This document shows positions 1 through 64,000 of a stretch of DNA of 64,000 bases, one piece after another. The stretch comes from an uncultured Desulfurococcaceae archaeon. Its GTDB lineage: Archaea > Thermoproteota > Thermoprotei_A > Sulfolobales > NBVN01. Each line of letters begins with the position of its first letter. Position 1 is the stretch's first letter. Where the stretch lies: positions 4,942 to 68,941 of the forward strand of contig CAZQFL010000006.1 of the NCBI GenBank assembly GCA_964592745.1. Reading direction: 5' to 3'. The translations under genes and the position numbers were made by a program. Below the pieces are notes generated by a model. It ran no database searches, was not told the DNA's origin, and was given only the letters and a program-made list of their open reading frames with translations.

Positions 1-456
1 CCCTTCAGTAACCTCCCTTAAAACTTCTTTGGGTTCCTTACCCTCAACTGTAACACCTATTGTTGCGGCACTTGATAATATAGTCTTTACTGCAGCTTTA
101 AGTGTCTTAGCTGTGAGGTCATGCTTCTTTAGGATAGCTATCTTAACAATATCTTCAAACTTCACATCTCCTACCTTCTTATGTGCTGGATCTCCTGATG
201 GCTCTGAAGCACCTGCGAATTTTAATAGTAACGATGTTGTTGTAGGTGATTTAACATTTATTTTATAATTCTTTGCTTCGGGATCAACAAGTATTTCAAC
301 TGTAACTTCTAAGTCACCATAGTCTTTAGTTGCCTCATTAATCTTATTGATGACCTCATTCACATCAAGACCGTACTGACTTATAGCTGGACCTAATGGT
401 GGTGTAGGCGTAGCTTTACCACCCCTTACCCTAGCTCTGATTATCCTCCAAGGCAT
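1..456 (-). CDS. rpl11: 50S ribosomal protein L11 (3' end cut by window edge)
   Basis: Absent from the ORF track because it runs off the window. Minus-strand ATG at 454-456 follows GGAGGTGA. Translation [32 protein letters not shown]... carries the L11 PPLGP motif. It lies downstream of spt5, as in the conserved secE-spt5-rpl11 cluster. Confidence 0.85.
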
Positions 457-460
457 ACTC

Positions 461-958
461 TCACCTCCTCTTATAGAGTCTTACATTATCTGCAGGTATT
501 GTTGCCTCCATCTTAAAGGAAGCCTCGAGAATGTTAAGCGTAACTAGATTCTTTTGTGTATCAACTGAGATTACTGATGCCTTTAAACCCTTAAACGGAC
601 CTGAAATAATCTCAACAATATCTCCAGGTCTTAACTCCTCGATAGGTGGTTTAACTCTAATTAATCTCTCAACCTCATCGGGTCTTAACGAGCCCATAGC
701 TTTACCTTTAACATGCTTTATATCCCTAGCAACTCTATGAACTATATGCAGTCCTTCAGTCTCAATTATTATGTAACCCTTAATTTCCGGTGGAACAATT
801 ATTGAGTATATTCCCTTAGATTTGAGTGTCTGAGATGAAGCCTCAAGCATGAGGGCAACATTGACTTCCTGACCTGCTGTAGTCCTCAATATAACGTATT
901 TAGGTAAAGTTCTTACCCTCTTAGTACCCGTACCACCTGACTCGCTGCTACTCTCCAT
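461..958 (-). CDS. spt5: Transcription elongation factor Spt5 (NusG homologue)
   Basis: NGN domain followed by the KOW motif [22 protein letters not shown]. Located between secE and rpl11. The track starts at GTG 967; ATG at 958 (MESSSES...) avoids overlap with the secE stop. Confidence 0.85.
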
Positions 959-959
959 T

Positions 960-1133
960 TTAAGCACCTCCCTGAATGTATGTTAGAATGAGGTGTATGA
1001 GAAAACCAACTACACCTACAAATAGTATTCCAGCTAATGTCACTTTAAGTACTAACTTATACTCGTCAGGCTCGGGTTTCTCAGCTATGATTAATATCTT
1101 CCTCCACATCTCAAAGATCTCTCTTAATTTCAC
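960..1133 (-). CDS. secE: Preprotein translocase subunit SecE / Sec61-gamma
   Basis: A 57-codon ORF below the track cutoff. GTG start follows GAGGTGG. Translation is (M)KLREIFEMWRKILIIAEKPEPDEYKLVLKVTLAGILFVGVVGFLIHLILTYIQGGA, with a single C-terminal TM helix. It sits in the canonical position upstream of spt5. Confidence 0.7.
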   Translation of the reverse strand: MKLREIFEMWRKILIIAEKPEPDEYKLVLKVTLAGILFVGVVGFLIHLILTYIQGGA

Positions 1134-1153
1134 ATTACCACCTCGCTAATACC

Positions 1154-2071
1154 TTACTCCTCAAAGAGCTTATTAAGTATTTTATGAGGGTCATATAGTT
1201 CTAGGTCCTCATACTTTTGACCTGTTCCTACATACATTATTGGCTTACCAACAGTTAGTATTATACTTAGTGCTGACCCTCCTTTAGCGTCTGCATCAAG
1301 CTTTGTAAGGATAACTGTATCAACACCTACAGCATTATCAAACCATTTAGCTTGTTCTATAGCATCATTTCCGGTTAAAGCATCAAGAACTAATATCTTT
1401 AGGTGAGGTTTAACTACTCTAACAACCTTCTTTATTTCGTTCATTAAGTCAGCATCTGTATGCATTCTACCTGCTGTGTCTATAAGTACAGCGTCAATGA
1501 GGTGTTTACTAGCGTATATCACTCCGTCCTTTGCAACAGCTGCTGGGTCAGCACCATACTTGCCTCTTATGAATGGTAGGTTAAGTCTCTTAGCATGTAT
1601 CGCTAGTTGCTCTTGAGCACCAGCTCTAAACGTATCAGCAGCCACAATAACAGACTTAAGTCCATTAGTCTTTAATTTATAAGCAACCTTAGCTATGGTT
1701 GTTGTCTTACCAACACCATTAACACCCATAAACACTACTACATAAGGTTTAGGACCTTCTCTTACTAATTCCACTATATCCTTACCGAAGAAACCTTCGG
1801 AAAGTATTGAAAGAATTACCTTCTTGATCCTCTCCTTAACTTCGTTATAAGCGCTCTTCCCAAATCTAGGTACTTTAATTCCGATGAGCTCACTCTTTAA
1901 CTTCTCCTTCAATAATTCAACAGCATCTAAAGCAACATCACTTTCTATTAGCTCAATCTCGATATCACTAAAGATTTCCTCAAAATCAGACTCACTCAAC
2001 TCCTTTAATGAAATGACCTCACTCAGTCTACGACCTAACTTGCTTAAAGCACTCCTTACCCTATTGAACAT
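1154..2071 (-). CDS. ftsY: Signal recognition particle receptor FtsY
   Basis: SRP-GTPase motifs GVNGVGKTTTIAKVAYKL, DTAGR and TKLDA. N-terminal helical domain present. Confidence 0.9.
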   Translation of the reverse strand: MFNRVRSALSKLGRRLSEVISLKELSESDFEEIFSDIEIELIESDVALDAVELLKEKLKSELIGIKVPRFGKSAYNEVKERIKKVILSILSEGFFGKDIVELVREGPKPYVVVFMGVNGVGKTTTIAKVAYKLKTNGLKSVIVAADTFRAGAQEQLAIHAKRLNLPFIRGKYGADPAAVAKDGVIYASKHLIDAVLIDTAGRMHTDADLMNEIKKVVRVVKPHLKILVLDALTGNDAIEQAKWFDNAVGVDTVILTKLDADAKGGSALSIILTVGKPIMYVGTGQKYEDLELYDPHKILNKLFEE

Positions 2072-2164
2072 TAACTCTCTACCTTAAAGAATTGTAGGCT
2101 TACAGTTTAAGACTATTAATGTAGTAAAGTCACAATTTAATATTTAACTCTTAGTTATGGTACC

Positions 2165-2626
2165 TTACTTAGTGACTTGAGTACTCTGTCTTGCCTGCTC
2201 TAAGGCTTTACTTACTAGTGCCTGTAATTGTTGGTAATAATTAGTTGCATTATTTAGTTCTCGCTGAATCAATGTTAAAGTATTCCTTAAGTCTTTCTCT
2301 ATGCTTATCAATATCTCCATAGCCTTCTCCAGCGGTAATTCAGCATAATATTCTAAACCTACATGAACTATGACCTTGTCTCTATCTATAGGCTTAGCCC
2401 TTGCTAACACATAACCTCTCCTATCAGCAGGTATTACAACTTCATCAATACTACCAGTTTTAAGTTCAGATATGAAGTTCTTACTATTATTTACTTCATT
2501 AAGTTCCGAGGTTATTTGATTTAATTGATTCTGTAAAGCATCTATATATTTTCTAACCTCACCTAATTCAGCTATTAGAGCGTCTAAAGGTATTGTTATT
2601 ACTTCTCTACGCTCATTACTACTCAA
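2165..2626 (-). CDS. pfdA: Prefoldin alpha subunit
   Basis: 153 aa. Two long coiled-coil segments flank a beta-hairpin core (VVIPADRRGYVLARAKPIDRDKVIVHVGLEYYAE). Conserved rplX-pfdA-ftsY neighbourhood. Confidence 0.8.
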   Translation of the reverse strand: MSSNERREVITIPLDALIAELGEVRKYIDALQNQLNQITSELNEVNNSKNFISELKTGSIDEVVIPADRRGYVLARAKPIDRDKVIVHVGLEYYAELPLEKAMEILISIEKDLRNTLTLIQRELNNATNYYQQLQALVSKALEQARQSTQVTK

Positions 2627-2885
2627 TATACCAACCCCTTAACTCTTCTAACTTCTTTATGTACCTATACTTAGCTTGTTCAGGTAGTATCTCTTTAACC
2701 TCTAAAATCTTTATATGTGATCTCTTTAGTTTATGCCTACTGCCCAGTTCTGAAAGTACTTTTTCTATAGCATCTTCCTTCTTTAGGGCTCTAACATCTA
2801 TCGTGAATGGCTGCCAAATCCTAATGCTATCTGGACTAAAGAGTGCAACACCACTTACTCTAAATACCTTTACCTCACGACCCAT
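2619..2885 (-). CDS. rplX: 50S ribosomal protein LX (L18Ae/eL20 family)
   Basis: 88 aa, MGREVKVFRVSGVALFSPD.... Its size and its position between eif6 and pfdA are typical of the archaeal rpl39e-rpl31e-eif6-rplX-pfdA-ftsY cluster. Confidence 0.75.
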   Translation of the reverse strand: MGREVKVFRVSGVALFSPDSIRIWQPFTIDVRALKKEDAIEKVLSELGSRHKLKRSHIKILEVKEILPEQAKYRYIKKLEELRGWYIE

Positions 2886-2891
2886 CTCGAC

Positions 2892-3560
2892 TCACCCTAT
2901 ACCTAAAGCCTTCATTATCCTCATGATTTCAGGACCCGTAGTTCTTTCACCTACTAGAGCCCCGTAATTATTGGCTACGAGACCTGTCTTAATAAATGCT
3001 ACACCAAAATTAACTGTTGCTATGTCAGCATTAACGTTGAAGAACTCAGATATAAATCTTAATTCCTCATCAGACACGTCAGGATGTACGACAGCACCCT
3101 TATCCGTTATTACAGCTGCAGACCCTACAGCCGTCATATTGGCTATCTTACCTACTTTGAACCTGTCAATTCCTAATGAATTAATTATAGATTTAACCTC
3201 GTCCTCACTCAACTCTATCGATAATAGTGCAGCCTTACTATTACATAAAACAACATTACCTAATGCTGTATGCTTAGTCTCAATAACTATGACTCTAAAA
3301 CCTATTTCTCTTAATTCATTGATTTCATCATCCCTCATAATATTTGGTGCTAGTATCACATCATCACTACATACTAAAAACACGCCTAGAAGTGGTGTTC
3401 CTGCTACTTGGGCTTCTACAGTCTCAACATTAAGCACTTCACTAACCTTCTGTTTAACTTGAGGTGTAACTCCTTTGGGTATCAGTGCGTATTTATTACT
3501 AGCACAAATATAAACGCCGATATTGGGATTACCTAATATTCTTAATCGTTCAAGAGGCAT
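2892..3560 (-). CDS. eif6: Translation initiation factor 6 (aIF6)
   Basis: 222 aa. N-terminus LRILGNPNIGVYICASNKYALIP and the repeated pentein-type segments are typical of eIF6. Confidence 0.85.
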   Translation of the reverse strand: MPLERLRILGNPNIGVYICASNKYALIPKGVTPQVKQKVSEVLNVETVEAQVAGTPLLGVFLVCSDDVILAPNIMRDDEINELREIGFRVIVIETKHTALGNVVLCNSKAALLSIELSEDEVKSIINSLGIDRFKVGKIANMTAVGSAAVITDKGAVVHPDVSDEELRFISEFFNVNADIATVNFGVAFIKTGLVANNYGALVGERTTGPEIMRIMKALGIG

Positions 3561-3866
3561 TTACTTCTCCTCACTACTTTTAGAGGGAGTCTCAGGTGTA
3601 GTTGCGGTTATAGGTATAGCCAATACTGCCTTAACTACCTTACCTTCAGGGTCTACAGGTATTACCCTCACAGCCACCCTCCTTGGTGGCTTATCGTAAG
3701 CGTATGAAAATATATACATGTTTATTGATTCATCTATAATAACATGGTCAGCTTTTGTATGTCTTTTTATAAATTCCCTTATACGTTTTATAGCTCTAGG
3801 ACCTCTACGTCTACGACCTGACCAGTAGATTCTTGAGAGGTTTATTATGTAGATCCTCTCACTCAT
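3561..3866 (-). CDS. rpl31e: 50S ribosomal protein L31e
   Basis: 101 aa, basic. Contains ERIYIINLSRIYWSGRRRRGPRAIKRIREFIKRH. Abuts eif6. Confidence 0.85.
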   Translation of the reverse strand: MSERIYIINLSRIYWSGRRRRGPRAIKRIREFIKRHTKADHVIIDESINMYIFSYAYDKPPRRVAVRVIPVDPEGKVVKAVLAIPITATTPETPSKSSEEK

Positions 3867-3905
3867 ACATCATCACCGTAGCCTTAATTATAGGAACTAT
3901 GCAAG

Positions 3906-4064
3906 CTATATATTCTTCAACTTAGATCTTCTCCAGAATCTCCTCTTAGGTCTAAATGGTACCTTCCTTAAAGTTTTAACAACAACCCATACAGGTATTG
4001 CTGAATTGGACTTTAGTGCGCTTGCTAATCTAAGTTTTCTAGCCACGTGCTTATTTCTAGCCAT
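3906..4064 (-). CDS. rpl39e: 50S ribosomal protein L39e
   Basis: A 52-codon ORF below the track cutoff: [52 protein letters not shown]. This is the typical L39e sequence and position. Confidence 0.85.
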
Positions 4065-4070
4065 GACCTT

Positions 4071-4442
4071 CTACCTCTTCTCCTTAATTATAATCTTGTA
4101 GTCCCTCCTACTTCTTGAGTCTAATTCTAAAAGTATTCTCTTAAGTGTGTCGTCATCTATGACCTCTCTTAACTGACCAGTTAATGCTAGATTGATTAAG
4201 TAATCCTCAACTGCTCTAGCTAGGTCCGGTCTGACTAGTTTAACGTTAGCTAATCTCTCTCTAGCCTTAGATGTTAGTATGCGTCTAAGTATTGCCTGTC
4301 TTTGAGCCTCCCTAGCAGCTTCCTCCTCCTTCTTTCTTCTCTCCTCTTCTAACCTCCTTAATAATGCTTCATATTGTCTCCTCTTAATCTCCTCTAACTC
4401 CTCGTCATAGTACTCCTCAGACACTACCTCCTCCCCCACCAT
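4071..4442 (-). CDS. PDCD5/TFAR19-like double-stranded DNA-binding protein
   Basis: 123 aa. Charged N-terminal coiled coil, then [36 protein letters not shown]. Located next to rps19e, as in many archaea. Confidence 0.7.
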
Positions 4443-4896
4443 ACTTCTTTAATTCAGGAATATACTTTACTACCTCCTTGAATACTTCATAAGCTATCTT
4501 ATCGAGTAAACTCCTACCCTTAGGACTTAACACCCTACCTTTGTTACCCTCCTTTACTACCAAGCCTGCCCTCTCAAGTTGTTGGAGTATCTTCCTTATA
4601 TGTGAACCGCCAGCTTTCTTAAAGTGAGGTGGCGCTACACCTCTTCTCTGTAAACCTCCATATATTGTTCTGAAGGTCTCAATTCCTATCGGCTCATCAC
4701 TAATGTAGAGCTTCCTGAGAATGCTTGCTGCTCTGTAGTACCACCAGTCAGGATCCTCAGGAGGTTTTTCCTTGTGTGGACCTGTCTTCACGAATAGGGC
4801 CCATGGTGGCGGCCTAACCTCAGGTACGTTTTCCTTCAAGTACTTAGCCAAGGCCTTTATGAATGCATCAGCAGGTACCTCCTTCACGGTTACCAT
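4417..4896 (-). CDS. rps19e: 30S ribosomal protein S19e
   Basis: 159 aa. [19 protein letters not shown]...[16 protein letters not shown] matches the S19e family. Confidence 0.9.
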
Positions 4897-5099
4897 TACA
4901 TACCCACCTAACCTAATCTTAGTCAGCCTTACTTAAAGACTTTACATGGTTTATATATTTAATTTACGCTTTTCCCTACCTACCTTGAGCATGAAGCAAA
5001 GTATGTTGCATAATTGTTCAGCGAAGCTTGAGTATGGAGACTAGCGACTGCCACTAAAACACATGATGGTATGCCTACATACTCTAAGGGTTCACCTCT

Positions 5100-6292
5100 T
5101 TATATGATTTTATATGAATGTATATGAACTGTCATTGGTTCATCTATGTGAAACCCGCCCTTCGCTTGGGTTTCATCGGTCATTGGGTGGGTGCCCCACG
5201 ACCCAGGGCGTGGGGCTAAGAGTTTGAATGCTTTGAGGTATATGTTTGCAACTCCTACTCTGTCCCTATCAGCTATGAATCCACATTTAGAACATATCGC
5301 TAGTCTGTGGTTGTAGGATAATTTATATCCACATCTAGGACATGTGGATGAAGTGTTTCTTGGGTCTATGAATATTACTGGCACGTTGTACTCTATCGCC
5401 TTGGTTAGGATTGCCTGCTGTAATTTACGATAAGCGAAACGTGACAGCTTGTCAGCTAGGCTAGAGGACTTCCTAAAAGCATTAAACCATAGTTTCTCAA
5501 GGTCTTCGAGGACTTAGCACTTTTAGTCCTTCTAGCCTTTAGGACTATGTACTTAGCTAGCGGACTTACGAGACCAATCAACTACTATGTTCCTGCTTCT
5601 CCTATGAAGAGCCCTTATGATTTTCAGCCATTTCTTGCTTCTTCTCCAAGCATAACTATGTCTCTTCTGAACTTCCTCAGTAAGGTGTTTAAGGTACAAT
5701 GCTTCAGTAAACCTAGTGTTTATCCTTCTAACTCGTCTACCATTATAGATAACGACTTTCTTCAAGTTAATATCAATAGAGAACAATCTCTTAGACTTGT
5801 ATGGATTATACTCCCATCTAAAAGGTATGCATATCCATATTCTTCCTTGTTTATCAATGCTTACTATGACCTCATACCATTTACGACCAATAAACTTCGT
5901 GATGTAGTTTTTCCTATGGAGTAATTTTATCTTAAATACTTTATCTCTCAATTTCACAACTTCAATTCGATTCTCTAGGTCTACTTTTGCATCATATTTG
6001 TCTAGTTGTGCCGATGACTTCTTTAGAACGGGTTTCTTACCATTATTACTCTTAGTAGATTTAACCACCGATAAAGCGTATTTGTATATTTGCTTACACT
6101 GATGTGCACGGAATCTATGATTCCTCATCATCTTATAGAACATTTGATGGAGTTGATTCAGTGTAGGTAATTTATCCAGCTCCCATAGAGCGTCTACAAT
6201 GTATTGGATAGCTTTACGTGTGAGTAGAGTTCCTCTTTCAATTCGTTAAGAGAACCATCTACTAGTACTCCTCTTGCTTTAAGGGTCAGCAT
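5100..6292 (-). pseudogene. tnpB: tnpB (IS605 OrfB-type RNA-guided nuclease), disrupted
   Basis: Three pieces lie in different frames. Piece 1, 6292 to about 6238: MLTLKARGVLVDGSLNELKE. Piece 2, 6247-5553: ...LFSIDINLKK.... Piece 3, 5513-5100: VLEDLEKLWFNAF...IDPRNTSSTCPRCGYKL...CSKCGFIADRDRVGVANI, which carries the RuvC Glu, a CxxC...CxxC zinc finger and the RuvC Asp. In-frame stops lie between 5513 and 5555. Confidence 0.8.
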
Positions 6293-6303
6293 ATACGCTC
6301 CTC

Positions 6304-6338
6304 GGGGAACCACCCATGCATATTGGGTGGTCTTCCCC
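6304..6338. repeat. Imperfect inverted repeat/hairpin, candidate IS605-type subterminal hairpin
   Basis: GGGGAACCACCCA-TGCATAT-TGGGTGGTCTTCCCC gives a 13-bp stem with a 2-nt bulge. It is GC-rich in an AT-rich context and lies immediately 5' of the tnpB remnant. Confidence 0.5.
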
Positions 6339-6421
6339 CTCATCGAAGATACCACCCAAGTATATTCTATTGTAGCTATATTTATAAATATTTCTAGCTA
6401 TTACATATTCTTGGTGGTATA

Positions 6422-6574
6422 ATGAGTAGGGTATATGTGTTTGAAGCATCACTACTAAGCTATGGCAAAGGGAGAGTGATAATCTATCCACCAAAAGAGT
6501 ACCAGCTAAAACTAGCAAAGTATAAGGGAAGGAAAATTAAAATCATAGCAGTAATCGAAGAAGAACACCCATGA
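6422..6574 (+). CDS. Small hypothetical protein (50 aa)
   Basis: ATG is preceded by GGTGGT (5-nt spacer) and by TTTATAAATA about 30 nt upstream. Translation: MSRVYVFEASLLSYGKGRVIIYPPKEYQLKLAKYKGRKIKIIAVIEEEHP. No family recognised; below the track cutoff. Confidence 0.3.
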   Translation: MSRVYVFEASLLSYGKGRVIIYPPKEYQLKLAKYKGRKIKIIAVIEEEHP

Positions 6575-6596
6575 AAAACATATAAAACATATACAA

Positions 6597-7351
6597 TCAT
6601 ATAAAACCTGCTACGGTGTTAGCTACGTAGCGTGAGTCCTTAGAGGCTAGCTCCATCTTGAATCTTACAGGAAAATCGGGGTCTAACCCCCTCTCCTCAT
6701 ATCTCTCAATGATACTCTTCATCCATGTAGTCTCCTTAACTATCGATAAGAATTTCCTAGCATCAATACCGTACGCCTCACATAAGGCTAGAGACTCAGC
6801 CATTGAGGCAACTATAGCTAGAAATATATTGTTCACAGCTAGTTTTAGGGCTGATGCTTGGGGAACTGGACCTACATATATGACTTTTCTACTTAAAACC
6901 CTAATGGAGTCAATTTCGGTATCCTCTTCATCACCAGCTACGTAAATTACTAGTTCACCTTTCCTAGCCTCTGACACACTACCCATAACTGGGGCTTCAA
7001 CGTACTTTGCACCCTTGTTATTAACTAAATTCATTAATAAAGTACTTACTTGAGGCGTTATTGTTGACTGTTGAATTACTATTTTATTTTTATTTAAACT
7101 ATGAATTAGGCCTTCACTCCTTAGGAAAACCTCAAGAACCGCCATGTCATCCGAGACCATAATATGTATTACATCGCATGAGTTACCGACATTCGAGGGG
7201 TTTTCCGCAATCCTAGCTCTAAATTCCCTCTAAATTTAATTACTTTATCCTTACTTCGATTATATACCACTAAATCATAACTCTTCTCAGCAAGTCTAGC
7301 AGCCATTTGGTAGCCCATACTTCCTAAACCTATAAAACCTATCCTAGTCAC
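6597..7351 (-). pseudogene. NAD(P)-dependent beta-hydroxyacid dehydrogenase (HIBADH/6PGDH-like, COG2084), frameshifted
   Basis: The N-terminal Rossmann piece (7169-7351, IGFIGLGSMGYQMAARL) and the remainder (6597-7160) are in different frames. Adding one G to the GGG run (CCC at 7226-7228 on the plus strand) restores ...KFRGEFRARIAENPSNVGNSCDVIHIMVSDD.... Confidence 0.75.
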
Positions 7352-7473
7352 GTTTCACACCTACATCACTTGTGTGTCAATACAAAATAAAGTCGCTAAT
7401 AAGGTCTAGGGACATACTTATATTCTGTCCTCAGAGACTTAGTTAGTAAGGTAATGAAGTGAAGGGATAGGTA

Positions 7474-8235
7474 ATGTATAATTTAGTGACCTCAGTAATG
7501 TGCTTAGTGATAGGTTTTCTAGCAGGTTTTGTTGGTAGTTTACTAGGTATTGGAGGAGGTAGCTTAACAACCCCAACTTTAATTCTTTACGGTGTTGAAG
7601 CACATAGAGCTGTTGCAGCAAGCTTAGTAGCTATTTTGGGCACTAGTCTTGGCGGAATATTCCATCTCTACAAGTGTGGATTAGTACGTGTGAAGACAGC
7701 ATTCATACTTGAGTCGGCATCAATTACAGGTGCATTCATAGGTGCATCACTAGCTATAAGACTCCCCTCAAACATCGTAGCCTTAATAGTTGCTTCAGCA
7801 TTGATTCTATCTGCAATACTCTTCGTAATAATCCCTGTGGAGAAGGAAAGGAAATCTAAGTTAGGTTTAAGGAAGCCGTATATTGTAGCGTGGGTAATTA
7901 GTTTAGCAGCAGGGTTCTTGTCAGCTACTGCAGGTATTGGTGGAGGTATAGTAAAGACACCTGTATTAACGCTTATACTAGGTTTAAGTGTTAAGAGTGC
8001 TGTCTCAACAAGCAAGTTAATGGTTGGTATAACAGCAGGTACCGGTGCGATTACCTACGGTATCTCAGGTCACATAGACCCCTACATAGCTGTTCCATTA
8101 GTTATAGGTACCTATACAGGTGCATGGGTAGGTGCTAGAGTTCTGACAAGAATTAAGGCTAAGAATGTTAGAGTAATAGCTGTACTGACTTACGTAATAT
8201 TTGCAACCTCATTACTGATAAGAGCCATACTTTAA
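7474..8235 (+). CDS. TauE/SafE (DUF81, TSUP) family anion-exporter membrane protein
   Basis: 253 aa. About 8 TM helices with an internal repeat, each half carrying G-x-GGG (LLGIGGGSL, TAGIGGGIV). Confidence 0.75.
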   Translation: MYNLVTSVMCLVIGFLAGFVGSLLGIGGGSLTTPTLILYGVEAHRAVAASLVAILGTSLGGIFHLYKCGLVRVKTAFILESASITGAFIGASLAIRLPSNIVALIVASALILSAILFVIIPVEKERKSKLGLRKPYIVAWVISLAAGFLSATAGIGGGIVKTPVLTLILGLSVKSAVSTSKLMVGITAGTGAITYGISGHIDPYIAVPLVIGTYTGAWVGARVLTRIKAKNVRVIAVLTYVIFATSLLIRAIL

Positions 8236-8735
8236 CCACTACTTCACTCTAGTTATCTTGACTAATCAGTTGCTCTTCAATCCACGCCTCAAACTCCTTT
8301 ATTACCTTTAAAACCTCCTCATAGCACTCTCTACTCAACCTACTTCTTAATCTCCTTTTCAGTTTGGCTAATAACTTTATGAGTTCAAGAACATTCTGAG
8401 ACACACTCTCATCCGTAATCAGAAGGGTATATAAAGGGTTCTTAATCAGGTAAGCTATTTACCAAGCTTATGAGGTCAATGTCTAAATTAAGTTATTCAA
8501 GTAATCATTAGTGATTCGATAAACTTAGAGTTATCTTCTCTGATAATCACGTAGATAATTAATCCTTCACAATTTTGCCTCTACTTACATATATCATGAC
8601 TTAGTAATACTTACATACATATATGTTAAGACTATACTTGGATACTTTACTATGCATTCCTAAGAGAAGACAAATGCGGCATCTTAAAAACTCTACAAAT
8701 CTGTAAAAACTCTGACCTAGATAGATGTTAAGAAG

Positions 8736-8833
8736 TGGTGCGGCGGCCGGGATTTGAACCCGGGATTTCCGGCGTTCTACGGGACCCCTACCTTGGAAGG
8801 CCGGCGTCCTAGACCAGGCTAGACGACCGCCGC
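8736..8833 (-). tRNA. tRNA-Gly (anticodon TCC) with about 19-nt canonical intron, CCA encoded
   Basis: Manual cloverleaf: acceptor GCGGCGG/CCGCCGC, D stem GTCT/GGAC, anticodon stem CCGGC/GCCGG with loop CTTCCA|intron, T arm CCGGG-TTCAAAT-CCCGG, then A-CCA. Confidence 0.85.
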
Positions 8834-8916
8834 TCCATAGTGTGTTTTAGTTTGTGCTTAATTAAGTTTCCTTGAGTTAACTTACATTATATTTTAAGAC
8901 CTCTTTATCATAGGTA

Positions 8917-9390
8917 ATGTGGTGGTGTTTAGGTATGAGGAATAGTGAAGTCAGACACTGTGGTGGTTTCAGATTTCTTGAGCATATGAGTGACGTGTAT
9001 TTTGAAGCTACAGGTAACTCTATTGAGGAGGTTTTTGAGTGGGCTGCTAAAGCAATGTTTGAAACAATGACTGATACAAGTAAGGTTAAGCCGTTGAAGG
9101 AAGTAATTATTGAGGATGAGGGTATTGACTTAATGAATGCCCTCTACAGATGGCTTGAGGACCTACTCATAGAGTACTCAGCTAATAACATGGTATTCAG
9201 CAAGTTTAAGGTTGAGTACGTAAGACAGGTTAGTAATGATAGAGTAGTGTTTAAGGGTAGAGCGTGGGGTGAGGAATTCAATCCTGAAATACATGAACCT
9301 AGAGTTGAGGTTAAAGCCGTAACATACTCACTAATGGAGATAGGTAAGAAAAATAACTGCTGGTATGCTAGAGTAGTACTAGACATATGA
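8917..9390 (+). CDS. Archease
   Basis: FRFLEHMSDVYFEATGNSIEEVFEWAAKAMFETM...VEVKAVTYSLMEI matches the archease family. The true start may be the ATG at 8935. Confidence 0.75.
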   Translation: MWWCLGMRNSEVRHCGGFRFLEHMSDVYFEATGNSIEEVFEWAAKAMFETMTDTSKVKPLKEVIIEDEGIDLMNALYRWLEDLLIEYSANNMVFSKFKVEYVRQVSNDRVVFKGRAWGEEFNPEIHEPRVEVKAVTYSLMEIGKKNNCWYARVVLDI

Positions 9391-9430
9391 AATTAAACTT
9401 TAAGACCCCAGAACAAATATTGTTTATGGT

Positions 9431-9507
9431 GCCGCCGTAGCTCAGCCTGGGAGAGCACCCGGCTGAAGACCGGGGCGTCGGGGGTTCAAATCCCCCCGGC
9501 GGCACCA
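9431..9507 (+). tRNA. tRNA-Phe (anticodon GAA), CCA encoded
   Basis: Acceptor GCCGCCG/CGGCGGC, D arm GCTC-AGCCTGGG-AGAGC, anticodon arm CCCGG-CTGAAGA-CCGGG, T arm GGGGG-TTCAAAT-CCCCC. Confidence 0.9.
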
Positions 9508-9880
9508 GAGCTCATGACTCCTCCTTGATTTTTCCAACCAGGTCAACTACTGATTTAGCGAGTTCTTTAACGATAAACTTCAACTCTCTTCGGGATAGCC
9601 TGTAGCTAACCTGCTCCTTAATCTTAGCAATTCAAGTCTCATTAAAAGTGCTAAATAGTAACTGTATATCGTACCTTATCCTCACATTTAGGGAGATCCT
9701 TACGGTCCTTGTGCTTTGATTTTCAAATCATTCTGGAGACTTAACCCTGAAGAACTTAATGAGACAAAACTCTATAATACCTACATACTATAGGGTTTAG
9801 CTTGAGGTCTCAGTTAGACCTAGTCTATTAGCTTTTAGTTGAGTTTTTAAGCTGTGGTTAATCTTTACTTACGGGTATTA

Positions 9881-10570
9881 ATGTCATTAATTGTTGCCTT
9901 AGATCCTCCGGTAAATGTTGATGAGAAGAAATGGTGTGTTAACTTAATAGATGAAATTGGTGATGTTGTTCATGGGCTTAAGTTCGGTCTTCCCTTAATC
10001 ATTAAAGTTGGTGTTAAGGGTCTTAAAGATATATTAAGTACGGTTAATCAACGAAGTAAGTTATTAATTGCGGACTTAAAGCTTGCCGATATAGGTTATG
10101 TTATGGCATTAATCGTAAAGACAATAACTGATACAGGTGTTAATACTGTCATAGCTCATGCATTTGTTGGTGTTAAGGGTGCTTTAGAGGAATTATCTGA
10201 AGTATGTAGAGAACTTAACATCAATTTAGTATTAGTAGCACGTATGAGTCATCCTGGAGCTAGTGATGTCATGGATAAAGTATTTGATGACTTACTTAGA
10301 ATAGTGAAAATGGTTAATGCTTGGGGTGCAGTACTACCGGCAACAAGACCTGATATCATTAAGACCGGCAGGAAGTTCTTAGGTCCATCCATAAAAATAT
10401 TATCGCCTGGTGTTGGTGCTCAAGGAGCAAAACCTGGAGAAGCACTATGTGTTGGTGCTGATTACGAGATTGTTGGTAGATTAATAACAAGATCTAAGGA
10501 CCCGCTAGGAACAGCTTTAAAAGTAATTAATGAGCAGAGAGAAAGGTTGAGATCATGTCGTGGTTCGTGA
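9881..10570 (+). CDS. pyrF: Orotidine 5'-phosphate decarboxylase
   Basis: MSLIVALDPP...DLKLADIG... motifs. First gene of a pyr operon. The track starts at GTG 9854; ATG 9881 is preferred. Confidence 0.85.
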   Translation: MSLIVALDPPVNVDEKKWCVNLIDEIGDVVHGLKFGLPLIIKVGVKGLKDILSTVNQRSKLLIADLKLADIGYVMALIVKTITDTGVNTVIAHAFVGVKGALEELSEVCRELNINLVLVARMSHPGASDVMDKVFDDLLRIVKMVNAWGAVLPATRPDIIKTGRKFLGPSIKILSPGVGAQGAKPGEALCVGADYEIVGRLITRSKDPLGTALKVINEQRERLRSCRGS

Positions 10571-11151
10571 AGGAGTTCTATAGAGTTGGTATCATAAGAT
10601 TTGGGAAGTTTAAGTTATCATCAGGTATCGAGAGTCCTTACTATATAGACCTGAGGAGACTGTATAGCTTCCCTGACTTAGCATTTAAAGTGATTAATGA
10701 ATTAATTAAGATCATCAATGTTGAGTACGATGCTGTAGCAGGTGTTGCTACAGGGGGTATACCCTTAGCGGCATACATAGCGTTTACTAAGAGAATACCG
10801 TTGGGTTATGTAAGAGTTGAACGTAAGAGTCATGGAATGGAAAGTAAGGTTGAAGGTGTATTGGAGGGTAGGAAAGTACTTATAGTTGATGATGTAGCAA
10901 CAACAGGGCAGAGTCTATTAACATCGGCAAAGGCTCTTAAAGCATTAAATGCTAGCGTAGTTGCTGCTGCAGCAGTGGTGGATAGAGAGCAAGGTGCTCG
11001 AGAGGTTTTAGCATCTGAAGGTGTTAAACTATATACATTAATCACCGTAACGGAGATCTTTAATGTATTACTTAAGGAAGGGCTTATAGATAATGCTACG
11101 TATAGAGAGGTTATGGAGTATACATTAAGGTTTAAAGTACGAAGCCTTTAA
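10555..11151 (+). CDS. pyrE: Orotate phosphoribosyltransferase
   Basis: PRPP-binding motif VLIVDDVATTGQS. Overlaps the pyrF end by 16 nt. Confidence 0.9.
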   Translation: MSWFVKEFYRVGIIRFGKFKLSSGIESPYYIDLRRLYSFPDLAFKVINELIKIINVEYDAVAGVATGGIPLAAYIAFTKRIPLGYVRVERKSHGMESKVEGVLEGRKVLIVDDVATTGQSLLTSAKALKALNASVVAAAAVVDREQGAREVLASEGVKLYTLITVTEIFNVLLKEGLIDNATYREVMEYTLRFKVRSL

Positions 11152-11174
11152 ATAGGCTGTAGTAAGGGAATAGG

Positions 11175-12053
11175 TTGGGCTTTTTGAGTAAGATCACGGA
11201 AGACCTAAAGAGTGATAAGACACTGTTTAGATACATTAGCTCTTCACCATTTCACGTAAATAGCGTAAGCCTGAAGAGATATACGATAAGGCATGTAAGG
11301 GTAACTGATGTAGTACAACTTTCTAGAAGGTATTTAGTTGCCCGACTTAAACTTCTTGAAGATTTTGAGAATGAACCCGAACCAGGACAGTTTGTAATGA
11401 TATGGATACCAGGCATAGATTATATACCTATGAGTATTGCTGATTACAGGAGTTCAGAATTACTAATATTCTTCAAAGTAAGAGGTGAAGGCACTAGAGC
11501 ATTAGCAAATTCTAAGGATAAAATCCTAGCTGTTGCAGGACCTCTAGGTAAACCTATCAATCTAAATAATGAATCAAGGTATTTACTAATAGGTGGCGGT
11601 ACTGGATTAGCACCACTAATTAAGTTAGCTAAGAAGCTTTATAATATGAATTTATTAGAAAACGTCATATGGGGTACGAGAAGCGCTGATGATGTAGGTA
11701 TAGTTCCTGAATTCTTCAAGGAAGTCACCGGAAGTGAATTAATGGTATGTACAGAGGATTGTACTATGGGTTACTGCGGTAAAGCTACAGATCTCGTCGC
11801 AGAGCTTATTCCTAAATTGAAGGATTCATCTATTGAGATAATTGCTGCAGGACCAAATGATATGTTAGCCTCGATAGCTCTTATGAGCTCTAGATATGGT
11901 ATGGATCCTGTACTAGTCATGGAATCCACAGTTAAGTGCGGACTAGGATTATGTGGCGAATGCATATTAGGTGAGACTGGACTATCCCTATGCAAGGATG
12001 GGCCTGCATTTAAAGCCTCTAAAGTTATCAACTACTTACTCAATAAGAAATAA
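11175..12053 (+). CDS. pyrK: Dihydroorotate dehydrogenase electron-transfer subunit
   Basis: FAD/NAD-binding fold (LLIGGGTGLAPL) and a C-terminal 2Fe-2S cysteine cluster (CGLGLCGEC...C). The TTG start is uncertain. Confidence 0.8.
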   Translation: MGFLSKITEDLKSDKTLFRYISSSPFHVNSVSLKRYTIRHVRVTDVVQLSRRYLVARLKLLEDFENEPEPGQFVMIWIPGIDYIPMSIADYRSSELLIFFKVRGEGTRALANSKDKILAVAGPLGKPINLNNESRYLLIGGGTGLAPLIKLAKKLYNMNLLENVIWGTRSADDVGIVPEFFKEVTGSELMVCTEDCTMGYCGKATDLVAELIPKLKDSSIEIIAAGPNDMLASIALMSSRYGMDPVLVMESTVKCGLGLCGECILGETGLSLCKDGPAFKASKVINYLLNKK

Positions 12054-12097
12054 TAAGTTCAATTTTAATTAACGCTAGGAATGATGTAGGTGTCGCT

Positions 12098-13003
12098 ATG
12101 TCGTTAGAAACCGAGGTTGCTTCATTAAAACTAAAGCACCCGGTGATGAATGCTAGTGGAATTTTAGGTAATAGTCCCGGTGGTATAGTGAGATTAGTTA
12201 AGTTAGGTTTCTCTGCTGTTGTAACCAAGACTATAACCCCGGAACCTAAGACCGGGTTTAAACCACCGATAATAGTTGAATTACCTACTGGTGGCTTACT
12301 TAATGCTGTAGGTCTAGCTAATCCTGGTAAATCTGTTATCAAGGATTTAGTGGGGACTGCTAAGAAGTTAGGTATACCGATAATTGTTAGTATCGGTGGA
12401 AGATTCGAGAACGAGTTTGTTGATGTAGCTGTTGAGGCGGAAAAATCAGGTGCCAACGCGTTAGAGCTCAACTTAAGCTGTCCTCACGCTAAAGGCTATG
12501 GTATAGAATTAGGCAGTGATCCAGTCAAGGTTAAGAATATAGTTAAGGCTGTATCCTCCGTAATCTCTATACCAGTACTCGCTAAGTTAGGATTAACTGA
12601 TAAAATTATTGAATCATCAGGCAAGGCATTAGAAGCTGGTGCAAAGGGTTTAGTACTTATTAATACCGTGAAGGCCATGTATATAGACGTATTTACATTA
12701 AGGCCTGTACTAACAGCTAGATATGGTGGACTTTCAGGACCTCCAATACATCCTATAGCTGTAAGAGTTATCTACGATGTTTATAAAGAGTATACTGCTG
12801 ACATTATAGGTGTTGGTGGAGTATGTGATTGGACTACAGCAGCAGAGTTTATTGCGGCAGGTGCTAAGGCTATACAAATAGGTACCGCATTAATGACTAA
12901 CGAAGGAATAGTTAATGAGGTACTTAACGGTCTAAAGAAGTGGATCCAATACCACAACGTTAAGAGTATTAAGGAGCTTGTAGGTACTGCACATAAGATC
13001 TAA
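12098..13003 (+). CDS. pyrD: Dihydroorotate dehydrogenase 1B catalytic subunit
   Basis: TIM-barrel DHOD motifs: NASG, ELNLSCPHAKG, GGLSGPPI, IGVGGV. Confidence 0.9.
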   Translation: MSLETEVASLKLKHPVMNASGILGNSPGGIVRLVKLGFSAVVTKTITPEPKTGFKPPIIVELPTGGLLNAVGLANPGKSVIKDLVGTAKKLGIPIIVSIGGRFENEFVDVAVEAEKSGANALELNLSCPHAKGYGIELGSDPVKVKNIVKAVSSVISIPVLAKLGLTDKIIESSGKALEAGAKGLVLINTVKAMYIDVFTLRPVLTARYGGLSGPPIHPIAVRVIYDVYKEYTADIIGVGGVCDWTTAAEFIAAGAKAIQIGTALMTNEGIVNEVLNGLKKWIQYHNVKSIKELVGTAHKI

Positions 13004-13042
13004 CATCTAATGAACTACTTTTGCTCTGTGATTTACTAACTC

Positions 13043-13429
13043 CTAATCAATTACGTGAGTCATTCTTAGTAATTCCTTCATTATTATTGCAAACCATCCA
13101 ATTCTGGGTACGTGTAATAGGTACTTACCGATTACTTTACTTATGTGTATTAGTTCGGGGTTAGGATCTTTACTGGCATCACCTTTAGTTACAAATGCTA
13201 TCTCATTACCACTCCTCACAATCTTAATAACCCTGCTTATTACTATCTCTCCATTACTTATGTAGCCAATTACGTCACCAATACCAATATTGCTTTCACC
13301 ATGTATGAGCAATACAACATCACCAACACATAGTGTAGGTTTCATATCGTCATTAACAACCACGTGGACTGTAATACCTATGGGCTTAAGTGAAGTTATG
13401 GCAATTAATAGAAGGAGTAACACGACCAT
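13043..13429 (-). CDS. S26 signal-peptidase-like protein lacking the catalytic Ser and His
   Basis: Aligns along its length with the peptidase domain of 17403-18653. GSMRPT is replaced by DDMKPT, and VHRI by ISRV. The KGD box is retained. N-terminal TM anchor present. Confidence 0.65.
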   Translation of the reverse strand: MVVLLLLLIAITSLKPIGITVHVVVNDDMKPTLCVGDVVLLIHGESNIGIGDVIGYISNGEIVISRVIKIVRSGNEIAFVTKGDASKDPNPELIHISKVIGKYLLHVPRIGWFAIIMKELLRMTHVID

Positions 13430-13715
13430 TAGCCATAGTACTAAGCGTTTAGATATCAGATCCAGATCCCTACAAGATGCTCCTTTACCTTGAATTTAAA
13501 CTTAAGTATGTAAGTGATACGTGAATCCGTGAGTGAGTAATGGCTACATCACTATTGAGTATACTAGGTTGGCCACATACACAAATAGGGTATTCTAACC
13601 TTTAACATTAGTAATATACTTTGTTGTAGTTACCCATGTGAACTGAAATTATTAGGGTAACATATATTAGATTAGTAGGGATTTTTGATCATAGTCATGT
13701 GGGAGGGCTACTTAA

Positions 13716-14312
13716 GTGGGTAGACGTGATTATTTCGTAATATTGTCAAGATTGATTGAGGCATGTATGGGGGAGGAAGGCATAACCCACTTAATGATGA
13801 TTACTGGCCTTAACTATTTGCAGATAAGGCGTTATTTAAGAGAAGCGCTTGAAAGAGACCTCATAACTGAGGTAAGACGTGATGAAGGAAGGAAATACTA
13901 CAGAGCTACAAAGAAGGGTTTAAGATTTCTTAATGTAATGACCGAACTAGAGAGTGTGATGAGTGATGATAAAGTTCTTGGTCCATACAAAATAACAGAG
14001 TCAGTGGGCTTGAGGTTTGGAGAGTATGGTATGAGAATTATAGGGGTAAGAATATTTTCTAAGAGGAGAGATAGACTTAGTCTATATGTATGTGTATTAA
14101 GTAAGGCGTTAAAACCCGTTCGAATAACTGAGTTATGCAATAAATGCTTACTTGGCTGGGCTACATGTAGTAAAGTAGTGAATGAATTACTTAATAAGGG
14201 ACTATTAAGTAAAGCCACGAGTAGTAAGGGCAAGACGATATATGTAATCAGTAATAAAGGTAAGTACTTTATAGGAAAATACATAGAAGCACTTTTACTA
14301 TTAATACGTTAA
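13716..14312 (+). CDS. Tandem winged-helix DNA-binding protein
   Basis: Two wHTH-like repeats: ITGLNYLQIRRYLREALERDLITEV...YYRATKKGLRFL and ITELCNKCLLGWATCSKVVNELLNKGLLSK...YVISNKGKYF. Confidence 0.6.
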   Translation: MGRRDYFVILSRLIEACMGEEGITHLMMITGLNYLQIRRYLREALERDLITEVRRDEGRKYYRATKKGLRFLNVMTELESVMSDDKVLGPYKITESVGLRFGEYGMRIIGVRIFSKRRDRLSLYVCVLSKALKPVRITELCNKCLLGWATCSKVVNELLNKGLLSKATSSKGKTIYVISNKGKYFIGKYIEALLLLIR

Positions 14313-14330
14313 TTAACAAACTATTTTTCT

Positions 14331-15017
14331 TTAAGGTAATATGTTTAATTTTCTTTCACAAGCTGCTAATACTCTAGAAACGACAACCCAGGTATCTAAT
14401 GGTTTATGGTAGATGGAGAATACGTATTTAGCGAATGACTTAACTTCATCACTGAAGTCACCATGAGGAAATCCGCCAATAACTATAGGTAAGTTCTCAC
14501 TTATTGCATACTCACATATATCTTCAGTCTTAACTATCTCACCCTCTTCACTAAGCAATACTATGTTCTTAATACCTAGTTCATTCATTAAACCCTTAAA
14601 ACTCATTGCTACAGCAGTCATTAATGGTTTATCACTATCTGGGGGTACCTTACCATGAATTAATAACTGCTCCATTAGTCCAACAAATCTATTATAGTTT
14701 CTCGGTATTCTCGTTGATGGGTCTATATATATTACGTAGTCTGATATAGTATGCACTATGATTTCAAGCTTACCCTCAATATTTAGTGGTGATGATAAAG
14801 CCTCAAGTAGGGCTACATGAACTATGTCAGGTCTACCCCTCTTATGCCTATCCCTTAATTTCTTCATGGCATGGTAGTGAAGTGATACATCAAGTAATAT
14901 TTCAGTTGGCTTCTTACGCCTCCTTCTAGCAGTCTTAAGTACTGATGGATGATCTATGATATCCCTAGGTACTAGCTCTAAAGCTGCTTCAGCTAGTATT
15001 AACCTTATAATACTCAA
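14331..15017 (-). CDS. nep1: rRNA small-subunit pseudouridine methyltransferase Nep1 (EMG1)
   Basis: 228 aa. LILAEAALELVP...RGRPDIVHVALL is typical of the SPOUT-class Nep1. TTG start. Confidence 0.8.
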   Translation of the reverse strand: MSIIRLILAEAALELVPRDIIDHPSVLKTARRRRKKPTEILLDVSLHYHAMKKLRDRHKRGRPDIVHVALLEALSSPLNIEGKLEIIVHTISDYVIYIDPSTRIPRNYNRFVGLMEQLLIHGKVPPDSDKPLMTAVAMSFKGLMNELGIKNIVLLSEEGEIVKTEDICEYAISENLPIVIGGFPHGDFSDEVKSFAKYVFSIYHKPLDTWVVVSRVLAACERKLNILP

Positions 15018-15042
15018 GCTAACCTCCCTAAGGGTATAGGTA

Positions 15043-15357
15043 GTGAGGAGAATAATTAAGGACTTAGCATTACAGAGAGTGAGAAAGCTATATACACTAG
15101 CAGTGAATGAAGTAAGGCTAGGTAATTACGATAGAGCTCGTAGATATGTGGAAATAGCACTCAATTTAATTAGTAAGGCTAACGTTAGGAAGCCTACGTA
15201 TTTACGTAGAGGTATATGTAAGAATTGCTACGTACCATTAATACCAGGTCTTACAGCTACCGTTCGATTAAGGGGTAATAGGAAGTATATTATGGTTGTT
15301 AGGAAGTGTTTACTATGTGGATGGGTGAGTAGGGTACCATGCCCAAGAAAGAAATAA
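15043..15357 (+). CDS. rnp4: RNase P protein component 4 (Rpp21/Rpr2)
   Basis: 104 aa. N-terminal helical region plus a zinc ribbon, CKNCYVPLIPG...CLLCG. Confidence 0.75.
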   Translation: MRRIIKDLALQRVRKLYTLAVNEVRLGNYDRARRYVEIALNLISKANVRKPTYLRRGICKNCYVPLIPGLTATVRLRGNRKYIMVVRKCLLCGWVSRVPCPRKK

Positions 15358-15605
15358 TAAAGGAGGTAATTCATGGTACCGCACATGTGAGGATAGGGAA
15401 GAGCGGTATTAGTGAGGGTGTTATTAACGAAATAAAGAGACAATTAGATGATAAGGAGGTAATTAAAGTTAAGGTGTTACGTTCATATCTTAGAGTTAGT
15501 GGTAAGAAGACTAAAGATATAGCTAAGGAAGTAGCAGAGAAGGTTAATGCGATAGTAGTTGATGTTAGGGGTCACACATTTGTTTTAGTTAAGAAGAGGA
15601 AGTAG
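15339..15605 (+). CDS. YhbY-like CRM-domain RNA-binding protein
   Basis: 88 aa. HVRIGKSGISEGVINEIKRQLDDKEVIKVKV matches the YhbY/CRM fold signature. Confidence 0.7.
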   Translation: MPKKEIIKEVIHGTAHVRIGKSGISEGVINEIKRQLDDKEVIKVKVLRSYLRVSGKKTKDIAKEVAEKVNAIVVDVRGHTFVLVKKRK

Positions 15606-15623
15606 TTATGAACAACGATTAAT

Positions 15624-15724
15624 TGGTGCCGCGGCCGGGATTTGAACCCGGGTCACGGGCTATCCCCACGCAGGGCCCGCTGCTCGAGAGGCCCGCATAC
15701 TTGGCCGGGCTATACTACCGCGGC
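15624..15724 (-). tRNA. tRNA-Glu (anticodon CTC) with about 23-nt canonical intron, CCA encoded
   Basis: Acceptor GCCGCGG/CCGCGGC, anticodon stem CGGGC/GCCCG with loop CTCTCG|intron, 4-nt variable loop, T arm CCGGG-TTCAAAT-CCCGG. Confidence 0.8.
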
Positions 15725-15892
15725 ACCCCAAAGAGTCTCAGAATTGAAGCTTTAAAAACATAATTTACATTACCTCCATAAAACTAATTACTTAAGTCAT
15801 CAATTACTATGATTGAATCCCTAGGTTTTAGGGATATAAATTACAATTTAACCAATCCTCAATTAAGAGAACTAAGAATTCATGGAGAGTAA

Positions 15893-16213
15893 TTAGTAGC
15901 TTTTAATTATCTTATCTAACACTTCCTTAATTTCAGGTTTTATGAAATATACTTTATAAACCCTATTGTCTGAGACCTTAATCTGCATTTCTTCAATAAA
16001 GTTTGTTGCTATGAGTTTCCTTAAATTTCTACTTAGTTTTTTGTGATTTACCTTAAGCCTTCTAGCTAATGATCTAAGACTTAATGGTCCATCATTCATT
16101 AATATTACAATTATCCCCACTCTGACATCGTCATTTAACAATGAGAATAATTTTATTACCAAACTACCACAGTTACATCTCCCCTGGAATTCCTCATCAG
16201 ACAATACTTTCAC
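15893..16213 (-). CDS. ArsR-type winged-helix transcriptional regulator
   Basis: 106 aa. VRVGIIVILMNDGPLSLRSLARRLKVNHKKLSRNLRKL forms an HTH. It lies directly downstream of the secreted-protein cluster on the same strand. Confidence 0.6.
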   Translation of the reverse strand: MKVLSDEEFQGRCNCGSLVIKLFSLLNDDVRVGIIVILMNDGPLSLRSLARRLKVNHKKLSRNLRKLIATNFIEEMQIKVSDNRVYKVYFIKPEIKEVLDKIIKSY

Positions 16214-16380
16214 AACGCCTTAAGTGCTAGTTAACTATGTGCGTAGAGATTATTAAATCTTTTAGACAGGCAAAGATGCGTCATGTCGGTATCACTTATA
16301 TTAAATATTTACCCAAATCCGTAGCAGTTATTTATAAGCAGGTGTTACTTCCGGGTAATCAAACTTATAAAAACTATCTA

Positions 16381-17406
16381 CTACGAATTCCTACCTACTT
16401 TAACTACATATACGACATCCCTATCCACTATAAAGTACTGCAATTTATCTCCATTACTAGGCTGTAGCTTAAGTATTGGCCTCTCAAGTAACCTAGCCAA
16501 TTTCGCTAATTCCTCTAGATTACTTAGTGAAATCTTCGTTACATTTGATCCTTTAGGTATACTATCAGTTGTCACTAATATATCTGAGTACTTTTTCTCA
16601 AATTTTTCCACAATATTAAATGATCTTAACCTCATCAACATGAATGTCGATGTTGTAAGGAATGAAATACCTACTATTGCTAAGATTATAGATATTAATC
16701 TGAGTGTATTAATGTTAAAGCCGATTATATTTAATTCCTTAGTCTTGCTTATCTTCCTACTTATGGTGGCTGAATTACTTAAATTACCCTTAACAATGAC
16801 TTTATTGTTACGCGTATCTATGGTAAGTGTGATTGGGTGAGTAAATGGGTCCATAACTACTCTAGAGTCTACCTTTAATCTTGACTTTACTGATGTATCT
16901 ACTATTACATCGAATGGTGTTGGTTTAAGACCTAGCTCTGAAGTTAGGTTGTTCATGAACATCAGTAATCTACTTAAATTAAGCTTTAATTCTCCAATAA
17001 CGTGTGAAGTGTTATTAAATGACTTACTGATTAATAGATATGTCTTAGACCAACCATCGGGATGGACAACTTTAACTGTCATATTTAAATTACCTGACGC
17101 AGTAGCGTTCCTGTAGTCAAGACTGTAATTGATATGTATGAACTTAACTATGGAGAGGTATATGGGTGTCTTAAGGTCATAACTTAGTTCTTCACCAAAG
17201 ACCTCATTAGGTATTAATAGGAATTTCAGTGAATATTCCGATCTTCTCTTAATGCTGAATAGCGTATATTCCTTAACTATGTAGGGCTTCTTAGTGAATG
17301 CAGCATAACCAATTACTCCTGCTAGAGATACTATAATTAATGAGGCTATTAGTAATGAGGTATTCAAGGTCCTTAAGAGCTTTCTTGAAGGCATGTCAAA
17401 CCTCAC
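16381..17406 (-). CDS. Bitopic membrane protein with a large extracytoplasmic domain (cluster component)
   Basis: 341 aa. N-terminal TM (LLIASLIIVSLAGVIGYAAF), about 200-aa Asn/Ser-rich external domain, second TM (ISIILAIVGISFLTTSTFMLM), about 90-aa cytoplasmic tail. 4-nt overlap with the upstream peptidase gene. Confidence 0.6.
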   Translation of the reverse strand: MRFDMPSRKLLRTLNTSLLIASLIIVSLAGVIGYAAFTKKPYIVKEYTLFSIKRRSEYSLKFLLIPNEVFGEELSYDLKTPIYLSIVKFIHINYSLDYRNATASGNLNMTVKVVHPDGWSKTYLLISKSFNNTSHVIGELKLNLSRLLMFMNNLTSELGLKPTPFDVIVDTSVKSRLKVDSRVVMDPFTHPITLTIDTRNNKVIVKGNLSNSATISRKISKTKELNIIGFNINTLRLISIILAIVGISFLTTSTFMLMRLRSFNIVEKFEKKYSDILVTTDSIPKGSNVTKISLSNLEELAKLARLLERPILKLQPSNGDKLQYFIVDRDVVYVVKVGRNS

Positions 17407-18653
17407 CAGTAAGTACCGCTTCTCTTAAATTTAAACTTGTGCCTCCTCATGAACCTCATAGATATTCCTATTATGATTAGTAAAGCTATTAGAGTAACCG
17501 CAATAACTCCTTCATAACTCTTTAACCCCTCCCTAAACACTATAGTAACCCAGCCTAACTTGGGTATGTATCCAACTACCTTACCTACTACAGACTCCCT
17601 ACGTACAATGAACGGGTCGGGATTAATGTAAGCGTCACCTTTCGTCCTAAAACCCTCTTTAGTAATTTGGTAAATCCTATGAACAATAACTTCTTTACCA
17701 CCAAATATGAATGCGATTACATCACCTACTTTAACATCGTAAGGAGAATGTAAGGCAACAAGTACTATATCACCAACATCATATGTAGGTCTCATACTAC
17801 CACTAATGATGACTAAAGGTATTATCTTAAAGTGTAGAGTTAAGAGTACCATAATAACTAAGACTAGAGATATCACTTCAGGTATGTATCTCTTAAGTTT
17901 ACTGAGCTTACTAAACTCAAAGAAATCCTTCGATACACCCCTAAGCTTCCGTATAGAGTATAGTATAGTAATTAAAACTCCATAGTATATCATTGACTGG
18001 AAACCACTCCATACCATACCTAGCTCGCCTGTATTAGCAACTATGGGTGAAAATCTCATATAACCATCGACTAGTAACCTAAAGATCATAGCTACCTTAA
18101 ACCCACCTAATATATGTAATAAAGTTAAAATCATACTATAAAATAAGCTTGGCAACATGGTTATAGGAGTCTTAGTAGCACTTAAGAAGTAATCCATTGC
18201 TACATAAATAGTTGAACCTAGGAATAACCCACTTAAGGTACCTAATATCATCCTACTCCAAAACCCTTTAACAAGACCTACCGTAGCTGATCTACCAACC
18301 TCAATACCAATAACTTGTACTAAGAATATAGCGAAGCTAATTATAAATGACGTAGGTGATAATTTAATTAGGTTTATTCTTAAGTTAAAGCCCCATATGA
18401 AGCCTAATGCGATGAATATAGTTATTAAGATAAGCCCTATACTAAATCCCTTATATGCATCCATAGCCCCTATACCACTACGATATATGTAGGGTATTGA
18501 CAGGATTATCAACGTAGGCCAAATTATGTAGGTTATGAGCGAACCTGCTGTTCCACCAATAAGTATAGCTACATTAGGAATGAGAAGTGTGAATGTAATT
18601 ATGAGAATACGAATCAACTTTATATTTACGTGTCTAGGTGCTTTATTTAGCAT
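17403..18653 (-). CDS. Polytopic membrane domain fused to an ER/archaeal-type S26 signal peptidase I
   Basis: 416 aa. Residues 1-270 contain about 7-8 predicted TM helices and no Cys. The C-terminal part carries SGSMRPT (Ser box), VHRI (His box), KGD, and a C-terminal TM. Confidence 0.75.
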   Translation of the reverse strand: MLNKAPRHVNIKLIRILIITFTLLIPNVAILIGGTAGSLITYIIWPTLIILSIPYIYRSGIGAMDAYKGFSIGLILITIFIALGFIWGFNLRINLIKLSPTSFIISFAIFLVQVIGIEVGRSATVGLVKGFWSRMILGTLSGLFLGSTIYVAMDYFLSATKTPITMLPSLFYSMILTLLHILGGFKVAMIFRLLVDGYMRFSPIVANTGELGMVWSGFQSMIYYGVLITILYSIRKLRGVSKDFFEFSKLSKLKRYIPEVISLVLVIMVLLTLHFKIIPLVIISGSMRPTYDVGDIVLVALHSPYDVKVGDVIAFIFGGKEVIVHRIYQITKEGFRTKGDAYINPDPFIVRRESVVGKVVGYIPKLGWVTIVFREGLKSYEGVIAVTLIALLIIIGISMRFMRRHKFKFKRSGTYW

Positions 18654-18667
18654 GACCTTACACTACA

Positions 18668-19114
18668 CTAAACTCCTAAAGTTATAGACACTTCAACCTC
18701 TTTAATACTAACTTCCTCAATATAAATCCATAAAACTGCTTTATCAGTCCTATGGAGTTTAACATGGTCTCTAGTAGATACGTCAGGAAACGGATTATTG
18801 TATCTAATCATGTTATCACGCATGGTTAAAGCATCAAAATCATTCCAAACCCTACTCTCACTAGGATTCTTAAACGGTCCGTAAAGGAATACCTTAATCA
18901 CACCCGCTTTAGGTATTGTCGTAACTTTAACATCCCTTAAGTATACATACATTTGGGGTTTAACGTAATTAGATATTATCAATCCTGCCCAACACCAATT
19001 CTTAAAGTCCTCTATAATAAATGATACCGAATTCCCACTAATTGACTTGATCTTGATAAAGTTCTCAGAGCTATTAAATGTACGTACATCGAAGGAATCC
19101 ATTATTAAAACCAT
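18668..19114 (-). CDS. Beta-rich accessory protein, paralogous to the C-terminal domain of 19116-20141
   Basis: 148 aa with no signal peptide. It shares KVFLYGPF, NPFPD[VI]S and A[VI]LW[IL][YF]IE blocks with residues about 200-341 of the upstream gene. Its start lies 1 nt after the upstream stop. Confidence 0.6.
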   Translation of the reverse strand: MVLIMDSFDVRTFNSSENFIKIKSISGNSVSFIIEDFKNWCWAGLIISNYVKPQMYVYLRDVKVTTIPKAGVIKVFLYGPFKNPSESRVWNDFDALTMRDNMIRYNNPFPDVSTRDHVKLHRTDKAVLWIYIEEVSIKEVEVSITLGV

Positions 19115-19115
19115 G

Positions 19116-20141
19116 TTAACTTGTTAATTCCACGATAATCTCCTTAGGCCCTGGATCACCCTCAATAAAGAGCCATAAAATCGCTTTACCATTACTTGGA
19201 AGGTTTATGTGATCCGAGGGTGATATGTCTGGGAAAGGATTTCCATCATTATTCATATTAATGAGCATATCACATATACTTACATGTCCCCATACACCAG
19301 AGTTACCTACTGATATGAAGGGACCATATAGGAATACTTTTAAGTCATCAACATCTTCAGCATACGCTACTATATTATCCCTTGAAAGAGTTACTGTCTT
19401 CCCTATATTGTTAGATATTACTAAGCCAATCCAACCCCAACCTCCCTTAAATTCACTAAACTTAATCACAATCTTAGATCCATCATTCATTAGACTAACG
19501 AAACCCTCCTCACTTATACATGTATACTTCATGTTAAGCTTAAATGCGTGCGATTTATAGCTTGTAAACTTAAAGCATTTCTTATGATTTGCCCAGTAGG
19601 TATACGTTAATTCAACCCTAAATGAATATGTGGAATTCTCTCTAATACTTTGAAGTACTTCAATATGAAGTACGTACTTATGACTTTCACCAGGATCTAA
19701 CTCTATATCTGTAGGTGGTACTAATGTCACATTAACTACATCGCTAATTAAGGAATAGTTTTCAACAATATCATAAAGCTTCACAGGTAAAGTACCAGTG
19801 TTGGTAACATTAAATGTTATGTCAGTCCTATAGCCAGGATAAGCATTATTAAGTATCAATGATAGCGTTACTACATTACCTAGATCGTCCCACTCAGCTT
19901 CGATCAAACTGCATGATGCTATATCCTTACCCTCAGGGTTATTATAGCCGGGTATTTGTTGATCCGAGCCTAAATCACTACAACTCCAATTACTAAGTGA
20001 GACACAATCATAACCCGTGCCAACAGAAACACCGATATGCAATTTAAGACTATCACTCCATTGAGCCGCAGCAAATGAAAACAAGACAATAAACATGAGT
20101 AGTGTAGGTAGGAGAAAAAACGGTTCTTTTTTATTTAGCAA
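19116..20141 (-). CDS. Secreted TasA/camelysin-like protein with an extra C-terminal domain
   Basis: Signal ...FIVLFSFAAA|QWSDSLKLHIGVSVGTG. Core blocks KDIASC, NNAYPGY, VTNTGTLPVK, PGESHKY. C-terminal 140 aa are homologous to 18668-19114. Confidence 0.6.
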   Translation of the reverse strand: MLNKKEPFFLLPTLLMFIVLFSFAAAQWSDSLKLHIGVSVGTGYDCVSLSNWSCSDLGSDQQIPGYNNPEGKDIASCSLIEAEWDDLGNVVTLSLILNNAYPGYRTDITFNVTNTGTLPVKLYDIVENYSLISDVVNVTLVPPTDIELDPGESHKYVLHIEVLQSIRENSTYSFRVELTYTYWANHKKCFKFTSYKSHAFKLNMKYTCISEEGFVSLMNDGSKIVIKFSEFKGGWGWIGLVISNNIGKTVTLSRDNIVAYAEDVDDLKVFLYGPFISVGNSGVWGHVSICDMLINMNNDGNPFPDISPSDHINLPSNGKAILWLFIEGDPGPKEIIVELTS

Positions 20142-20152
20142 TATTTAACACC

Positions 20153-20791
20153 TCATTCATTCCACTGCCTAGCCTTTAACTTTATTTCTACTATAAATGA
20201 TGAATTCTCTTCAGCTCCCTGCTTAACGTGCATTTCTACGGTGAAGTCTTTATTCTCGCCTGGATGTAGCTGTATATCTTGGATGAAAGATGTAAAGCAT
20301 CCCCACATGTTTATATCCGCATCTCCATCACCATCCGCATCACACTCATAATAATAACCATAAGCATTATTATATTTAAGTTCGCAATCTCTTGATTGTT
20401 CAGGATGATTCAATGGATATACTTTAACGCTCTCAATTTTTACCTTCACTGGTATGGATCCTAGGTTTTGAACTCCCACGGTATTTACCTTACAAATGAA
20501 GCATGGATAAGCATTGTCAATTATTATCTTGAGTTCTTGATCATTATTGCCAAACGGATTATTTAGATCTTCATCTTGTATTTCCTCAAATACAGCTGAA
20601 CAACTAGCTACATCTTTATCATTAATTTCTGAAACCTCCTCAACATATATAGTACCGCTGAAGCTCACATCAACTTCTCCTGTATTTATTGTTGCATGTA
20701 TCTTTAGCGTATCATACCACATAGCAAGAGCAGAACCGAGTATAACAACTAGGAGCAGCGGGATTGCTAAAAATGCTATTAGTTTATTCAT
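20153..20791 (-). CDS. Secreted TasA/camelysin-like protein
   Basis: Signal ...VVILGSALA|MWYDTLKIHATINTGEVDV. Core blocks KDVASC, DNAYPCF, NLGSIPVK, QGAEEN...QWNE. Contains a Cys-flanked acidic loop, CDADGDGDADINMWGC. Confidence 0.6.
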   Translation of the reverse strand: MNKLIAFLAIPLLLVVILGSALAMWYDTLKIHATINTGEVDVSFSGTIYVEEVSEINDKDVASCSAVFEEIQDEDLNNPFGNNDQELKIIIDNAYPCFICKVNTVGVQNLGSIPVKVKIESVKVYPLNHPEQSRDCELKYNNAYGYYYECDADGDGDADINMWGCFTSFIQDIQLHPGENKDFTVEMHVKQGAEENSSFIVEIKLKARQWNE

Positions 20792-20813
20792 ATTCTATTC
20801 ACCCTAACTTTAC

Positions 20814-21377
20814 TTATGATGGTGCTTCATTCCATTGTACGAAGTATAGTTCCACTTGGTGAGTGTATGTATGGTTTTCTTCAGCTCCTTGAAGTATGTG
20901 AATCTTGATAGTGAAGGTAGCTGATTTACCAGGATCTATTTGTTTTGGTTCTAACTCATAAAGTATTTCTACACCGTCATCAAGAGTTTCTCTATCTGAG
21001 AATGGGGATAGCGTTCCAGTAGCATTACTATAAGGTCCCTTTACAGGTATAGTTCCGGTATTATTCACTGTGAATGTTACATTACACCAATAGCTTGGAT
21101 ATCCATTCTCTATAGTTATATTTAAGTCCAGATCATTATCTCCGTAAGAATTACCTGAATCCTCATCCTCGATCTCCATCAGCTCTACATGACAGTTAGC
21201 TACATCCTTACCGTGATCGTTTTCGACACTATCCACCTTTCCAAATTTTACGTCTACATCTCCTGTACTTATTGTTGCTTTTATTTTTAGGGTGTCATAC
21301 CACATAGCAAGAGCAGAACCGAGTACTATTAGTAACATTAGTCCTGCTATTACGGGTATTAAGCCCTTTATTCGCAC
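20814..21377 (-). CDS. Secreted TasA/camelysin-like protein
   Basis: Signal ...LLIVLGSALA|MWYDTLKIKATISTGDVDV. Core blocks KDVANC, ENGYPSY, NNTGTIPVK, QGAEEN...QWNE. GTG start follows GAGGTG. Confidence 0.6.
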   Translation of the reverse strand: MRIKGLIPVIAGLMLLIVLGSALAMWYDTLKIKATISTGDVDVKFGKVDSVENDHGKDVANCHVELMEIEDEDSGNSYGDNDLDLNITIENGYPSYWCNVTFTVNNTGTIPVKGPYSNATGTLSPFSDRETLDDGVEILYELEPKQIDPGKSATFTIKIHILQGAEENHTYTHQVELYFVQWNEAPS

Positions 21378-21496
21378 TTAATATACACCTCAAAAGTTTT
21401 AGGTTTACATATCATTTGAGCCTACACATACAGTTGAACTTATTGTTTAAAAATAAGTGATGCATATGTTTACGTAAGAAGTCGCTTTAAAAAGCT

Positions 21497-21946
21497 CTAT
21501 ACCTTAGATTTACCTCTCAATATCCTCGTCTTAAGGAGTATGAGTATTAGGGCTATTAGAAGGAATAATTGACCTAAGTCAACGCTTAAGACTGTATGTC
21601 CATCGTGGATTAATATGTTTATCAATGGTAGTACATATACTTTGAGACTTCTCCGACTGATGGCTAAGTGTTCATAAATAAGTAATGATATGCCTAAAGT
21701 TACTACAGATAGTATTAGTAGGTAGTCAGTAAGATTTGATGATTTAATTATCCTCAATATCAATACTGTAAGTAAAGTAATGAATATTGCTATAATTAGC
21801 TTACCTAGTGAGTTTATGTATATGGTAGAGATCTCGGTTAAACTTGAGTTAATTATGGAGTATGTGATGATTAATGTTAATGTATATATTAATAATGCCT
21901 TACTTAATGTCTTTACTAACTCAGCCCTTCCAGCTTTGCTCATCAA
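21497..21946 (-). CDS. Small integral membrane protein (4 predicted TM helices)
   Basis: 149 aa, strongly hydrophobic. Same strand as, and immediately upstream of, the secreted-protein cluster. No family recognised. Confidence 0.45.
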   Translation of the reverse strand: MMSKAGRAELVKTLSKALLIYTLTLIITYSIINSSLTEISTIYINSLGKLIIAIFITLLTVLILRIIKSSNLTDYLLILSVVTLGISLLIYEHLAISRRSLKVYVLPLINILIHDGHTVLSVDLGQLFLLIALILILLKTRILRGKSKV

Positions 21947-22010
21947 TCGCTAGACCCTCTTCTCATCACCAAATTTGTATGTATCTTTGTAGTTTATAAT
22001 AGTTCCTAAT

Positions 22011-22910
22011 TTAATATGTGAAGACTATTGAAGCATAACCTACTGCTACATCCTCCTGACCTGTTAATTCAGCTGAGTTGTAATACTTAAGTAGCTTAGC
22101 CTTACCACCAACACTCTTAACGAACTCCATGAGTATTGCTATAGCTCCAGGACCGCATACTGTAGCACCATACTCTCTTACTGACTTAATAAAGCCTTCA
22201 GTATCTAGTTTTAATATATAGTTTATGAATAACATATCAAGCTCCCTAACCTTTCTAGCTACAGCTGTTGTGTATAGAACATAACCGTACATTGATCCGT
22301 GATGTGTGAAATCCGATGAAGCTATTAACAATATGTTTCTCTGTAACTTATCACTAATATCCTTGATTGCTTTAGCCATACTTCTTAACACAGATACGTT
22401 TAACTCCCTAACAACTATTGGTACTAACTTGAATTTACTCTTAAGAACGAATTGAAGGAAGGGTAACTGAACTTCAACTGAATGTTCCTCTAAGTGAGCT
22501 AATGGCTCCTCTTCAACGAGGTTAATCTTTAATAACTCATTAATGAATTCATCATCGGTATCCACATCACCCAGCGGTGTTGACCAAATATACCTCTTGG
22601 TAGTTGTTATAGCTCCTCCTAAGCCCGTATGGTTAGTACCAAGGACTATTACGGTATTAACATCTCTTACATTCTCTCCAATAACTTTGTATAGGTGCGC
22701 TGCACAAGGACCTGAATAGCTATATCCTGCATGTGGTGCAATACCACCAATGACTTTAAGCTCACCAACATAACCTCGTGGTAAGCTACCAGGACCCCAA
22801 ACACTGTCTTCAAAGCATCTCCTTAACTCATTAATTAATTGATCCCTCTTTAATGGATAGAAACCCCATAAAGCCGCTTGAGCAGCTCTAACCTCCTTCA
22901 CCGCACCCAT
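22011..22910 (-). CDS. MEMO1 / AmmeMemoRadiSam system protein B family
   Basis: 299 aa. IAPHAGYSYSGPCAAH...SSDFTHHG motifs match the Memo-like dioxygenase-fold family. Confidence 0.75.
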   Translation of the reverse strand: MGAVKEVRAAQAALWGFYPLKRDQLINELRRCFEDSVWGPGSLPRGYVGELKVIGGIAPHAGYSYSGPCAAHLYKVIGENVRDVNTVIVLGTNHTGLGGAITTTKRYIWSTPLGDVDTDDEFINELLKINLVEEEPLAHLEEHSVEVQLPFLQFVLKSKFKLVPIVVRELNVSVLRSMAKAIKDISDKLQRNILLIASSDFTHHGSMYGYVLYTTAVARKVRELDMLFINYILKLDTEGFIKSVREYGATVCGPGAIAILMEFVKSVGGKAKLLKYYNSAELTGQEDVAVGYASIVFTY

Positions 22911-22971
22911 CGCTAAACCCTAAAATATCTCACTATAGGGTAATTAAGTCATTGAGTTAGCTACTAAGTTA

Positions 22972-23223
22972 ATGAACATTCTAAACTTAGTTAGCCTAAA
23001 GGTAGTGGGGGCTGAAGTGATTGTAAGAGTAAGGATTATTGATGGTAGGGAGTTTCAGGTTAAATTCGAAGGTTGTGACGTTAGGGTTAAGGATATACTT
23101 AAGAAACTTAAGTTATCTAGTGAGGAGTACGTAGTCGTTAAGTCAGGTAATGTAGTGACTGAGGAGGATGGTGTTAGCGATGGTGATGAATTAATACTTT
23201 ATCCGGTGGTTTCAGGTGGTTAA
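22972..23223 (+). CDS. ThiS/MoaD-family ubiquitin-like sulfur carrier (TtuB-like), C-terminal GG
   Basis: Ends ...DGDELILYPVVSGG. The stop overlaps the GTG start of the TtuA-like gene (GTGGTTAA). The likely true start is GTG 23017, giving about 68 aa. Confidence 0.7.
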   Translation: MNILNLVSLKVVGAEVIVRVRIIDGREFQVKFEGCDVRVKDILKKLKLSSEEYVVVKSGNVVTEEDGVSDGDELILYPVVSGG

Positions 23224-24169
23224 GTGTAGCTACTGTGGTAAGCCTGCAGTGTACATATCTAAGGCTGATGGTAAAGCATACTGTGCTAAGCATTTTATTG
23301 AGTATTTTGATAGGAAGGTCCGAAGAACCATAAGAAGATATGGTTTATTCGGTAAGAAGGAGCACATAGTAGTTGCTGTCTCAGGTGGCAAAGACTCTTT
23401 GTCATTACTTCATTACCTTATGAGGTTGGCTAAGAAGGTGCCTACGTGGAAGATTTCTGCATTATTAATTGATGAAGGTATAAAGGGTTATAGGGAATAC
23501 ACGATAAAGGACTTCTTAGACTTCATTAATGATTATAAAGATATTGATTATAAAATTGTTAGCTTTAAAGAAGAATTTGGTGCAACACTTGATGAGATCG
23601 TGAGAATTGGCAGGAAGAGAGGCTTACCGTACTTACCCTGTAGTTACTGTGGAGTCTTTCGAAGATACCTCTTAAACAAAGTAGCTAGGGAAATGGGTGC
23701 TACCGTATTAGCAACCGCACATAATCTTGATGACGTGATTCAAACGTATTTAATGAATATAATAAAGAATAGCTGGGATAAGATAACTAGGTTATCACCA
23801 ACTACAGGTAGTGCTAAACATCCAAAGTTTGTTCGTAAAGTTAAGCCCTTCTTCGAGGTTCTAGAAAAAGAGACAACACTATACGCGATATTGAATAATA
23901 TCTATCCTAAGCACTTTGTTGAGTGTCCATACGCCCCAACAAATATTAGATGGACCATAAGGAAACAATTAAATGAATTAGAAGAGAGGATGCCAGGAAC
24001 AAAATATGGGTTGTTACAGTCACTCCTAACATCACTTAACTTACTTAAGAAGAGTGGTAGAGAAGTCGTTGAACTAAGTACTTGTAAGGTATGTGGTGAA
24101 CCCTCCTCACATGACATATGTAGGGCATGCATGTTTAGAATGGAGTTAGGAATGATTAGAAGTATTTAA
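23216..24169 (+). CDS. ttuA: tRNA 2-thiolation PP-loop ATPase (TtuA/NcsA family)
   Basis: N-terminal CxxC...CxxH zinc finger, PP-loop VAVSGGKDS, Fe-S cysteines PCSYCGVFRR, and a C-terminal CKVCG...CRAC zinc finger. Confidence 0.8.
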   Translation: MVKCSYCGKPAVYISKADGKAYCAKHFIEYFDRKVRRTIRRYGLFGKKEHIVVAVSGGKDSLSLLHYLMRLAKKVPTWKISALLIDEGIKGYREYTIKDFLDFINDYKDIDYKIVSFKEEFGATLDEIVRIGRKRGLPYLPCSYCGVFRRYLLNKVAREMGATVLATAHNLDDVIQTYLMNIIKNSWDKITRLSPTTGSAKHPKFVRKVKPFFEVLEKETTLYAILNNIYPKHFVECPYAPTNIRWTIRKQLNELEERMPGTKYGLLQSLLTSLNLLKKSGREVVELSTCKVCGEPSSHDICRACMFRMELGMIRSI

Positions 24170-24175
24170 TAGATG

Positions 24176-24622
24176 CTATAAGCTATCCCTCTTAATCCTT
24201 AAACCATCACCAACAATCCAATATTCACCATCATCTCTTACCTCTAACTTAAATATTGGGACTTCACGTTTAATCCTCTCAAGTAATTCCTTGCACTTCT
24301 CAAATGCTTTAGATCTGTTTTTAGCAATAACGAATATGTATATGATGGGTTCATGGGGTCTTAAAACACCTACTCTATGGTATACTCGTACATCAGTTAC
24401 ATCATCATCCATAACTTCACTTGCAATTCTCTTAAGTATTTGTGTAGAGTACGGTTCATAAGCTTCATATATGAGCTTATTAACTCTATGACCATCGACA
24501 AACTCTTTAACATAGCCTAAAAACATTACTAATGAGCCTTCACTACTTGAGTTTTTGATCATTTCCTTAATGACTTTATTAACATTTATCTCCTCATGAG
24601 TTATTCTCACATCAACGATCAT
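24176..24622 (-). CDS. moaE: Molybdopterin synthase catalytic subunit MoaE
   Basis: 148 aa. Family-typical GSLVMFLGYVK...YEAYEPY...HRVG. Immediately downstream of moaD. Confidence 0.8.
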   Translation of the reverse strand: MIVDVRITHEEINVNKVIKEMIKNSSSEGSLVMFLGYVKEFVDGHRVNKLIYEAYEPYSTQILKRIASEVMDDDVTDVRVYHRVGVLRPHEPIIYIFVIAKNRSKAFEKCKELLERIKREVPIFKLEVRDDGEYWIVGDGLRIKRDSL

Positions 24623-24625
24623 TCA

Positions 24626-24877
24626 TCACCCACCCGAAGGTACGGTCATGATAGCTACCTCATCCCCATCATGAAGTTTATCTTCGCTATTATACTTTAG
24701 CCCATTAACTAGGAATATGAGTTCTAACTTCTTACTTAACTCTTTCAGTTTAGGATACTTCATGAATATAATGTCGAGGAGCTCTGAGAACTTAGTTTCA
24801 GAATTAAGTTTTACTTTCTCTTCCTTCTTTCCAGTAATGTCAGCTATTAAACCTAGGTATACTACCTTAACCTCCAT
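24626..24877 (-). CDS. moaD: Molybdopterin synthase sulfur carrier MoaD
   Basis: 83 aa beta-grasp protein ending ...DGDEVAIMTVPSGG. Adjacent to moaE. Confidence 0.8.
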   Translation of the reverse strand: MEVKVVYLGLIADITGKKEEKVKLNSETKFSELLDIIFMKYPKLKELSKKLELIFLVNGLKYNSEDKLHDGDEVAIMTVPSGG

Positions 24878-24937
24878 ACAACCCCCTTACTTACCCTTCG
24901 TTAGACCTTAATTTTACTTTACGTAAAGGCTTAATCG

Positions 24938-26950
24938 CTAGTTATTTATATTAATGATTAGTCCGTAAGATAACTTACCGTTTACCCATACTGCTAATGT
25001 GTACTCACCACTACTTAGGTTTTTAAGTATGTCTTTTGTATTAAACTTTATTAACGCACTATATTTATCAATGACCCACTCACTAGCATGTATTGTCTTA
25101 ATACCTTCATACGTATACCCTTTAGGTGCTATACCTAAGATGGGCTCTACTTCACCCTTCTTATAAATGAGTACATTTACTTTACTTATTCTATTATGTT
25201 TATAATTAATCATTAGAGTCACGGATTCATTGTGGATTTTAATAGTAACATTAGGTATTTCGTAATTTACAACAGCAATACTCATGGAATAATTACCTAT
25301 ATGGACCCAAATATAAGATTCGTTACCTATGTACTCACTGAAGTATTTCCTTGCAATACTTAAAGCTTTCATTGCGAGGAAATCTATCCATTGATTCTTA
25401 AATACGGGATTATAAAAGTACGTTACAGGTACAGCTTCACTCATTCTTAAACCTGAAATGGGTGGTACTAATAGTGTTAGCCTACCCACTAGAAGGTTAC
25501 TCTCTATTAAACTTAATAATTTAGGCTCAATAGTTAAGCCTAAATATTTGCTTAATCTCATTGATACTTCACAATCAAGATAAGGTATTGAATCTTGTGG
25601 ATATGAATCATAGTTAAACAACTTACTTAAGTCAACGTTTGGGAATACTTCAACTACGGGTGTTTTACCTCCTTTAATTTGAATTATGTCAGCACGTACA
25701 GTCCTACTTTTAAGTATATATTCTACATAGTCTTGAATCTCCATTGGGGGCGGATGTTGGTCAAGTATAAATAGTGAATTATTTAAATATATAGCTGCTA
25801 CAGCATGGTTTACTGATTTGATACTCAATATGTATGTTGGACTTACATTAACTGACTGAAGGGCTGCTGAAATTAGTACGGAATAGTCAATACATATCCC
25901 TTTACCTCTATTTATCGTTGTTAATGGGTTATTTATGTAGAGTATACCTTTAGCCTCCTTATCATAATCGTACCTTATGTTACTGCTAACCCATTCTAAT
26001 ACTCTCCATATCTTACTAGTTACTTCTGTAACACTCTCATTACCGAAAATCTTACTTCTAATAACTTCTAGTAAGCTAGACCTATGGTAGCATACTAAAC
26101 TCGTTAAGTAGCTACTTACTTCAGTACCATACTCCCCACCCTCACAAACAAGACTTGCGGGTTTTTCCTCAAGTTTGATGTCATTTATAGATATGGTCAA
26201 GTTCTTCTTCACGAAATCAGCTATTAACACCTCTCTTGGATTCCACCTATAACCACTCCATACTATTAATTTATAATTACCATCATTAATTACGTTAATA
26301 ATCTTACTTACATTAATCATTAACACCGTTAATGTCTCATTAATATAAGTGTAATCAGCCTGTATAACATTTCTCTCCCTCCCTTGAAGTGGTAAGATTA
26401 TGTATTTGGGATATTCATCGCCTTCCTCATATATACCTATGGAGTGTAATAACCCTCGAACCCCTATGATTAACTTCCCATTACTCATGTATATGAATGC
26501 GTGACCTCCCCTTACATAATTATCGATATCGATATTAAAGATAGCACTTAAGTTAATGCTTAAGATTCCTAATGTTTCCTTATCCATACATGAAGCTACT
26601 ACGTTCCTAAACTTAATCTTTGTTATCTGTACCTTACTCTTACTTTTATTTAATATTGTGGTTAATGATGTAGTTAACGATTTTGTAGGAGTAGTCGTAT
26701 GTGGTATGGTTTGATTACTTACTGCAGTGCTAATTGTAACTGACTTAGTGCTCCTTAAATCAGTTCTTGAAGTTTCCTTTCTAGTACTCTTTGTGATCGA
26801 ATAAATCGATTGAGTATTGAAAGTACTTATGGTAGTTTTAAGAGGGGTTGTTACTTCCCTTAATTTCACCGTAGGTACTTCTCTGATTAAGAGCAATGAT
26901 ATGGCTAATAACAATAGCGCAATAATTACTATGATCATGAATTTCTGCAT
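24938..26950 (-). CDS. Membrane-anchored transglutaminase-like cysteine protease-fold protein
   Basis: 670 aa. N-terminal TM helix, an about 90-aa Thr/Ser-rich stalk, and a transglutaminase core with a Cys-His-Asp arrangement (GKGICIDYS ... NHAVAAIY ... ILDQ). Confidence 0.7.
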   Translation of the reverse strand: MQKFMIIVIIALLLLAISLLLIREVPTVKLREVTTPLKTTISTFNTQSIYSITKSTRKETSRTDLRSTKSVTISTAVSNQTIPHTTTPTKSLTTSLTTILNKSKSKVQITKIKFRNVVASCMDKETLGILSINLSAIFNIDIDNYVRGGHAFIYMSNGKLIIGVRGLLHSIGIYEEGDEYPKYIILPLQGRERNVIQADYTYINETLTVLMINVSKIINVINDGNYKLIVWSGYRWNPREVLIADFVKKNLTISINDIKLEEKPASLVCEGGEYGTEVSSYLTSLVCYHRSSLLEVIRSKIFGNESVTEVTSKIWRVLEWVSSNIRYDYDKEAKGILYINNPLTTINRGKGICIDYSVLISAALQSVNVSPTYILSIKSVNHAVAAIYLNNSLFILDQHPPPMEIQDYVEYILKSRTVRADIIQIKGGKTPVVEVFPNVDLSKLFNYDSYPQDSIPYLDCEVSMRLSKYLGLTIEPKLLSLIESNLLVGRLTLLVPPISGLRMSEAVPVTYFYNPVFKNQWIDFLAMKALSIARKYFSEYIGNESYIWVHIGNYSMSIAVVNYEIPNVTIKIHNESVTLMINYKHNRISKVNVLIYKKGEVEPILGIAPKGYTYEGIKTIHASEWVIDKYSALIKFNTKDILKNLSSGEYTLAVWVNGKLSYGLIININN

Positions 26951-27035
26951 GAATTACTCCAAAAAATTCTTACTTTTCAACCTTAATTTTGTGTTTAGAG
27001 GTGCTCTAGCTATAATTAGGGGCTATGGTGATTAC

Positions 27036-27995
27036 ATGGGTTCAGGTACGGTAATTGTTACTGGTGGTGCTGGATTTATAGGTAGCGCTACTTGTGAGTT
27101 ATTACGTAAAGTATATGACGTAATAATTGTTGATAACTTATACTCGGGTAGTATCGATAACATAAAGCATTTATTACGTTTTGATAATGTTAAATTCATT
27201 AAGATGGACGTTACAGATCATGATGAATTTCTACGTAAGTTAAAGCCGTTAGTTAAGGACGTAAGTGGTGTTATTCACTTAGCTTCCATAGTAAATATAG
27301 ATGAAGTTAACGCTAATCCTAGAAGAGCCTTAGAAGTTAATGTTCTTGGTACCATTAATGTATTGGAATTCATGCGTAGATTTGACATAAATAGAATAGT
27401 TTATGCTTCAAGTGTTGCAGTATATGGTGAGCCTGAATACTTACCCATAGATGAGAATCACCCATTAAAGCCGAGAAATCTTTATGGCCTTACCAAGCTC
27501 ATGTGTGAACAATTGCTTTGGAGATACTATGAGGATTATGGAATTAAGTTCATTGCTTTAAGGTACTTTAATGTGTATGGACCTAGAATGAGGCCAGGTC
27601 AGTATGGTAGTGTTATATATAAATTCATAGTATCTCTACTCAAGGATGAGACACCAATAATTTATGGTGACGGTAATCAGACAAGGGATTTCATTTATGT
27701 TTATGACGTCGCTGAAGCGAATATGAAAGCTCTCGACAGTGATTATGTTGGAGCACTCAATATAGGTACAGGTCGTGAAGTATCAATTAACGAGCTTTAT
27801 AATATCTTATGTAGGCTCCTAAGTAAGCGCATAAAACCTAAAAGAGAACCTCCAAGAATAGGTGATGTTAGGAGGTCAAGAGCTAATATAGAGAAGGCTA
27901 AGAAGATACTTAAATGGAGACCCAAAGTTGATTTGTTAACAGGTTTAAGATACACAATAAACTTTTATGAGAGAGTTATAAGTAAAAAAGCTTAA
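27036..27995 (+). CDS. NAD-dependent sugar epimerase/dehydratase (GalE-like SDR)
   Basis: VTGGAGFIGS Rossmann motif and YGLTK catalytic YxxxK. The track start at 26817 is rejected because it overlaps the convergent upstream gene. Confidence 0.85.
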   Translation: MGSGTVIVTGGAGFIGSATCELLRKVYDVIIVDNLYSGSIDNIKHLLRFDNVKFIKMDVTDHDEFLRKLKPLVKDVSGVIHLASIVNIDEVNANPRRALEVNVLGTINVLEFMRRFDINRIVYASSVAVYGEPEYLPIDENHPLKPRNLYGLTKLMCEQLLWRYYEDYGIKFIALRYFNVYGPRMRPGQYGSVIYKFIVSLLKDETPIIYGDGNQTRDFIYVYDVAEANMKALDSDYVGALNIGTGREVSINELYNILCRLLSKRIKPKREPPRIGDVRRSRANIEKAKKILKWRPKVDLLTGLRYTINFYERVISKKA

Positions 27996-28015
27996 CACCT
28001 ACTCTTAAGAATCTA

Positions 28016-28705
28016 GTGGTGGTTACTATTAGGTACTTAGTAGTTAGTGATATCCATGGAAATGTGAGGAGTCTTAAGGCAGTTATTGAGAGCGAATTAA
28101 ACAGTATAGATGCATTATTAGTTGCAGGTGATTTATCAAGTTATAGTGGTAAGTACATAGATGTGCTTAAGGTGCTGAACACTGTAGCATTAAAGAATAA
28201 GAAAGTTATTGTGGTGATAGGTAATATGGATAGCCCAGACTTAATTAATGTTATAAATAATAGCTATCCAAGTATTACATGTTTACATGGAACCATCACA
28301 AAGTTAGGGAATATAACTATTGCAGGATTAAGTGGTGGTCTTTACTCACCCTTCAATACGCCATTTGAGTTGAGCGAGAATGACTTTGAAAGGTTAATCG
28401 CTAATATAGTGAAGGAGATAGGTAATATTGGGAATGAATATTTAGTTTTATTGTCACATACGCCACCATTCGGAACAAAAGTAGATTTAACTTTTACAGG
28501 TCTTCACGTTGGATCTAAGAGTATTAGAAAATTTATTGAGGAGTTTAAGCCTCTAACGGTAATTTCCGGTCATATACATGAAGCTAGGGGTGTAGATAAA
28601 TTAGGTAACACATTAATAGTTAATCCGGGACCTCTCTTTAAAGGTTATTATGCAATATTGAATATCGAAGAAAAGAACGTAAAGGTAAACCTTAAGAAGC
28701 TATAG
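28016..28705 (+). CDS. Calcineurin-like metallophosphoesterase
   Basis: Motifs VVSDIHGN, AGDL, GNMD, SHTPP and GHIHE. Confidence 0.8.
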   Translation: MVVTIRYLVVSDIHGNVRSLKAVIESELNSIDALLVAGDLSSYSGKYIDVLKVLNTVALKNKKVIVVIGNMDSPDLINVINNSYPSITCLHGTITKLGNITIAGLSGGLYSPFNTPFELSENDFERLIANIVKEIGNIGNEYLVLLSHTPPFGTKVDLTFTGLHVGSKSIRKFIEEFKPLTVISGHIHEARGVDKLGNTLIVNPGPLFKGYYAILNIEEKNVKVNLKKL

Positions 28706-28777
28706 ATTATTGGTTAGGAATAGATTGTAACAGTTAAGTAAATAGCGAATTACAAACCTATAGGTTAGAATTTCTAA

Positions 28778-29030
28778 TACATTCTTGTTAGTGTTAATGA
28801 GGAATTCAAAGTAAGAGTGAATATAGGCCCACATCTAAACACCCTAGAACATCGCATAAGGAGACTTGAGCTTTACCTTTACAAGGAGGGAAGGAAGTTT
28901 TAATCCAGTACTATTAGCTACCATTGAGTTAACGCCTCAGCACATGGAACCTAAGCTCGAATTAACACTTAAACTAAGGAAAAGTGGAATTCTTTATGCT
29001 ATTGCCTACCGCAATATTCACGGGTTATAG
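28778..29030 (+). pseudogene. sor: Superoxide reductase (neelaredoxin-type) remnant
   Basis: Two pieces lie in different frames. Piece 1: ...EEFKVRVNIGPHLNTLEHRIRRLELYLYKEGRKF*. Piece 2: PVLLATIELTPQHMEPKLELTLKLRKSGILYAIAYRNIHGL*. They match the SOR His-ligand block and the C-terminal YCNxHGLW block, but the ligand Cys is Arg and the N-terminus is missing. Confidence 0.65.
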
Positions 29031-29379
29031 AAGAATAGAAAGGAGGTTAAAGTAAAGTAATTTTTAAATTTTAGTAATTTCTATGCCTAATAGGTAAGTG
29101 ATTACACAAGCACAAATCAGCGATGACAAACTCATTTTATAATCTTGAAACATGTTGAAATAGCTATCACAAGCTACAATGCTTCAGAAGATATTCCAAC
29201 TAATCCTTTCCTAAGTTCATTCTCACGCATTAACTCATCCTTAGTATCATGTTTCAATTTAATAACTTCCTCATAGCTTGATTTACTATTTTCAAGAGGC
29301 TTTAATGCTAGGAGTACTTGACTTATAATAAGTGAAACGTTTAGATAGATGTATATCTGCGACGTATATGGTGTATTAG

Positions 29380-29843
29380 TTAGATGAAATTCTTGAATTA
29401 GTTAAATGTATGTGTGAGAAGGAGAGGTTTTATGCTCATGAACTGTATGAGCTCTCTAAAGAGATTAAACATCCATCACTTAGAACATTAATAAGGGGTA
29501 TTGCTCTTGACTCAGAGAAGCATAGTGTATTCTATGAAGCAGTTATTAACCTACTTAAGCATTATCCCTTAATGATTAAGAGAATCTAGACTTAATATCT
29601 TTAAGAATTAGGGAACACATTAATTTAGAAAGAGATATGATGGAAATCATTAAGGAATGGTCTGAGAAAGTTACTGATCCTAAACTAAAGCTTATATTTA
29701 CAGCAATCCATGATGAAGTCAAGCATCACGATTTATTACTAAGTATTGAGAAGAATATGGCAAGAGCCATGGGACTAACCAAGGATGAGTTATGAGATAT
29801 GATATGGAAGGATAGCCCAAGACATGGAATGCCAGGAGGATAG
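29380..29843 (+). pseudogene. Ferritin-like (ExxH four-helix-bundle) protein remnant
   Basis: Three segments are separated by a frameshift (about 29587) and an in-frame TGA (29793). Segment 1: ...ELYELSKEIKHPSLRTLIRGIALDSEKHSVFYEAV.... Segment 2: ...LIFTAIHDEVKHHDLLLSIEKNMARAMG.... Segment 3: ...DMIWKDSPRHGMPGG. Confidence 0.4.
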
Positions 29844-29988
29844 CCGCCTTTCCTTAACTAATTACCAAATGTAATGGAGGATAAGTGATTGTAACGTACC
29901 TTCTCCCTCTATAATGATATACCTAGCTTAGGGTTTGGAAAGTAATATGAAGTCCACGTTTAACCAATAAGTAAGCAGTTATGTTTTG

Positions 29989-30076
29989 TGGCGCCGGGGG
30001 CGGGATTCGAACCCGCGCGGGGGTACACCCCACCGGCTCTCAAGGCCGGCCCCTTAGACCGCTCGGGCACCCCGGC
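29989..30076 (-). tRNA. tRNA-Ser (anticodon TGA), long variable arm, CCA encoded
   Basis: Acceptor GCCGGGG/CCCCGGC, anticodon arm CCGGC-CTTGAGA-GCCGG, variable arm TGGGGTGTACCCCCGC, T arm GCGGG-TTCGAAT-CCCGC. Confidence 0.9.
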
Positions 30077-30154
30077 ACCTATAGATTCAATGTGTTCAGA
30101 ACTGAAATAAATTATCTCGTAATTTTACGTTATGTAGGTTTTTACTTGGTCCTG

Positions 30155-30466
30155 TTATCTCAGTAGTTCTAGCTCTATGTATACGTCATCAGGTACTTTA
30201 ACTCTCATTATCTGCTTCATTACTCTCTCATCAGCTGCTATGTCTATTAACCTCTTATGTATTCTTAACTCCCACTTCTCGTAAACCTTAGTTCCTTCAC
30301 CGTGGGGTGGTACTAGTACTGGGACTACTAACCTCTTAGTCGGTAAAGGTACGGGTCCTCTGACTTCTACACCAGCTTTCTTAGCTATCTCAACTAGTTG
30401 ATTAACTACCTCATTTAGATGTTCAACATTAGTGCTCCACAGCCTGATCCTTACCCTACTACTCAT
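30155..30466 (-). CDS. rps10: 30S ribosomal protein S10
   Basis: 103 aa. [42 protein letters not shown]. Downstream of tuf. Confidence 0.9.
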
Positions 30467-30511
30467 CGCTTGAGCACCGTAGTCTTTGCTATGTTACAGT
30501 CCTTATAGTGC

Positions 30512-31831
30512 TTACTTACCTCTAATTTCTACCTTCATGGGCTTAACATCTATGACTACACCTATACCTACAGTCTTACCCATATCTCTCATAGCGAACC
30601 TGCCTAATGCTGGGAAGTCCTTGAATCTCTCTATCACCATAGGCTTGATAGGCTTAAACCTAATTATAGCTGATTGACCAGCCTTAATGAACTGTGGATT
30701 CTTCTCAACAACCTTACCTGTTCTTGGATCTACCCTACCAATAATCTCAACTATTCTTGAAGCTATAGATGCTGTATGTGCATGGATCACCGGTGTATAG
30801 CCTACATGTATAGCTGTTGGGTGCCATACCACATACACTCTAGCTGTAAACTCCTCAACAACTGTTGGTGGGTTGGTTAGATGCCCAGCAACATCACCTC
30901 TCCTTATCTGTGTCTTAGATACGCCTCTAACGTTGAATCCTATGTTATCACCTGGTAATGCCTCTTGTAACCTCTCGTGATGCATCTCTATAGATCTAAC
31001 TTCACCAACAACACCTGGAGGCATGAATACTACCTTATCACCAACCTTTAGTACGCCAGTCTCTACTCTACCAACAGGTACTGTACCAACACCTGATATG
31101 CTATATACTTCCTGTATGGGTATTCTTAATGGTTTATCTATAGGCTTTGGCGGTGGCTGAACTGAGTCCATAGCTTGTACTAGTGTCGGCCCTTTATACC
31201 AAGGCATGTTAGGTGAAGGCTCAATTATGTTATCTCCGGTCCATCCAGATACGGGAACGAATGGTATTTTATCAACCTTATATCCTAGCCTACCCATGAA
31301 CTTCTTGAGATCTTTGACAATCTGTTCATACCTCTCCTTACTCCATGGAGGCTCAGTAATGTCCATCTTAGTTATCGCTACAACCATCTGAGTTATACCC
31401 ATGGTGTAAGCGAGCATTATATGCTCTCTTGTCTGGCCCTCAGGACTCATACCAGCCTCAAACTCACCAGGCTTTGCTGAAACTACTAGTAGTGCTACAT
31501 CAGCTTGGCTTGCACCAGTAATCATGTTCTTTATGAAGTCTCTATGACCTGGTGCATCAATTATTGTCCAGTAGTACTTAGGTGTCTCGAATTTCATGAA
31601 CGTTAAAGCTATTGTTAAGCCTCTCTCACGTTCCTCCTTAAGCCTATCTAAGAACCATGCATACTTTTCAGACTCCTTACCAGCCTTCTTAGCTGCTTCC
31701 TCAACCTCCTTAGCTGTCTTCTCATCAATAGCTCCTAGCTTTAATAACATGTGACCTACTAGAGTGCTCTTACCGTGGTCTACGTGACCTATCACGACTA
31801 GATTTAAGTGTTCCTTCTTGGGTCGACTCAT
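30512..31831 (-). CDS. tuf: Translation elongation factor 1-alpha
   Basis: 439 aa. G motifs GHVDHGKST, DAPGHRDF, NKMD-equivalent TKMD. Confidence 0.95.
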   Translation of the reverse strand: MSRPKKEHLNLVVIGHVDHGKSTLVGHMLLKLGAIDEKTAKEVEEAAKKAGKESEKYAWFLDRLKEERERGLTIALTFMKFETPKYYWTIIDAPGHRDFIKNMITGASQADVALLVVSAKPGEFEAGMSPEGQTREHIMLAYTMGITQMVVAITKMDITEPPWSKERYEQIVKDLKKFMGRLGYKVDKIPFVPVSGWTGDNIIEPSPNMPWYKGPTLVQAMDSVQPPPKPIDKPLRIPIQEVYSISGVGTVPVGRVETGVLKVGDKVVFMPPGVVGEVRSIEMHHERLQEALPGDNIGFNVRGVSKTQIRRGDVAGHLTNPPTVVEEFTARVYVVWHPTAIHVGYTPVIHAHTASIASRIVEIIGRVDPRTGKVVEKNPQFIKAGQSAIIRFKPIKPMVIERFKDFPALGRFAMRDMGKTVGIGVVIDVKPMKVEIRGK

Positions 31832-31891
31832 TTACCCTCACCTTATCCAGTACTTTAGATTGTAAAGCTTATAAAAGTTTTATACACCTCA

Positions 31892-32491
31892 TTACCTTGA
31901 GCTTAGTGCGATCCTCTCAATCTCCTCCTTCTTAGATATAGCGTAACTCTTCGGATCGCCCTTAGCTGCTAGTATTATCTCATCAGCTAGGCATTCAGCT
32001 ATGGTCTTTGTTGACCTGAAGGCGGCAAGTCTAGCACCTTCAGCTATGAATCTTAAAGCTAAGTCAACTCTCCTCTGAGGTGATACATCAACTGCTACGT
32101 GATATATTATACCTCCATACATGATCCTAGTAGTTTCCTCTCTAGGTGCTGCATTCTCTATAGCTCTAACAAATACTTGAAGTGGGTTCTCACTGGTTTT
32201 TATATGTATTATTTCGAATGCTCTCTTAACTATGTTGTAAGCTAAGTGTTTCTTCCCGGTATTTCTACCAGGCCTCATAAGCATATTGATAAGTCTCTCA
32301 ACGATTGGTACCTCAGCTTTACCGAATCTTCTATGCTCATGCCTTCCTCCAGTGTGTGGTAGATATACTGGCTTCAATGAGATGTACTTCTTAAGACTAG
32401 GATCTCTAACTACTATTCCTGTATAGCTCCACTTATTAAACAGCTTTATATCTATAGGCTCAGGATTTAGTACCTGCTGCTCCCCACTCAT
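31892..32491 (-). CDS. rps7: 30S ribosomal protein S7
   Basis: 199 aa. Family-typical ...[32 protein letters not shown].... Confidence 0.9.
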
Positions 32492-32601
32492 CGTACCAGC
32501 CTACACACACATTCATACGAACCTAATTAAGGTTACCTTGAATAGCATAACTCCTAAAAACTTTAAGAGTTATGCATACCTGGTAGTGTGGTAAGGGAGC
32601 T

Positions 32602-33087
32602 ATGCAAAGGAGTATCATAAGAATAGTAGACGTTGAACCCATCATAACTAGGGATGATAATGACCTTGAGATAGGACTACTTAACTGCTATTTAGAGAAC
32701 GGCGATAACTTCATACTCTACAACGTACCACCTGAAATAACTAGGGCTATAGCTAAACTGAGAAGTGAAGATACATATTTCGAGTATAGGTCTGACAATA
32801 GAGAAACAATATTTGAATTACTTATAATGTTATCACCTAGACTTAGAAGTATAGGTAGGCATTTAGGGACAGTCATTATTGATGGTTTTGATGAGAAAAC
32901 AATGACCTATAGGGCCAGCCTATTCCTTGAAGTTGATGGTGTAAGAATAAAGAAGACTATGATACCAAGTCATGCAATATTCTTAGCACTCTTATTTAAT
33001 AAACCTATATATGTAACGGATGATGTTGTAAGGATATCTAAGGAGCTTGAGGAAGGGGATGAAGATTACTTTGAAGTTGATGAGTAA
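32602..33087 (+). CDS. Bifunctional-nuclease (BFN/DUF151)-like protein
   Basis: 161 aa. Pattern ...PPEITRAIAKL...ETIFELL...VIIDGFDEKTMTYRASLFL...MIPSHAIFLALLFNKPIYV resembles the DUF151 fold signature. Assigned from motif recollection only. Confidence 0.5.
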   Translation: MQRSIIRIVDVEPIITRDDNDLEIGLLNCYLENGDNFILYNVPPEITRAIAKLRSEDTYFEYRSDNRETIFELLIMLSPRLRSIGRHLGTVIIDGFDEKTMTYRASLFLEVDGVRIKKTMIPSHAIFLALLFNKPIYVTDDVVRISKELEEGDEDYFEVDE

Positions 33088-33096
33088 TTAACACTA

Positions 33097-33540
33097 TTAC
33101 CTGACAGGTTTCTGCTTCTTACCTTTAATAAGAGCCTCTAATGAAACCCCATTAACCATTATTACCTTATATCTCACGCCAGGTAAGTCACCCATTGACT
33201 TACCTCTACTACCACCTATGCCTGCAATTATGACTTCATCGTGTTCATCAATGAATGTTATACCACCATCGTATGGAACGAAAGCAGTTACAACCTTACC
33301 ATTCTTTACTAACTGAACTCTAACACACTTACGTAGAGCTGAATTGGGCTGACGTGACTCGACACCAACTTTCTCTAGTACAATACCTCGAGCCATCGGC
33401 GCTCCTTCTAATGGGTCATACTTCTCCTTTAACCTTAACATTCTTATTCTAAACTCTCTCTGACTCCATCTAAACTTAAGTCTCTTTAACCTCAATTTCC
33501 TAGCAGCATAGAGTCCTGAAGGTGATTTCTTACCTGCCAA
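33097..33540 (-). CDS. rps12: 30S ribosomal protein S12
   Basis: 147 aa. ...[25 protein letters not shown].... TTG start. Confidence 0.9.
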
Positions 33541-33594
33541 TTCCTACACCTATGTAGATTAGCTTTACAAACATCCTTATAAGTCTTATTAAGT

Positions 33595-34026
33595 TTAAAC
33601 AACAGATACTACATCTATATTGAAATATCTCCTTAGAATTAGCTTAGCCTTACTTACATTCCTACCATTCTTACCTATAGCGATACCTTTATCCCTGGGA
33701 TCAACCTTAACGTAGAGTATTCTCCTGCCATCAGGTGTCTTATTTAATGTTATACCTAGTACTCTAGCAGGAATGAAGATATTCTTAACGAAATTTTCTA
33801 GATCGTCAGCCCATTCAACAATCTCTATTCTCTTCCCCAATATCTTAGATAATCTCCTAACATTACGCCCCTTAGATCCTACAGCAATACCTGCTGTACC
33901 TGGTGGTACTATGAATATTATACTATTATTTTCATTATCTATGATACAGTCCCTAGCTGAGATTCCAGTAATGTCGTGTAGTAAAGCCATGAACCTTAAC
34001 TCCTCACTCGTAAGTCTTACTGGCAT
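33595..34026 (-). CDS. nusA: Archaeal NusA-like protein (two KH domains)
   Basis: KH GxxG motifs (IAVGSKGRNV, IAIGKNGRNV). ATG 34026 (MPVRLTSEELRF...) is preferred over the track start at 34062, which overlaps rpl30e. Confidence 0.85.
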   Translation of the reverse strand: MPVRLTSEELRFMALLHDITGISARDCIIDNENNSIIFIVPPGTAGIAVGSKGRNVRRLSKILGKRIEIVEWADDLENFVKNIFIPARVLGITLNKTPDGRRILYVKVDPRDKGIAIGKNGRNVSKAKLILRRYFNIDVVSVV

Positions 34027-34030
34027 ACTT

Positions 34031-38485
<4,455 letters not shown>

Positions 38486-38489
<4 letters not shown>

Positions 38490-41400
38490 TGCTCTTCACC
38501 CTTCATGGACTCTTTCTCAATCTTATCTTTAAGTATGATTCTTGGATAGATGAGCATGCTCATCAACTCCTGTAAGAGTAACTTAAATGCGTAAGAAACT
38601 TTGACAGGATATAGCTTTCCTTTATCACCGTGAATCGGGCATACATACTTACCCTTCCTTCTATCGTACCATCCTATTAATCCACAATCCTCACATACAT
38701 ACACTATAGTCCTGTCAGAGTTCTCTAGAAGTCTCTCTTGCAGTAGTAACGGTGCTCCATGACCTATTAAGCAATCTCTCTCCATCTCACCGAACCTTAA
38801 TCCACCCTCCCTAGCTCTACCCTCAGTAGGCTGTCTCGTTAGTAGCTGTACAGGCCCTCTTGCCCTAGCATGTATCTTGTCTGCAACCATGTGGTGTAGT
38901 CTCTGGTAATATACAATGCCTATGAATACTGGAGTCATTATTAACTCGCCTGTTCTCCCATCATACATAGGTTCGGTACCGTCAGCTGGGTATCCTAGTA
39001 GGAACAACTCCTTCTGTAACTTCTCAGCTTTCTCGCCGTAGAATGGTGTCCCATCAACTAGTCTACCAGCTAGTGCGCCAACCTTACCAGCTATTGACTC
39101 AATTAATTGCCCAACAGTCATTCTTGAGGGTAATGCGTGTGGGTTAATTATTAGGTCTGGAGTTATACCGTCTGGTGTGTAAGGCATGTCATACTGAGGT
39201 ACTAAAAGTCCTATGACGCCTTTCTGACCATGCCTTGAAGCAAACTTATCACCTATCTCTGGTATTCTTAAGTCTCTAACCTTCACTCTGACTAATCTAT
39301 TACCTTCAGCACTCACAGTTATTACTACACTATCAACTATACCTTTATCTCCATGCCTTAGAGTTAGTGAGGTATCCCTCCTAGATACACCCGCTAGACC
39401 GAACTCTCTGTATTCCTCAAGGAATCTTGGTGGTGATGTCTTACCGACTAGGACGTCACCTGATGATACAGGTATCTCAGGACTTATTATACCGTCCTCA
39501 TCGAGTAGTCTGTAATGATCTCTACCCCTATAGCCCCTAACACTTGGATCAGGTATCTCTATTCTATCTCTTTGACCACCCGCATACCTTAATTCTTCAG
39601 TACTGTATTCTCTGAAGAATGTTGATCTAGCTAGCCCTCTCTCTACGGATGACTTATTAATTATTACTGCATCCTCCATGTTGTAGCCTGTAAATGATAG
39701 AACAGCAACAACGAAGTTCTGTCCTGATGGTCTCTCATTGTAACCTATGACATCAAGGAACCTAGTCTGTACTATGGGCTTCTGTGGATAGTGTAGGAAG
39801 TGTGCTCTACTATCGAATCTTAAATGGAAGTTTGATGAGTAGAAACCAACTGCTTGCTTAGCCATTGCTGACTGATAAGCATTACGTGGTGATTGGTTAT
39901 GCTCAGCATAAGGTATAGTGGCTGCCGCAATACCTACAATTGCTGGAGGCCATACTTCTAAATGTGTATGTTCTGGTGTTAAGTCTTCAGGATCTAAAGC
40001 TATGTATGCATCCTCTTCTTCCTCAGCATCTAGGTATTCTATATAACCCATGCGTACTAAATCACTAAAGCTTAGCTCACCCTTCTTTAACCTCTCGATA
40101 ACCTCTTTAGTTATCTTGACTTTACCATTCTCAACAACGAGTAGAGGCCTCCTAACTCTACCTGCATCACAGTTTATGTATACCTCATTTAGGTACTCAG
40201 TCTTTAAGTATGATATGTTTACCTCATGGTGAATCTTACCCTGTCTCCTTAGCTCTCTAATTCTCCTTACAAGATCCGAGCCATCCTCCTTTAAGTAATA
40301 ACCTATTAATGTACCGTCAACAAACACTTTAACATACTTAGTTAAGTTAGCTTCTAATTCTTCATCGCCAGCTCTTAATCTCTGGAATAACTCTTCAATA
40401 GGTACTACACCCAAGTCCTTGAGTAACTCAATTATTGGTCTCGGATCTATACCTACAGATATATGAGCACTTAATGCTAGATTCTTCACTAATCCACAGT
40501 TAGGTCCTTCAGGTGTCTCAAATGGGCATATCCTACCCCACTGTGTTGGGTGTAGGTCTCTAGCCTCAAAGTGTGGCTGACCTCTGCTTAAGGGTGCTAC
40601 AGTCCTTCTTAAGTGGCTATGTGTTGAGATCCAGTTAGTTCTATCAAGTATCTGACTAACACCTGTCCTACCACCAACCCAGTTACCAGTAGCTAATGCG
40701 TGTCTCAACCTATCAGTTACTATGTCAGGTCTCGCTAACGCTCTTAGATTTAACTTCCTACCTCTTAACCTATGTCTCTCAACTTGGTACTTAAAGTCCT
40801 TAATGAATTGCTTAAATGCTACCCTAAATAATTGTGCTAGTAAGTCACCAGCTAGTCTTAATCTTCTGTTAGCGTAGTGGTCCTTATCATCAGGTTTCCT
40901 CCTACCTAGTACTAACTCTAGGAGTTTGTTAGCCATCTGACCTAGGTATAGGGCTTTCTTTATCCTATCAGATGGTGAGGTACCTAAATGTGGTAGGAAG
41001 TAATTATCAATTATCTGTGCTGCTCTCTCTATTCTAGCCTCCCTAGCCTGACCTAGTGCTACTCTTGAACCTATGTAATCTAGGGCATCCTCCTGAGTTC
41101 TTATTTCTCTAGCTTGGAGTAGTGATGGAAGTAATTCATTCTGAATTGCAGGATCTGTTGAGACTGCGAGGACTATATCTCTATCACTTTCTAATCCTAA
41201 CGCCCTCATCATTATTACGAAGGGTATCTTAGTAGGAACTGGTGGGAAGTTTATAACTAATGTACCATCCTTTAATCTATCTAGAATAATAGGTACTCTA
41301 TAACCTGCTGATGCTGAAATGACCTTAGCGGTATGAGTTATGTTTGTACCCTCCTTAGCCTTATCAACAAATACTCTATTGGGTGCTAGATCCTCTTGAG

Positions 41401-41899
41401 TAACTATAACTCTTTCAGAGCCATTAATTATGAAGTAACCACCTGGATCTCTCCAATCCTCACCTATAGCTATCAATTCATCCTTATCCATTCTTGATGT
41501 TGGGTCTAGTACGGATCTAACCATTACTGGTAATTCACCAAGTGGTATCTCCTGCCTTGCTATCTCAACACCATTCTCATATAAGGCAACTACTAACTTC
41601 ATCGGTGCTGCATAAGTTAGGTTTCTAAGTCTAGCCTCCATAGGTGTTAGTCTCTCAATATTACCTTCAACTTCTCTAAACTGAGGTTCACCTATCTTGA
41701 TATCTAAGATTTCAATATATACACCAGGCTGGCTTGCCTCTATACGTCCAATCTCTCTAACTATTTCCTTAATCCATGATGTTACAAAAGCATTATATGA
41801 ATCTAGGTGTTGCCTAACTAGTCCTTTCTCCTTAATGAATGCTTCCATCAGCACCCAACGATCTTCAGGTGTAAGCCATGAGTTTGCATTATTACCCAT
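38486..41899 (-). CDS. rpoB: DNA-directed RNA polymerase subunit B (unsplit)
   Basis: 1137 aa. Motifs ...[12 protein letters not shown]..., ...GEMERD..., and a C-terminal zinc ribbon CEDCG...CPIHG. Confidence 0.95.
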
Positions 41900-41913
41900 A
41901 ATCCCACCACAAA

Positions 41914-42171
41914 TTAACCTGCAACAACAAATCTATAAACAACTATTTTACCCGCTGTTGGTGATTTCCTCTCAATACGTACTATGTCTCCAGGTTTAGC
42001 ACCTATCTCTCTAGCTACGGGATCTGAAGCTCTAATCCATGGTAACTTATCAGGTGTAACGCCTAATTCCTTAAGTACCCTTATTGCTTCTTCAGGTGAT
42101 AATACCTCATGCTTAGGCACTAATTCATGATCTGTAACTTTAAACTTCTTCTTACTCGACATATCCACCAC
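41914..42171 (-). CDS. rpoH: DNA-directed RNA polymerase subunit H
   Basis: 85 aa. ...[40 protein letters not shown].... Heads the rpo operon. Confidence 0.9.
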
Positions 42172-42323
42172 TCAACTATTTGGGATTCTGATACACTAAT
42201 TATAAGTTTTAACTCGAAAATAACATAATAGTTGATGTTCTCTAAGTGAGTTACCGAGTTCAAATCCCATAGTTAATATAATATGCATTGTAATCTTTAT
42301 AGGGGGTGAGTATAGAGGTTTAC

Positions 42324-42420
<97 letters not shown>

Positions 42421-42431
42421 CACCCATTTAA

Positions 42432-43005
42432 TTACGGCAGTAAGTACTCCACAGTAATTTTCTTAAGAAGTTCATTGAGAATGGATCTATCAACTAAGAT
42501 TATTGTTCCAATGAATTTTAAGTCAAGCTTAAGTAATTCTATAAATTTCTTCAAATAAGGTGTACATTCCCTGCCTAGTATAGAGTATATAGCTATAGTT
42601 GATGATCCCTTATCTATACCCACCTCTTTTACCAACTCTAAACTCTCATAAATAGGTGTAATAGCTGATGGTATCAAAGCTAAGGGTACATTTAGTCTAA
42701 AGGCTATACCTAATGTTAACAATACTGGAGTATTAGGTGGTGCTATTAAGGCTGTCACACTTGTACCTGTTAATTGGTTTTATAATTTTCATGTAGAAGT
42801 ACAAACTAAGGTAGTTAGTAATTAAGGGGTTACTTAATAATTTTACTAAACTACCGTACTTCTTATTACGTATTAACCTATGTATGAAATCCTTAACTAC
42901 CTCTCTACTCAATAACTTACTAAGGATTCTCTTAGAAGTCTCTTTATCAGGTATAGTTAAGCCATGATAATACTTGCTAAGAGTTGATACTAGTATATCA
43001 AGCAA
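42432..43005 (-). pseudogene. Hypothetical gene split into two overlapping frames (90 aa + 108 aa)
   Basis: ORFs 42733-43005 and 42432-42758 overlap by 26 nt in different frames, and the second has only a GTG start just after a stop. No family recognised. Located directly beside tRNA-Lys. Confidence 0.3.
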
Positions 43006-43267
43006 TGAGCTTAGTTAACGGTACCGGAAAGCCTCTTTAATTGCTATTAGTACATCAACACAGTCGATCCTTAATTTAAGATCATCATACTTCTTACTGA
43101 AACCCCTCCTCAATATTTTCATAACGATACTTAATCACCTGGAATTTAGAGGTTAGAGGTTTAACTTAGTATTTAAAGGATGAAGAAGCCTAATAATATA
43201 GATGAGCGAGGTCTATAAGCGCTGAATCATGATGACAAACCCACGCTGCGATGCTTTCTCCAAGTTT

Positions 43268-43324
43268 AAAATCAGACAAATGCCTTCTCATCAATATTCA
43301 GTTCCAGGGGTACTCATCACGCCA
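43268..43324 (-). ncRNA. C/D box sRNA (2'-O-methylation guide)
   Basis: Minus-strand read: GC-GTGATGA-GTACCCCTGGAA-CTGA-ATAT-TGATGA-GAAGGCATTTGT-CTGA. It has consensus C, D', C' and D boxes with two 12-nt guides. It is intergenic. Confidence 0.8.
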
Positions 43325-43367
43325 GTCTATATTAATCTTCACTACTTAAAAACTTAGGAGTACAGTC

Positions 43368-43628
43368 TTGAGGCTGAATATTATACTAAGGTCTTTAAGA
43401 ATACCTATACTACTCTCTTTATATGCTATAGTTTGGCTTAGCCTACAACCATTTATAATTAAATTACTGACTACGAACTACTTAGGTACTTCGGAACTAG
43501 CTAATGTTATCTCTGTAATTGTATATTTCGTAATTAATGTAGGATGGTTGTATAGTTGGTATAGATTGGCTAAGGAAGTAAGGAATAGAGCCTTAGTAAA
43601 GCACATCTTGAATAGTAAAAAAGGATAG
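43368..43628 (+). CDS. Small hypothetical membrane protein (2 TM)
   Basis: 86 aa, TTG start, two hydrophobic helices. No family recognised. Confidence 0.35.
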   Translation: MRLNIILRSLRIPILLSLYAIVWLSLQPFIIKLLTTNYLGTSELANVISVIVYFVINVGWLYSWYRLAKEVRNRALVKHILNSKKG

Positions 43629-43633
43629 CTTAG

Positions 43634-43688
43634 GTTCAGCGCTACAGTGGGTCATCACGTATCAGGCCGCCCGTCGTTGACATCATTA
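43634..43688 (-). ncRNA. C/D box sRNA candidate
   Basis: Minus-strand read: ATGATGT-CAACGACGGGCGGC-CTGA-TAC-GTGATGA-CCCACTGTAGCG-CTGA. It is a GC-rich island just 3' of the leuS stop. The C'/D half is perfect. The C box has one mismatch and a 14-nt spacer. Confidence 0.6.
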
Positions 43689-43699
43689 CCTACGTATAA

Positions 43700-46685
43700 C
43701 TATTTACCACTGATTATATATATGCTTGGTCTCCAAGGTAATGCGTATCTCTTCCTTCCACCAAGGTCTGGTACTTTAGGATCATTAGACATGTATATAG
43801 CTCTGATTTTAATGTTGCATGACCTTTCTATGTATTCCTTAAATTGATTAATTACTTCATATTCATCCAATCCTCTAATCCTTATTAAGTACTCCAAGTA
43901 CTGCCTAGGTAGCTTCATTACTAACTCATAAAGTACTTGTAGGTTTCTTACGACCTCCTTACCTTTAAATCCTAACTTACCCATCTCCCTACCTAGTAGT
44001 CTCAACACATCAGAGAACTTACCACCCTTGATAACGACATCGTAAACTTTAGCTAAGTACTCATAGTAGTTCCTTGGTGCAACGTAGATTACCGCCTCAT
44101 TTCCTCCAACAACTTTAACGAGTTCTCTTAAATCTTCAACTAAGTTATCAATAAACATTATCTTAAGCTCTACATCAGGTTTGAAATATTTCTTCAAGTA
44201 ATTAAGTGGAGGTATCTTTTCGGTAACAATCAAACTCTCATTACCTATTACGTGCCATAACTCCTCAGCTATGAATGGTGTAAACCATGACATCATGATG
44301 AGCCATAATTTAATATACTCGTCCACTACTTTTGATGGCTTATTAACCATTGATAGATACTTCTTTAAGTCTTGATACATTAAATAAAACACTCTTATAC
44401 CTGCTGCTCTAATTCTGACACTATTCAACTCATTAATGACTCTTTCAACGTGACTATATAACCTACTCATAAGCCACTGCTCAGGCATTTCAAACGAGTC
44501 AGTCTTATCAGTTACTGAGATATCTCTTATTAATTTTTCAATATCCATTAATCTTTCAATAGCTCTATTAACAGCTTCCTCACTAAAGTTTAAGTCCTGC
44601 TCAACTTCAGCTTCAGTAGCTATTGTCAATCTAACTACATCAGCTGAGTAATTATCAATTAAACCTCTAAGAGTCCTTATATTCCCTTTTGATTTAGCCA
44701 TCTTTTCTCCTTTTATCAAGACCCAACCATTAGCTACTATTTGCTTAGGCCACTTATCCTCGGGGAATATAGCTACGTGGTTAAATATGAAGTACGTTAA
44801 GTGATTAGGTATTAAGTCCTTACCACTATGCCTAGAATCTAATGGGTACCAGTAATTGAACTCATTTCTTATATCATCAAGTACCTCCCTAGGTATTCCT
44901 AATTTCTTAGATAACTCATTACTTGAACCTACCCCGAGCATTACGTAATCCCAGAACTCACTTGTTAACTTACTTGGGTCTATCCTATACTTCCTTATCT
45001 TATGTATTACAGTGTAAAACGCCATGTATATAGTGGAGTCACTTAATGACTCAATAATCCATCCCTTTTCCCACGGTAATTCAGTACCTAAACCCCTAGT
45101 CCTAGCGCAAGCCTTAGCTCTTAACCAATCAATAGTTGCCTCAAATTGCTTACGTGCTTCCTCAGGAACTATCCTCATCTTACTTAAAGCCTTTCTAGTC
45201 AACTCCTTCCAGTCCTTATTACCATAATCTATAAACCATTGGTTCTCTAAGATCTTTACTACTATTTCAGTACCACATCTACAGTAAACTGGAGCATTCA
45301 TTACTTCATACATAACGTCACCGTAACCATGGGCTATTAAGAATTCCTTGATTTTCTCCCTCGCCTCACTAACTTTGATATTTACTATTTCCTTGCAGAC
45401 AAAGTCCTTAGCACCACTAATTACTTCGTGCATAATCAAATCGCAGACATCACTTCTCATATAGCCTCTCTCAAACTCCTCCTTGTAAACCTCTTTTGTA
45501 GCTCTATCCAGTAATTCCCTATCTAATTGTGACTTGACTCCTAATCTCTTAATGACATCAGCTGCTGGCACTTCCGAATAACCTTTAACTGATATTAATG
45601 GTATTGGCTTATACTCACCCCAAGCATCATGATTATCAGTACCTAAATAATCTCTTAAGGCTGCATAATCGTAGGGTGCATGGGCTGGCACGCTCATCAC
45701 AACGCCTGTGCCATACCTTGGATTTACGAACTTACCAGGCAGTATCTTCACCTTATTACCTGTTAATGGATTTATGACATATTTTCCTATAAGGTCTTTA
45801 GGGTCTACCTTTTCTTTCACGATTATCCTCTTCTGGTAACTTAATCTATGTGCTGCATCACATGCAAGTATCCACGTTTCTTCACCCTTTTGCGTCCTTA
45901 CGATGACTTTACAATATGCTGCTTCAGGATTAACCCATATATTAGTTACTCCAAGAACTGTCTCAGGTCGTAAAGTTGCTGTAGGGAAGTAGGCCTCACT
46001 TTCAACACCTTTAAATTTAATTATTGTAAATTCATCTATCTCGGGTTCAACATCGTCCTTCGTATCATGCATACTCACAGGCATGTTATGGTAGGGACAC
46101 CAACCAACAGGGTATGTACCCTTAATTAAGAATCCCCTGCTTCTCAGCTTTTCAAACTGCCACCTTATGAAAGCCTTAAATTCAGGATCTATACTTGTAA
46201 ATTCTCTTCTCCAATCTATAGATAAACCGAAATCCTTCATAGCCTCCTTACTAACTTCATGAAAGTATCTAGCAAGTTTTAATGGTTCATTAAGTTTCCT
46301 AAGTTCACTCTCGGATATTCCAAAGTTTTGAGATAACCTTTTAATTAATGCCTCATCATTCTTAGCTATTCTCTCAGCTACGGCTAGTATGGGTGTTCCT
46401 GTATAATGGAATGCCATAGGGAACAATACGTTAATACCCATAGACCTCTTAAATCTTGCTAAGACGTCAGGTATTAGGTAAGTTCTAGCATGTCCTATGT
46501 GAGCTGGGCCGTTGGGATACATGAATGCTGCAGTTAAGAAGTATTTAGGCCTTGAAGGGTCAGGATCCGCGTCATAAACTCTTCTCTCATACCATACCTT
46601 AACCCACTTTCTCGCTATACCCTTAAGGTATTCAATATACTCTTCATACTTAGCAATAAACGAACCCCAACCTATAACCTCGCAT
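43700..46685 (-). CDS. leuS: Leucyl-tRNA synthetase (5' end needs a 1-nt frame correction)
   Basis: HIGH motif (PAHIGH), KMSKS (KMAKSKG), CP1 editing domain. The track ORF starts at MYPNG (46522), but 53 conserved codons upstream (...IARKWVKVWYERRVYDADPDPSRPKYFLTAAF) are open without a canonical start. ATG 46685 is out of frame by one nt across a GGGG run. Confidence 0.85.
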
Positions 46686-46721
46686 TAAGAAAAATTAAAG
46701 CTTTACTAACTTCAAGGAAAG

Positions 46722-46780
46722 TATCAGTAATACGGGGCTTATCATCCCTTACGGTCATACCGTGCTCCGCTCATCACATC
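46722..46780 (-). ncRNA. C/D box sRNA candidate
   Basis: Minus-strand read: GTGATGA-GCGGAGCACGGT-ATGA-CCGTAAGGG-ATGATAA-GCCCCGTATTA-CTGA. C and D boxes are consensus; D' and C' each have one mismatch. It is a GC-rich island just upstream of leuS. Confidence 0.5.
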
Positions 46781-46824
46781 TGTAATATATCGGTTAAAAG
46801 GGATTATATATCTGGGGTTAGAGG

Positions 46825-47229
46825 TTGAAGGCTATCGTAAAGGTTGATGGTAAAGGGAGAATCACTATACCTCTATACATCAGGGAGAGTATAGGTCTAG
46901 AACCTGATTCCTATGTTGAAATAGAAGTTATTGAGGGCGGTAAAGAGTTAAGGTTAAGACCTATTGCAAAATCTGATGAAGTACTAGCTGACTTAACTGT
47001 TGAATTACATAGTATTAATGATTTACATAAACTCATAGATGAAGTTGTTAGGGAGGGAGCTGATATTAAGCTATTAAAGTGTAGGTCATTAAATGAGGAG
47101 AGGTATTCCTGTACAATAACTATAGGTGTAATAGATGTTGAGTTAGTTGAGATATTACGTAGTACGCTAAGTAAGGCTAGACTACCCATAAGTTCAATTA
47201 ATATTGTTAGTAGGAGGTTAAGATTATGA
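46825..47229 (+). CDS. AbrB/SpoVT-domain DNA-binding protein with a C-terminal accessory domain
   Basis: N-terminus KVDGKGRITIPLYIRESIGLEPDSYVEIEV forms a swapped-hairpin AbrB motif. TTG start. Confidence 0.65.
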   Translation: MKAIVKVDGKGRITIPLYIRESIGLEPDSYVEIEVIEGGKELRLRPIAKSDEVLADLTVELHSINDLHKLIDEVVREGADIKLLKCRSLNEERYSCTITIGVIDVELVEILRSTLSKARLPISSINIVSRRLRL

Positions 47230-47981
47230 CTATACATGTAGGTACATGCGGTTTCTCAGTAAGTAGAAAGAGGTATTTTGAGAAATTCACAACCATTGAG
47301 TTACAAGATACTTTCTACAATAAACCTGATCCTGATAAGTTAAGTAGGTTAAGAGAGGAAGCACCTAATCAGTTCATATTTAATATGAAGGCATGGCAAG
47401 CAATAACACACCCACCCACAATGCCTACATGGAGAAGAGCTAAAGTTAAGATTCCTAAAGATAAAGCAAACGTGTATGGATTCTTAAGACCTACTAAGGA
47501 GAATTTTGAAGCTTGGGATGTTATAGTCAAGGCGTCTAAGATAATTCAGGCACGTGTTATAGTGATTCAATTACCTTCATCCTTTAAATGTACAGAGGAG
47601 AATGTGAACAATATGAAGGAGTTTCTAAGTACAATTGCAAGTAAGACCGAGCCTATAGTAGGTATTGAGGTAAGAGGTGATTGGAGAGAAAATGAAGGAA
47701 AGTTAAGAGAGGTTCTCATGGAATTTAAGAATATCATACACATAGTTGATCCATTCAGATGGGAACCAGTAAAGATAGAGGATGTAACATACTTTAGACT
47801 ACATGGATTAGGAGGCCGTGAAGTTAACTATAAGTATAAGTATACTGATGATGACCTACGTAAATTAAGGGATATCATTAAGAAGTTCTTAAGTACGTCA
47901 AGGGAAGTATTCGTAATGTTTAATAATATCTACATGTATGACGACGCACTAAGATTTAAGGAACTCCTCCAGCAAGTTTAA
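47226..47981 (+). CDS. DUF72 (UPF0759) family protein
   Basis: 251 aa. IHVGTCGFSVSRKRYFEKFTTIELQDTFYNKP is the typical DUF72 N-terminus. Confidence 0.7.
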   Translation: MTIHVGTCGFSVSRKRYFEKFTTIELQDTFYNKPDPDKLSRLREEAPNQFIFNMKAWQAITHPPTMPTWRRAKVKIPKDKANVYGFLRPTKENFEAWDVIVKASKIIQARVIVIQLPSSFKCTEENVNNMKEFLSTIASKTEPIVGIEVRGDWRENEGKLREVLMEFKNIIHIVDPFRWEPVKIEDVTYFRLHGLGGREVNYKYKYTDDDLRKLRDIIKKFLSTSREVFVMFNNIYMYDDALRFKELLQQV

Positions 47982-48990
47982 GAGCTGCATCAAGTACTTC
48001 CTTAACACCTATACCTTTTAATGCACTCATACAGTAAATCTCACCATCAAATACTGACTTAACAATATTAATAACTAATTCTAACCTCTTCTTACTAACG
48101 ATATCGATTTTATTTATAGCTACCAACATCTTTCTCTTCCATTCATTAAATGTCGTCAATAGATTCTTAAGTAGGGTAATTTGCCTATCTAAACTATAAT
48201 AAGATCCTTCGTACGGATCTATTATGAATATTATAGAATCAGGTAAGTTCTTAAGAGCTACTAGTGCTTTTCTCTCAATAGGATTTAGTTCATCTAATGG
48301 TCTATCAAGAATTCCTGGTGTGTCAATTACTTGAATTCTCCTATAGTTAATTTCAAGGTGTCCTACTATGATTTCCTTAGTGGTGAATGGAAAAGGTGAT
48401 ATTTCAGGCTTAGCACTTGAAACCTTACTAACAAATGTTGATTTACCTACTTGAGGCATACCTGCCACAACTATCTTAGGTTCACTCATGACTATACATG
48501 GTAACTTCCTTAGTTCAATAACCACCTCCTTAAGACATTCTAAATCCTTTCTTAAACGTCTAAATACTGAGAGTACCCTACCCACGTATTCTCTTGATAG
48601 CTTTCTTGCTTCAGGTACGTCAAAGCTTAACCTTATTCTCTCACTATACTCCCTTGTAAGCTTTTTAATAACTGACTTGTAGCCAATGATTTTATCTATG
48701 ACATCATTATATCTATTACCTATGCATGACATTGCTATTAAGTCTCTATAGAATTGGTGGAGCTCGTCATACTTGGGTAGTAATTCTATGTTCCTGTAAA
48801 AATCGCTCATTAGGTAATCATGTATTCTTTCAACCTTAATTAAGTACTTAACTAGACCCTTCTTCCTTACTGATTTAGCTACACTTACCTTTGAGTTGTA
48901 AATCTTCAATATCCTGGTCCTGATCTCATCAAACGTCCTGATCCTTACACCTTTTAACTGATTACTTAAGCATAACCTTTCCTCTTCCAA
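47956..48990 (-). CDS. NOG1-family GTP-binding protein
   Basis: N-terminal helical NOG1 domain plus G motifs GMPQVGKST, DTPG and NKID. Confidence 0.8.
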   Translation of the reverse strand: MEEERLCLSNQLKGVRIRTFDEIRTRILKIYNSKVSVAKSVRKKGLVKYLIKVERIHDYLMSDFYRNIELLPKYDELHQFYRDLIAMSCIGNRYNDVIDKIIGYKSVIKKLTREYSERIRLSFDVPEARKLSREYVGRVLSVFRRLRKDLECLKEVVIELRKLPCIVMSEPKIVVAGMPQVGKSTFVSKVSSAKPEISPFPFTTKEIIVGHLEINYRRIQVIDTPGILDRPLDELNPIERKALVALKNLPDSIIFIIDPYEGSYYSLDRQITLLKNLLTTFNEWKRKMLVAINKIDIVSKKRLELVINIVKSVFDGEIYCMSALKGIGVKEVLDAALKLAGGVP

Positions 48991-49229
48991 ACCACTTTCC
49001 CTCTATATTTTATAGCTACTATTCTGTGGTGAGGAATTACCCTCTCACCAATTATAATCCTATCCTTCAATATCTCAGTATCCCTGCTTAATTTAACTTC
49101 ATTTACATTACTTTGACCTCCTGACCTATCTATGATGTCTATTGTAACGTCCTCTAAGCTACGTCCACTCATCCACCATAGCTTCTTTAATGTTCTCTCA
49201 ATAGTTTCTCTACTCATGTTACTCATCAC
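48966..49229 (-). CDS. DUF504 (UPF0248) family protein
   Basis: 87 aa. ...VIPHHRIVAIKYRGKVVWKRK is the family-typical C-terminus. Confidence 0.55.
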   Translation of the reverse strand: MMSNMSRETIERTLKKLWWMSGRSLEDVTIDIIDRSGGQSNVNEVKLSRDTEILKDRIIIGERVIPHHRIVAIKYRGKVVWKRKGYA

Positions 49230-49275
49230 TCACATTATGGGTACAAACTCTTAAATTCCTGATTACGAGATAGCA

Positions 49276-49893
49276 GTGGTGTTAAGTGTGGGCTATGAAA
49301 GGTTGGGAACTGGTGCTACTGCCGTAGGTATTAGAACTAGTGAGGCTGTTGTTCTTGCTGCTGAGAAGAGAGTATCTTATGGAGGATTCGTAATGAGTAG
49401 AACAGCTAAGAAGGTATTTGGTGTCAAGGATAGATATGGTTTCGCATTTGCTGGTTTATTTGCTGACATTCAAACTCTTAAGAGAATCATGGAAGTTGAG
49501 ATACATGCTTACGAAGTAACTAATGCTAGACCTATGAGTGTGAGAGCAGCAGCTAGACTTCTCTCAGTAATTCTCTACCAATATAAGAATTCTCCATATC
49601 TATCGGAGATAATATTTGGAGGTATTGATGAGGAAGGAACACATCTATACGTTATGGATTCATTAGGTTCAATGATAGAGGATGATTATGCGGCCATAGG
49701 TACTGGAGCTCCAATAGCTATAGGTATCATAGAGAACAGGTATAAAAAAGACTTAAGTGTTGAAGAGATTGAGAAGCTAGCTATTGAAGCTGTTAAAGCA
49801 GCTATAAGACGTGATGCTGTCTCAGGTGATGGCGTTGACGTTGTACTCATAACTAAGAAGGGGATTAAAGAGTCCTCATACACTATAGAGTAA
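49276..49893 (+). CDS. psmB: Proteasome beta subunit
   Basis: 205 aa. Propeptide, then ...GATAVGIRTSEAVVLAAEKR... and an Ntn-hydrolase fold. GTG start. Confidence 0.85.
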   Translation: MVLSVGYERLGTGATAVGIRTSEAVVLAAEKRVSYGGFVMSRTAKKVFGVKDRYGFAFAGLFADIQTLKRIMEVEIHAYEVTNARPMSVRAAARLLSVILYQYKNSPYLSEIIFGGIDEEGTHLYVMDSLGSMIEDDYAAIGTGAPIAIGIIENRYKKDLSVEEIEKLAIEAVKAAIRRDAVSGDGVDVVLITKKGIKESSYTIE

Positions 49894-49903
49894 GGAGTGA
49901 GGG

Positions 49904-50578
49904 ATGAACACCTTCGACATCCAGAGAGCAATAGCACTTCAAAAATTTCTTTCAAGTCTTGTTAAAAAGGAAGGTAAAATAGATAAGTTAAAGAATATTG
50001 TAGGTCTTGATGTAGCTTATGTAGGCAGTACTGGTGTAGCTGTAGCAGCACTACTTGAATACCCTTCATTAACACTAAAAGAATACGTGGTAATCCGGGG
50101 GTATGTCCCCATACCCTACATTCCAGGTCTTCTTGCATTTCGCGAAGCACCTTTATTAATTAAGGCTTATGAGAAATTAGGTAGTAACGCTGACTTAGTA
50201 ATTGTTGATGGTCACGGAATAACTCATCCAAGGAAATTCGGTATAGCATCACATATAGGTGTAGTGCTTGATGTACCATCGATAGGTGCGGCTAAGAGGA
50301 TACTTACGGGAAGTATAGTTGAAGTTAATGGCCGTAAATACCTAACTACAGTAGATAAAGAGTTAGGTGCTATCGTTGTTGAACGAGGAAAGAAAAAAGT
50401 TTACTTAAGTATAGGTCATAAGATTTCCCTTAAAGAAATTGGGAGATTAGTACCTAAGATATTTAAGAATCACTACTTACCTGAACCAACATATATAGCT
50501 GACCTCATAACGAAGAGGGAGAGGAGGAAGATAATTAATGAAGGGAGTAACAAAAAAGACCGTAACTATAATTTGTAA
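49904..50578 (+). CDS. nfi: Endonuclease V
   Basis: VGLDVAY (catalytic Asp) and VDGHGITHPRKFGIASHIGV motifs. Confidence 0.85.
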   Translation: MNTFDIQRAIALQKFLSSLVKKEGKIDKLKNIVGLDVAYVGSTGVAVAALLEYPSLTLKEYVVIRGYVPIPYIPGLLAFREAPLLIKAYEKLGSNADLVIVDGHGITHPRKFGIASHIGVVLDVPSIGAAKRILTGSIVEVNGRKYLTTVDKELGAIVVERGKKKVYLSIGHKISLKEIGRLVPKIFKNHYLPEPTYIADLITKRERRKIINEGSNKKDRNYNL

Positions 50579-50978
50579 AGTAGTTAGTGGTGTTGGTGAA
50601 GGAGAAAAGTACGTAAGACTTAGTCACTATGAAGATATTCTTAAGAAGCTTCTTAATGGAGAGAAGCCCTATCCTGGTACATTAAACATTCATTGCAATA
50701 TTAATTATAAAGAATTAGCTAATACATGTAAACCCAAAGTCATACCTAACATGAAAGGTTATGGCGGCTTTTACTATTGGTATGCTATCTTAGAAGATCT
50801 TAAATTAGGTAATGATTCTGCAAGACTTAACGTAATTGTTCTAAGGCCTTTCCTAAGCAGGCATGAAGAATATGTCTTAGAAATAGTATCTAATATTTAT
50901 TTAAGGGGTTACTTAATGTTAAGGGATGGTGATGCAGTAAAACTAAGCTTAGTATGTAATGAGGAATACGGGAAGTAG
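50538..50978 (+). CDS. ribK: CTP-dependent riboflavin kinase (archaeal type)
   Basis: VVSGVGEGEKYV...PYPGTLNI motif set of the MJ0056 family. The start overlaps the nfi end and is uncertain. Confidence 0.75.
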   Translation: MKGVTKKTVTIICKVVSGVGEGEKYVRLSHYEDILKKLLNGEKPYPGTLNIHCNINYKELANTCKPKVIPNMKGYGGFYYWYAILEDLKLGNDSARLNVIVLRPFLSRHEEYVLEIVSNIYLRGYLMLRDGDAVKLSLVCNEEYGK

Positions 50979-50980
50979 CA

Positions 50981-51403
50981 ATGACTAGATTTAAATGCTA
51001 TCGATGTATCCATTGCTGTTTCTTCGTATCACCTAACGATTACCCCATATTACTTAAGGAGGAGGTAGTTAAGTTAAGAAGCTTAGCTAAAAAGTATAAG
51101 GTTAACCTGACCTTTAAGAAGATTAATAGTAACTTTTACTTATGGGTCATAGATGGTTTTTGTCCATTCTATGATGTCAAGAGAAGGGGATGTTTAATTC
51201 ATGATGAGAAGCCACTATCTTGTAAAATGTTCCCCCTACTACTAAATATAAGAACTAGAGAGGTTGGTGCTTCAATGTTATGTGACTGGGTAGCTAAGAA
51301 CATTAACATAATAGCTAACCTAGATTTAAAGAATGTATTTCCTAATGAAGTAGAAGCTTTAATAGAGCTGTACAAGAAAATTATAGAATCGCAAGGAGGA
51401 TAG
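50981..51403 (+). CDS. YkgJ-family (UPF0153) cysteine-cluster protein
   Basis: CYRCIHCC ... FCPFYD...CLIHDEKPLSCKMFP cysteine pattern. Confidence 0.7.
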   Translation: MTRFKCYRCIHCCFFVSPNDYPILLKEEVVKLRSLAKKYKVNLTFKKINSNFYLWVIDGFCPFYDVKRRGCLIHDEKPLSCKMFPLLLNIRTREVGASMLCDWVAKNINIIANLDLKNVFPNEVEALIELYKKIIESQGG

Positions 51404-51405
51404 TC

Positions 51406-51663
51406 ATGAGTAAGGGTAAGCTGCTAGGAACTAAAGGTACTTCAAGAACTGACATATTCTTCACTACATATGATGAGAAAGTAGCTAAAAACCTCATTAA
51501 CATTATTAAAAGTAAATATAAAGTCCTAAAGGTATCACGTAGCAAAGTACTAAGTGAGTTTTATTATATATCATTAGAGGGAAAAGTTAAGGATGTGGAA
51601 GATATCGTATCAGCCATTAAGGGAATTACTTGGTACAAGATTGATTACGTAGAATTTAAGTAA
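51406..51663 (+). CDS. Hypothetical protein (85 aa)
   Basis: Tightly follows the preceding gene with a 2-nt spacer. No family recognised. Confidence 0.4.
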   Translation: MSKGKLLGTKGTSRTDIFFTTYDEKVAKNLINIIKSKYKVLKVSRSKVLSEFYYISLEGKVKDVEDIVSAIKGITWYKIDYVEFK

Positions 51664-51695
51664 GGTATTATTACGTTAATTAAGCTCTATCTAAT

Positions 51696-51914
51696 TTACA
51701 AACCTAAAGCTCTATCAAAAACTATTAACGTGATTATGATAGAAAGCGAAAACACTATTAGAAATAAGAGCATAAGTACTTCATTAACCTTTGAGTGGTT
51801 AGTACTGATGCTATGTAGTATTACAATTACAGCAAGAACTACTAATGCCACTATTACCTTGAACTTTGAGTATGTACTCAAATCATCTTTAGATGAGCTT
51901 GATCTTAATACCAC
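51696..51914 (-). CDS. Small two-TM membrane protein (possible CedA2-like)
   Basis: 72 aa, two hydrophobic helices. Overlaps the end of the upstream polytopic gene by 26 nt. Confidence 0.4.
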   Translation of the reverse strand: MVLRSSSSKDDLSTYSKFKVIVALVVLAVIVILHSISTNHSKVNEVLMLLFLIVFSLSIIITLIVFDRALGL

Positions 51915-53238
51915 CTCCTAACACCCTTGATAGTGCTACAGACATTGATGTGAGAAATGCTATGTAAACACTTGGGAGAAATACTAAAGTGTAAAGATAC
52001 GCAACACTCATAATGATGTATGAGTAGAGTATGCTCGTTAAGTCACTTAATGCTATAAGTCTCTTTTCAGATATACTAGGTTTTAGCGGTTCATAAATAC
52101 CTTTAAATACTATGATTAACGTGTTACTTAATCTTTTTAGCTGTAATGGACATTCATATAACTTAATACCACGCCATGTGAATTCACTCCAATTACACGC
52201 TATATTAACGTCATTAACATTAACATATTCTATGTTAACATTGCTAAACCTAATCAATTTTACTTGAGTAGCTGATTGCGTATATAGGTTAATGATGACT
52301 ATATCACCATAGTTCGTTATCTCTCTTACCATGGTGTCACTATTCAATATAATTGAAAGGCCATTGGTGTACAGTAGGAATGGTACCTTGAGTGTTAATG
52401 TACTTCTAAGCTCACTAGTGTTTACCCTATATGGTTTAGGTGTAAAGAGATATCCCATGAATTCTATTTTAAGGAATAGAGTCAAGTTTGTTGGTATCAA
52501 ATCCTTACCGTAACCTAAGCTTATAATTCCATACCTATTCCCTAAGATTACTCCTCTAGGCTCATCACCTTCCTTAGTGTAAATTAAGAGTATAGGATAT
52601 GGTACTCTATTCCCTACTTCATCAATAACAACAATATTAGTTGAGTTTATGAAAGAACTACCTAAGGATTGGTTTATACTCGGTGTGAGGTATGTAGTGA
52701 AGGCTGGTAGTAATGGAAAGCCTACATACATCACTATTGATGAAGCTATCAAGAACGCGCCAATACCCTTACCTATCCTAAATGGTAGTGAATAAAGTAG
52801 AATGCCCAATAACATTAGCTTATCCTTTAAGGAATATATGGTTAATGCAAGGAAATATATTATTTTAAGAGCTGAGAGAGCCGTCGATATGTAAGTAAGT
52901 GCTAAATTAATTGGTGATGAAATAATGAGTGCATAAACGCTTTTGAAAAATGAGGAAATATACGATAATGTACCAAATAATGTCAGTAACATAGCAGTTC
53001 TAGCTACGAGCCAGTTTATGAAGTTAGACCAGGAATACCCTATTAAATTTAGTATGTAATCACCTAGGTGAAGGAGTATTCCATATATCGATATTAAGAC
53101 TGCGGTTGATATTGAATCAATTATTAATAGCATTCCCCACTTCTTTAAATTTTTATAAGGTATAGGTAACGCTAATATTAGTATACCTATAATATATGTA
53201 AGTAACGCTAAGTTTGAAGCTAGGAGTAGAAAGTCCAT
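51889..53238 (-). CDS. Polytopic membrane protein with a central beta-rich external domain (possible CedA/VirB6-like)
   Basis: 449 aa. About 6 N-terminal TM helices, an about 200-aa non-hydrophobic domain, and 1-2 C-terminal TM helices. Flanked by two small two-helix membrane proteins. Confidence 0.45.
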   Translation of the reverse strand: MDFLLLASNLALLTYIIGILILALPIPYKNLKKWGMLLIIDSISTAVLISIYGILLHLGDYILNLIGYSWSNFINWLVARTAMLLTLFGTLSYISSFFKSVYALIISSPINLALTYISTALSALKIIYFLALTIYSLKDKLMLLGILLYSLPFRIGKGIGAFLIASSIVMYVGFPLLPAFTTYLTPSINQSLGSSFINSTNIVVIDEVGNRVPYPILLIYTKEGDEPRGVILGNRYGIISLGYGKDLIPTNLTLFLKIEFMGYLFTPKPYRVNTSELRSTLTLKVPFLLYTNGLSIILNSDTMVREITNYGDIVIINLYTQSATQVKLIRFSNVNIEYVNVNDVNIACNWSEFTWRGIKLYECPLQLKRLSNTLIIVFKGIYEPLKPSISEKRLIALSDLTSILYSYIIMSVAYLYTLVFLPSVYIAFLTSMSVALSRVLGGGIKIKLI

Positions 53239-53255
53239 ACATTAGCACCTATTAG

Positions 53256-53534
53256 CTATGGTGTTATTGGCGTTGGAGGCATAGGCTGGTAGACATTACT
53301 GACTATGTAAGAAATTAGTGCAAATATTGTTGAGCCCATGGCCATCCAAAAAGCAGCTAAAACCGCATCCTCAATTAATCCTTGTCCTGCTCTCTTAACT
53401 CTATGTATAGGTATAGGGGATCCTCGAATAGCCCATCCAACAATCCATGTAACTAAGAATAGAAGCCATGCTATAGTCATTAATTGAGTAGTCAATTGCT
53501 GAATAAACTCTACTACACCCACGTCCCTCCCCAC
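53256..53534 (-). CDS. Small two-helix membrane protein (possible CedA1/VirB2-like pilin)
   Basis: 92 aa. Two hydrophobic helices (LMTIAWLLFLVTWIVGWAI and AVLAAFWMAMGSTIFALISYIV) are separated by a basic loop (RGSPIPIHRVKRAGQG). GTG start. Confidence 0.4.
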   Translation of the reverse strand: MGRDVGVVEFIQQLTTQLMTIAWLLFLVTWIVGWAIRGSPIPIHRVKRAGQGLIEDAVLAAFWMAMGSTIFALISYIVSNVYQPMPPTPITP

Positions 53535-53580
53535 ACATTAAAAGGGTTTAAAAATTGTATTATGGTAAGGGAAGGAGTGT

Positions 53581-55593
53581 ATGCGTAAGTGGGGCTTTAA
53601 GAGGGACCTGTACTGGTGCCCTACCTGTAATATACCATTAAGGAGTGAACTATGTGGAAAGTGTGGTGGTAAGGCGATTAAGGTTAAGATAAATGAACCT
53701 GGAGATCTAAGGCCAGCATTTGATGGTGATTTAAAGTTTATTGAAGAAGCCTTAGTTAATGAGTTTGGTGATGCTAAGCTAATGCATAAACTAGGGATAG
53801 GGAATAACTTAACATTTCTCAATAGAGTTCCTCACTATGATGACATGAAGGAAGTAATTGTTAATGGGGTAATAGTTGGGAGATTATACTTTGATCCATA
53901 TAGATTTAAATGGCGTTGGCGACTTAATAAGTTAAGTGCCCTAGAAGCTTTGAATGAAGGTTTAATTAAGCATTATGTCAGGGATAGTGCTAAACCTTTA
54001 GAGATAGTAGATGATGCTAAAAATGCTGAGGACGGTGAACAAGCAGCAATAATTAATAAGAACGGAGACATAATAGCTTTAGCCATTGCTAGGAGAGGCA
54101 AGTTCAGAGTTCAAATAATATTTAAGAAAGGTAAAGAACTACCTGAACCATTCAAGAGCAAATCAACAATAGATGATGTTCTTAAAGGGAATGACGAATA
54201 CTTAAGAATGCTTATATCAAGATCCTTAGCGCACCTAGTAGTAATTAGTGAGAGAGTAGGCTTACCAATAGTTTTATCATACTCAGGAGGGAAGGATTCA
54301 TTATTATCACTACATTTAGCCTTAAATGCTGGTATAGAGCCTAAATTATTATTCAACGATACGGGATTAGAGTTCCCTGAAACTGTTAGTAACGTATACA
54401 ATGTCTCAAAAATATATGGTCTAGAGTTAATTACTGCAAATGCTGGTGATAAGTTCTGGCATAGTGTTAATGTATTTGGCCCCCCTGCAAAGGATTATAG
54501 ATGGTGCTGTAAAGTTGTAAAACTTATTCCTATAGCTAAGACTTATAAGAAATACTTTCCACGAGGTCTTCTAGTAATAATAGGTCAACGAGCTCTAGAG
54601 TCTATAGATAGATCTTGGAGTGGGCGTGTTTGGAGAAATAGGTGGTTACCCTTAGCTTTAAACACTACACCAATACAGGAATGGGATCAGCTGTCTGAAT
54701 GGCTTTACATAATTAAGAATAAATTACCTGTAAATCCTCTTTACTTTAGAGGTTTCGATAGACTTGGCTGTTATTTATGTCCTGCAGCTTACATAGCTGA
54801 GTACTACATAGTTAATAAGGAACATCCTGAATTATGGGAGAGATGGTTGAATGTACTTAATGAGTGGTGTACTAAGCTATGCCTACCTAAACAATGGGTT
54901 AGGTTCCACTTATGGAGGTGGCTTAACCCTCTAGGTCAGGGGAGGAGAAGAGTAGAATTATGGTTAGGATTAAAGAAGCCATCGAATTGGATTAATGAAT
55001 ATGAGAGACGTTCAGGTCTCACAATTACAGGATATGAGATTAATGGCGGGTACGTAATTAAGATTAAAGAAGGCATACCCATTGAGGGTATAGTAAAACA
55101 ATATAGGATAATTGGTCGCAAACTAATAGTTAGTGATGGTAATGTAGCAATCTTAGATAGTGAGAGAGAGATTAGAGTGTCTAAGCATACTATTGCAGTT
55201 AGGAGTAATGAAAATCCGTTTGAATATGCTGTACTAACCTTAAAATTAGCCATAAGGTGGAGTAGGTGTGTAAGCTGCGGTAACTGTAGTTTATGGTGTC
55301 CTAAAGGAGCTATATCACTAAGTAATGAACGCCCTGAAGTTAATCCTGAAAAATGTATTGGTTGTGGTATATGCGTCGAAGTATGTCCGCTAGCTGAGGT
55401 ATTTACGGAGAAACTTATTGTAAGTAGACTAACAGGTAATCCTAAAGGGAGACCTAGAAAGTTAAAAGCATTAAGTTTAGAGTACGTTAAGGCATTAAGG
55501 AGAAAGCAGATATCTGAGAAGGGCAGAGATTCAGAGGTTAAACAGCATTATGAAGGTATTAGTGAATTGTTTAGTGAGGAAGAGAATGAGTAA
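53581..55593 (+). CDS. PAPS-reductase-family PP-loop protein with an N-terminal zinc ribbon and a C-terminal 2x[4Fe-4S] ferredoxin domain
   Basis: CPTCNIPL...CGKCGG; PP-loop LSYSGGKDS; YRWCCKV; CVSCGNCSLWCP and CIGCGICVEVCP. Confidence 0.75.
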   Translation: MRKWGFKRDLYWCPTCNIPLRSELCGKCGGKAIKVKINEPGDLRPAFDGDLKFIEEALVNEFGDAKLMHKLGIGNNLTFLNRVPHYDDMKEVIVNGVIVGRLYFDPYRFKWRWRLNKLSALEALNEGLIKHYVRDSAKPLEIVDDAKNAEDGEQAAIINKNGDIIALAIARRGKFRVQIIFKKGKELPEPFKSKSTIDDVLKGNDEYLRMLISRSLAHLVVISERVGLPIVLSYSGGKDSLLSLHLALNAGIEPKLLFNDTGLEFPETVSNVYNVSKIYGLELITANAGDKFWHSVNVFGPPAKDYRWCCKVVKLIPIAKTYKKYFPRGLLVIIGQRALESIDRSWSGRVWRNRWLPLALNTTPIQEWDQLSEWLYIIKNKLPVNPLYFRGFDRLGCYLCPAAYIAEYYIVNKEHPELWERWLNVLNEWCTKLCLPKQWVRFHLWRWLNPLGQGRRRVELWLGLKKPSNWINEYERRSGLTITGYEINGGYVIKIKEGIPIEGIVKQYRIIGRKLIVSDGNVAILDSEREIRVSKHTIAVRSNENPFEYAVLTLKLAIRWSRCVSCGNCSLWCPKGAISLSNERPEVNPEKCIGCGICVEVCPLAEVFTEKLIVSRLTGNPKGRPRKLKALSLEYVKALRRKQISEKGRDSEVKQHYEGISELFSEEENE

Positions 55594-55634
55594 TTAAGTA
55601 ATAAGGTGTCAGTTAGTGGTCCCTCATTCATCAA

Positions 55635-55976
55635 TCATTCTAGGACACCCTTCATCATACACGTTACTTCCTTAAACATATCTTTAAGCGTACTAATAAC
55701 TTTCTTAATGGTGCCGTCAACGCTCTCCATGTTATTGAATACTATTATACATAACACGTTAAATTGTTTTGGGTAATCTCTATTTAGGAATCCTAAAACT
55801 AACGATTTTGAGGAAGTGCCTAAATCGTTATTAACTGTAATTGCGAGAGTCGTAAATAACTTGTTATACGGTTCAGGTAATTGGTTCCATGACTTCACAA
55901 TAAGTTGAGCAAGTGGTTCATCAAGCTCTTGGACCTCACTGATTTTACAGTCCTCATTAAGGAATACTATCCTCAT
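55635..55976 (-). CDS. Hypothetical protein (113 aa)
   Basis: Follows the methyltransferase gene with a 3-nt spacer. No family recognised. Confidence 0.4.
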   Translation of the reverse strand: MRIVFLNEDCKISEVQELDEPLAQLIVKSWNQLPEPYNKLFTTLAITVNNDLGTSSKSLVLGFLNRDYPKQFNVLCIIVFNNMESVDGTIKKVISTLKDMFKEVTCMMKGVLE

Positions 55977-55979
55977 AGT

Positions 55980-56456
55980 TCACCTCACTACATATAGGTA
56001 CACTCTATGATTAATTATACCATCAGAAAATAGATAAGTTTCAACAGGATCCCATCCTGGAATTTCAAATTCATGAGAAACTACACGCGTACCTCTACGT
56101 AACTCCCTCTCAAGTTTAGGTCTAAGCATTTTATTTACTGAAGTAAGTAGAAATAAAGTGATTACTGTTGCCTCAGAAATGTCTACATTAAACATGTCAT
56201 CATTAATAACCACTACTCTTCCTTCAAGTCCTTTAGCTTTAACTTGACTTAAGGCTCTCTCATATAAATCCTTACGAATTTCAATACATACAGCCTTCTT
56301 AACGTTAAATACCTCAACAGCTCTTATTGGTATTCTGCCATCACCGCATCCTAAGTCGTACACGATATCGTTAGGTCCTGCCTTAGCGACTTTAAGCATG
56401 AAGTCAACTACGGGAATTGGTGTTGGTACGAACGGTACTGATACTCTACCACTCAT
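55980..56456 (-). CDS. Crenarchaeal protein-lysine methyltransferase aKMT-like (class I SAM MTase)
   Basis: VPFVPTP...DIVYDLGCGDGRIPIRA...VDISEATVITLFLL...GTRVVSHEFEIPGW...HRVYLYV closely follows my recollection of the Sulfolobus aKMT sequence. ATG 56456 is preferred over GTG 56486. Confidence 0.65.
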   Translation of the reverse strand: MSGRVSVPFVPTPIPVVDFMLKVAKAGPNDIVYDLGCGDGRIPIRAVEVFNVKKAVCIEIRKDLYERALSQVKAKGLEGRVVVINDDMFNVDISEATVITLFLLTSVNKMLRPKLERELRRGTRVVSHEFEIPGWDPVETYLFSDGIINHRVYLYVVR

Positions 56457-56646
56457 CAATCCCCATCCACTGAAAACTAGGTACACAGTATAAAATAACT
56501 TAAGTGATTAAACATCATTAAAGATATAATGAAATGTTTCAGAAAGTATTTTAACATCATTAATCAGATCCCGGATTCCTCAACATCTACTACATACTTA
56601 ACTAGCTATCTTTTAATACTTAGCGTAGATTAATTGATGGATAAGG

Positions 56647-57255
56647 ATGCTAACGAGATTAAGAGCTAGGTTTAACAGGTTATTTTATAGTGTTGCTAAA
56701 TACTTAGCTGATATAGGTGTAAAACCTAATCATGTAACTATCTCAGGATTAATCATTAGCTTAATCTCTCCCTTCATAATTTATTTCATGTATAGGAGTG
56801 CTTTCGTAGCGCTAGTTCTCGTAGCACTTTCAGCCTTATGTGATGTACTAGACGGTGCTATAGCTAAACTTACCGAGTCAGTAACACCTTTAGGTGCATT
56901 CCTTGATTCAATAAGTGATAGAGTGTCCGATATCACATACTCAATCATGCTATTAATATTAGGGATGGATGCTATATTAGTTATGATATTCATGTCTACA
57001 TCACTTCTGATAAGCTACATCAGAGCTAGAGCTGAATCGCTAAGTATTAAATTGGAGGGTATAGGTATTATGGAAAGAGCTGAGAGAGTCTTAGCTGTGC
57101 TCCTAATACTATTAATTATGGCTATAGGTGAGGTTACCGCAGCACACATAGTCATGCTCATAGTATCTATATTAAACGTTTTGACCATATTACAGAGGGG
57201 CATGAAGGTATGGAGGAGTATGAAAAAGGATTTAAGGCATGGTTATTCACTTTAG
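56647..57255 (+). CDS. CDP-alcohol phosphatidyltransferase (archaeal phospholipid head-group synthase)
   Basis: Motif DVLDGAIAK...GAFLDSISDRVSD (D-x2-DG-x2-AR...G-x3-D-x3-D), multi-TM. Confidence 0.8.
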   Translation: MLTRLRARFNRLFYSVAKYLADIGVKPNHVTISGLIISLISPFIIYFMYRSAFVALVLVALSALCDVLDGAIAKLTESVTPLGAFLDSISDRVSDITYSIMLLILGMDAILVMIFMSTSLLISYIRARAESLSIKLEGIGIMERAERVLAVLLILLIMAIGEVTAAHIVMLIVSILNVLTILQRGMKVWRSMKKDLRHGYSL

Positions 57256-58025
57256 GCAATGAGGTTGTTGAGGGTCGAGTAGTAAACACTAATGCTTCAT
57301 ACCTAGGTAGAAGGCTTACATTGTTAGGTTTTAAAGTTATAGGTAATGTGTCATTAATTGACGATGTTGACATAATATCAAATCATTTAAGGTACGTTGT
57401 TAAAACGTACAAACCTATGTTGATAGTAACTACAGGAGGATTAGGTCCAACACCAGATGATAGGACATTAGAAGCTGTTGCTAAGGCGTTCAATAAGAGG
57501 TTAATACTAAATGATGAAGCGTTGAAAATGATTAGAGAAAAATATAGTGAAATTAATTTACCTATGACTGAAGAGAGAGTGAAGATGGCATATCTTCCTG
57601 AAGGTGCTATACCCATACCTAATCCTATAGGTACAGCACCCGGTTCATGGCTGGAGATACCTGAACTTAACTTAGTAGTTATATCACTACCTGGTGTACC
57701 AAGAGAGTTAGAAGCTATGTGGGAGGGATGGGTTGAGAAGAAGTTAAGAGTTATTGGGCCAAAGATCCATATACTTGAGGAAACCTTTACAGTTGTGGGT
57801 ATTCCTGAATCTACCGCTGCTAAAGTACTGAAGGAGATTCAAAAGGAATATAGTAATGTCTACATAAAAACTCATCCTAAGGGGCACGAGATTAGAGGTC
57901 CAAAATTGGAGGTGTACATTATGGCATCATCAAGAGAGAGAGGTGAGGCATTAAGAGTCGCTAAAAATGTTAAGGAATTATTAATTAAGAGATTTATAGA
58001 GTTAGGAGGTAAGGTTCACGAATAG
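57210..58025 (+). CDS. CinA-like MoCF-biosynthesis-domain protein (COG1058)
   Basis: AWLFTLGNEVVEGRVVNTNASYLGRRL...LIVTTGGLGPTPDDRT motifs. Confidence 0.7.
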   Translation: MEEYEKGFKAWLFTLGNEVVEGRVVNTNASYLGRRLTLLGFKVIGNVSLIDDVDIISNHLRYVVKTYKPMLIVTTGGLGPTPDDRTLEAVAKAFNKRLILNDEALKMIREKYSEINLPMTEERVKMAYLPEGAIPIPNPIGTAPGSWLEIPELNLVVISLPGVPRELEAMWEGWVEKKLRVIGPKIHILEETFTVVGIPESTAAKVLKEIQKEYSNVYIKTHPKGHEIRGPKLEVYIMASSRERGEALRVAKNVKELLIKRFIELGGKVHE

Positions 58026-60739
58026 GTTTTAAAGAAATTGTATAGACCCATACTACCAGCTATTTCCTCCCACTCAATACCGAAAGGTATGAGTAACTGC
58101 TGTATAACCGATTTTAACGCTTCCACGTACTCATTAATGTTAACATCATCTAGCTTAGCTAATTGTACAGCCTTAACCTTATCTCTAGTCTTAGTTTTAA
58201 CGTAGAATATAACATCACCTTTACTAACCATAACACCATACTTTCTTAATTGCTTGGCAGCCTTCACATGTATAGGGGTAGTCTTTACGTACTCCTCCAA
58301 TGGCTTATTAAGCGTAGTTCTGAATGCTACTTCATCAAGGGTAAACTCCCTATTCTTAAGCTTTAAGTACACCTCTTGGATTGAGTTTTTAAGAGCATTC
58401 TTAACCTTACTAAGCATTACTGGATTGTCTTCTAAGTCACTCATAAGATTTACAGCCTTAATGAATGTATCCTGTAAGAGTTTAGGTACGTTCTTCTTCT
58501 TACCAACCATACCTTTAATATCGACCTTACCGTTATCTTGCACACCTATGTAGTTCTTCTTTAAGGCGAAAGCAACATATTTATAAACTTTATCTACTTC
58601 AAGATCTAACTGGAACTTCTCTTCAACCCACTTAATTAGCTCATTTAACTTTCTCTCATCGGGTTTCCATAGGAATAAGGAATCAGTGTCTCCATAGAGT
58701 ACTTTAAGACCTAGCTCCTTAGCCTTCTTTAATGTTGATGTAATTACATACCTACCTAGTGCTGTTACAGACTCTGCTACTGAGGGTGTATATAGTGGAA
58801 ACTTCTCGTGACCAAAGACGCCATAGCTAGCATTTATGTATACCTTCATAGCGCTCTGAACAACATCATACCAACTTCTTAACTCACTAGGTAAGTCCTT
58901 CCTTTTAGCTAACTTCTTATAAATGTTAACTCTAAAGTCTCTTAACATACCTACAAGTTCCGATGTAATACCCTTCCTACTTAAGCAGACCTTATGTAGA
59001 GTTCTACCTGACTCATCCTTTATCTCACCTATCTCACCATCCTTACAGAACTCAGGTAGTGGATCTATTGTTTCATAACTTAAGTTCCAAACCTTAATTA
59101 TGCTCGGGTATAGCGATGCGAAGTCTAATACCACCACATTAAAGTATACACCAGGTATCGGGTCTATCACTATAGCACCTGCATATCTCTTACCACCTAT
59201 CTTAGCTGATGTCTTAACTACGCCCTTAATCTTTAGTAACTCATCCTCATTAGGTATTAAGTAGTTCCTCCTTCTGTGTTCCCAATACATTAGGTTCTTA
59301 ATCCATGCTGATACCTTCCTCCTCGTTACATCCTCTAATGACATCTTAGCTAGTCTCATTATTAGTATTATGAGCTTCCAAACAAGTTCATCATTAAATG
59401 TTGTTAATTTTAAGGTTAAGGAACTATCAGTTGCGTTATACTCTGCTAGCTCACTTAACGATATATCACCAACAGCTTCCTCAAGCTTGATTTTTGCTTC
59501 ACCTAGGAGTGCTTGAGCTATAGCATCGAGTGTTTTCTCCTTATATGCTGAACCGAATGCATAATTCTGTATGGCTTCGATACTGAAGAACTTGTAAAGG
59601 TCTATGTGGAATCCATGCTTAATACTTACGAAATCCCTAACCTCAACTATTGGATTTAACTCAGGTTCAATACCTAGTATCATAGCTCTATTATGTAGAT
59701 ACGGTAAGTCGAATTCATCACCATTAAATGTCAATATTAATGGGTAATCGTTGATAATCCTAAATGCTTCAAGAATCAAGGCTCTTTCACTATCAAAAAT
59801 CTCCACCTCATAATCACTAGGTATCTTTCTTAAATCACCTATCTCAACACCATCCCTACCTAATAGAAGGACTTTCCTTAACCCATCATTAGATGTTAAA
59901 GCAATGCTTATCACAGGATACGGAGTCTTCACAGCATCAGGTATCCTACCCTTAAATGGGGTATACACTTCTATGTCTATGGCTAATCTCCTGATCTTAG
60001 GTGGTCTTGCCTCAAATAGTGGTACGTACCTTAGTGCGTTTCTTTTTAGATCCTCAGGTAAGTCTTTAACAGCTGACTCAAATAACTCAATTACTTCCTT
60101 AGGTATCTTTACCTCGACTTCCTTTAGTAATCCCTTACTAGCTTTATACACCATTCCAGGTATTAAGCCATTGTCAAATATGTAGTTATCATGATACTTT
60201 ATTTTAGCTTCCCATACATTCTTAAAGTAATTCCTTAACCTCCTAACTGCTTGCGGGTCCTTGACAACAACCTTAGTGAGTCTAACCTCCTTACCTCTAA
60301 GGAGGTCGTACTTCCTAACTACTTCTAAATGACTGAATGATTTATCATTAACAACATTCCTCATTTGCTTTATCCTATCAGGTTCCTCATCTGTTAGGAA
60401 GTATGGCATGTGACCTGTAACATCGTAGACCTCATAAACCTTATCATTTTCATCGTCATAGAACCTTAGGTAGGCCTTAGCATGAGCACCTGAATAGTAT
60501 GAGCCCATCAAGTAGGCTTTTTCAAATGTATTAGTTCTACTAAGTATCTCTGAAAACTCCTTGTATTCCTTAACCTCATTAGACGTTACATGTAGTATGA
60601 TGTTAATTCCTTCAATGTTATACTGCCTTACATCGGAGTTAGAGCTATGCTTAGTGAATTCCATGAGGCTTCTGTACTTACCTTTATACCTCATTAATGC
60701 TCTACTCCTAACCCTCTTCATCCCCAAAAAGACACTCAC
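58016..60739 (-). CDS. polB: Family B DNA polymerase
   Basis: 907 aa. Exo I (LAIDIEV), pol motif A (DFASLYPSII), pol motif C (YGDTDS). Confidence 0.95.
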   Translation of the reverse strand: MSVFLGMKRVRSRALMRYKGKYRSLMEFTKHSSNSDVRQYNIEGINIILHVTSNEVKEYKEFSEILSRTNTFEKAYLMGSYYSGAHAKAYLRFYDDENDKVYEVYDVTGHMPYFLTDEEPDRIKQMRNVVNDKSFSHLEVVRKYDLLRGKEVRLTKVVVKDPQAVRRLRNYFKNVWEAKIKYHDNYIFDNGLIPGMVYKASKGLLKEVEVKIPKEVIELFESAVKDLPEDLKRNALRYVPLFEARPPKIRRLAIDIEVYTPFKGRIPDAVKTPYPVISIALTSNDGLRKVLLLGRDGVEIGDLRKIPSDYEVEIFDSERALILEAFRIINDYPLILTFNGDEFDLPYLHNRAMILGIEPELNPIVEVRDFVSIKHGFHIDLYKFFSIEAIQNYAFGSAYKEKTLDAIAQALLGEAKIKLEEAVGDISLSELAEYNATDSSLTLKLTTFNDELVWKLIILIMRLAKMSLEDVTRRKVSAWIKNLMYWEHRRRNYLIPNEDELLKIKGVVKTSAKIGGKRYAGAIVIDPIPGVYFNVVVLDFASLYPSIIKVWNLSYETIDPLPEFCKDGEIGEIKDESGRTLHKVCLSRKGITSELVGMLRDFRVNIYKKLAKRKDLPSELRSWYDVVQSAMKVYINASYGVFGHEKFPLYTPSVAESVTALGRYVITSTLKKAKELGLKVLYGDTDSLFLWKPDERKLNELIKWVEEKFQLDLEVDKVYKYVAFALKKNYIGVQDNGKVDIKGMVGKKKNVPKLLQDTFIKAVNLMSDLEDNPVMLSKVKNALKNSIQEVYLKLKNREFTLDEVAFRTTLNKPLEEYVKTTPIHVKAAKQLRKYGVMVSKGDVIFYVKTKTRDKVKAVQLAKLDDVNINEYVEALKSVIQQLLIPFGIEWEEIAGSMGLYNFFKTYS

Positions 60740-60805
60740 CTTACTAACTTTAAAATAGCTATCATACTTAGTGTCTTAAGAATACGTTAAATAGGCTGTA
60801 TTACT

Positions 60806-61471
60806 ATGCTTATCTTAGGTGTTATTTTGACTTACACTATATTAGCGTTAGCACCTAAGGCTGCATTCTTAGGTATAGCTACAGCGTCAGGCAGTATTGC
60901 TGTTGGTTCTCGCGTTCCATGGGCTAAGTACCCAGTAGCTTGTGTAGCTACCCAAGCATATACTAATCCATCCTTAGGTCCTAAAATAATAAGGCTCATT
61001 AATGAGGGATGCAACGCATCTGAAGCTCTGAGAAGAGCCTTAAGTGATGATCCTGAACCCAACCTTAGGCAGGTTGCAGTAATGACAATTAACGGTGATA
61101 AAGCTGTTCATAACGGTCGTGACATACCTAGAGAGATGGGTTATTACGTAGGTTCAAATAGTGTATGTATTGCTAACTTGGTAGTCAACTCTAAACTAGC
61201 TCAAGAAATGTGTAAGGTATTTGAGGATAACTATGAAAGAATTAATGACTTAGGTGAATTCGTGAAATTCCTCCTGGAAGCATTAGAATATGCACATAGC
61301 ATAGGTGGTGATAAGAGGGGTGATAGAAGTTCAGCACTACTAATTGTTGGTAACACATCATATGGAGACCTCTATGATAGGATCGTAGATTTAAGAGTAG
61401 ACCTTAGTAATGAACCCATAAGAGATCTTAAACAGTTAACTAAAGCATACTTAGGATTTAAAACCACATAA
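60806..61471 (+). CDS. DUF1028-family Ntn-hydrolase-fold protein
   Basis: ...GIATASGSIAVGSRVPW...VATQAYTNPSLG...RQVAVM...GDKRG pattern. An in-frame TTG at 60827 would give MTYTILA..., exposing the family-typical N-terminal Thr. Confidence 0.65.
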   Translation: MLILGVILTYTILALAPKAAFLGIATASGSIAVGSRVPWAKYPVACVATQAYTNPSLGPKIIRLINEGCNASEALRRALSDDPEPNLRQVAVMTINGDKAVHNGRDIPREMGYYVGSNSVCIANLVVNSKLAQEMCKVFEDNYERINDLGEFVKFLLEALEYAHSIGGDKRGDRSSALLIVGNTSYGDLYDRIVDLRVDLSNEPIRDLKQLTKAYLGFKTT

Positions 61472-61556
61472 ATTACCGATCATTTAAGCCAGCACTACAA
61501 CCTACTCTATACTAAGAAAGACTCTTTATAAGTTCCTAATCACTAAGTATGATGAA

Positions 61557-61634
61557 GGGCCCGTGGCCTAGCCAGGATAGGGCGCCGGCCTTCGGAGCCG
61601 GAGGCCCCGGGTTCAAATCCCGGCGGGCCCGCCA
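61557..61634 (+). tRNA. tRNA-Arg (anticodon TCG), CCA encoded
   Basis: Acceptor GGGCCCG/CGGGCCC, anticodon arm CCGGC-CTTCGGA-GCCGG, T arm CCGGG-TTCAAAT-CCCGG. Confidence 0.9.
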
Positions 61635-62050
61635 CATCTTAATGAGATATTTAAGGAACGCTTTTTCCATTTCTTAAATTTCGTCAAGAACGTAGGTAAG
61701 AGCCCTATACTTAAGAACTATTATAGTATTATAGTTTAAGAATGATAACCTTGCTATCTACCATGGGAACTACTAATCTTAATTGTGACGACTATCGTTC
61801 AACATGTTAAGTAATAAAATAATGATGAGATAATAGGACTATATCTTAGTGCCTCAAATTACCATCGGTTCCTAAAATATCTCTTTATTAAGTGTTAACC
61901 TTTAAAGCTGGAGGTCTGGCTTCAAGTCCTCACGAACCTTCTAATAAAGTTTATTGTATTGCTAGATATCACTTGGCAGTCTTTCATCTTTAGAGTTAGT
62001 GTAGCGAGGGATTGTAGGAGATTAAGAAATTAATAAAAATTCCTTGGTTA

Positions 62051-62821
62051 TTATGTAAGTGTATTGAGAGCTGTTTGAACAATGAGTTTCTCAGCTATCT
62101 TTAATCTCCTACTTCGAAACCCCTTTATCCATTTGCCATCGTGTTGAAGCTTATCAGATACAGACAATATAATAGCTAATCTTATATTTCTATACTTCGC
62201 CACACTCATTAGTGCTGTAGACTCCATATCAACGCCGTACACACCATTCGAAGAATACTCTATAACTTTATCGATTGTCTCTCGAAATATGGCATCTGTA
62301 GTCCAAACACCTCCCTTAACGATGTTAACTCTTCTTCTCTCCGTTAATGTTATAGTTTGCTTGTATAGAGCTTCAGCTAGCTCCATATCAGGGATAGGTA
62401 TGTAATTCGGGTCAGGAATATAGTGAAAGCTTGTTCCCTCCTCACGCACACCCCAAGTAGGGATAAGTATATCACCTATATTCAGCTCAGGATGAATAGC
62501 TCCAACCTTACCAATAACTACGAACACTTCACCACCCATAGCGACAAGAACCTCAAGAGCAGCTACCGCAGCAGGAGAGCCTGGAAAAGGAAGTGCAACA
62601 ACAACCTCACTCCCACGATAAAAGCCCGTAAAGCTTTTGAAAAGCCATCCACTAAGTCGTACAGCCTCAGCACCCTCAAGCATAGCCTTAACCCTCTTGA
62701 GTATTGAGGGATGAAAAACCAGGATTATCTTCTTTCCATGCAATACTTCATCCTTCCTAAGATTACACGGATCTATAACAGGCTTTCCACATCCAATTTT
62801 AAATCCGAACTTCACCTTCAC
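62051..62821 (-). CDS. PNP/UDP-family nucleoside phosphorylase
   Basis: 256 aa. ...GDILIPTWGVREEGTSFHY...GGVWTTDAIFRET...GVDMESTAL motifs. Confidence 0.8.
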   Translation of the reverse strand: MKVKFGFKIGCGKPVIDPCNLRKDEVLHGKKIILVFHPSILKRVKAMLEGAEAVRLSGWLFKSFTGFYRGSEVVVALPFPGSPAAVAALEVLVAMGGEVFVVIGKVGAIHPELNIGDILIPTWGVREEGTSFHYIPDPNYIPIPDMELAEALYKQTITLTERRRVNIVKGGVWTTDAIFRETIDKVIEYSSNGVYGVDMESTALMSVAKYRNIRLAIILSVSDKLQHDGKWIKGFRSRRLKIAEKLIVQTALNTLT

Positions 62822-63156
62822 GTCACTCTCTACAAACTTAGTAATCCATTAACCAAACAATAACTTTACTCTTACAATAATATGTACAGGACAAGTAAAC
62901 ATGGATCAAATATTAGGTTTCTCTTCAACTTTCTAAGGAAACTTCTCAAGTAAATTCCTTAAGGTCTAAAGGTCTTTTCCTAATAAGCTCTCTAATCACC
63001 TGTCTAGCCTAAGAATGATATTTTAATTCAAACATTACAGAACTACTTTAGCTATGGAACGTTATTACACATTTAGTGAGTATATTGAGAACTCCATAAT
63101 CAATTCTATGTTAGTATAAGTATGACTTAAAGCACTATTATTCTAGGGTGGTTTGA

Positions 63157-63978
63157 TTGAGTAGTACATTCTCATCTATAGGTAAACGTGTAAGATTGAG
63201 TAGGATATTACCTGATGGGAAGGCCGTAATATTTGCTTTTGATCACGGTGTTGAGCATGGACCTTCAGATTTCCCGCCAGAATTTGTGAATCCTAGAGTC
63301 ATTATTGAGAAGGTTGTTAGTGCTGGTGTTGATGCTATTATGATGCTTCCCGGAATGGCTAGGCTAACTCATGATGTATGGATGGGTAAGGTAGCATTAA
63401 TAGTTAAGATAACGAGTAAGACTAACTTAAGACCTGAGGAGAGTAGGTTAGTACAGAGTGTTTTCGGGTTTGTTGAGGACGCTATAGCTTTAGGTGCTGA
63501 TGCTGTTGCAGCTACAGTGTATTGGGGAAGTCCCTATGAGGATGTAATGCTTGAGAGATGGTTCGCCATACGTAACGCCGCAGACTCTCTTGGCTTACCA
63601 TGCCTGCAGCTAGCATATCCAAGAGGCCCACATATAAAGAACATATATGATGTTGAGATAGTAAGATACGGTGCTAGAGCTGCTGCTGAATCAGGTGCTG
63701 ACCTAATAAAGACATATTACACAGGTAGTAAGGAAACATTTGCTGAAGTCGTAAAAGCGGCCTCAGGGATACCCGTATTGATGAGTGGTGGACCGAGAGT
63801 TGAGAAGGCTATAGATTTCCTTAAGGTCGTAAAGAACGTTATGGATGCTGGTGCTAAGGGAGTTGTTGTTGGTAGGAATATATTCCAACATAAAAACCCT
63901 AAAGGTATGGCTAAAGCAATAATGGCGATAGTTCACGAGGGGAAGGAACCTAGTGATGTAATCAAGTATGTAGAGTAG
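63157..63978 (+). CDS. Archaeal class I fructose-bisphosphate aldolase / DhnA-family aldolase
   Basis: 273 aa. [10 protein letters not shown]..., Schiff-base Lys context [10 protein letters not shown], ...VVVGRNIFQ. It could alternatively be an ADH-synthase paralogue. TTG start. Confidence 0.75.
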
Positions 63979-64000
63979 GTGTAGGTATTGATAGACGTAG

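Follow-up and report, generated by a model that had tools for sequence, protein, structure and literature searches.

Introduction

Fibers of the TasA and AbpX kind help microbes to build biofilms. AbpX of Pyrodictium abyssi, a published member of the TasA superfamily, forms a fibril solved by cryo-EM (PDB: 9SJ2 and 9RHP; Sleutel et al., bioRxiv 10.64898/2026.01.04.697558), and its assembly is chaperone-free and triggered by calcium. Homologs of AbpX have a pI of about 4, contain about 15% Asp+Glu, and conserve an aromatic residue in position 2 and an acidic one in position 4 of the donor strand (Sleutel et al., 2026). abpX loci encode a major subunit along with AbpX-like minor subunits, a tip protein, and a signal peptidase I with ten transmembrane (TM) helices, to which are added an accessory protein of the DUF5305 family and, in some cases, a regulator; accessory-rich examples occur in Zestosphaera tikiterensis, Ignisphaera aggregans, Desulfurococcus amylolyticus, and others (Sleutel et al., 2026).

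The cluster described here lies in a 64-kb stretch of DNA, referred to as the window. We consider it likely to be an abpX-type TasA-superfamily locus, encoding a donor-strand-complemented fiber or biomatrix along with its processing machinery. Like the abpX loci of Thermoproteota, it has an AbpX-homologous subunit with an aromatic +2/acidic +4 donor strand and acidic pI, an extra AbpX-like subunit of predicted minor role, a predicted tip-type subunit, a signal peptidase I of about ten TM helices, a DUF5305 gene, and a transcription factor. It differs from them in that the distal domain of the tip comes from a very rare family and a signal-less free copy of this domain precedes the peptidase gene; the P. 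abyssi locus, unlike this cluster, contains AbpX and the peptidase only. An earlier note on this DNA had not recognized the arrangement as a described system, a judgment that its abpX-type composition overturns. Because this locus type was described in 2025–2026, the cluster is a new example, not a new system.

Other systems share parts of this design. As in the Bacillus subtilis operon tapA-sipW-tasA, secreted β-sandwich subunits with predicted donor-strand exchange are encoded together with an archaeal-type peptidase and an accessory secreted protein with a similar N-terminal strand, and a SipW-type signal model matches the first subunit. Unlike that operon, which has no DUF5305 partner and whose SipW has two TM helices rather than ten, the cluster has three subunit paralogs, no Pfam Peptidase_M73 match, and no TapA homolog. 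The haloarchaeal Tafi system (tafA-G; PMC11821415, PMC12337348) likewise combines a donor-strand fiber of major and minor subunits, features predicted here, with a locus-encoded peptidase (TafD), a DUF5305 protein (TafG), and a transcription regulator (TafB). Its subunits, however, belong to a different subfamily and carry Tat signals, whereas those here are of the Sec type, and TafD, unlike the peptidase here, is a four-TM protein extended by an extra C-terminal domain. Pyrobaculum calidifontis provides a further Thermoproteota example from the TasA superfamily in its AbpA bundling pili (PDB: 7UEG; PMC9245690), which polymerize by donor strand and are proposed to bundle cells together, two features predicted for the present cluster, but the AbpA operon contains a TapA-like AbpB and no dedicated signal peptidase. 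Finally, bacterial chaperone-usher pili also consist of incomplete Ig-like/β-sandwich subunits completed by a neighbor's N-terminal strand, as we infer here, and end in a specialized tip subunit with an adhesin domain; the present cluster differs from them in having no chaperone, usher, or outer membrane.

Organization of the cluster

Six genes are packed tightly on the minus strand from 21377 to 16381 (ORF calls, 64-kb window; Table 1), with gaps of 22, 11, 1, 14, and -4 nt from A through the DUF5305 gene. These values reproduce the layout in the earlier note, which had also correctly placed a small membrane protein gene (G0) upstream and a regulator gene downstream. Spacers of 119 nt and 167 nt separate G0 from A and the DUF5305 gene from the winged-helix (wHTH) gene, respectively; the latter is AT-rich and probably provides the wHTH gene with its own promoter. 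A TATA-like TTTTTAAA at 21453-21446 and a Shine-Dalgarno-like GAGGTG at 21391-21386, 8 nt ahead of the GTG start of A, may delimit a promoter and leader for the subunit genes.

Table 1. Features of the cluster, in window coordinates
Feature	Position	Strand	Remarks
G0 (small membrane protein)	21497-21946	-	149 aa, about 4 TM
Candidate promoter/leader of subunit genes	21386-21453	-	Visual reading of sequence
A (AbpX-like subunit)	20814-21377	-	187 aa, GTG start
B (AbpX-like second subunit)	20153-20791	-	212 aa
C (predicted tip-type subunit)	19116-20141	-	341 aa
C-terminal β domain of C	19119-19574	-	About residues 190-341
D (free paralog of C β domain)	18668-19114	-	148 aa
Signal peptidase I, archaeal/ER (Sec11/SipW) type	17403-18653	-	416 aa
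DUF5305 protein	16381-17406	-	341 aa; start overlaps peptidase stop by 4 nt
wHTH regulator, ArsR/Lrs14-like	15893-16213	-	106 aa

Three paralogous subunits related to AbpX

By BLASTP similarity far above chance, A, B, and C are true paralogs, as the earlier note had held: A is 39% identical to B (E 3e-42) and, over residues 10-183, 31% identical to C (E 2e-22), and B and C share 27% identity (E 4e-13). Each begins with a Sec signal ending in A-x-A, followed by x-W-x-D. The signal of A spans residues 1-24 (..LGSALA) and is followed by the predicted donor strand M-W-Y-D-TLKIKATISTG; B has the same signal and predicted strand, and in C the signal (..FSFAAA) precedes a predicted strand starting Q-W-S-D. 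The A-x-A ending had thus been read correctly, whereas W-x-D does not directly follow the cut, as had been claimed, since the Trp is at +2 (A-x-A↓[MQ]-W-x-D). The motif blocks quoted in the same reading were all located, namely KDVANC/KDVASC/KDIASC, NGYP/NAYP, and N-x-G-[ST]-[IL]-PVK, as were QGAEEN and QWNE, common to A and B.

The subunits are homologous to AbpX. A matches the P. abyssi fibril subunit (PDB: 9SJ2) with a phmmer E of 1.4e-9, and the A-family profile matches it with an E of 2.5e-18 across profile positions 26-172, nearly its full length; 75 homologs of A were retrieved. Trp26 (+2) is invariant across 55 family sequences and Asp28 (+4) among the 20 closest, in agreement with the aromatic-2/acidic-4 donor strand of AbpX homologs. 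The mature subunits have a pI of 4.3-4.7 and 12-18% Asp+Glu, with mature A at 4.3 and 18% and carrying 5 N-glycosylation sequons. With 22.2 bits, A also clears the cutoff of 19 set for TIGR04088, the model of SipW-cognate signal peptides, as the note had anticipated. Its expectation of a match to TasA proper was not borne out: none of 20 family members matched Pfam Peptidase_M73/TasA at E<=1, and the A-family profile gave no match to AbpA (7UEG) at E<=10. Nor were TasA, AbpA, or AbpX among the Foldseek matches of the A and C models in the PDB, in searches run with the signal helix still attached, with two domains in the case of C, and against a library copy that perhaps lacked AbpX entries. 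It is therefore through AbpX, and through the published analysis of the superfamily, that the subunits are linked to TasA proper.

An alternative is that A, B, and C are non-polymerizing secreted or surface proteins, such as S-layer-associated proteins or CARDB/Ig-like adhesins, whose N-terminal motif serves only as a recognition element for a specialized signal peptidase. Pfam gave weak hints only, to CARDB, DUF7507, BsuPI, and Ig-like domains; Foldseek matched both models to generic β-sandwiches (TM<0.3); and fibers in this lineage are a prediction from sequence. We nevertheless find this alternative quite improbable, given that the profile match is nearly full length and to a protein with a solved fibril structure, and that the conserved residues coincide with the exact donor-strand positions of the AbpX fibril. 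Moreover, the AF2 monomer of A (pLDDT 85, all-β) is a confident β-sandwich whose N-terminal strand is undocked, residues 26-40 being either unplaced or modeled at low confidence, as expected of a subunit completed in trans. Foldseek also returned weak matches to the FimG and PapG pilin domains.

Within the favored fiber reading, our guess is that A is the major subunit, and B, whose orthologs are the second gene in L004, L005, L007-L010, L012, and L014 (related loci are numbered with the prefix L), would be a minor one. B has an insert with a Cys-flanked D-A-D-G-D-G-D-A-D loop (residues 151-159) that may bind calcium. Alignments show this DxDxDG-type loop to be kept in homologs; many A-family homologs have it, but A of the window does not.

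A rare β domain in the predicted tip-type subunit and in a free copy

In C, the AbpX-like domain ends at about residue 185 and is followed by a C-terminal β domain (AF2 pLDDT 86 overall, 95-98 within the β domain). C is the third gene, between the subunits and the peptidase, in the slot that elsewhere holds tip-like genes with other distal domains, including the Pfam adhesin domain SdrD_B in L019; C is thus placed as a tip or adhesin-type subunit would be. A word search found only 3 homologs of C.

Residues 210-340 of C and 15-145 of D are 37% identical (BLASTP E 1e-21), so the β-rich domain is indeed both fused and free, as the earlier note had it. The family is very rare, counting just 22 representatives among 1.84 billion proteins; by hhalign it is unrelated to the AbpX core, and no sequence match was found in the PDB. 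D has no signal peptide or TM segment, a point that the earlier note had passed over, and it has neither a donor strand nor the Cys pair of the secreted forms. Of the six loci with a free copy, five have it, signal-less, directly upstream of the gene for the peptidase, with such orthologs of D in L001/L002, L005, L016, and L017. The searchable text of Sleutel et al. does not mention a signal-less free copy as a locus component, and the combination of a rare tip β domain with such a copy is a feature absent from the literature searched.

D might instead be translated as part of a C-D fusion, through a +1 frameshift where C stops (AGT-TAA-C-ATG), which would give a tip with two tandem β domains, an idea prompted by the 1-nt spacer in the window and L001/L002 and by a D frame that stays open for a short stretch across that stop. 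It is highly improbable: the D frame contains a stop of its own, 4 codons upstream of its ATG, and so leaves few nucleotides for the shift, the spacer grows to 66-71 nt in L005 and L016, with D-frame stops inside that of L005, and in L006 the free gene sits elsewhere. All free copies lack the Cys of the secreted forms and so form a separate clade. C and D evolve with dN/dS of 0.13 and 0.14 against L001.

Predicted processing machinery and regulator

The peptidase exceeds the cutoffs of TIGR02228 (84.5 bits; cutoff 51.85) and Pfam Peptidase_S26 (25.8 bits; cutoff 22.9), matches human SEC11A/SEC11C in the PDB (E about 1e-9), and contains GSMRPT at 285, VHRI at 324, and KGD at 338, with catalytic residues Ser286, His325, and Asp340. 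The ER/archaeal S26 type had been named in the earlier note, as had a fused polytopic domain; this measures about 250 aa rather than 270. By hydropathy, the catalytic domain sits between an anchor helix, preceded by about 8 N-terminal TM helices, and a C-terminal TM helix.

The bitopic membrane protein of the earlier note is a DUF5305 protein (Pfam PF17231, 53.8 bits; cutoff 29) that spans the membrane twice (TM helices at about 13-39 and 226-260) and has 8 N-glycosylation sequons between the helices versus 1 after. Its gene comes after that of the peptidase in all related loci that are complete and, by its 4-nt overlap, is translationally coupled to it. It is a putative signal-peptidase accessory subunit, a role proposed in the literature (bioRxiv 10.64898/2026.01.04.697558; PMC11821415, PMC12337348).

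This pairing bears on whether the 416-aa enzyme is instead the cell's general signal peptidase I, adjoining the fiber genes by chance. The window contains only one other S26-like ORF (13043-13429), in which Asp and Ser replace the catalytic Ser and His, so the cluster peptidase could also serve general secretion. A chance association is nonetheless unlikely. The ten-TM peptidase and DUF5305 pair accompanies abpX-type subunit genes across differing neighborhoods and is reported to be specific to such loci in archaea and bacteria (bioRxiv 10.64898/2026.01.04.697558); the genes are tightly coupled (14-nt gap, 4-nt overlap); and there is the precedent of TafD, whose deletion blocks subunit processing and fimbria formation in Tafi (PMC11821415, PMC12337348).

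The wHTH protein matches Pfam HTH_5 (25.1 bits; cutoff 22) and, weakly, Lrs14/Sta1, in keeping with the ArsR-type regulator noted earlier. Homologs lie 3' of the DUF5305 gene in L001, L004, L005, L007, L008, and L016, and the protein probably regulates the operon.

Model of assembly

Taken as a dedicated fiber locus, the cluster suggests the following model. Sec would export A, B, and C, their N-terminal signal peptides remaining in the membrane until the cluster's own Sec11/SipW-type peptidase, probably with the DUF5305 protein, cuts after A-x-A. The first 12-15 residues of the freed N-terminus (x-W-x-D-[ST]-L-K...) would act as a donor strand, entering the open groove of a neighboring subunit's β-sandwich to build a polar fiber. 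Calcium bound to acidic residues may assist insertion, in analogy to AbpX. A, which is encoded first and resembles AbpX most, would likely be the major subunit, with B as a minor one; C, in which a distal β domain is added to the same donor strand and core, would be the tip or adhesin-type subunit. The product may function in biofilm or cell cohesion.

Conservation in related genomes

The AbpX match, TIGR04088, the archaeal-type peptidase, and conserved synteny together support the TasA-superfamily secreted-fiber cluster first proposed in the earlier note, whose gene set does recur in many related genomes. The same order is found in at least 10 Ignisphaera/Desulfurococcales-type genomes and metagenome contigs, as A-B-[tip]-[D]-SPase-DUF5305-[wHTH] in L001+L013, L004, L005, L007-L010, L016, L017, and L019/L020. 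All cluster genes are under purifying selection relative to the closest relative.

Membership of G0 in the system is doubtful. It has no family match in Pfam or the TIGR models and is absent upstream of A in L003-L010; only the closest relative (L013/L014) has a gene 65% identical to it, placed between Memo and A.

A gene cluster of the abpX locus type

The earlier note read a run of minus-strand genes as a secreted-fibre cluster with its own signal peptidase. An ORF scan reproduces the same genes, and every motif quoted for them was found, at equivalent positions. From the first subunit gene (A) to the gene encoding a DUF5305 protein, successive genes are spaced by 22, 11, 1, 14 and -4 nt, the last value being the overlap between the genes for the signal peptidase (SPase) and the DUF5305 protein. 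A small membrane protein gene (G0) lies 119 nt ahead of A, and a winged-helix (wHTH) regulator gene follows 167 nt downstream of the DUF5305 gene.

The biological interpretation, a TasA-superfamily fibre cluster with its own peptidase, is supported by homology to AbpX, by the type of peptidase and by synteny. The further statement that this is not a described system does not stand: the cluster belongs with the abpX loci, a locus type described recently (Sleutel et al., bioRxiv 10.64898/2026.01.04.697558), with which it agrees item for item, including a roughly ten-helix SPase I and an adjoining DUF5305 gene. Published examples come from Zestosphaera tikiterensis, Ignisphaera aggregans and Desulfurococcus amylolyticus, and transcription factors occur in such loci occasionally (Sleutel et al.). 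An earlier Nature Communications paper had also noted that genes for signal peptidase I, as well as further AbpX/TasA-like genes, adjoin those of AbpX homologues. The operon of AbpA, the Pyrobaculum bundling pilus protein, has no dedicated peptidase and is a more distant relative (PMC9245690). What remains new is modest: the tip domain, which is rare, and a free paralogue of it that has no signal. The full abpX fibre module is now found also in an uncultured Ignisphaera/Desulfurococcales-like archaeon.

The regulator passes the Pfam HTH_5 model and weakly resembles Lrs14/Sta1-type regulators. G0 has no family matches; its only homologue, 65% identical, is in the closest relative (L013/L014), and we rejected it as a core component, given that it is missing from other abpX-type loci.

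Features of the cluster, of related loci and of the surrounding window
Feature	Sequence	Position	Strand	Product	Hydrophobic segments	Method
G0, small membrane protein	window	21497-21946	-	149 aa	about 4	ORF scan, hydropathy
A, subunit	window	20814-21377	-	187 aa	1, N-terminal	ORF scan, hydropathy
B, subunit	window	20153-20791	-	212 aa	1, N-terminal	ORF scan, hydropathy
C, tip-type subunit	window	19116-20141	-	341 aa	1, N-terminal	ORF scan, hydropathy
D, free copy of the C beta domain (no signal, no Cys)	window	18668-19114	-	148 aa	none	ORF scan, hydropathy
SPase	window	17403-18653	-	416 aa	about 10	ORF scan, hydropathy
DUF5305 protein	window	16381-17406	-	341 aa	2	ORF scan, hydropathy
wHTH regulator	window	15893-16213	-	106 aa		ORF scan
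D-type paralogue (no signal, no Cys)	L001	1330-1779				
D-type paralogue (no signal, no Cys)	L005	3361-3804				
D-type paralogue (no signal, no Cys)	L016	2234-2674				
D-type paralogue (no signal, no Cys)	L017	399-824				
D-type paralogue (no signal, no Cys)	L006	13794-14159				
Locus with a 372-aa subunit	L016	1035-4904				
Tip-position gene	L006	8585-9901				
Tip-position gene	L019	8318-9700				
Second S26-type homologue	window	13043-13429	-	128 aa		
Small Peptidase_S24-annotated ORF	L018	4576-4959				
tRNA gene	window	15627-15724	-			
tRNA gene	window	8736-8833	-			
tRNA gene	window	42324-42420	+			
Sso10a-type protein	window	13716-14312	+	198 aa		

Three AbpX-like subunits

A, B and C are paralogues by sequence: A aligns with B (BLASTP E 3e-42, 39% identity) and with C residues 10-183 (E 2e-22, 31% identity), and B with C (E 4e-13). 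AbpX, the cryo-EM-solved subunit of a donor-strand-complemented, calcium-dependent fibril, has been placed in the TasA superfamily (Sleutel et al.). In a search of all PDB chain sequences, A matches AbpX of Pyrodictium abyssi (9sj2_C; phmmer E 1.4e-9). A 55-sequence family profile matches the same chain at E 2.5e-18; the alignment pairs profile positions 26-172 with residues 2-148 of the 163 in the chain and so covers nearly all of the mature protein. The same profile matches the crystal form 9rhp at E 2.3e-13. Chains of AbpA (7UEG) are absent from the PDB profile matches at E<=10.

A predicted Sec signal and SPase I site directly precede the predicted donor strand in each subunit (ALA|MWYD in A and B, AAA|QWSD in C). 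In the amphipathic donor strand of AbpX, position +2 is aromatic and position +4 acidic, and both are called conserved and structurally critical (Sleutel et al.). The family alignment has Trp at +2 and Asp at +4, counted from the predicted mature N-terminus: W26 is invariant in all 55 sequences and D28 among the 20 closest. AbpX-type subunits are described as acidic, with a pI of about 4 and ~15% Asp/Glu (Sleutel et al.). Computed values for the mature proteins are pI 4.28 and 17.8% Asp+Glu for A, 4.35 and 18.0% for B, and 4.67 and 12.1% for C. B also has an insert in which residues 151-159 form a Cys-flanked DADGDGDAD loop of DxDxDG type that is calcium-binding-like by sequence; such a loop is kept in B orthologues and many homologues of A and is missing from A of the window.

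The two profile tests suggested by the earlier note gave different outcomes. The model for SipW-dependent signal peptides (NCBIfam TIGR04088) recognizes A at 22.2 bits (cutoff 19); B, whose N-terminus is almost identical to that of A, and C were not reported. Pfam Peptidase_M73/TasA (PF12389) matches none of A, B and C at E<=1, nor any of 20 A-family members in a Pfam search. Pfam and NCBIfam searches found no TapA-like (AbpB-type) gene in the cluster.

Being the first gene, with a candidate TATA-like box and Shine-Dalgarno-like sequence of its own, A is likely the major subunit, B would be the minor subunit and C the tip-type subunit.

AlphaFold2 models of A (pLDDT 85) and C (pLDDT 86 overall, 95-98 in the C-terminal domain; built without locus-derived alignment rows) are all-beta, and the predicted donor strand of A (around residues 26-40) is undocked and of low confidence. 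Foldseek searches of both models against the PDB returned neither AbpX, TasA nor AbpA and no TM score above 0.3; the weak matches were generic beta-sandwiches (ApaG, FimG/PapG, GH115 accessory domains, Als adhesins). As Foldseek gave no structural confirmation, the basis for the link to the TasA superfamily is homology to AbpX, at sequence and profile level, together with the published analyses.

Signal peptidase and DUF5305 protein

The SPase scores 84.5 bits against TIGR02228 (archaeal signal peptidase I), above cutoff, and also matches Pfam Peptidase_S26 and, in the PDB, human SEC11A/SEC11C (E about 1e-9). Judged by these matches and its motifs, it is an archaeal/ER-type enzyme (Sec11/SipW; S26B) of Ser/His rather than Ser/Lys type, with predicted catalytic residues Ser286 in GSMRPT, His325 in VHRI and Asp340 in KGD. 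Hydropathy places about nine helices ahead of the catalytic domain and one behind it. The SPase gene adjoins subunit genes in related loci too.

The protein encoded next to it matches DUF5305 (PF17231) at 53.8 bits (cutoff 29) and no PDB sequence. In abpX loci, this "SPase I accessory" protein comprises an extracellular beta-sandwich, a pair of transmembrane helices and a domain on the cytoplasmic side (Sleutel et al.). In the related haloarchaeal Tat-fimbriae (Tafi), once the locus peptidase gene tafD is deleted, the major subunit is no longer processed and fimbriae are lost; TafG, a DUF5305 protein, is proposed as a helper of TafD (PMC11821415, PMC12337348).

The window encodes a second, smaller S26-type homologue, 36% identical to the cluster SPase and above the TIGR02228 cutoff (65.8 bits). 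It looks catalytically inactive, because Asp stands at the catalytic Ser (NDDMKPT vs SGSMRPT) and Ser at the catalytic His (ISRV vs VHRI). A similar small ORF lies near a Zestosphaera sp. locus (L018).

Conservation across related loci

A has 75 detectable homologues, the closest (96% identical) from a metagenome, and no identical sequence is on record. Named homologues come from Ignisphaera, Zestosphaera, Desulfurococcaceae and "Sulfolobales archaeon" MAGs, and a G+C content of 34-43% agrees with this group. A genome scan with a 20-sequence alignment of the A family, followed by annotation of the related loci with the window proteins, bears out the proposed conservation of the gene set. Genomic neighbourhoods differ between lineages, so the module moves as a unit. 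The cluster of the window confirms subunits, tip, ten-helix SPase, DUF5305 protein and regulator as a conserved, portable set.

Gene order in related loci from other genomes and metagenome contigs
Locus	Gene order	Remark
L013 and L001	Memo-G0-A-B and (B)-C-D-SPase-DUF5305-wHTH-YhbY-Rpr2-EMG1	one metagenome, closest relative; order and flanks identical to the window
L004, L008	A-B-SPase-DUF5305-wHTH	
L007, L009, L010	A-B-C-SPase-DUF5305	
L005	A-B-tip-D-SPase-DUF5305-wHTH	tip of 373 aa, different distal domain
L016	tip-D-SPase-DUF5305-wHTH	tip of 372 aa
L017	C-like-D-SPase	
L019/L020	two HTH genes-AbpX-like-minor-tip-SPase-DUF5305	tip of 460 aa, Pfam SdrD_B

In comparison with the closest relative, synonymous changes greatly outnumber non-synonymous ones in every gene, with dN/dS of 0.13 for C, 0.14 for D, 0.18 for the DUF5305 gene, 0.19 for the SPase gene and 0.26 for A, ratios that are rough because dS is near saturation. 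D is under purifying selection.

L016 lacks separate A and B genes; the fibre of that locus may have a single subunit, the one with an extra distal domain, whose gene is followed by D-like, SPase and DUF5305 genes. The tip-position genes of L006 and L019 carry SdrD_B-like (MSCRAMM adhesin B-repeat) domains in place of the beta domain of the window; that of L006 includes a masked run of N.

A rare tip domain and its free copy

The distal beta domain of C is related to D, residues 210-340 of C aligning with D residues 15-145 (BLASTP E 1e-21, 37% identity). The domain has no sequence match in Pfam, NCBIfam or the PDB, and an exhaustive profile search found just 22 family members among 1.84 billion representative proteins. 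We rejected the idea that it is a degenerate duplicate of the subunit core (hhalign against the AbpX-like core, 2.4% probability).

Several relatives of about 200 aa (P0081, P0086, P0087, P0093, P0094, P0096 and an ORF of L011) consist only of a signal peptide, a donor strand and this distal domain. Judging from their predicted architecture, they could donate a strand and would lack the AbpX core needed to receive one. This fits a domain that caps the fibre end or sits at its tip.

D has neither signal peptide nor donor strand, and lacks the Cys residues common to secreted forms of the domain. A hidden upstream start, signal peptide or longer ORF is rejected by in-frame stops, and a C-D fusion through a frameshift was considered unlikely. 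Of six loci with a free, signal-less D-type gene, five (the window, L001/L002, L005, L016 and L017) have it directly upstream of the SPase gene; in L006 the gene is elsewhere in the locus. We speculate, with low confidence, that D could belong to the fibre system as a protein of the cytoplasm. It might chaperone the tip subunit before export or serve as its decoy, or else bind or regulate the ten-helix SPase/DUF5305 complex. Fibres of the TasA superfamily are regarded as chaperone-free, and we know of no description of such an intracellular factor for them; the abpX papers, where their text could be searched, mention no D-like component. That a rare tip domain comes in three forms (as part of a subunit, with a donor strand only, and free without a signal) offers a handle on fibre capping and control.

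Proposed assembly

Family assignments, motifs, topology signals and conserved gene order are observed; how the fibre may be built is suggested by work on AbpX, TasA and Tafi. A, B and C would be exported by Sec, and the cluster SPase, with the DUF5305 protein, would cleave after A-x-A. Since the donor strand begins at the new N-terminus, it would be cleavage that enables a subunit to enter the groove of its neighbour, and acidic residues together with calcium may stabilize the joint between subunits. Experiments so far concern only the minimal AbpX of P. abyssi, and the roles of minor subunit, tip, SPase and DUF5305 protein are predictions; well-defined loci such as that of the window provide material for testing them.

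Other features of the window

Three tRNA genes of 94-98 nt probably contain introns, as is usual in Thermoproteota. The one adjoining the cluster was found by Rfam and missed by ARAGORN, and for the other minus-strand gene ARAGORN gives an odd four-base anticodon. The gene for a protein with two winged-helix stretches of the Sso10a family (NCBIfam NF053610, 70.5 bits) is flanked by the EMG1/Nep1 gene and that of the peptidase homologue that looks inactive.

Follow-up and report, generated by a model that had tools for sequence, protein, structure and literature searches.

Ced is a domesticated archaeal type IV secretion system (T4SS) comprising homologs of VirB2, VirB6 and VirB4 (PMC9905601). 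Compared with bacterial T4SSs, it lacks VirB5, VirB7-10 and an outer-membrane complex, and it imports DNA instead of exporting it. In Sulfolobales, exemplified by Saci_0567-0569 of S. acidocaldarius together with CedB and CedD (PMC11823120; PMC11868833), the genes are ordered cedA1, cedA and a small two-TM gene, and the ATPase genes lie at a distance from the cedA operon, as is often the case for Ced ATPases according to the literature. UV induction and cooperation with Ups pili, which carry out partner recognition in Sulfolobales, have been documented only for that order. The ced genes, CedB and CedD are also present in most Desulfurococcales (PMC11823120; PMC11868833), an order described as lacking Ups pili, and the Ced pilus of Aeropyrum pernix has been solved as a hollow, lipid-containing structure of CedA1 subunits (8DFU; Beltran et al. 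2023, PMC9905601). A comparable arrangement is found in the Ted system of Thermoproteales (TedC, TedA, TedB; PMC9905601), in which a VirB2-like pilin gene lies beside the gene for a VirB6-like seven-helix protein, with a VirB4-like ATPase nearby.

Here we describe a three-gene locus from an uncultured Desulfurococcaceae-type lineage, which belongs to the same broad order as A. pernix but to a different family, and for which the records show no cultured or genetically tractable member. The locus very probably encodes the membrane and pilus part of an archaeal Ced DNA-exchange system. An initial annotation had proposed a cedA1-cedA-cedA2 module from architecture only, and this proposal is now supported by family scores and by a gene order like that of Sulfolobales.

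Gene organization, the pilin and the small third gene

As first annotated, three adjacent genes occupy the minus strand of the window (the whole 64-kb stretch of DNA analysed): cedA1 (53256..53534), a long form of cedA (51889..53238, 449 aa) and a small two-TM gene resembling cedA2 (51696..51914). All three ORFs are real genes, and chance ORFs are ruled out by the conserved cedA1-cedA adjacency, the recurrence of the two-TM ORF in related loci, low dN/dS values, and alternative reading frames that are full of stops in a comparison with the L001 ortholog. The cedA1 gene ends with a TAG stop codon at 53258-53256, followed by a 17-nt spacer that holds a Shine-Dalgarno-like AGGTG motif (53246..53250, minus strand), read directly from the sequence and located 7 nt upstream of the cedA ATG (53238). 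This tight spacing suggests that cedA1 and cedA are co-transcribed. The 46-bp divergent intergenic region contains a TATA-box-like TTTTTAAA (53547..53554, minus strand), likewise read directly, about 25 nt upstream of a GTG at 53522. From general knowledge of crenarchaeal promoters, TTTTTAAA is probably the promoter of a leaderless cedA1-cedA-cedA2 transcript. The pilin start is most likely this GTG, giving 88 aa instead of the 92 aa of the full ORF, because the TATA box is positioned 25 nt upstream, and because the gene call on the source contig and P0024 are both 88 aa in length. The small gene overlaps the end of cedA by 26 nt, and its start is ambiguous between GTG 51914 (72 aa) and TTG 51881 (61 aa).

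The 92-aa product was compared with NCBIfam NF041797 Ced_CedA1, yielding a score of 124.5 bits (E 1.3e-36) over model positions 1-75 of 75, above the equivalog cutoff of 100 bits. Residues 6-78 also match residues 3-75 of the A. pernix 'Pilin protein' (PDB 8dfu_B, E 7e-23), an alignment of 73 residues that includes the RGSPIP...R.KR.G loop. The protein consists of two hydrophobic helices linked through a short basic loop, RGSPIPIHRVKRAGQG, as initially noted. Like the A. pernix pilin, it has no apparent signal peptide, aligning to the unprocessed form of that protein from its second or third residue. CedA1 homologs carry a precomputed PF27251 'CedA1' annotation. A genome scan using long-form motifs, with best matches only, returned 28 related cedA loci, and in 27 of these cedA1 (55-95% identity) lies adjacent to and upstream of cedA; the two genes are also adjacent in Sulfolobales loci. 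The dN/dS of cedA1 relative to the L001 ortholog is ~0.04, a sign of the strong purifying selection expected of a core gene. Judged by these matches, the first gene encodes a CedA1/VirB2-like pilin, as originally proposed, and is close kin of the A. pernix pilus subunit. Assignment to Ted was rejected, since the window proteins match Ced families and the pilin can be aligned with the unprocessed A. pernix pilin right from its N-terminus, whereas the signal peptide of TedC is cleavable and its sequence is not similar to that of CedA1.

Downstream of cedA, a two-TM ORF of 49-72 aa is found in all 19 complete Desulfurococcaceae-type loci, while Sulfolobales loci contain a gene of 51-55 aa located 1-10 nt past cedA. 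The same architecture, consisting of a basic N-terminus, a TM helix, a short polar loop, a second TM helix and a charged tail, is shared by the 19 loci and three Sulfolobales loci. The small ORF is under purifying selection, with a dN/dS of ~0.29 relative to the L001 ortholog. A profile of 15 small ORFs gave scores of 2.9, 7.4 and 17.7 bits for three CedA2 proteins of Sulfolobales, compared with -2.1 to 1.9 bits for reversed sequences, a test limited by hydrophobic composition bias. Subject to the same bias, each of the three Sulfolobales CedA2 proteins outscored its reversed control in the HMM search, one also outscored 300 shuffles, and hhalign gave a probability of 36.6% between the two families.

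The third gene was originally likened to cedA2, and on position, size and two-TM topology it is probably the CedA2 counterpart. It is a serious though somewhat unlikely possibility that the 72-aa ORF is instead an unrelated, lineage-specific small membrane protein, or a mere analog of CedA2. The ORF has no family match in Pfam or NCBIfam, its tblastn matches are limited to the two closest genomes, and the hhalign probability relative to Sulfolobales CedA2 is only 37%. CedA2 has been reported as not conserved outside Sulfolobales and as absent in A. pernix (PMC9905601, PMC11868833), and in Acidilobaceae loci a VirB4/HerA-like ATPase gene follows cedA at the position occupied here by the cedA2-like gene. 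Against this stand the matching position directly downstream of cedA, the similar size and identical architecture across the 19 and three loci, the scores of real CedA2 proteins above the controls, and the purifying selection on the ORF.

The long-form CedA and its inserted domain

The 449-aa product matches NCBIfam NF041796 Ced_CedA with an E value of 1.6e-45 (155.7 bits, aa 2-201 onto model positions 6-207 of 259), and by sequence it is unambiguously a CedA homolog. Among its homologs of ~450 aa, 21 clusters bear PF27251 'CedA1'. It had been described as polytopic with a central beta-rich domain of ~200 aa, which proved accurate, although its size is unlike that of Sulfolobales CedA (~260 aa). 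An AlphaFold model (AF2, pLDDT 80.6) starts with six hydrophobic helices, continues as an all-beta segment over ~aa 199-378 and closes with a single helix at the C-terminus. Helices were modelled at aa 2-23, 29-66, 70-100, 104-150, 157-184 and 400-439, in agreement with the hydropathy profile. The region aa 104-150 is one continuous helix in the model, and the helix count before the insert is thus uncertain.

The N-terminal hairpin of CedA (53041..53238, minus strand, aa 1-66) is homologous to CedA1. The CedA1 model matches aa 6-58 (E 2.3e-5), and a profile of the long-form CedA family matches the 8dfu pilin (E 9.7e-6), as in the published description of the CedA N-terminus as pilin-like (PMC9905601). 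At the other end, helix 7 and a basic tail ending ...SRVLGGGIKIKLI (51892..52041, minus strand, aa 400-449) include residues P422, Y425, L429 and G441, conserved in both long and short CedA (alignment A1). The membrane core and the C-terminal helix are homologous to those of Sulfolobales CedA.

The description of CedA as VirB6-like holds through its homology to the CedA family, for which a relationship with VirB6 has been published using HHpred and structure superposition (PMC9905601, PMC11868833), and a relative from S. islandicus carries the UniRef label 'TrbL/VirB6'. Direct comparison did not reproduce this link. No TrbL/VirB6 match for CedA was obtained in Pfam at E<=10, in a PDB profile search or with Foldseek, and in the same three kinds of search the window proteins had no direct sequence or fold match to bacterial VirB2 or VirB6. 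A sequence search of the 449-aa protein against PDB returned noise only, and a Pfam scan of all three proteins, using a copy of Pfam that does not contain PF27251, gave nothing meaningful.

Between helices 6 and 7 lies an insert of ~200 aa (52045..52671, minus strand, aa 190-398), which is missing from short-form CedA and from Sulfolobales CedA (261 aa, range 261-289 aa). Modelled alone, the insert forms a two-lobed beta-sandwich (pLDDT 92.5, pTM 0.88). Lobe 1 (~aa 195-275) is carboxypeptidase-regulatory-like and related to the Big_1/CarboxypepD_reg modules of surface adhesins, and lobe 2 (~aa 276-380) contains a conserved Cys pair (C348, C363) and has no clear solved counterpart. In Foldseek searches that used either the complete model or the isolated insert, 9hfj aligned with the insert (target TM-score 0.70), but no whole-domain match was significant. 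Nothing in PDB reached E<=1e-3, and BFVD gave only two poor-geometry matches (TM-score on the query ~0.3). The Foldseek matches, which include Gram-positive pilins, SusC NTE, CBM35, SlaB, phage tail proteins and the SSV19 tail protein, were rejected as specific homologs, being generic beta-sandwiches. In a search of 1.84 billion representative sequences, the full insert domain occurred in no proteins other than CedA-like ones. The CedA of Acidilobaceae relatives is likewise long (~460 aa), with a segment at the insert position, but across the two families the sequence of the insert can hardly be recognised. The accessible Ced literature was found to contain no mention of the inserted ectodomain.

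The insert contains 1.69 N-X-S/T sequons per 100 aa compared with a baseline of 0.38 in the cytoplasmic proteins of the window, corresponding to an enrichment of 4.4-fold over these proteins and 2.1-fold over shuffles; the observed count was reached in none of 1000 shuffles. One of the sequon positions is shared by 7 of 11 sequences. K/R residues concentrate in loop 1, loop 5 and the C-tail, a distribution consistent with an N-out, C-in topology that would place the insert outside. Mean pairwise identity is 40% in lobe 1 and 25% in lobe 2, compared with 55% in the membrane core, and the insert diverges about twice as fast as the core. We infer that the insert is extracellular and N-glycosylated.

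A cytoplasmic insert, at which for instance the CedB/CedD ATPases or DNA would dock, appears improbable. Such a location could be accommodated by the uncertain number of helices before the insert, and VirB6-like topology has proved hard to predict, with most 'TM' helices of the R388 protein being periplasmic (PMC12857230). The Cys pair of lobe 2 is weak evidence for an outside location, because cytoplasmic disulfides also occur in hyperthermophilic crenarchaea. An extracellular position is nevertheless favoured by the excess of sequons over both composition and the cytoplasmic proteins of the window, with one position conserved, by the fit of the K/R-rich loops to N-out, C-in, by the CarboxypepD_reg/Big_1-like sandwich, whose nearest structural neighbours are surface or adhesin modules, and by fast divergence, which is typical of exposed domains.

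We also considered whether the 449-aa protein could be a distinct paralog, either CedE-like or of a third class and with another role, for example in DNA export or in adhesion alone, and with a canonical short CedA encoded elsewhere in the genome. Its score of 155.7 bits is below the CedA equivalog cutoff of 330 bits, it matches the CedE model at 102 bits, in Saccharolobus a paralog of CedA, CedE, acts in export (PMC11868833), and only part of the genome is visible. All long-form relatives tested also fall below the cutoff, at 135-182 bits, and we attribute these low scores to divergence from the Sulfolobales seed sequences and to the breaking of the alignment by the 200-aa insert. The CedA score exceeds the CedE score in every long-form protein tested, including that of the window, and the 449-aa gene is in the cedA position right after cedA1, as in Sulfolobales. 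CedE has been reported as specific to Saccharolobus (PMC11868833), and the scan for best matches to long-form motifs gave a single locus in each species-level genome, with no further short forms in those of Desulfurococcaceae. The paralog reading is thus very improbable.

Genomic context and ATPase search

The locus is located among housekeeping genes encoding the proteasome beta subunit, endonuclease V, PolB, RNA polymerase and LeuRS. The neighbourhood of psmB, nfi, a PAPS-reductase-like gene and polB is syntenic in 15-20 species-level genomes or loci, and differs from that of Sulfolobales, in which the order is cmk-cedA1-cedA-small gene-archease. A functional link to the divergent PAPS-reductase-like neighbour was rejected; because the whole neighbourhood is syntenic, adjacency to this gene carries no specific signal. 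GC content shows no local anomaly at the locus.

The initial annotation had remarked that the window lacks an ATPase, and an ORF and ATPase search of the 64 kb bore this out. Neither the window nor a further ~17 kb of the 160.8-kb source contig contains a CedB/CedD-type ATPase, and tblastn with an Acidilobaceae ATPase gave no match in the window or in Desulfurococcaceae flanks. A 670-aa ORF at 24938-26950 was examined as a candidate and rejected as a transglutaminase-like protein. In Acidilobaceae and Pyrodictiaceae relatives, an ATPase is encoded 0-2.5 kb downstream of cedA. One short-form relative, L030, adjoins a DUF87/AAA_10 ATPase in another context and without cedA1.

As an alternative to a domesticated chromosomal Ced import system, an integrated conjugative plasmid or element, with a plasmid-type archaeal T4SS for the export of its own DNA, would be compatible with the homology of CedA1 and CedA to VirB2 and VirB6 of conjugative systems (PMC9905601) and with the setting of L030, but this origin is largely refuted, and was rejected as extremely improbable, by the synteny of the locus among housekeeping genes, by the nature of the genes examined in the window and its flanks, none of which was recognised as an integrase, VirB4/VirD4, relaxase-like or plasmid gene, by the unremarkable GC content, and by the strong purifying selection on cedA1.

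Proposed function and significance

The organization of the locus is consistent with a domesticated, minimal type IV secretion-like apparatus, the operation of which can be proposed from published work on the family. CedA would act as the VirB6-like platform or pore in the membrane, letting DNA pass and serving as the base on which CedA1 subunits are built into a pilus. The CedB and CedD ATPases, presumably encoded in another part of the genome, would drive assembly and DNA translocation, and the imported DNA would serve recombinational repair. With lower confidence, the insert may form a collar or stalk round the pilus base towards the S-layer, or else a contact surface for the partner cell.

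A VirB6 platform model, and bacterial 'extended VirB6' proteins, have been described (PMC12857230). The bacterial systems and Ced both combine a pilin with a polytopic platform protein that has a pilin-like N-terminus. Like long-form CedA, extended VirB6 proteins contain five or more hydrophobic helices and a sizeable hydrophilic domain, central or C-proximal, of unknown function; the CedA insert differs in being a pair of beta-sandwiches found only in CedA-like proteins. If a collar, stalk or contact role holds, long-form CedA might tentatively be viewed as the archaeal counterpart of 'extended VirB6'. A more specific proposal, which we consider unlikely as it stands, is that the ectodomain is a built-in, fast-evolving, glycosylated recognition or stalk module that in Ups-less Desulfurococcales replaces separate parts. 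The functions taken over would be VirB5-like capping and nucleation of the pilus at the VirB6 platform, S-layer passage, or species-specific partner recognition. If this were true, long-form CedA would be the first 'extended VirB6' with an assignable role for its extra domain, and selection for mating specificity would account for the twofold faster divergence of lobe 2.

The Ced system itself is already known, and the CedA ectodomain, the one unusual feature of this locus, is a modest, under-described lead. It offers a handle on the role of 'extended VirB6' domains and on pilus nucleation without VirB5. The long form is typical of Desulfurococcaceae, Acidilobaceae and Pyrodictiaceae. Because its scores fall below the curated threshold and public records name these proteins only 'hypothetical protein', Ced is under-annotated outside Sulfolobales. 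The locus extends the known range of Ced to an uncultured Desulfurococcaceae lineage, in which the ced operon is a stable feature of the core genome, and this fits the idea of a widespread presence of domesticated conjugation machinery for DNA repair in hyperthermophilic Thermoproteota.

The ced operon and its gene products

All three minus-strand ORFs of the initial annotation were found at their exact positions: cedA1 (53256–53534; 92 aa as a mechanical ORF), cedA (51889–53238; 449 aa) and a cedA2-like small ORF (51696–51914; 72 aa) that overlaps cedA by 26 nt. The region has a GC content of ~35%, the same as its surroundings. Direct reading of the sequence revealed a TTTTTAAA box at 53554–53547, 25 nt 5' of an in-frame GTG at 53522, and the pilin is therefore probably an 88-aa product translated from this codon on a leaderless mRNA. 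A length of 88 aa is also given by P0024, an identical protein in the database, and by the cedA1 gene call made on the source contig. A 17-nt spacer containing an AGGTG motif separates cedA1 from cedA, and the small ORF has two candidate starts, GTG 51914 (72 aa) or TTG 51881 (61 aa).

The 92-aa product matched the NCBIfam model Ced_CedA1 with 124.5 bits, above the cutoff of 100, and aligned over 73 residues with PDB 8dfu chain B (E 7e-23), the CedA1 pilus subunit of Aeropyrum pernix (Beltran et al. 2023, PMC9905601). Comparison with the ortholog in the related locus L001 gave a dN/dS of ~0.04. The 449-aa product matched Ced_CedA (NCBIfam; E 1.6e-45) with 155.7 bits, under the cutoff of 330, its residues 2–201 aligning with model positions 6–207 of 259; the model for the paralog CedE scored lower, at 102 bits. 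The first ~60 residues also matched the CedA1 model, and a CedA-family profile matched the 8dfu pilin at E 9.7e-6, so that the pilin-like CedA N-terminus reproduces a published observation (PMC9905601).

The 72-aa product has no family match in Pfam or NCBIfam. All 19 complete Desulfurococcaceae-type loci have a two-TM ORF of 49–72 aa that begins at the cedA stop or just past it. In comparison with L001 the exact length is kept, at a dN/dS of 0.29, and 5–14 stops interrupt the other two frames; the small third ORF is thus a real gene. The small proteins here and in Sulfolobales are built alike: a basic N-terminus precedes TM1 and TM2, which are joined by a short polar loop, and the tail is charged. 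Sequence homology between the two groups is putative: against a profile built from 15 small Desulfurococcaceae ORFs, three Sulfolobales CedA2 proteins scored 2.9–17.7 bits and their reversed controls −2.1 to 1.9 bits, and hhalign gave a probability of 37%.

Reference loci were taken from Sulfuracidifex tepidarius, Sulfolobus sp. A20 and S. tengchongensis, whose central proteins (P0084, P0081 and P0078) carry the NCBI or UniRef name 'DNA import protein CedA'. Their order is cmk, cedA1 (79–80 aa), cedA (261–289 aa), a 51–55-aa gene 1–10 nt past cedA, and archease. The three-gene order is identical to that of the window, whereas CedA is 261–289 aa in Sulfolobales and 449 aa here. This order and the CedA1 and CedA model matches support the initial cedA1-cedA-cedA2 reading, with the third gene a candidate cedA2, and the operon is a further member of the known Ced system. 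Desulfurococcalean ced genes have been on record since 2016, as cited in PMC11823120 and PMC11868833.

Relatives, chromosomal setting and ATPases

Protein database relatives of the 449-aa CedA comprised 21 full-length clusters (~450 aa) and two short ones (266 and 298 aa). Scanning of species-representative genomes yielded 28 related loci. They come from uncultured Desulfurococcales/Desulfurococcaceae genomes (the best at 78% identity; one is Zestosphaera tikiterensis) and from Acidilobaceae and Pyrodictiaceae. cedA1 lies directly 5' of cedA in 27 of the 28, the exception being a truncated locus. Genes for proteasome beta, endonuclease V, CTP-dependent riboflavin kinase, a CxxCxxCC protein, a PAPS-reductase-like Fe-S protein, CDP-alcohol phosphatidyltransferase and PolB flank the operon and are syntenic in 15–20 loci, and the remaining window genes are housekeeping genes (RNA polymerase A' and A'', EF-1alpha, LeuRS). 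The operon thus belongs to the stable part of the chromosome, and membership of a mobile element is largely ruled out.

The gene at 53581–55593 (plus strand) is divergent from the cedA1 ORF, with 46 bp between them, an adjacency kept in 18 related loci. Its 670-aa product, an NCBIfam PRK13795-type 'hypothetical protein' (456.6 bits), has a PAPS-reductase-like domain and a C-terminal 4Fe-4S ferredoxin domain. Since the whole neighbourhood is conserved, this adjacency implies no specific link to Ced. Elsewhere in the window, a 416-aa ORF (17403–18653, minus strand) carries an archaeal signal peptidase I domain in its C-terminal third (aa 261–392); the ~260 residues before it, without a match in NCBIfam, the sole library scanned, could be a long N-terminal extension or an over-extended mechanical ORF.

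In agreement with the initial annotation, no CedB, CedD or VirB4-like ATPase was found among the large ORFs of the window, nor in ~17 kb past it on the 160.8-kb source contig, ENA k141_345345. The 670-aa protein at 24938–26950 (minus strand) has no NCBIfam match; its central domain is transglutaminase-like (Pfam DUF553, E 1.3e-32), which excludes it as a CedB-like ATPase. Sulfolobales encode their Ced ATPases away from cedA, so this absence is expected. Acidilobaceae and Pyrodictiaceae loci carry a VirB4/HerA/CedB-like ATPase 0–2.5 kb downstream of cedA, whereas Desulfurococcaceae-type loci have none within 6 kb. In L024 (1629–3149) and L025 (1645–3165) from Acidilobaceae and L026–L028 from Pyrodictiaceae, a ~506-aa P-loop ATPase gene follows cedA, its start overlapping the cedA stop. 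The product matches the CedB, CedD, VirB4 and HerA models weakly (~26 bits, far under every cutoff) and may represent a divergent Ced ATPase class without a name in current models.

Two metagenomic loci were also observed. In L029 (JGI 3300005256), a 266-aa protein (1772–2811) scored 385.8 bits with the CedE model (cutoff 400), exceeding its CedA score, and its gene follows cmk and an 80-aa CedA1-like gene of its own, the position of cedA in other Sulfolobales. In Saccharolobus-like genomes, orthologs may therefore not be cleanly told apart by the curated CedA and CedE models. L030 (2122–4897; JGI 3300020479) differs from both Sulfolobales and Desulfurococcaceae loci: it encodes a 298-aa short-form CedA in which a ~40-residue segment replaces the ectodomain, with no cedA1 upstream and a divergently transcribed 594-aa DUF87/AAA_10 ATPase as neighbour.

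A two-lobed insert in CedA

In the alignment with short forms, ~200 extra residues (aa ~190–398) follow helix 6 and precede the last helix. The full-length 449-aa model had a pLDDT of 80.6, with the insert its most confident part; modelled alone, the insert gave a pLDDT of 92.5, a pTM of 0.88 and two all-beta lobes. The central ~200-aa beta-rich domain of the initial annotation thus stands in size and fold, and its outside location is a prediction. Foldseek searches of PDB and BFVD returned no significant whole-domain match. Lobe 1 superposes on small carboxypeptidase-regulatory-like sandwiches (9hfj, probability 1.00, TM-score 0.70 on target), and lobe 2 had no clear counterpart in these databases.

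When 1.84 billion representatives were searched exhaustively with the insert profile (HMMER), the complete domain turned up only in 440–480-aa proteins, at the same internal position, and in two shorter ~310-aa proteins; every hit that was scanned with NCBIfam, both ~310-aa proteins among them, was a CedA homolog. The remaining matches are giant proteins with repeated hits to profile positions ~7–53 alone, which are Big_1/Invasin_D3/CarboxypepD_reg adhesin repeats. In Acidilobaceae (460 aa) and Pyrodictiaceae (469–501 aa), CedA likewise has ~200 residues at the same position, which the insert profile barely recognises. Mean pairwise identity in the Desulfurococcaceae-type family is 55% for the membrane core, 40% for lobe 1 and 25% for lobe 2.

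Basic residues (K/R) are concentrated in loop 1, loop 5 and the C-terminal tail of CedA, in keeping with a predicted N-out, C-in topology that puts the insert outside. The insert has 1.69 N-X-S/T sequons per 100 aa, compared with 0.24 for the remainder of CedA and 0.38 for ten cytoplasmic window proteins; the observed count of 39 compares with 18.4 ± 3.8 in composition-preserving shuffles and was reached by 0 of 1000. One of the sequon positions, N251, is kept in 7 of 11 sequences. Sequence and model suggest that the insert is an autonomously folding and probably glycosylated ectodomain. Caution is called for by bacterial VirB6, whose topology has misled before (PMC12857230), and by a single long helix over aa 104–150 in the 449-aa model.

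Implications for Ced outside Sulfolobales

As published for the family, CedA1 and lipids polymerise into a hollow conjugative-type pilus, CedA is a VirB6-like platform or pore, and CedB and CedD drive both assembly and the import of DNA for recombinational repair (PMC9905601, PMC11868833, PMC11823120, PMC12857230). Homology of CedA1 and CedA, operon layout, conservation and ectodomain features are established here, and a complete Ced system in this genome is putative. According to the literature, Ced is without VirB5 and Ups pili are absent from these lineages. The nearest analogy is the bacterial 'extended VirB6', with central hydrophilic domains without known function (PMC12857230). Tentatively, the ectodomain might provide a collar or a stalk at the base of the pilus, or else a surface that contacts the partner.

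The term 'extracellular domain' occurs zero times in the Ced literature surveyed, although the size difference of CedA may have been noted before. Two points are absent from the surveyed literature: the dedicated two-lobed ectodomain predicted here for non-Sulfolobales CedA, and its effect on annotation. Because of this domain, non-Sulfolobales CedA misses the curated family cutoff, and public records call it 'hypothetical protein', the label of all named members of the long-form clusters (e.g. HIQ03368.1, MEM0259899.1). Since the equivalog cutoff is missed, Ced systems outside Sulfolobales appear to be systematically under-annotated.
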